From an uncultured Bdellovibrionales bacterium (GTDB taxonomy: Bacteria; Bdellovibrionota_C; UBA2361; J135), in contig CAZJXY010000053.1 in the NCBI GenBank assembly GCA_964549925.1, forward strand, positions 1-13,333: a stretch of DNA of 13,333 bases. The letters run 5' to 3'. The notes under the pieces are model-generated. The model made no database searches. It had not been told where the DNA came from and worked only from the letters and a program-made list of their open reading frames with translations. Positions within the stretch are counted from its first letter, which is position 1, and each line of letters opens with the position of its first letter. The translations under genes were made by a program, and so were the position numbers. Shown in pieces: positions 1 to 13,333 of the stretch.

Positions 1-147
1 GCAAAATCCTTGATAACAAGGGCGGCACTAATTCTCTCAGAGAAGGGAGGCGGAACTGAGCGAGTAAGCTGGTTATTGGAAGAATGCCGCGAAATGCTAG
101 AATCCAAAGATGGACGTCTCCACCCGAACAGATCGACTCGATCGTAA
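1..147 (+). CDS. Possible 3' end of a gene entering from upstream; product unknown
   Basis: Frame 1 stays open from the window edge to a TAA at 145-147, 48 codons. Its translation (...ILSEKGGGTERVSWLLEECREMLESKDGRLHPNRSTRS*) looks like protein. The stop abuts the stop of the convergent minus-strand gene at 148-150. There is no start or motif support. Confidence 0.2.
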   Translation, partial: AKSLITRAALILSEKGGGTERVSWLLEECREMLESKDGRLHPNRSTRS

Positions 148-687
148 CTAGCCGATCCTGGCTAACAAACGCACTGGAGCTCCAGTAAAGGCTGATACAA
201 CTGGAACTGGTCCCGGACCGAAAGTGCGATCAATTAATGACGCCCAGCAGAGTACCGGAATCCCACGGAGCGTGGCTTTGTTATGGGCCTCCAAACTGGA
301 CCTGGCAGTGGTGATAACGTCCGTAACCAGAATTGTCTTGTGACCTCTATACTTTTCACCGAAGCCATTGTTCAATTTACTTTCTAAAAACTGCTCCAAA
401 GGGATCTCTTCTGACCCCGGGACGAGCTCACTAAGCACCGCGGCCAATCTTTCGGCAAAAAAGCTAAACCCACCCGGGAGTTTTAAAATCAACTCGGGAG
501 TTTGCGGATGGAAAACATCCAGAATTCTCTCCGCCACATACTGAGCACAGATGTTGAGATCTTCTTCGCTTAGGGCTTCTACGCGGTAATAAATATTACT
601 CTCGCAGCGACTTCCAATTGATACTGGTTCCTCAAACTCTTCAGTGATCCGGCTAAAAATTTCCGCAATCTCTTGATACGATGGCAC
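148..687 (-). CDS. Type I phosphoribosyltransferase, orotate PRTase (PyrE)-like, short form (179 aa)
   Basis: The C-terminal half aligns by eye to PyrE. KTILVTDVITTARSSLEAHNKATLRGIPVLCWASLIDRT matches [40 protein letters not shown], covering the PRPP-binding loop and the following beta strand. The N-terminal SIGSRCESNIYY resembles the PyrE KSGRKSPYFF region. The start is GTG at 685-687, preceded by AAGGAG with a 9-nt spacer on the minus strand. Confidence 0.6.
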   Translation of the reverse strand: MPSYQEIAEIFSRITEEFEEPVSIGSRCESNIYYRVEALSEEDLNICAQYVAERILDVFHPQTPELILKLPGGFSFFAERLAAVLSELVPGSEEIPLEQFLESKLNNGFGEKYRGHKTILVTDVITTARSSLEAHNKATLRGIPVLCWASLIDRTFGPGPVPVVSAFTGAPVRLLARIG

Positions 688-750
688 TTAATCGCTCTCC
701 TTGATCCCTTAAGTCTTTCGTAATCTATAACATACTATCTGCTGAAATTA

Positions 751-1173
751 CTACCGGATTGAAACAGTCCGTAAATTGGCGTTGGCCGCGTTTACCGCCA
801 TTGAAAGCGTTGCTGCTCGATTATCTGGTTGGGTGTAAAATGTATCAATTTCTTTAACTAAAGTCGTCGGCTTGCTCTCAAAAACATCGAATAGCATACG
901 AATCTTTTTTAAGCTCTCAAGGGAACGTGCAGGGTCAGATTGGCTATAGTTTAAAGCTATATCCACTATGCGGGTAGCGTCTTTGAGCGCCAACACGTAC
1001 CCGGCGATGAACTGCTCCTTTTGCTCTAGGTTAAGCAGCTTCCAGGTAGGATAAAAGCTTTCATTCTTTTCGGGAGAGGCTTCGACTTCACTAACCCCTC
1101 CACATCCAAGTTGAAGCACCGCCACGCTGAGCAGCATGAACAAGACAAAATGACTCAATCTCTTCAAACACAT
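751..1173 (-). CDS. Small secreted or lipoprotein-like protein of unknown function (140 aa)
   Basis: The N-terminus MCLKRLSHFVLFMLLSVAVLQLGCGG is a hydrophobic signal-peptide-like segment ending in Gly-Cys. The rest is hydrophilic. There is no obvious SD and no recognisable domain. Confidence 0.45.
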   Translation of the reverse strand: MCLKRLSHFVLFMLLSVAVLQLGCGGVSEVEASPEKNESFYPTWKLLNLEQKEQFIAGYVLALKDATRIVDIALNYSQSDPARSLESLKKIRMLFDVFESKPTTLVKEIDTFYTQPDNRAATLSMAVNAANANLRTVSIR

Positions 1174-1184
1174 AGCTAGCTACT

Positions 1185-1213
1185 CTGACAAAATGGTAAA
1201 GACTTGCTATAAA
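1185..1213 (+). promoter_or_regulatory. Candidate sigma70-type promoter for ispG: cTGACA, 17-bp spacer, TATAAA
   Basis: ctgaca lies at 1185-1190, followed by a 17-nt spacer and tataaa at 1208-1213. This sits about 40 nt upstream of the ispG ATG at 1255. The call rests on pattern match only. Confidence 0.3.
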
Positions 1214-1254
1214 ACACTGCTCCAAAGTGAGCAAGTATTATATCAACCTCGAAA

Positions 1255-2433
1255 ATGTCTTCTAACCCTATGAGCGTCAATTCACACCCAAGAGCGAAGA
1301 GAGTTACCAATCGAGTTAAGGTTGGCAGCACGGTTATTGGTGGCGGCGATTATATCCCCGTCCAGAGCATGTGCGCTACAAAGACCCAGGATATTGAAGC
1401 TACACTATCCCAGATCAAGTTACTCCAGAAACACGGAGCTGACATCATTCGAGTCGCCGTGGATAGTAAGAGGGATGTTGAAGCGTTGAGAAGTATTCGT
1501 GATGAAACCGATGCCAATCTGGTTGTTGATCTTCAGGAGAATTATAGGTTGGTTACAGAGCTTGCACCATTTGTGCAAAAAGTCAGATATAATCCCGGCC
1601 ATCTTCATCACCATCAGAAGGATGTAGCGGTTGAGGAGAAAGTTAAACTAATTGTAAATGCCGCAGGGGAATATGGATGTGCGCTGAGGATCGGAGTAAA
1701 TTTTGGTTCATTAGACCCGGCGCTTGCGGAACAGGGTATTGATTCACAAGATGTGGCGTTGGGATCAGCCGCCGCGCATGTCGAAATAATGGATAAACTG
1801 GGCTTTAAGGACTTTGTCGTTTCCTTAAAAAGTTCAGATCCTAACGATGTAATTGATATAAACAAAAAGTTTGCCGAACGCTTTCCAAAAGTACCTATTC
1901 ATTTGGGGGTTACCGAAGCTGGCCTTCTCCCTATGGGTGAGATTAAAACTAGAATCGCCTTTGAGAATCTTTTAGCTCTCGGCATCGGTGACACCGTTAG
2001 AGTTTCTCTAACTCTTCCCTTTGATAGGAAATATGAGGAGATTCTGGTTGGCAGACGAATCATCGAGGATGTCAAGGCGGGACGATTTAGATCGGTGCCT
2101 CGTTTTGAACAGAATGGTTTAAACATAATCTCTTGTCCTTCCTGCTCCCGAGTTGAAAACAGCGCCTTTGTTGAGTTGGCAGAGAAGGTTCGGGATCTTT
2201 CCGCATTTGCGGCCAACGAGAATTTGACGATTGCCGTAATGGGATGTCGAGTAAACGGCCCGGGCGAAACCGATGACGCTGATTTGGGTCTGTGGTGTGC
2301 GCCCAACCATGTAAATTTGAAGCGAAAATCAGAGCTTTTAGGGGCTTTTTCCTACGAAGAGATACTGCCTCGACTCAAGCTTGAGCTCGATCAGCTAATC
2401 GCCGCAAAGCATCAGCAGAAGCTCGTGGCTTAA
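1255..2433 (+). CDS. ispG: 4-hydroxy-3-methylbut-2-enyl diphosphate synthase (IspG/GcpE), MEP pathway
   Basis: The N-terminus [49 protein letters not shown] matches the IspG TIM-barrel start (VQSMTNT...DVEATV.QI...GADIVRV). The C-terminus has [12 protein letters not shown] and [12 protein letters not shown], which match CPTCSR and GCVVNGPGE, the [4Fe-4S]-binding cysteines. The 392 aa length is typical. Confidence 0.93.
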
Positions 2434-2651
2434 ACAGCGAGGGTGCCGCTGGGATAAAAGGCTGTAATTTCGATAAATTACCGGTTAAACCAAAGCTGCA
2501 AACTCTCTAAGCACAGATTGAAAAAACTTAGTCATAACAGCTTCATAGGGCAGTAGATTAACGGTTTAGGAAGTATACTCTGGCATAGTAAGTTTTATGC
2601 GAGAGTATTTATTTTCTGCGGCAAAAAATGGCTTCGCCATTATTTTGCTCG

Positions 2652-2695
2652 CCCAACGATAACCGGTTTTGCTGTCAAAACCGGTTATCGTTGGG
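2652..2695. repeat. Perfect 19-bp inverted repeat with a 6-nt spacer; each arm contains the self-palindromic octamer AACCGGTT
   Basis: cccaacgataaccggtttt (2652-2670), then gctgtc (2671-2676), then aaaaccggttatcgttggg (2677-2695). The second arm is the exact reverse complement of the first. It lies 16 nt upstream of the GGAGG SD of the downstream gene. No U-tract follows on either strand. Confidence 0.7.
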
Positions 2696-2722
2696 TATTC
2701 CAAAATTCTCGGAGGTTTTCTC

Positions 2723-5164
2723 TTGGCGAACAACTCTTCGCAAAAGGCTAGACACCTATCGGTGGTCGATGCGAATTCGCAGCTAGACTCAGCTTCAGAA
2801 CTGATCGGTCGGTTAATATCGATCGAGAGTCTGCAGCCTGGTCACTCGGCCCAACTGAACCGCTACACCGAATTGGCGAAGATTTCTGGAACTATTGTTG
2901 GCGCTGTTTGTGGAGCGGAAAGCTGGGATGTTCGTCCAGTTGTGTTGCGAGCCGGGAGACTTTCAATTTATAGATTTACAAACCCTGCCTGGATCATCGA
3001 ACGAGCCAAACTCGATCACTTTAAAGTCCAGGTTGTACGGATTGGAGTTGAAAAATCAATCTATCTCTCCAGTGGAGAGAATCAGGGTCAAGCTTGGATT
3101 GAACGTCGTTACTTCGACGCGCTACTAGATGGCACCCAAAGCAATCAGCATGCCTTCTTTTCTCTGCATCCAGTAATCCAAGCACAAAATCTAATAACGC
3201 TTGTAGAATCGACTTCACAAAAAGGGATTGTCCACGGACACATTAACGCATCGAATGTCGCGGTCGACGGCGACTCTGCTTACCTAATCGACCACATCTT
3301 CAGATCTGTTGGTAGCAATGCTCAACAAACCGATATCGCACCGGAAGTTAGCGCCGGTCTAGGAGCCTCAAAACAGAGCGACATTTTCGGACTCGGTATC
3401 GTCCTTCGGACGGTACTAGGAACTCAACTTGGATATGATCATTCAGCTCTACTTCAAAAAATGCTTGCGGCGGAACCAAGTCAACGACCAACGTTTAATG
3501 AAATAAAAAGAGCGTTTGGACTCTCCGTGGAGCAGCAGTCGTCTGGTTCGGCGATTAAGGATGATCGCGGAAGAATTATAAATGCTGGTAGTGCTCTGCC
3601 GAGGGGGAAAGTCATTCAACCGGTTGAAGTAAATCTCAGCGCCGCGGTTCAGCCAATCGAAGTTAAACAGATTAGATCCATACCTACCGATCATATTTCG
3701 AAGCAAGTACCCTCCAGCGCTATCGAGAATAAGCAGAGTGTAGAAACAACAAGCGGCTTTGGCTTTGGATTATTAGTATTACTTGGACTCGCTCTGATTA
3801 CGGGACTCACATTGCAGCGTTCGGGGTATCTAAGCTCTAGCGAGAGCGTTACAGAGATATCCGAGCCACCCGCAGTTGCAGCACCAGATGCTTCTAAATT
3901 ATCAGCCCTGTGGTTTAGTTCGCAACCATCTTTGATGAGCGAGGTTGCAAGGCTTGCGGTAAAAAATGGCGATAGAGTTGCACAGTCAGTAATCGTTTCT
4001 CAGGCCCTGTCTGGACGAGAAGTACCAGCAGTCCGATCTGGATTAATCGCCACTGCATTCGATCCGGCTTGGGAGGCACAGTTGAGCGAAAGCGACCGGC
4101 GGCTTGCGATAGGGTTGGCCACCGCAGCAATCGCACCTGATAACTTAGTTGACCTTCCGGAACTTGGCACAGCCCATGCGGGAGTTGTCTTAGCTATGCT
4201 AGTCCAGATGGAGCCCCAGAGCGGATCTAAGGAACTTGCGGCCATTCCCGTCGGTACATTGGCTGTTTTACCCCAGCCCTACGGTCCGGCCTTTGCTGCG
4301 CTCCAGCGCGAAGGTGTAGGCTCAGTTGATGAGGTATCAGCGCAAGCGTTAGCCCATATCTTAAGGAATGGATTATCGCCTGAGTTAATTAAGATATTTC
4401 TGGCCGAGAATCCGCTTAAAAAACTGCTGATCATATTGCCGATGCTCTCCTCCAAAGGACGAGAGGCTCGAGAAGAGGTATGGAAGGTTATCTCGGAGCA
4501 TAATGATCTAAGATCCTTTACGGAGTGGTTTGCGCAAGAAAAGGCTCCAGAATGGGACAAAGTTGCCCCAGAACAGAAGCTCGCATTGGTAAGCGGCATA
4601 GTTATCACCGAGGGGTTAAACCAGCTTCAGATTGCAGATTTGATCACATTCCCTTCAGCTACAGTAAGGGCCGCTGCGAAAACAGCCTTAATTACAAAAT
4701 TGGGCAACTCAAGCCAGAAATTTTTGGAGTTCTTGCTCTCCCCATCAAATCGCCTAGATCGAGGCAGGGTACTGGCGCTCTTAACTACACTGATGTTGCC
4801 TGAAGAGGACGCCACCGCTTTGCTAATGAACTGGTTTGCCAAAAATCCAGACGCTGCGAGTATCGCTTCTATTCTGGTCTCTCGAAATGGCTTAAGTGAG
4901 ACGGACCAGTTGAGTGAGCAGGCCGCTGATTATCTACTAAAACTAAAATTTAAACCGACACTACCTCAGATTAAAGCTCTCTCTACCCACCCAGTCCCAC
5001 TTGCAAGAACGGTCGCCTACGTCAATCTGAATCCGATCGATCCTAAGGAACGCTCGCTACTACTTAATATGGCTAAAACAGAGCAGGATCCTAAGATTCG
5101 AGAAGCAATCCAGGCCAAAATAAAGATGGGCGACGAGATAAGGGCACTAAATCAAGCCCTCTAA
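2723..5164 (+). CDS. Single-pass membrane protein: N-terminal degenerate Ser/Thr protein-kinase-like domain (predicted pseudokinase), TM helix, C-terminal HEAT/PBS-lyase-like repeat domain
   Basis: The ORF track opens at TTG 2669. That TTG sits inside the palindrome and has no SD. An in-frame TTG at 2723 has GGAGG (2711-2715) with a 7-nt spacer, so I prefer it as the start.
- Kinase fold: a Gly-rich loop ISGTIVGAVCGA, then VVLRA in place of VAIK, with Lys replaced by Arg.
- Catalytic loop IVHGHINASNV in place of HRDLKPSN, at 3233-3241. The Asp and the Lys are both lost.
- LIDHIF in place of DFG, at 3290-3298.
- APE and the following DIFGLGIVL are retained, at 3338 onward.
- TM helix FGFGLLVLLGLALITGLTL at about 3755-3817.
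- A C-terminal domain of about 450 aa with repeated xxVRxAAxxALxxLG-type helix pairs, for example ATVRAAAKTALITKLG, PLARTVAYVNLNP and DPKIREAIQAKIKMG. Confidence 0.75.
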   Translation: MANNSSQKARHLSVVDANSQLDSASELIGRLISIESLQPGHSAQLNRYTELAKISGTIVGAVCGAESWDVRPVVLRAGRLSIYRFTNPAWIIERAKLDHFKVQVVRIGVEKSIYLSSGENQGQAWIERRYFDALLDGTQSNQHAFFSLHPVIQAQNLITLVESTSQKGIVHGHINASNVAVDGDSAYLIDHIFRSVGSNAQQTDIAPEVSAGLGASKQSDIFGLGIVLRTVLGTQLGYDHSALLQKMLAAEPSQRPTFNEIKRAFGLSVEQQSSGSAIKDDRGRIINAGSALPRGKVIQPVEVNLSAAVQPIEVKQIRSIPTDHISKQVPSSAIENKQSVETTSGFGFGLLVLLGLALITGLTLQRSGYLSSSESVTEISEPPAVAAPDASKLSALWFSSQPSLMSEVARLAVKNGDRVAQSVIVSQALSGREVPAVRSGLIATAFDPAWEAQLSESDRRLAIGLATAAIAPDNLVDLPELGTAHAGVVLAMLVQMEPQSGSKELAAIPVGTLAVLPQPYGPAFAALQREGVGSVDEVSAQALAHILRNGLSPELIKIFLAENPLKKLLIILPMLSSKGREAREEVWKVISEHNDLRSFTEWFAQEKAPEWDKVAPEQKLALVSGIVITEGLNQLQIADLITFPSATVRAAAKTALITKLGNSSQKFLEFLLSPSNRLDRGRVLALLTTLMLPEEDATALLMNWFAKNPDAASIASILVSRNGLSETDQLSEQAADYLLKLKFKPTLPQIKALSTHPVPLARTVAYVNLNPIDPKERSLLLNMAKTEQDPKIREAIQAKIKMGDEIRALNQAL
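3755..3817 (+). other. Predicted transmembrane helix of the pseudokinase protein
   Basis: Twenty-one consecutive hydrophobic or small residues, GFGFGLLVLLGLALITGLTLQ, flanked by polar sequence. It is the only such segment in the 831-aa ORF. Confidence 0.6.
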
Positions 5165-5249
5165 AGCAGTTGCAATCTCTCTCCCCAAGTCCTATCTATA
5201 CCCATCGGTGTATTATTGGTTAACCATATACGGTTAGATTTGGAGTGTT

Positions 5250-6023
5250 ATGGCACTTGTATCATTTCAGTTCGTAGAAAAGCAGGTTGGTCTTTTGACT
5301 TTCAATGACCCCGAGCGGCTTAATGCTATGGGAGAGGAGATGGCCAGTGAGTTTAAAGAGGCGATCTCGATGCTTTCTCGCGAAAAGAGTCTAAGGGTTC
5401 TAATTCTCAGCGGAGCCGGTCGCGCGTTTTCTGCCGGTGGCGATCTTGATATGTTGGAGAGAAAAACAAAACTCGCTGGTGAGGAGAATCGGCTAAAGAT
5501 GCTGGAGTACTACCGCTCGTTTCTGAGCATATTAGATCTTAATGTGCCTCTAATCGCTGCGATTAACGGACACGCAATAGGAGCAAGTCTGTGTCTTGCT
5601 TGTGCTTGTGATATTCGTATCGGGTCGGATAAAGCCAAGTTTGGGCTGACTTTCACCAAATTAGGACTCCATCCGGGGATGGGTGCAACATACTTGGTCT
5701 CACGAGCAGGCGGCGCCGCTAACGCTAATCTTTTGATGTTGACTGGAAGGACGGTTGAGGCAAGTGAGGCTCTTAGAATGGGGTTACTCTCGGAGGTCGT
5801 TGCACCGGAGAAGGTAATGGATCGAGCCAAGGAGGTTGCCGCTGAGATTTTAAGCTGTGCTCCTGAAGCGACTAGGCAGCTGCTTGGATCGTTGCGTCAG
5901 AATATTCCGAATTTAAATAGCGCTCTTGAACGAGAGGCTCTAGCTCAAAGTATTAATTATGCAGGGGCCGAGCTCAAAGAGGGTGTCAAAGCAGTTAAAG
6001 AGAAGCGATCCGCCAAATTTTAG
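5250..6023 (+). CDS. Crotonase-fold (enoyl-CoA hydratase/isomerase family) protein with non-canonical active site
   Basis: It has the crotonase oxyanion-hole motif RAFSAGGDLD. It aligns without gaps to E. coli PaaF over GHAIGASLCLACACDIRIGSDKAKFGLTFTKLGLHPGMGATYLV against [44 protein letters not shown]. The two catalytic Glu positions are Cys115 (codon tgt, 5592-5594) and Phe135 (ttc, 5652-5654). GGAG lies 5 nt upstream of the ATG. Confidence 0.85.
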   Translation: MALVSFQFVEKQVGLLTFNDPERLNAMGEEMASEFKEAISMLSREKSLRVLILSGAGRAFSAGGDLDMLERKTKLAGEENRLKMLEYYRSFLSILDLNVPLIAAINGHAIGASLCLACACDIRIGSDKAKFGLTFTKLGLHPGMGATYLVSRAGGAANANLLMLTGRTVEASEALRMGLLSEVVAPEKVMDRAKEVAAEILSCAPEATRQLLGSLRQNIPNLNSALEREALAQSINYAGAELKEGVKAVKEKRSAKF

Positions 6024-6046
6024 TATTAGCGTAAGGAGAACAAGAG

Positions 6047-7003
6047 ATGGAAGCATTTATCCCAGTAATGGTGGTAGTCGGATTGCCGCTTTTAATCATT
6101 TTGGCTTTCTCGTTTTATACTGTACAGCAGCAATCATCTGCTATCATTGAGCGCTTCGGAAAGTTTCAGCGCATTGCCGGTCCGGGGCTGAATTTAAAAA
6201 TCCCAATCATCGATCGAATCGCTGACCGAGTAACATTGCGGCTTCAACAGCTCGATGTTCGGATTGAGACTAAGACCGAAGATAACGTCTTTGTAACGAT
6301 ACTAGTCTCGGTTCAGTATTTCGTTAAGCCTGATCGGGTTTATGAGGCACACTACCGGCTTACGGATCCAGGTGCTCAGATTACTTCGTTTGTTTTTGAT
6401 GTGGTCAGAGCCAGAGTTCCGAGAATGAAGCTTGATGACGTTTTTGAGAAGAAAGATGAGATTGCTGATGCGGTGCGATCCGAGATCTCGGCGGTGATGG
6501 AGGAGTTCGGATACGGAATAGTAAAAACTCTAGTTACAGATATTGAGCCTGATGGTCACGTCAAGGCCTCTATGAATGAGATTAATGCGGCGCAGCGGAT
6601 GCGTGTTGCTGCTGTCGAGCGAGGAGAAGCTGAAAGAATCATGAAGGTCAAAGCCGCTGAGGCTGAGGCTCAGAGCAAGGCGCTTCAAGGAAAGGGTATC
6701 GCTGATCAACGACGTGCGATTGTAGATGGTCTAAGAGAATCGATCGATCACTTTCAAAAAGCCGTTCCGGGTGCGAGCGCTCATGATGTGATGAATTTAG
6801 TATTGATGACTCAGTACTTCGATACCATTAAGGAGCTGGGGCATGCTTCGCACACCAATACGATCTTGCTACCGCATTCACCGGGTGGATTGGGAGATCT
6901 GATCTCGCAGATTCGGCAGACTTTAATCAGTTCAAATTTAGTAAGCACCCAAGGAATGGAGAGGGTTGCCGACGGCGAAGTGCCGAAGATGAAGCAGTGG
7001 TAG
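6047..7003 (+). CDS. SPFH/band-7 (stomatin/HflC/prohibitin-like) membrane protein
   Basis: The N-terminal TM is FIPVMVVVGLPLLIILAFSFYTV. The SPFH-domain signature IIERFGKFQRIAGPGLNLKIPIIDRI follows. A C-terminal charged coiled-coil stretch rich in Ala/Glu/Arg reads AQRMRVAAVERGEAERIMKVKAAEAEAQSKALQGKG. A strong AAGGAG SD lies 8 nt upstream. The gene starts 23 bp after the crotonase stop. Confidence 0.85.
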   Translation: MEAFIPVMVVVGLPLLIILAFSFYTVQQQSSAIIERFGKFQRIAGPGLNLKIPIIDRIADRVTLRLQQLDVRIETKTEDNVFVTILVSVQYFVKPDRVYEAHYRLTDPGAQITSFVFDVVRARVPRMKLDDVFEKKDEIADAVRSEISAVMEEFGYGIVKTLVTDIEPDGHVKASMNEINAAQRMRVAAVERGEAERIMKVKAAEAEAQSKALQGKGIADQRRAIVDGLRESIDHFQKAVPGASAHDVMNLVLMTQYFDTIKELGHASHTNTILLPHSPGGLGDLISQIRQTLISSNLVSTQGMERVADGEVPKMKQW

Positions 7004-7006
7004 TTA

Positions 7007-7783
7007 TTAAAATAGGTGGCTGAGTGAAGGGAGCACGGTAACTCTACCAGGGTAACGTTTGCTGAGCTCTACGACACTTTGATCATGAATACGTGGAACA
7101 ATGATCATCTGGCCAATCGATCTTTGCAGCAACGCCTCAGCCGGCTCCACTCGATCTTCAAATCCAAGTACTGTAGAGGGAGGATGTCCTTCAAAGAGCT
7201 CGTCCCAATAGCGTTGCTCAGTCTTTTCAAATTCAGTGTCGTCAGAGCAGCGAAGATCTTTAGGTTTGAGATAAGCGTCTAATCCAACCAGACTAATTTC
7301 AAGCTCAGCAATCGCTCGAAGAGATCCGGTACAAACCTTGAATGGCAGACCGCAGCTTGCAACCCGTTGTGCGACCATATCGGCACCATCACATAGCGAG
7401 GGATTAGCGTCACCAATCATCTTTGTTTCCTGAATGTATTTGGCGACAAAGGAGAATTGTTGAGCGAAGTCATCAGCGCAGACGCCCAGGGTTTCATTCC
7501 CGCCACAGTCAGCGAAAACCATACGCAAAAGCTTTTTATAAGATATGCCGCGATTTTGAATAAAGGAATTCCGGGCGATTTCCTCATCCCCGCCCAATGA
7601 TCGCACTGTTTCCATAAACAAACGCCGGTGTAATCCGTTGGGCTTAACTAGGAGGTGATCTAGGTCGAGAATGACTTTCGATGCTCGCAGCAGCAAACGC
7701 TCAAGTTCGTTTGATCGGATACTGTGCTCGGCTAATGAGTGATCCTCGGACTTTGAATTGGTGGTGAGATGCTCTCTATACAT
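7007..7783 (-). CDS. HAD-superfamily subfamily IA hydrolase, Sdt1/YjjG-like 5'-nucleotidase family, with degenerate motif I
   Basis: - Motif I region VILDLDHLLVKPNGL matches FDLDNTLY...GL. Both Asp are kept, but Asn-Thr is replaced by His-Leu.
- Motif II FKVCTGS is followed by LGLDAYL, matching IFTNG...LGL..FD.
- Motif IV-like LGFEDRVEPAEA corresponds to FDDS.RN..A.
- There is no SD at the ATG 7783, so the exact start is uncertain.
- The stop lies 3 bp after the convergent SPFH gene stop. Confidence 0.5.
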   Translation of the reverse strand: MYREHLTTNSKSEDHSLAEHSIRSNELERLLLRASKVILDLDHLLVKPNGLHRRLFMETVRSLGGDEEIARNSFIQNRGISYKKLLRMVFADCGGNETLGVCADDFAQQFSFVAKYIQETKMIGDANPSLCDGADMVAQRVASCGLPFKVCTGSLRAIAELEISLVGLDAYLKPKDLRCSDDTEFEKTEQRYWDELFEGHPPSTVLGFEDRVEPAEALLQRSIGQMIIVPRIHDQSVVELSKRYPGRVTVLPSLSHLF

Positions 7784-7848
7784 CAGCTGTTTACGCTCGA
7801 CAAAAATTCTGGGTAACTTCGGCCAATTATGATAGATATTCGCCGAGG

Positions 7849-9261
7849 ATGCTAAGCTTTATTTTAAACGACAGAGAGGTTCAAACCGAAGCTTCTCCGG
7901 CGATGGTACTGGCTGATTTCGTGCGAGTCGAACGAGGCCTAGTTGGAACTAAGCTTGCCTGTCGAGAAGGGGACTGTGGGGCTTGTACGGCGTTGGTGGG
8001 GGAATTGAATGGCGCGAACCTTTCGTATCGCGCTGTAACATCCTGCATATATCCTCTCGGGAACGTAGCTGGAAAGCACGTAGTAACAATCGAAGGTTTA
8101 AATCAAATGGAGATTACCCCCATTCAGCAGGCTATCGTTGCTAGCGGTGGGACCCAATGTGGATTCTGTACACCAGGCTTTGTGGTCGCCTTGACAGCGC
8201 TATTTCTCAAAAAGAGAGAATTTGATCCGACTAGCGCTTGTGCCGAACTTGATGGAAACATTTGCAGGTGTACCGGTTACAAATCAATCGAACGAGCAGT
8301 CGAGAAGTTGTCCGAACAGTTTGGGTCTAACTCAAATCTTGATCAAGATAGGATTGATGAGCTTGTAAAATGGAATATCCTGCCTAGCCAATTCCTTGGA
8401 ATATCAGCGCGACTCGGCGCGCTAAATCAGGTCCAAAAAAAGATTTCAAATATTTCTGAGCGCAAAATTGTAGGCGGTGGGACGGATCTATATGTCCAGA
8501 TACCTGAGCAGATGCTTGAAAAGGAGATATTTCTATCAAGGGAACGGCAGAAGCTAAAAGGCATTAAATTTAAGGGTGGAAAGTGTACCATTGGAGCAGC
8601 CACAACTCTTGAGGAGCTGCGTGAGTCTGTGGAATTAAATACGGCGATTCCGAGATTGAGCGAGTATCTAAAGCTGTTTGGCTCGACCCCGATTCGACAG
8701 ATGGCGACAATCGGAGGAAATCTGGTTAATGCTTCCCCAATTGGTGATTCAACCGCGCTATTTTTAGCTCTAGATTCGGAAATTATAGTGGGAGATAACG
8801 AGCGAACGCGGGAACTAGAGCTTAAAGATTTTTACTTAGGGTATAAGAAGTTAGATCTGAAGAAGGGGGAGATGGTTCTAGCACTGCGATTTTCTATTCC
8901 TACTGCTACATCAAAGATCAATTTTGAAAAGGTGTCGCGAAGAACCTATTTGGATATTGCCAGTGTTAATTCGGGAATCCATTTGAAATTGCAATCTGGG
9001 AGAATCACTGCTGGCACAATCTCGGCCGGTGGTGTTGCCCCGATTCCGATGGTCCTAAGCGAGGCATCGAAGTTTTTATGCGGCAAGGAAGTAGGAATTA
9101 CCACAATAAAAAAGGTTGTGGAGATTGCCCAAGTCGAGATTTCTCCAATCTCTGATGTGCGCGGAACGAGCGAGTACAAACGCCTGCTTCTGAGACAGCT
9201 TATTTATGCTCATTTTATCAATTGTTTTCCGGAAAAAGTTTCCCTTGGGCAATTAATATGA
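7849..9261 (+). CDS. xdhA: Xanthine dehydrogenase small subunit (2Fe-2S ferredoxin-like, [2Fe-2S] helical and FAD-binding domains), XdhA
   Basis: - First cluster, plant-type ferredoxin cysteines: CREGDCGACT...SC.
- Second [2Fe-2S] cluster: CGFCTPGF...CRCTGY.
- FAD/CO-dehydrogenase flavoprotein domain: IVGGGTDLYVQ, with the downstream ATIGGNL.
- The 470 aa length is typical of XdhA. Confidence 0.9.
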   Translation: MLSFILNDREVQTEASPAMVLADFVRVERGLVGTKLACREGDCGACTALVGELNGANLSYRAVTSCIYPLGNVAGKHVVTIEGLNQMEITPIQQAIVASGGTQCGFCTPGFVVALTALFLKKREFDPTSACAELDGNICRCTGYKSIERAVEKLSEQFGSNSNLDQDRIDELVKWNILPSQFLGISARLGALNQVQKKISNISERKIVGGGTDLYVQIPEQMLEKEIFLSRERQKLKGIKFKGGKCTIGAATTLEELRESVELNTAIPRLSEYLKLFGSTPIRQMATIGGNLVNASPIGDSTALFLALDSEIIVGDNERTRELELKDFYLGYKKLDLKKGEMVLALRFSIPTATSKINFEKVSRRTYLDIASVNSGIHLKLQSGRITAGTISAGGVAPIPMVLSEASKFLCGKEVGITTIKKVVEIAQVEISPISDVRGTSEYKRLLLRQLIYAHFINCFPEKVSLGQLI

Positions 9262-11522
9262 CGAACGTTGACGGCTTTGGGCATACGCGCGGCGATTCGC
9301 TTTTCATCGACGATATCCCACTTCTTAATGGCACTCTGTTCGGAGTGCCATTTCCGGCTCCCGTAGCCCATGCCAAGATAAAGAAATTAGATTTTTCGAA
9401 AGCTGAAAAGCTTCCTGGAGTGGTCAAGGTGCTAAGCGCCAGAGACATTCCGGGTGTAAATCAAATCGGTGGAATCTTCCCGGATGAGCCTCTGTTTGAT
9501 AATCACGAGATTCATTATCGTTGCCAACCCCTGGCATTAGTCATCGCTGAAAGTGAAGCACAAGCTAGAAAGGCTTTATCCGCTATAGTTCTTGAGTACG
9601 ACGAACTAACCCCGGTAATAGATCCGCGCGAGGCCGCACGTCTCGGATTACTGATCATGCCGCCTGTGACTTTTGCCTGCGGCGATATCGAAAGCATCTG
9701 GTCTAAGTGTGATCTTGTGGTTGAAGGAAGCACAGAAAGCGGCGGCCAAGAACACCTTTACTTAGAAACTCAAGGTGCGATCGCATCTTTGACAGAAGAT
9801 GGCGGAGTGACGATTACTTCCTCCACTCAAGGACCGACTGCAGTGCAGCGCGCTGCGGCCCAGGTGCTTAACCTTCCGATGCATAAGATTGAAGTTTTGG
9901 TGCATAGATTAGGGGGTGGTTTTGGGGGAAAGGAGGATCAAGCAACTCCTTGGGCAGTTATGGCTGCGCTTGGGGCTTTGATTTTGAAACGTCCGGTAAA
10001 AGTAGTGTTGCATAGAATTGAAGATATGCGCATGACCGGTAAACGCCATCCCTATTCTTCGGATTATAAGATTGGACTCACTAACCAAGGAAAAATCCTA
10101 GGCTACGAGGTTAGCTTTTATCAAAACGCTGGAGCGCACGCGGATCTCTCCCCGGCGATTCTCGGACGAACCCTCTTTCATGCCAACAATACCTACTTTA
10201 TCCCCAATCTTAAGGCTACGGCTTACAGCTGTAAGACCAATCTGCTTTCTAACACTGCCTTTCGCGGTTTCGGCGGGCCGCAAGGGATGTTTGTAATCGA
10301 GGCTGCAATTTGTCACGCTGCGCGAAAACTCGGGAGAAGACCAGCTGACATTCAAGAATTGAATTTACTTAAAGATGGTGACTCATTCCACTACGGTCAG
10401 TCGGCGAAAGCGTGCACTGCTGGAAGATGCTGGAAGAGCTGCCTGGAACGGTATAAATATGCGGAGGAAAGGGAGAGAGTAGATAGATTTAATCGTGAAA
10501 ATTCAGTCTACAAGAAGGGACTGGCGGTAATGCCGATCTGCTTCGGAATTTCATTTACCAAAACGCAGATGAATCAGGCCAGCTCGCTTGTACATGTATA
10601 CACTGATGGCAGCGTGGGTGTAACGACGGCGGCTGTAGAGATGGGACAGGGGGTTAACACAAAGCTAGTAGAGGTTGTATCGCGGATCCTCTCAATTTCC
10701 CCTAGACGCGTGAGGATTCAGACCACATCCACAAATAAAATAGCCAACACATTTCCCTCTGCCGCTAGTGCTGAGTCCGACTTGAATGGAAATGCCACGG
10801 CGATTGCTTGTCGGCAGATTAAGCAGAGGATGTTGGACGAAGCGGCATATGTGCTGGGTGAAAGCGGCTCATCTGGCATCGAACTAAAAGATGAAGTCTT
10901 TTACTCACGCCTCAAAAAGCGAGGGGTGAGTTGGCACGAAATTTTGGAGTCTGCGCATAAGCGCAGAGTTAATCTCTCAGCGCATGCTCATTACGCTACC
11001 CCTGATATCCATTTCAATCTTGAAACTAAGAAGGGCGAGCCTTTTGCCTACCATGTTTATGGCACTGCGCTGGTTGAAGTAACCGTGGATTGTCTGCATG
11101 GAACCCTAAAGATAGATTCAGTGCAGCTTGTTCATGATTACGGAACATCGATTGATCCGATTACCGATCTAGGTCAAACCGAAGGAGGATTAGTTCAGGG
11201 TCTTGGTTGGATGACCCTTGAAGAGGTGGTTTATAATAACCAGGGGAAGCTATTAGCCGATACTTTCTCGAGCTATAAGATTCCGGACATGAACTTTGCG
11301 CCGACTAGGCTTGAGGTGCATTTTCTCGAGAATTCCCATAATCCTGTAGGGGTGCTGGGATCTAAAGCTGTGGGCGAGCCGCCTTTAATGTACGGCATCG
11401 GCGCTTACTTTGCAGCCGAGGAAGCGATTCGTGCCTTTCGTCCCGGTGTCAAACTCAAGGTTCATGCTCCGATGACAAACGAGCGAATATTACTCTCTCT
11501 TTATCAGTCCGATCTGGATTAA
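9258..11522 (+). CDS. xdhB: Xanthine dehydrogenase molybdopterin-binding large subunit, XdhB
   Basis: The ATG at 9258 overlaps the xdhA TGA (ATGA, 9258-9261). The ORF-track start at 9222 is an upstream TTG. The N-terminus MTNVDGFGHTRGDSLFIDDIP matches the XdhB start. Mo-co motifs GGGFGGKE, AFRGFGGPQG and C-terminal GEPPLMYGIGAYFA are present. Confidence 0.9.
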   Translation: MTNVDGFGHTRGDSLFIDDIPLLNGTLFGVPFPAPVAHAKIKKLDFSKAEKLPGVVKVLSARDIPGVNQIGGIFPDEPLFDNHEIHYRCQPLALVIAESEAQARKALSAIVLEYDELTPVIDPREAARLGLLIMPPVTFACGDIESIWSKCDLVVEGSTESGGQEHLYLETQGAIASLTEDGGVTITSSTQGPTAVQRAAAQVLNLPMHKIEVLVHRLGGGFGGKEDQATPWAVMAALGALILKRPVKVVLHRIEDMRMTGKRHPYSSDYKIGLTNQGKILGYEVSFYQNAGAHADLSPAILGRTLFHANNTYFIPNLKATAYSCKTNLLSNTAFRGFGGPQGMFVIEAAICHAARKLGRRPADIQELNLLKDGDSFHYGQSAKACTAGRCWKSCLERYKYAEERERVDRFNRENSVYKKGLAVMPICFGISFTKTQMNQASSLVHVYTDGSVGVTTAAVEMGQGVNTKLVEVVSRILSISPRRVRIQTTSTNKIANTFPSAASAESDLNGNATAIACRQIKQRMLDEAAYVLGESGSSGIELKDEVFYSRLKKRGVSWHEILESAHKRRVNLSAHAHYATPDIHFNLETKKGEPFAYHVYGTALVEVTVDCLHGTLKIDSVQLVHDYGTSIDPITDLGQTEGGLVQGLGWMTLEEVVYNNQGKLLADTFSSYKIPDMNFAPTRLEVHFLENSHNPVGVLGSKAVGEPPLMYGIGAYFAAEEAIRAFRPGVKLKVHAPMTNERILLSLYQSDLD

Positions 11523-11526
11523 AGTT

Positions 11527-12729
11527 ATGTTAGAGAGTAGTCAGCTTTGGTTTGAGTATTTACTTCGATTCGCACACCTTGTTGCTGGAGTGATTTGGAT
11601 TGGTGAAAGCTTCTATTTTATCTGGTTAGATAGTGCTTTTACTCCGCCGCAAAATCCAAAGAAAAACGTCGATGGTGAAGTATTCATGGTTCACGGCGGA
11701 TTCTATTATCAGGTTGAAAAGAGAAGAATTTACCCGGGGGAGCTTCCGAACTATCTGCATTGGTTTAAATGGGCGGCCACTTCCACTTGGCTCACAGGCT
11801 TTTTGCTGTTTGTGGTGCTTTATTACTCACGCGGTGCTTCTCTATTAGTTGCACGTGCGTCTCCATCCCCCTTGCTGCCAAGTGGCATGGGCCAAAGCGG
11901 AGCGATCTGCATTAGCATGGGGCTGATATTGGTCTCTTGGATCGTATACGACTTAGTCTGGCATCCCAAGCTTTTGGAAAAAGAGCTATTTAAATCAAAA
12001 CGCTTAAGCTCACTTCTAACCCTGAGTTACTTTTCGTTATTGATCTATCTTTGCACCGAACTTTTTAACGGCAGAGGTGCATTTATCCAGATGGGTGTGA
12101 TCTGGGGAACGATGATGGTCTTAAACGTTTGGATCAGGATCCTTCCCAATCAAAAGCGCATGTTAAATTCAGCGGAAAATGGAGAGGTCCCTGATTACTC
12201 TCTGGGGTTAAAGTCAAAGACGAGATCGGTTCACAATACTTATTTCATCTTTCCTGTACTCTTAATCATGTTGAGTAATCATTTTCCAGGCATCACGGAG
12301 CATGCTCAGAATTGGCTGTTGCTCATTATCCTCTCCGTTTCAGGGGCTCTAGTTAGACACGCAATGGTGGCAAAAGATAAGCGCCAGCGCTGGACATTAC
12401 TTCCGGCAGCGCTCGGTTTACTCGCGCTGGTTTGGATGACTCAGCCCACGCGCGCCACAATACTAGATGATCATTTGGCTCGTCCCACTTATGCGGAGGT
12501 TGCAGGAATTATTTCGAATCGATGCCTTGCTTGTCATAGTTCCAACAACACCGACGATCTTTTTAAATTGGCGCCAAACGGAGTGTTGCTTGAGGACGAA
12601 TCCCATGTTCTTGGCTTGCTTCCGCGAATTTATCAACGGGTCTTTGTGGATCGCACTATGCCGTTTGGGAATAAGACCGGAATAACTGAGGAGGAGCGTG
12701 AAAAGTTAGCCCGATTTAGTAGACCCTAA
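11527..12729 (+). CDS. puuD: PuuD-type membrane urate hydroxylase with C-terminal cytochrome c domain
   Basis: The ATG lies 4 nt after the xdhB stop. The N-terminal polytopic membrane domain WFEYLLRFAHLVAGVIWIGESFYFIWLD resembles PuuD. There are several TM segments. A single C-terminal heme-c motif CLACH lies at 12523-12537 (NRCLACHSS), followed by a Met-containing segment RTMPFGNKTG. Confidence 0.75.
   Translation: MLESSQLWFEYLLRFAHLVAGVIWIGESFYFIWLDSAFTPPQNPKKNVDGEVFMVHGGFYYQVEKRRIYPGELPNYLHWFKWAATSTWLTGFLLFVVLYYSRGASLLVARASPSPLLPSGMGQSGAICISMGLILVSWIVYDLVWHPKLLEKELFKSKRLSSLLTLSYFSLLIYLCTELFNGRGAFIQMGVIWGTMMVLNVWIRILPNQKRMLNSAENGEVPDYSLGLKSKTRSVHNTYFIFPVLLIMLSNHFPGITEHAQNWLLLIILSVSGALVRHAMVAKDKRQRWTLLPAALGLLALVWMTQPTRATILDDHLARPTYAEVAGIISNRCLACHSSNNTDDLFKLAPNGVLLEDESHVLGLLPRIYQRVFVDRTMPFGNKTGITEEEREKLARFSRP
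12523..12537 (+). other. CxxCH heme c attachment motif within PuuD
   Basis: tgc ctt gct tgt cat encodes CLACH. It is the only CxxCH in the ORF. Confidence 0.7.
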
Positions 12730-13333
12730 TTCGGTTGATTCCACCGTCAGGAAAAACCTTCACCTTTATAAATCCCACCGGCTCGCGATTGTCTATCAAG
12801 AATTCCCTTGTATTTCCGGCAAAAGCCTTGACCTCAGATCTTTTAACCAAATCTCTCCATGAGCCCGCCTCTAGCGATTGCGCCCCAAGAATCTCTATCG
12901 CCATCGGATTATTATTTACGAAATATGTAAAATCAAAGACTATTGAACTTATCGGTGCGATCTTTCCCCCTAATTTGATCACCAGCTCCTCATAATGTCC
13001 GGGAATCCTGCTTCGCGCGGACTCAAACCCGTCAAACATATGTAGAGGGACAAACGGAGAAATAACTTGCGAGGCCGGGCCGTAGTGCTGGTTGGAAACT
13101 GATACTACCTCTCCACCATAATTTAAGTTAGCTCGATCCAATTTTCCGGATCCAAGATACTTGCCGATGGGAAGCGTAAGCTTTAGGGTTAGCGGCTTTT
13201 TTGATTTTGGAAGCGCGCGATCGAAGCGTCTCGGCTCGGCGGAATTGATAACTTTGAACGCGGCTGAAAGATCACTCGACAATTCAGCAAAGAGTCCCAG
13301 TCGAGAAAGACCACCGTCCGGATACATTTCAAT
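12716..13333 (-). CDS. alc: Allantoicase (allantoate amidinohydrolase), 3' part; gene continues beyond the window end
   Basis: The protein ends ...FPDGGINRIRVY*. A second PDGGLSRLGLF lies about 190 aa upstream and DGFESAR lies between them. This fits the two-repeat allantoicase architecture, where each repeat ends in PDGG.sRhR. The frame is still open at the window edge: IE precedes the apparent Met. The gene overlaps the puuD 3' end by 14 bp in convergent orientation. Confidence 0.55.
   Translation of the reverse strand: MEMYPDGGLSRLGLFAELSSDLSAAFKVINSAEPRRFDRALPKSKKPLTLKLTLPIGKYLGSGKLDRANLNYGGEVVSVSNQHYGPASQVISPFVPLHMFDGFESARSRIPGHYEELVIKLGGKIAPISSIVFDFTYFVNNNPMAIEILGAQSLEAGSWRDLVKRSEVKAFAGNTREFLIDNREPVGFIKVKVFPDGGINRIRVY

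Follow-up and report, generated by a model that had tools for sequence, protein, structure and literature searches.

A perfect 44-base palindrome in the expanded spacer between ispG and a kinase-like gene of an uncultured Bdellovibrionales bacterium

A perfect palindrome of 44 bases was found at positions 2652-2695 of the stretch of DNA analysed here (the window, an entire contig of 13,333 bp), between the isoprenoid gene ispG and a gene encoding a kinase-like membrane protein. The palindrome is a real, striking and isolated hairpin of a known general kind, and we found no evidence for a conserved regulatory system. It is specific to this lineage and was added to the junction of a gene pair that is itself conserved in all four relatives compared. 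We tentatively read it as an intercistronic RNA stem-loop, and weigh this below against other possible origins and functions.

Structure and stability of the palindrome

An inverted-repeat search of the window revealed the palindrome as CCCAACGATAACCGGTTTTG-CTGT-CAAAACCGGTTATCGTTGGG. The left arm CCCAACGATAACCGGTTTTG (2652-2671, plus strand) and the right arm CAAAACCGGTTATCGTTGGG (2676-2695), its exact reverse complement, are 20 nt each, 100% complementary and 4 nt apart, and are separated by the non-palindromic centre or tetraloop CTGT at 2672-2675. A preliminary description had recognized the perfect inverted repeat but gave it 19-bp arms around a GCTGTC loop; G2671 pairs with C2676, which makes the stem 20 bp and the loop CTGT. 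The self-complementary octamer AACCGGTT is present in each arm as described earlier (2661-2668 in the left arm and 2679-2686 in the right). The stem has a G+C content of 50%. It is preceded by TGCTCG before CCCAACG on the plus strand and by GAATA before CCCAACG on the minus strand.

RNA folding added a 21st pair to the stem, the wobble pair G2651-U2696. The isolated hairpin has a predicted free energy of -35.8 kcal/mol (z = -10.7) as RNA, with the opposite strand equally stable, and of -24.8 kcal/mol (z = -11.8) as DNA. These folds support in silico the earlier reading of the element as a stem-loop or cruciform.

The palindrome is far beyond chance. By our own arithmetic, about 1e-7 perfect 20-bp stems with a loop of 3-10 nt are expected in 13.3 kb. 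The arm 20-mer, with up to three mismatches allowed, occurs in the 13.3-kb window only as the two arms, and 0 of 200 shuffled sequences matched. No other inverted repeat of such quality was found in the window, and the longest other perfect stem in 53.6 kb from five lineages (the window and four relatives) was 9-10 bp. We infer that the palindrome is not an assembly artefact, as the arms are short and the unique flanks run into intact syntenic genes with a conserved ribosome-binding site (RBS) and N-terminus. A search of the whole window against Rfam 15 revealed no match at the gathering level; the best sub-threshold scores were at most 24 bits, against thresholds of 55 to 195 bits, and came from generic hairpin models.

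The conserved gene pair and its expanded spacer

The upstream gene, ispG (GcpE; 1255-2433, plus strand), was identified with an E-value of 4e-98, and its stop codon at 2431-2433 lies 218 nt before the palindrome, close to the 220 bp given earlier. The downstream gene (2723-5164, plus strand) encodes a kinase-like membrane protein of 813 aa, a probable pseudokinase, and starts with TTG at 2723, 27 nt downstream of the palindrome. The deposited protein P0001 has 813 aa, the N-terminus of a homologue aligns from this position (MANNSSQKARHLSVV versus MTNGSSSKIRHLSVV), and an RBS block, TC(G/A)GAGGTTTT, is common to the window and the orthologue in the relative L001 (P = 0.03). The in-frame TTG at 2669, inside the palindrome, is what a naive gene call would choose. 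Its overlap with the element had been noted and its use as the start suspected to be wrong; the N-terminus of the homologues and the common RBS block indicate that it is not the start. The GGAGG RBS of the kinase-like gene is located at 2711-2715, just downstream of the palindrome as reported, with 15 nt rather than 16 nt between it and the stem.

The N-terminal domain of the kinase-like protein has its best PDB match in PknI of M. tuberculosis (E = 5e-7). Considering that an invariant VHGHxxxxN replaces the catalytic-loop motif HRD and that APE is also invariant, the label pseudokinase appears reasonable. No Pfam family covers the protein. The remaining genes of the contig encode a crotonase, an SPFH protein, a HAD-like protein and a purine-catabolism cluster at 7849-13327, which comprises the small/FAD and molybdopterin subunits of xanthine dehydrogenase, a membrane PuuD-type urate oxidase, and a convergent allantoicase cut by the contig end. 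The contig genes include no transcription factor (HTH or LacI-family), recombinase, relaxase, transposase, REP-associated tyrosine transposase (RAYT) or phage gene, and no tRNA or tmRNA was found in the window.

The nearest relatives of ispG are proteins from metagenome-assembled genomes labelled Bdellovibrionales, Oligoflexia or Deltaproteobacteria; identity is 84% for the closest of them and at most 76% for the next, and the nearest relative of the kinase-like protein is 46% identical. An orthologous kinase-like gene lies directly after ispG, in the same direction, in four of the four relatives, at blastp E-values ranging between 4e-66 and 0. The pair spans 955-4639 in L001 (ispG 84% and kinase-like protein 46% identical to the window), 2316-5768 in L164 (75% and 29%), 719-3387 in L166 (74% and 37%) and 850-4321 in L165 (74% and 29%). 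An ispG gene followed by a gene for a kinase-like membrane protein of about 750-830 aa is thus a conserved pair in five Bdellovibrionota-like lineages. The overlap of stop and start codons in L165 implies co-transcription, and by comparison of these loci the pair is almost certainly an ancestral co-transcribed unit. The spacers are 109 nt in L001, 60 nt in L164, 125 nt in L166 and -8 nt in L165, compared with 289 nt in the window (pair at 1255-5164). The window spacer, 160-300 nt longer, represents an expansion.

None of the four orthologous spacers contains the palindrome, an AACCGGTT word or a comparably strong fold. As the spacers of the relatives lack it and no other perfect stem longer than 10 bp exists in the 53.6 kb, the palindrome is lineage-specific, an addition to the ancestral operon junction; its perfect arms suggest that it is probably young and the addition recent. 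A search for an ancestral arm by comparison with the L001 leader was unsuccessful: the arm was not significant, and only the RBS block was common to both.

No other non-coding stretch of the contig comes close to the 289-nt spacer in length. As a whole the spacer folds at z ~ -8.4 into four consecutive hairpins, the last of which is the palindrome. The others are a small hairpin GTAATTT-CGAT-AAATTAC at 2460-2486 (plus strand), which overlaps the word ATTACCGGTT at 2477-2486; a hairpin at 2569-2616 (plus strand) formed by the inverted repeat ATACTCTGGCATA / TATGCGAGAGTAT (-19 kcal/mol, z = -6.6); and a hairpin at 2620-2649 with the core AATGGC-TTC-GCCATT followed by ATTTTG (-12.9 kcal/mol, z = -3.6), which ends 2 nt before the palindrome. 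Preceded by an A-tract and followed by a T-tract, the hairpin at 2620-2649 is terminator-like on both strands and looks like a weak bidirectional terminator; the only site in the spacer flagged by a terminator scan, 2627-2641, lies within it. Terminator-like sites in the window as a whole are not enriched over shuffled sequences (9 found, 13.8 expected). In the predicted folds, the RBS and the start codon of the kinase-like gene remain unpaired or weakly paired.

The palindrome itself is skipped by the terminator scan and is followed by TATTCCAAAATT, which contains no U-tract, in agreement with the earlier statement that it is not a classic intrinsic terminator. In L164, 9-bp perfect hairpins without a U-tract (GTGGGCGGC-tcgc-GCCGCCCAC, then TAGGTTG) lie directly 3' of genes at 808-830 and 6190-6212. 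The missing U-tract alone therefore does not exclude a 3'-end role in this clade, in which canonical terminators may be uncommon.

A promoter scan detected no sigma-70-like promoter anywhere in the spacer, and small open reading frames in it were unconvincing. Read on the minus strand, the palindrome is followed by the 2620-2649 hairpin and a U6 run, which is the layout of a small RNA. No convincing promoter supports such a minus-strand small RNA: the sole promoter-like hexamers, TTGTTC-17-GAGAAT, match 7 of 12 positions and fall below the scan threshold.

Further copies and alternative explanations

Copies of the palindrome were sought in several sequence collections. No second copy of the arm 20-mer with up to three mismatches exists in the 13.3-kb contig, and no copy of the palindrome was found in 40 kb from the loci of the relatives. 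The arm 18-mer CAACGATAACCGGTTTTG gave 36 matches in the GTDB representatives (596 Gb, 185,579 genomes, a set to which the source genome does not belong). The matches are single arms in diverse taxa without a partner arm nearby, and thus fit chance; as a palindrome, the arm does not recur in this set. Several genomes, mostly of Bacteroidota, have CAACGATAACCGGTTTTG within an apparently single conserved coding sequence, in the context CATCATTTGGGTAGCAACGATAACCGGTTTTG, and this looks like a coincidental conserved peptide motif unrelated to the palindrome (loci around an 18-mer match: L011, L015, L018, L019, L025, L026, L027, L030, L031 and L033). The pattern used for a metagenome scan, AACCGGTTTT-N(2-8)-AAAACCGGTT, was too generic and returned at least 120 metagenome stretches. 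Among the matches listed (125 loci with 132 matches, from 120 metagenome stretches and 5 viral ones), the outer arm CCCAACGATA is absent, and the matches are A/T-tract terminator hairpins or AAACCGGTTT arrays. Viral contigs and phages contained nothing relevant to the palindrome. In plasmids (7.3 Gb) the hairpin itself was unmatched, and two matches outside the palindrome were at chance level (E = 0.5).

Two side observations came from the metagenome matches. The arrangement AACCGGTTTT-loop-AAAACCGGTT is very common in metagenomes and, among the matches listed, belongs mostly to A/T-tract terminators (L039-L158). The AAACCGGTTT arrays, with a period of about 20 nt, occur in several metagenome contigs (L122 1423-1490, L128 526-573, L129 824-999 and many contigs of sample Ga0081606); they are iteron- or satellite-like and unrelated to the palindrome.

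The palindrome could be one copy of a selfish REP/REPIN- or MITE-like element dispersed in this genome, with any effects on mRNA as a by-product, which we consider somewhat unlikely. Absence from all four orthologous junctions together with the longer spacer of the window, perfect arms as for a young copy, and the degenerate arm-like word CGATAA-ATT-ACCGGTT at 2471-2486, which resembles a decayed arm with a 3-nt insertion, would all suit such an element. The two REPs of Pseudomonas REPINs are separated by a much longer spacer than the 4 nt found here. Like the REPs and REPINs of E. coli and Pseudomonas, the palindrome is a short extragenic element between co-directional genes, an inverted doublet whose two units jointly form a hairpin in single-stranded DNA or mRNA, and a member of a hairpin cluster (PMC3479197, PMC3116915). 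REPs form such clusters too, called BIMEs (bacterial interspersed mosaic elements). The short palindrome in each arm also resembles REPIN architecture (PMC3116915). However, REPs carry a conserved GTAG 5' of the hairpin foot and have an imperfect stem (PMC3479197), whereas neither GTAG nor CTAC occurs in 2646-2700 and the stem has no mismatches. The octamer inside each arm is loopless and cannot fold alone. The flanks GCTCG and TATTC form no target-site duplication, and with no direct repeat at its borders and only 4 nt of internal sequence the palindrome does not have the makeup of a MITE. It is known from one copy, the searches described above brought no second one, and neither a RAYT nor another transposase gene is within reach on the contig. 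An origin as a functionless mutational by-product, in which a template switch perfected a quasi-palindrome or created a short inverted duplication that was tolerated in a non-essential spacer, is in our view unlikely. Perfect symmetry around a short asymmetric centre is a signature of templated copying, and inverted repeats formed by template switching are likewise perfect, non-coding and lineage-specific (PMC8794818, PMC5941160). The palindrome is not conserved in any relative and has no associated gene, known motif or Rfam family, consistent with this origin. However, inverted-repeat arms in E. coli non-coding DNA have a mean length of 5.75 nt, and those in the analysed set were shorter than 20 nt, which places a 20-nt arm at the very top for perfect inverted repeats, where it matches or exceeds the upper limit of the sets examined (PMC5941160). 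Neither arm could be shown to be ancestral in the comparison with the L001 leader, and with close relatives lacking, no ancestral quasi-palindrome can be reconstructed; moreover, the run of four hairpins suggests that the whole region is structured. A site for a site-specific recombinase or a hairpin-recognising enzyme (lox/FRT, dif, protelomerase, oriT or an IS200-type end) is very improbable. A protein dimer would fit on the arms, and lox and FRT sites have the same layout of perfect inverted arms that flank a short asymmetric spacer. The asymmetric centre is just 4 nt, however, compared with 6-8 nt in the known spacers of tyrosine recombinases (lox, FRT, dif), and protelomerase sites are fully palindromic. 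Together with the missing recombinase gene on the contig, the size of the centre led us to reject a protelomerase, dif or lox site. Relaxase, transposase and phage genes are also missing, nothing similar was found in phages, plasmids or viral contigs, and because the flanking genes are a conserved chromosomal pair, the locus is not the border of an island.

A role as a DNA operator has to be considered because of the octamer. A dimeric or tetrameric regulator would bind two sites centred on AACCGGTT, or the whole 44-bp dyad, and control a promoter of the kinase-like gene, with the words at 2477 and 2557 as auxiliary sites; we judge this decidedly unlikely. The palindrome lies just upstream of the RBS, a frequent location for operators. 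AACCGGTT occurs three times in the window (2661, 2679 and 3618), compared with 0.17 expected. However, 5% of random 20-mers contain an 8-nt palindrome, so that its nesting in an arm is only mildly surprising, and since one arm is a copy of the other, the two arm octamers represent a single event. When extended, each octamer is symmetric at no more than 10 of 12 positions. The octamer is the core of a known LacI-family operator: PtxS binds TGAAACCGGTTTCA (PMC11678583), which has the AAACCGGTT core and likewise lies near a gene start. In contrast, the outer TG/CA are missing from the arm core, which agrees with the PtxS site at only 9 of 14 positions; the palindrome has two cores, arranged as mirror images within a far longer perfect dyad; no LacI-family gene lies close by, and sugar catabolism is not the function of the gene downstream. 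Two further words in the spacer resemble the arm core ATAACCGGTT: the 10-mer ATTAACGGTT at 2557-2566 (plus strand), with two mismatches, and ATTACCGGTT at 2477-2486. The pattern ATWAMCGGTT occurs four times, all inside the spacer, compared with 0.07 expected, but it was derived post hoc from the very sites it counts; for two extra sites matching the arm 10-mer with up to two mismatches, we calculated P ~ 0.02, also post hoc. The words at 2477 and 2557 may be due to chance or be a remnant of an older copy. Of the related words listed in the preliminary description, those at 2478-2488, 2558-2568 and 5230 are present, and GGTTAACC, placed at 5217, actually lies at 5218. The case for a motif shared with the region upstream of the crotonase gene is weak, as the words there are different, GGTTAACC being distinct from AACCGGTT, and no such word occurs in the orthologous spacer of L001. 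The proposal of two tandem dyad operators is likewise weak. With 18 bp from centre to centre, two dimers would sit out of phase on nearly opposite faces of the helix, and symmetry at 20 of 20 positions, CCCAACG included, is not required of an operator. No promoter-like hexamers are found in and around the palindrome, and the motif is absent upstream of the orthologues in the four relatives and anywhere in L001. Since the contig has no regulator gene and the motif is not conserved, we give the operator reading low weight.

Proposed role in RNA and implications

Our favoured reading, at somewhat less than even confidence, is that the palindrome acts as an intercistronic RNA stem-loop, serving as an exonuclease barrier, a processing site or a partial terminator that uncouples the two cistrons. 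For its origin, its transcription and its function we propose the following model. A young lineage-specific stem-loop, together with three smaller hairpins, would have entered the once-tight spacer between ispG and the kinase-like gene, its perfect symmetry over 20 positions arising from template switching between the arms or from insertion of a small palindromic element. We infer that transcription would reach the hairpin from ispG or would include it in the 5' leader of the kinase-like gene, and that the transcript would fold into a 20-21 bp hairpin of -36 kcal/mol. Such a hairpin could have one or more of three effects: it would protect the ispG portion of the transcript from 3'->5' exonucleases and so stabilise it, would make transcription that reads through the weak U-tract hairpin just upstream pause or partly stop, or would provide enough double-stranded RNA for processing of the RNase III type. 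Under all three, the A/U-rich stretch and the GGAGG, located 15 nt downstream, would remain single-stranded, and the net effect would be that expression of ispG and of the kinase-like cistron is uncoupled.

Known systems offer partial parallels. RNase III processing sites and stabilising stem-loops are found in the early mRNA of phage T7, the pnp and rnc leaders of E. coli, the malE-malF REP and the 5' hairpin of ompA. Like these hairpins, the palindrome has a long stem of about two helical turns, lies between cistrons and leaves the downstream RBS free. The 20-21 pairs predicted in silico agree with the length of uninterrupted double-stranded RNA suited to RNase III (~20 bp or more). Known RNase III sites, however, are usually interrupted by internal loops or bulges and show conservation between relatives, and the palindrome differs in this. 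As a stable stem-loop 3' of a gene, and one that follows a weak hairpin of canonical terminator-like form, it also resembles intrinsic terminators, including the 'I-shaped' ones that have no U-tract. Canonical intrinsic-terminator stems are considerably shorter than 20 bp. In contrast to the G+C-rich, modest stem with an immediate U-tract of a canonical terminator, the palindrome has a G+C content of 50%, no U-tract, and a position 218 nt past the stop codon and just before the next RBS. Between genes, hairpins of the REP type increase the stability of upstream mRNA, and they can also terminate transcription (PMC3479197, PMC3116915). Inverted repeats and RNA hairpins can be generated, and made perfect, by template switching (PMC8794818, PMC5941160).

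The perfection of the stem is not explained by a function in RNA, which would tolerate G-U pairs and mismatches, and a hairpin of -36 kcal/mol is far stronger than known stabilisers need. A functionless origin, neutral or selfish, explains the same facts. It is also conceivable, although improbable, that the palindrome represents something new: either the first copy seen of an undescribed palindromic mobile element of an uncultured Bdellovibrionota-like lineage, REPIN-like with a perfect stem and no GTAG, or a new cis-regulatory hairpin or operator that splits the conserved ispG-pseudokinase operon into genes under separate control. The latter would be a regulatory innovation by the birth of a palindrome, caught in the act.

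If the RNA-level reading is true, a young perfect hairpin uncouples an essential isoprenoid gene from its conserved kinase-like partner, which would be of some interest for the evolution of operons and the origin of RNA hairpins. If the palindrome instead belongs to a dispersed family, it would provide a repeat class for a poorly sampled lineage related to predatory bacteria, helpful in genome assembly and typing. Neither of these two outcomes would change current understanding. The conserved pair of ispG and the HGH-motif pseudokinase may deserve more follow-up than the palindrome itself.

Follow-up and report, generated by a model that had tools for sequence, protein, structure and literature searches.

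A widespread crotonase branch predicted to lack the acid/base residues of its known relatives, and its probably fortuitous SPFH neighbour in an uncultured Bdellovibrionales bacterium

The window analysed here (the whole 13,333-nucleotide stretch of contig CAZJXY010000053.1, from an uncultured Bdellovibrionales bacterium) carries a gene for a crotonase-superfamily protein followed directly by one for an SPFH/Band-7 membrane protein (Table 1). Most probably (at roughly 80%), these are two functionally independent and individually conserved genes that became adjacent through a lineage-specific rearrangement, and they do not form a conserved module. Novelty in this region is more likely to lie in the crotonase family, independently of SPFH proteins, than in a partnership of the two. 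Judged by alignment, the three hydratase/isomerase positions all carry non-acidic residues in the branch to which the crotonase belongs (Cys115, Phe135 and Gly143 in the window protein).

Table 1. Positions of the crotonase and SPFH genes, their motifs and their junction in the window
Feature	Position	Strand	Basis or remark
Shine-Dalgarno-like GGAG	5242..5245	+	4 nt 5' of crotonase ATG; sequence reading
Crotonase-superfamily protein, 257 aa	5250..6023	+	ECH_1, E 4.1e-54
Crotonase codons F60-S-A-G-G-D-L66, first oxyanion-hole / CoA-thioester motif	5427..5447	+	Alignment to FxAGxDL of solved crotonases
Crotonase codons G111-A-S-L-C115, second oxyanion-hole turn	5580..5594	+	Aligns to GGGCE of 5z7r
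Crotonase codon Phe135, second catalytic Glu position	5652..5654	+	Opposite Glu of GQPEV in 5z7r
Crotonase codons His141-Pro-Gly143-Met144	5670..5681	+	Aligned with GLvPDsG of PaaG-type structures
Intergenic spacer, 23 nt, with AAGGAG (6033-6038)	6024..6046	+	AAGGAG 8 nt before SPFH ATG at 6047
SPFH/Band-7 membrane protein, 318 aa	6047..7003	+	Band_7, E 3.7e-30

The first-pass annotation had proposed that the crotonase stands in for NfeD as the operon partner of the SPFH protein, and had named a lack of conserved synteny between the two in related genomes as grounds for refuting this. No such synteny was found from either side. When all window proteins were compared by tblastn with 80 genome loci carrying the crotonase family (67 of them extending at least 1 kb downstream), the crotonase alone was returned, and no SPFH gene lies within 6 kb of it at any of the 80. 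Likewise, 86 loci with a member of the SPFH family (59-78% identity to the window protein; 56 with at least 900 nt upstream) yielded no crotonase at E ≤ 1e-3. The closest relative, L081, has five genes in the same order as the window, with identities of 83%, 71%, 84%, 45% and 74% (the last being the crotonase). This shared order runs up to the crotonase stop codon, beyond which L081 has a gene of 918 aa on the opposite strand and no SPFH gene. As the comparison with close relatives rests on this one genome, whose crotonase is 74% identical, the pairing could be conserved in near relatives beyond the one sampled. With the pairing absent from every other sampled genome, the adjacency nonetheless looks like a chance local arrangement rather than a novel partner system.

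Neither family shows a preference for particular neighbours that would point to the other. Genes 3' of the family crotonases are heterogeneous in a Pfam tally (n=70; NDK, 7/70), and Band_7 is missing from the 25 most frequent downstream families. On the 5' side (n=73), UbiD was counted 10 times and FtsZ 9 times; divergently placed UbiD occurs in Bdellovibrionota only (13 loci), and murB-ftsQ-ftsA-ftsZ lies upstream of the crotonase in loci mostly labelled Myxococcota. No neighbour conserved across phyla and pointing to a pathway emerged from the sampled crotonase loci, and a literature search on ftsZ-adjacent hydratases turned up nothing useful. The neighbours of the SPFH family are also mixed (n=118), no Pfam family occurring more than 3 times, and neither NfeD nor ECH is among the 13 families found in at least 2 of the 118.

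The SPFH protein has both features of its superfamily, an N-terminal membrane anchor and an SPFH domain. A transmembrane helix (about residues 3-25; hydropathy peak 2.79 at residues 3-21) precedes the SPFH domain (25-196) and an Ala/Glu-rich helical C-terminal part. Among solved structures, E. coli QmcA comes closest (E 9.6e-22, aligned end to end), followed by HflK. It falls outside the HflK/HflC family, scoring 76.7 bits with TIGR01933 against a cut-off of 159.4, and there is no second SPFH ORF nearby, so that no paired hflK-hflC arrangement exists. Against a plant HIR1-type sequence, taken as an approximate reference, its identity is 52% across 282 aa (E 7e-105), and homologues at 59-78% identity are very common. 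From its sequence, we class it as a putative bacterial HIR-type protein with a single N-terminal helix as anchor. Plant HIR proteins differ in having an acylated MGNLFCC N-terminus in place of the transmembrane helix; the acylation sites described for HIR2 (PMC13157961) fit Cys6/Cys7 of this HIR1-type reference. If it behaves like QmcA, HflK/C and plant HIR2, the window protein would form a large ring-shaped scaffold. Close bacterial counterparts of plant HIR thus appear widespread, whereas recent papers describe these proteins as "plant-specific".

The comparison with NfeD/STOPP systems is likewise unfavourable to a partnership. ClpP and crotonase belong to one fold superfamily (SCOP), and the crotonase gene does occupy the place of an NfeD gene, immediately upstream of the SPFH gene on the same strand. 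One distant member of the crotonase family also gives a faint match to NfeD1b_N, although at 22.5 bits it is below the cut-off of 40. However, the crotonase has neither the OB-fold domain (PF01957) nor the ClpP-type domain of NfeD1b, nor a protease signature of the Ser-Lys kind (Pfam, E ≤ 10), and it has no membrane segment or conserved adjacency to SPFH genes. NfeD1b carries a ClpP-class domain, and a published survey finds NfeD partners only for the SPFH1, 2 and 5 subfamilies (PMC2636767). Unlike QmcA, whose NfeD partner is YbbJ, the window SPFH protein has none, and it does not need such a partner in the genomic settings where it usually occurs. A lineage-specific crotonase that replaces NfeD at an SPFH ring, as an acyl-modifying enzyme at a membrane microdomain or as a scaffold, is therefore very improbable, the more so as the HIR-type family has no recurrent neighbour of any kind, the 50 best fold matches of the crotonase are all CoA enzymes (below) and no paper mentioning both SPFH and crotonase was found in a literature search.

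What speaks for some local connection is the junction itself, where the two ORFs, the 23-nt gap and the strong Shine-Dalgarno sequence before the SPFH gene are all as first annotated. No terminator-like or promoter-like site was found in the spacer, and a scan of positions 5050-7900 returned no terminator and no promoter on the + strand. Given the shared strand, the short gap and the lack of a terminator-like site, the two genes are probably co-transcribed here. Co-expression is the rule for genes so close together on one strand, and some functional link confined to this locus is therefore conceivable. The description of the pair as "translationally coupled" goes too far for two non-overlapping genes that are each preceded by a Shine-Dalgarno sequence, even if the small gap with its Shine-Dalgarno sequence is real. 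A promoter TTGCAA-17-TATCTA had also been suggested upstream, at 5173-5201. The sequence is actually at 5170-5198 (3 nt off) and is a weak candidate: its -10 hexamer has 3/6 matches, it was not picked up by the scan, and the closest relative does not conserve it.

That the upstream gene encodes a true crotonase with an intact AGGDLD oxyanion motif, as originally proposed, is well supported. The Pfam domain ECH_1 is covered in full (residues 11-257 of a protein ending at the TAG codon 6021-6023), and at E ≤ 10 only ECH_1 and ECH_2 are matched. The AlphaFold2 model (pLDDT 92.9) superimposes on solved crotonases with TM scores of 0.85-0.93 in Foldseek, the top 50 matches all being CoA-dependent crotonases, and on the classical hydratases (rat ECH 1dub, M. 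tuberculosis EchA8 and Clostridium 5z7r) with scores of 0.87-0.91. A hydropathy scan detected no transmembrane helix, the maximum over 19 residues (1.7) falling in a buried core strand/helix at residues 99-120. The model accordingly depicts a soluble protein of canonical crotonase fold. Profile searches place it in the crotonase superfamily (ECH_1) but go no further as to subfamily: 73 NCBIfam models matched and none reached its cut-off, the best being NF004525 (199.9 bits versus 285). No family member was found among solved structures either, where the nearest hits are generic crotonases with ~30-35% identity.

Both oxyanion segments, FSAGGDL (60-66, within the motif FSAGGDLD at 60-67) and GAS (111-113), align with solved enzymes without gaps and are conserved in the family, and the protein retains the machinery for CoA-thioester binding and the oxyanion hole. 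Enoyl-CoA hydratases use two catalytic glutamates 20 residues apart (Glu144/Glu164 in the rat enzyme). The window protein shares the fold, the oxyanion-hole motifs and a gap-free active-site alignment with these classical enzymes, but has lost both glutamates. In the HMMER alignment to 5z7r, GASLC stands opposite GGGCE, placing Cys115 at the first glutamate position, and GLTFT stands opposite GQPEV, placing Phe135 at the second, 20 residues on; the Cys/Phe replacements reported by the first-pass annotation are seen in this alignment. A third position, that of the catalytic Asp136 of PaaG (PMC7497051, PMC9493321), is occupied by Gly143 in alignments with T. thermophilus PaaG, E. coli PaaG and 2ej5. 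We infer the active-site geometry from these alignments.

These replacements are a trait of the family. All of 47 homologues at 54-74% identity have both Cys115 and Phe135, and in a broader set from many phyla (41-62% identity) Cys115 is found in 79/81 sequences and Phe135 in 81/81, which rules out both a chance local mutation and a sequencing error. F60, G63, G64 and L66 are present in all 80 sequences covering the first oxyanion motif, and A62 in 79 of them. P142, G143 and M144 occur in 81/81 sequences, though this stretch was in the search pattern and its conservation is partly by construction. With both glutamates and the PaaG-type aspartate missing, the crotonase is probably not a hydratase. 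The earlier suggestion of other CoA-thioester chemistry or a non-catalytic role is a reasonable one, since the replacement is conserved across the family.

The crotonase would thus be expected to bind acyl-CoA and polarise the thioester without hydrating enoyl-CoA, and may then follow one of two courses. It could catalyse a reaction needing little acid/base help, such as a double-bond shift or the decarboxylation of an activated thioester, possibly with the help of Cys115 or His141, which are specific to the clade. Alternatively, it could be a non-catalytic carrier of acyl-CoA.

The first course, in the form of an active enoyl-CoA isomerase or other proton-transfer enzyme that draws a new acid/base pair from Cys115 and/or His141, is unlikely taken singly, though it draws on several likenesses. 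PaaG and peroxisomal-type delta3,delta2-enoyl-CoA isomerases (4fzw_C, 6slb/3hrx, 2ej5) share the crotonase fold and, like the window protein, have a residue other than Glu at the first glutamate position, a Phe at the second, Tyr88, and Glu229...Gln233 in the C-terminal helix. Cys115 is exactly at the first glutamate position and His141 is two residues before that of the PaaG aspartate, both being near-invariant in the close family (His141 in 79/81, a figure to which the search pattern itself contributes). Among solved structures, the PaaG-like 2ej5 is the best profile match, at 182 bits. True hydratases nevertheless score 167-171 bits, a range (167-182) too narrow to make the window protein specifically a PaaG relative. 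The loop Asp/Glu of GLxP(D/E)xG, Asp136 in the GLxPDxG of PaaG, is a glycine in all 81 sequences, invariant as HPGM, and the paa gene context of PaaG is absent around the window crotonase. Of 150 distant family representatives, only 92 keep Cys115, which elsewhere gives way to Ala, Gly or Ser; residue 141 is variable too, making a catalytic role for either residue uncertain.

The same variability suits a true pseudo-enzyme that would bind or shuttle acyl-CoA without catalysis. No family-specific polar side chain is universally kept among the distant representatives, whereas the oxyanion hole and the hydrophobic pocket residues M84, Y88, F135 (in ~145/150) and M144 are, and the three known acid/base positions are all non-acidic. 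Against this, the conservation of Cys115 and His141 in the orthologous group would befit catalytic residues, and crotonase enzymes are known to relocate such residues. EchA6 of M. tuberculosis sets a precedent: it shuttles fatty acyl-CoA without catalysis (PMC5964476) and, like the window protein, is a crotonase that does without the residues for hydratase catalysis. The 60 best solved-structure matches do not include EchA6, however, and nothing found for the window family connects it with fatty-acid synthase or with an essential role. We regard this role as doubtful to the same degree as the isomerase. That the family holds either new chemistry or a pseudo-enzyme role is a tentative proposal, at best about as likely as not.

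The family is large. At least 588 bacterial species carry it (Bdellovibrionota, Myxococcota, Nitriliruptoria and other phyla), as do some eukaryotes, including protists, and as far as we found it is an uncharacterised, widely conserved subfamily with no characterised or curated member. Members with N-terminal presequences occur in eukaryotes, which fits a general metabolic role. A chytrid crotonase-SDR fusion (P0315) was considered as a hint to function and discounted, as it has a hydrophobic anchor between its halves and a 285-aa sister protein exists; it is likely a merged gene model.

The gene pair itself matters little, and no new SPFH partner system emerges from it; were the partnership real in this one lineage, the crotonase would be a cytoplasmic partner of the SPFH ring and represent a new class of SPFH operon partner, one that ties the binding or chemistry of acyl-CoA to a membrane microdomain. 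The crotonase family, in which all three acid/base positions are lost, may carry out an undescribed reaction or be a widespread pseudo-enzyme. As it has kept the thioester site while losing the acid/base residues of its known relatives, it lends itself well to enzyme discovery or to the study of pseudo-enzymes.

The window encodes a crotonase with both hydratase glutamates replaced, followed after 23 nt (stop codon TAG at 6021-6023, ATG at 6047) by an SPFH ORF, an arrangement on which ORFs, Pfam and alignment agree with the first-pass annotation. Its description of the two genes as translationally coupled was too strong, as they do not overlap and each has a separate ribosome-binding site. They are nevertheless probably co-transcribed in this lineage, being on the same strand, 23 nt apart and with no terminator-like site between them in a sequence scan. 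The promoter proposed for the pair lies in fact at 5170-5198, matches in three of six positions of its -10 hexamer, was not flagged in the scan and is not conserved in L081, the locus of the closest relative. No + strand ORF of 80 aa or longer comes after the SPFH gene; it is followed by a convergent gene, and the scan found no terminator-like site between the two. Upstream, the 831-aa ORF that the first-pass annotation named a pseudokinase has kinase-related matches, all of them weak. A purine-catabolism cluster occupies 7849-13327.

Features of the window considered in this analysis
Feature	Position	Strand	Remarks
179-aa ORF	148-687	-	No Pfam match; phosphoribosyltransferase-like ILVTDVITTARS motif
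831-aa ORF ('pseudokinase')	2669-5164	+	TCAD9, E 3.8e-4; StpK7, E 2.6e-3; both weak
Crotonase Shine-Dalgarno	5242-5245	+	GGAG
Crotonase ORF	5250-6023	+	257 aa; Pfam ECH_1, E 4.1e-54, residues 11-257
SPFH Shine-Dalgarno	6033-6038	+	AAGGAG
SPFH ORF	6047-7003	+	318 aa; Pfam Band_7, E 3.7e-30
258-aa ORF	7007-7783	-	Convergent, ends 3 nt past SPFH stop; HAD_2, E 0.0022, below cut-off
XdhA-like gene	within 7849-13327		Fer2, FAD_binding_5, CO_deh_flav_C
XdhB-like gene	within 7849-13327		MoCoBD; overlaps XdhA-like gene by 40 nt (9222-9261)
PuuD-type membrane urate oxidase	within 7849-13327		Urate_ox_N, E 1.4e-86
Allantoicase fragment	within 7849-13327		Convergent

All eleven window proteins were compared by tblastn with 80 genome loci carrying crotonase homologues (up to 6 kb on each side; 67 loci with at least 1 kb downstream). 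Only the crotonase was matched, and no other window protein, the 831-aa protein included, was found near it. A Pfam tally shows heterogeneous immediate downstream neighbours (NDK in 7/70, glycosyltransferases in 3), Band_7 being absent from the 25 most frequent families; upstream, UbiD-family (10/73) and FtsZ (9/73) genes recur. By tblastn, a divergent UbiD-family decarboxylase gene (~590 aa) lies upstream of the crotonase, usually 60-350 nt away, at 13 loci, all Bdellovibrionota (L002, L003, L006, L007, L009, L010, L012, L013, L015, L016, L018, L020 and L022), but not in the window or L081; this arrangement could reflect shared ancestry only. In a mostly Myxococcota-labelled subset of L029-L080 (e.g. 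L030, 3095-5833), the end of a murB-ftsQ-ftsA-ftsZ cluster lies directly 5' of the crotonase on the same strand; the FtsZ cluster is present in 26/80 loci.

The decisive case on the pairing is L081, in which five genes stand in window order: a truncated first gene, phosphoribosyltransferase-like and 83% identical to the 179-aa ORF, then a 140-aa ORF (71%), IspG (84%), an 806-aa homologue of the 831-aa protein (45%) and the crotonase (74%). The common order stops at the crotonase stop codon. The next gene in L081 encodes 918 aa on the opposite strand, and the remaining 6 kb hold no SPFH, HAD-like or xdh gene.

From the SPFH side, a tblastn search (E<=1e-3) sensitive to generic crotonases too found no crotonase in 86 SPFH loci (56 with at least 900 nt upstream). 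Among 118 immediate neighbours each Pfam family was seen at most 3 times, and neither NfeD nor ECH is among the 13 families seen at least twice. In the two closest contexts (78% identity) the SPFH gene is followed by SH3_3, M48 peptidase and CHASE2 cyclase genes, with divergent, unrelated genes upstream; the same three families (the cyclase a CHASE2-guanylate cyclase) also lie downstream in L085. A 36-codon ORF is called ~60 nt 5' of the nearest homologues (L082, 4832-4942; L084, 211-321), without counterpart in the window, and the Paludisphaera borealis homologue lies among C1-transfer genes.

The first-pass annotation had seen in the crotonase a possible stand-in for NfeD, a proposal that gene order does not support, as the pairing occurs in neither set of loci nor in L081; such a lack of conserved synteny with SPFH genes is one of the outcomes that the annotation itself had named as refuting it. 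The crotonase does not look like an NfeD-type protein either: Pfam at E<=10 returns ECH_1 and ECH_2 and nothing else, there is no membrane segment, and the fold is that of a standard CoA-binding crotonase. ClpP and crotonase belong to one superfamily, and a faint NfeD1b_N match in one distant family member (22.5 bits against a cut-off of 40, over 40 residues) reflects only this. The literature searched held no paper mentioning both SPFH and crotonase. A true partnership specific to this lineage is very improbable. We favour, with a probability of about 0.8, two independent and individually well-conserved genes which a rearrangement in this lineage would have brought together and which are probably co-transcribed.

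A protein database search with the crotonase returned 5350 proteins at E<=1e-10, of which the best 120 (54-74% identity) come largely from metagenome bins of Bdellovibrionota or Oligoflexia; C115, C120, R123, T134, F135, H141-P-G-M144, Q233 and Y237 are invariant in 47 of these 120. Relatives occur in at least 588 species (one genome scanned per species), including Bdellovibrionota, Myxococcota, Nitriliruptoria, Xenobia, Binatia, spirochaetes and Pirellulaceae. A set made up of the window and its 80 best loci (41-62% identity) has Cys115 in 79/81 and Phe135 in 81/81 sequences, while the conservation of His141 and PGM there is partly by construction, both having been included in the pattern used for searching. 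When 1.84 billion representatives were searched with a profile and no pattern, ~140 of the 150 top clusters retained M84, Y88, F135, G143-M144, E229 and Q233; among the 150, Cys stands at position 115 in 92, with Ala, Gly or Ser in the others, and His at position 141 in ~105. Judging from these alignments, the Cys115/Phe135 pair is a family trait. Members with N-terminal presequences are also found in eukaryotes: the choanoflagellate Salpingoeca rosetta (P0248, PTSG_10087), with an intact signature (GAGLC, TFAKLGLHPGM) and an Arg-rich extension resembling a mitochondrial presequence, and the oomycete Aphanomyces astaci (P0290) and chytrid fungi (P0315/P0409, Globomyces), with a partly altered one. 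One chytrid gene model, probably merged, combines the crotonase with a short-chain dehydrogenase that has a membrane anchor.

In gap-free HMMER alignment with Clostridium crotonase 5z7r, Cys115 stands opposite the Glu of GGGCE and Phe135, at the canonical spacing of 20 residues, opposite that of GQPEV; residues 60-67 read FSAGGDLD. No NCBIfam model reaches its cut-off (top NF004525, 199.9 bits against 285). The AlphaFold2 model (pLDDT 92.9) resembles classical crotonases (TM 0.85-0.93), its top 50 matches all being CoA-dependent crotonases, and the family profile scores its best solved relatives near-equally (2ej5, 182 bits; hydratase 5zai, 171; 1uiy, 171; PaaG of T. thermophilus, 169, and of E. 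coli, 167.5). PaaG-type proteins, like this family, have Phe in place of the second Glu and Gln at position 233, but their catalytic residue, Asp136 in GLvPDsG (PMC7497051, PMC9493321), aligns with Gly143, invariant in the family. None of the three acid/base positions of this branch's known hydratases and isomerases is thus acidic, whereas the two oxyanion-hole segments are preserved. Given established crotonase enzymology, we infer acyl-CoA binding and an ability to stabilise a thioester enolate, and consider enoyl-CoA hydratase activity improbable, as the first-pass annotation had reasonably concluded. A Cys/His-based enzyme with relocated residues takes roughly a quarter of the likelihood; in the close clade Cys115 and His141 would be the candidates, but both are replaced in part of the distant members. 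A non-catalytic acyl-CoA binder, for which EchA6 is a precedent (PMC5964476), takes about as much, and the remainder goes to other oxyanion-hole-driven reactions.

The SPFH protein matches E. coli QmcA best among solved structures (E 9.6e-22, residues 3-291), then HflK, and falls far under the cut-offs of the HflK/HflC models. It shows 52% identity over 282 aa (E 7e-105) with an approximate reference with Cys6/Cys7 which we take to be plant HIR1-type; on this identity it would be a bacterial HIR-type SPFH protein. Cys6/Cys7 of the presumed reference match acylation sites reported for HIR2 (PMC13157961); the window protein, in contrast, has a transmembrane helix (residues 3-21) where plant HIR has its lipid anchor. 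NfeD partners were limited to subfamilies SPFH1, 2 and 5 in a prokaryotic survey (PMC2636767). Conservation is strong (65-78% identity in the best 120 matches, including Planctomycetes and Thermoanaerobaculia), and relatives are encoded on more than 560 metagenome stretches, with 59-70% identity for the best 80. Recent plant papers describe HIR proteins as plant-specific, whereas homologues of the window protein are many in metagenomes, and Planctomycetes and Thermoanaerobaculia genomes have close ones too. The uncharacterised crotonase family and the putative bacterial HIR-type SPFH proteins are the points worth carrying forward.
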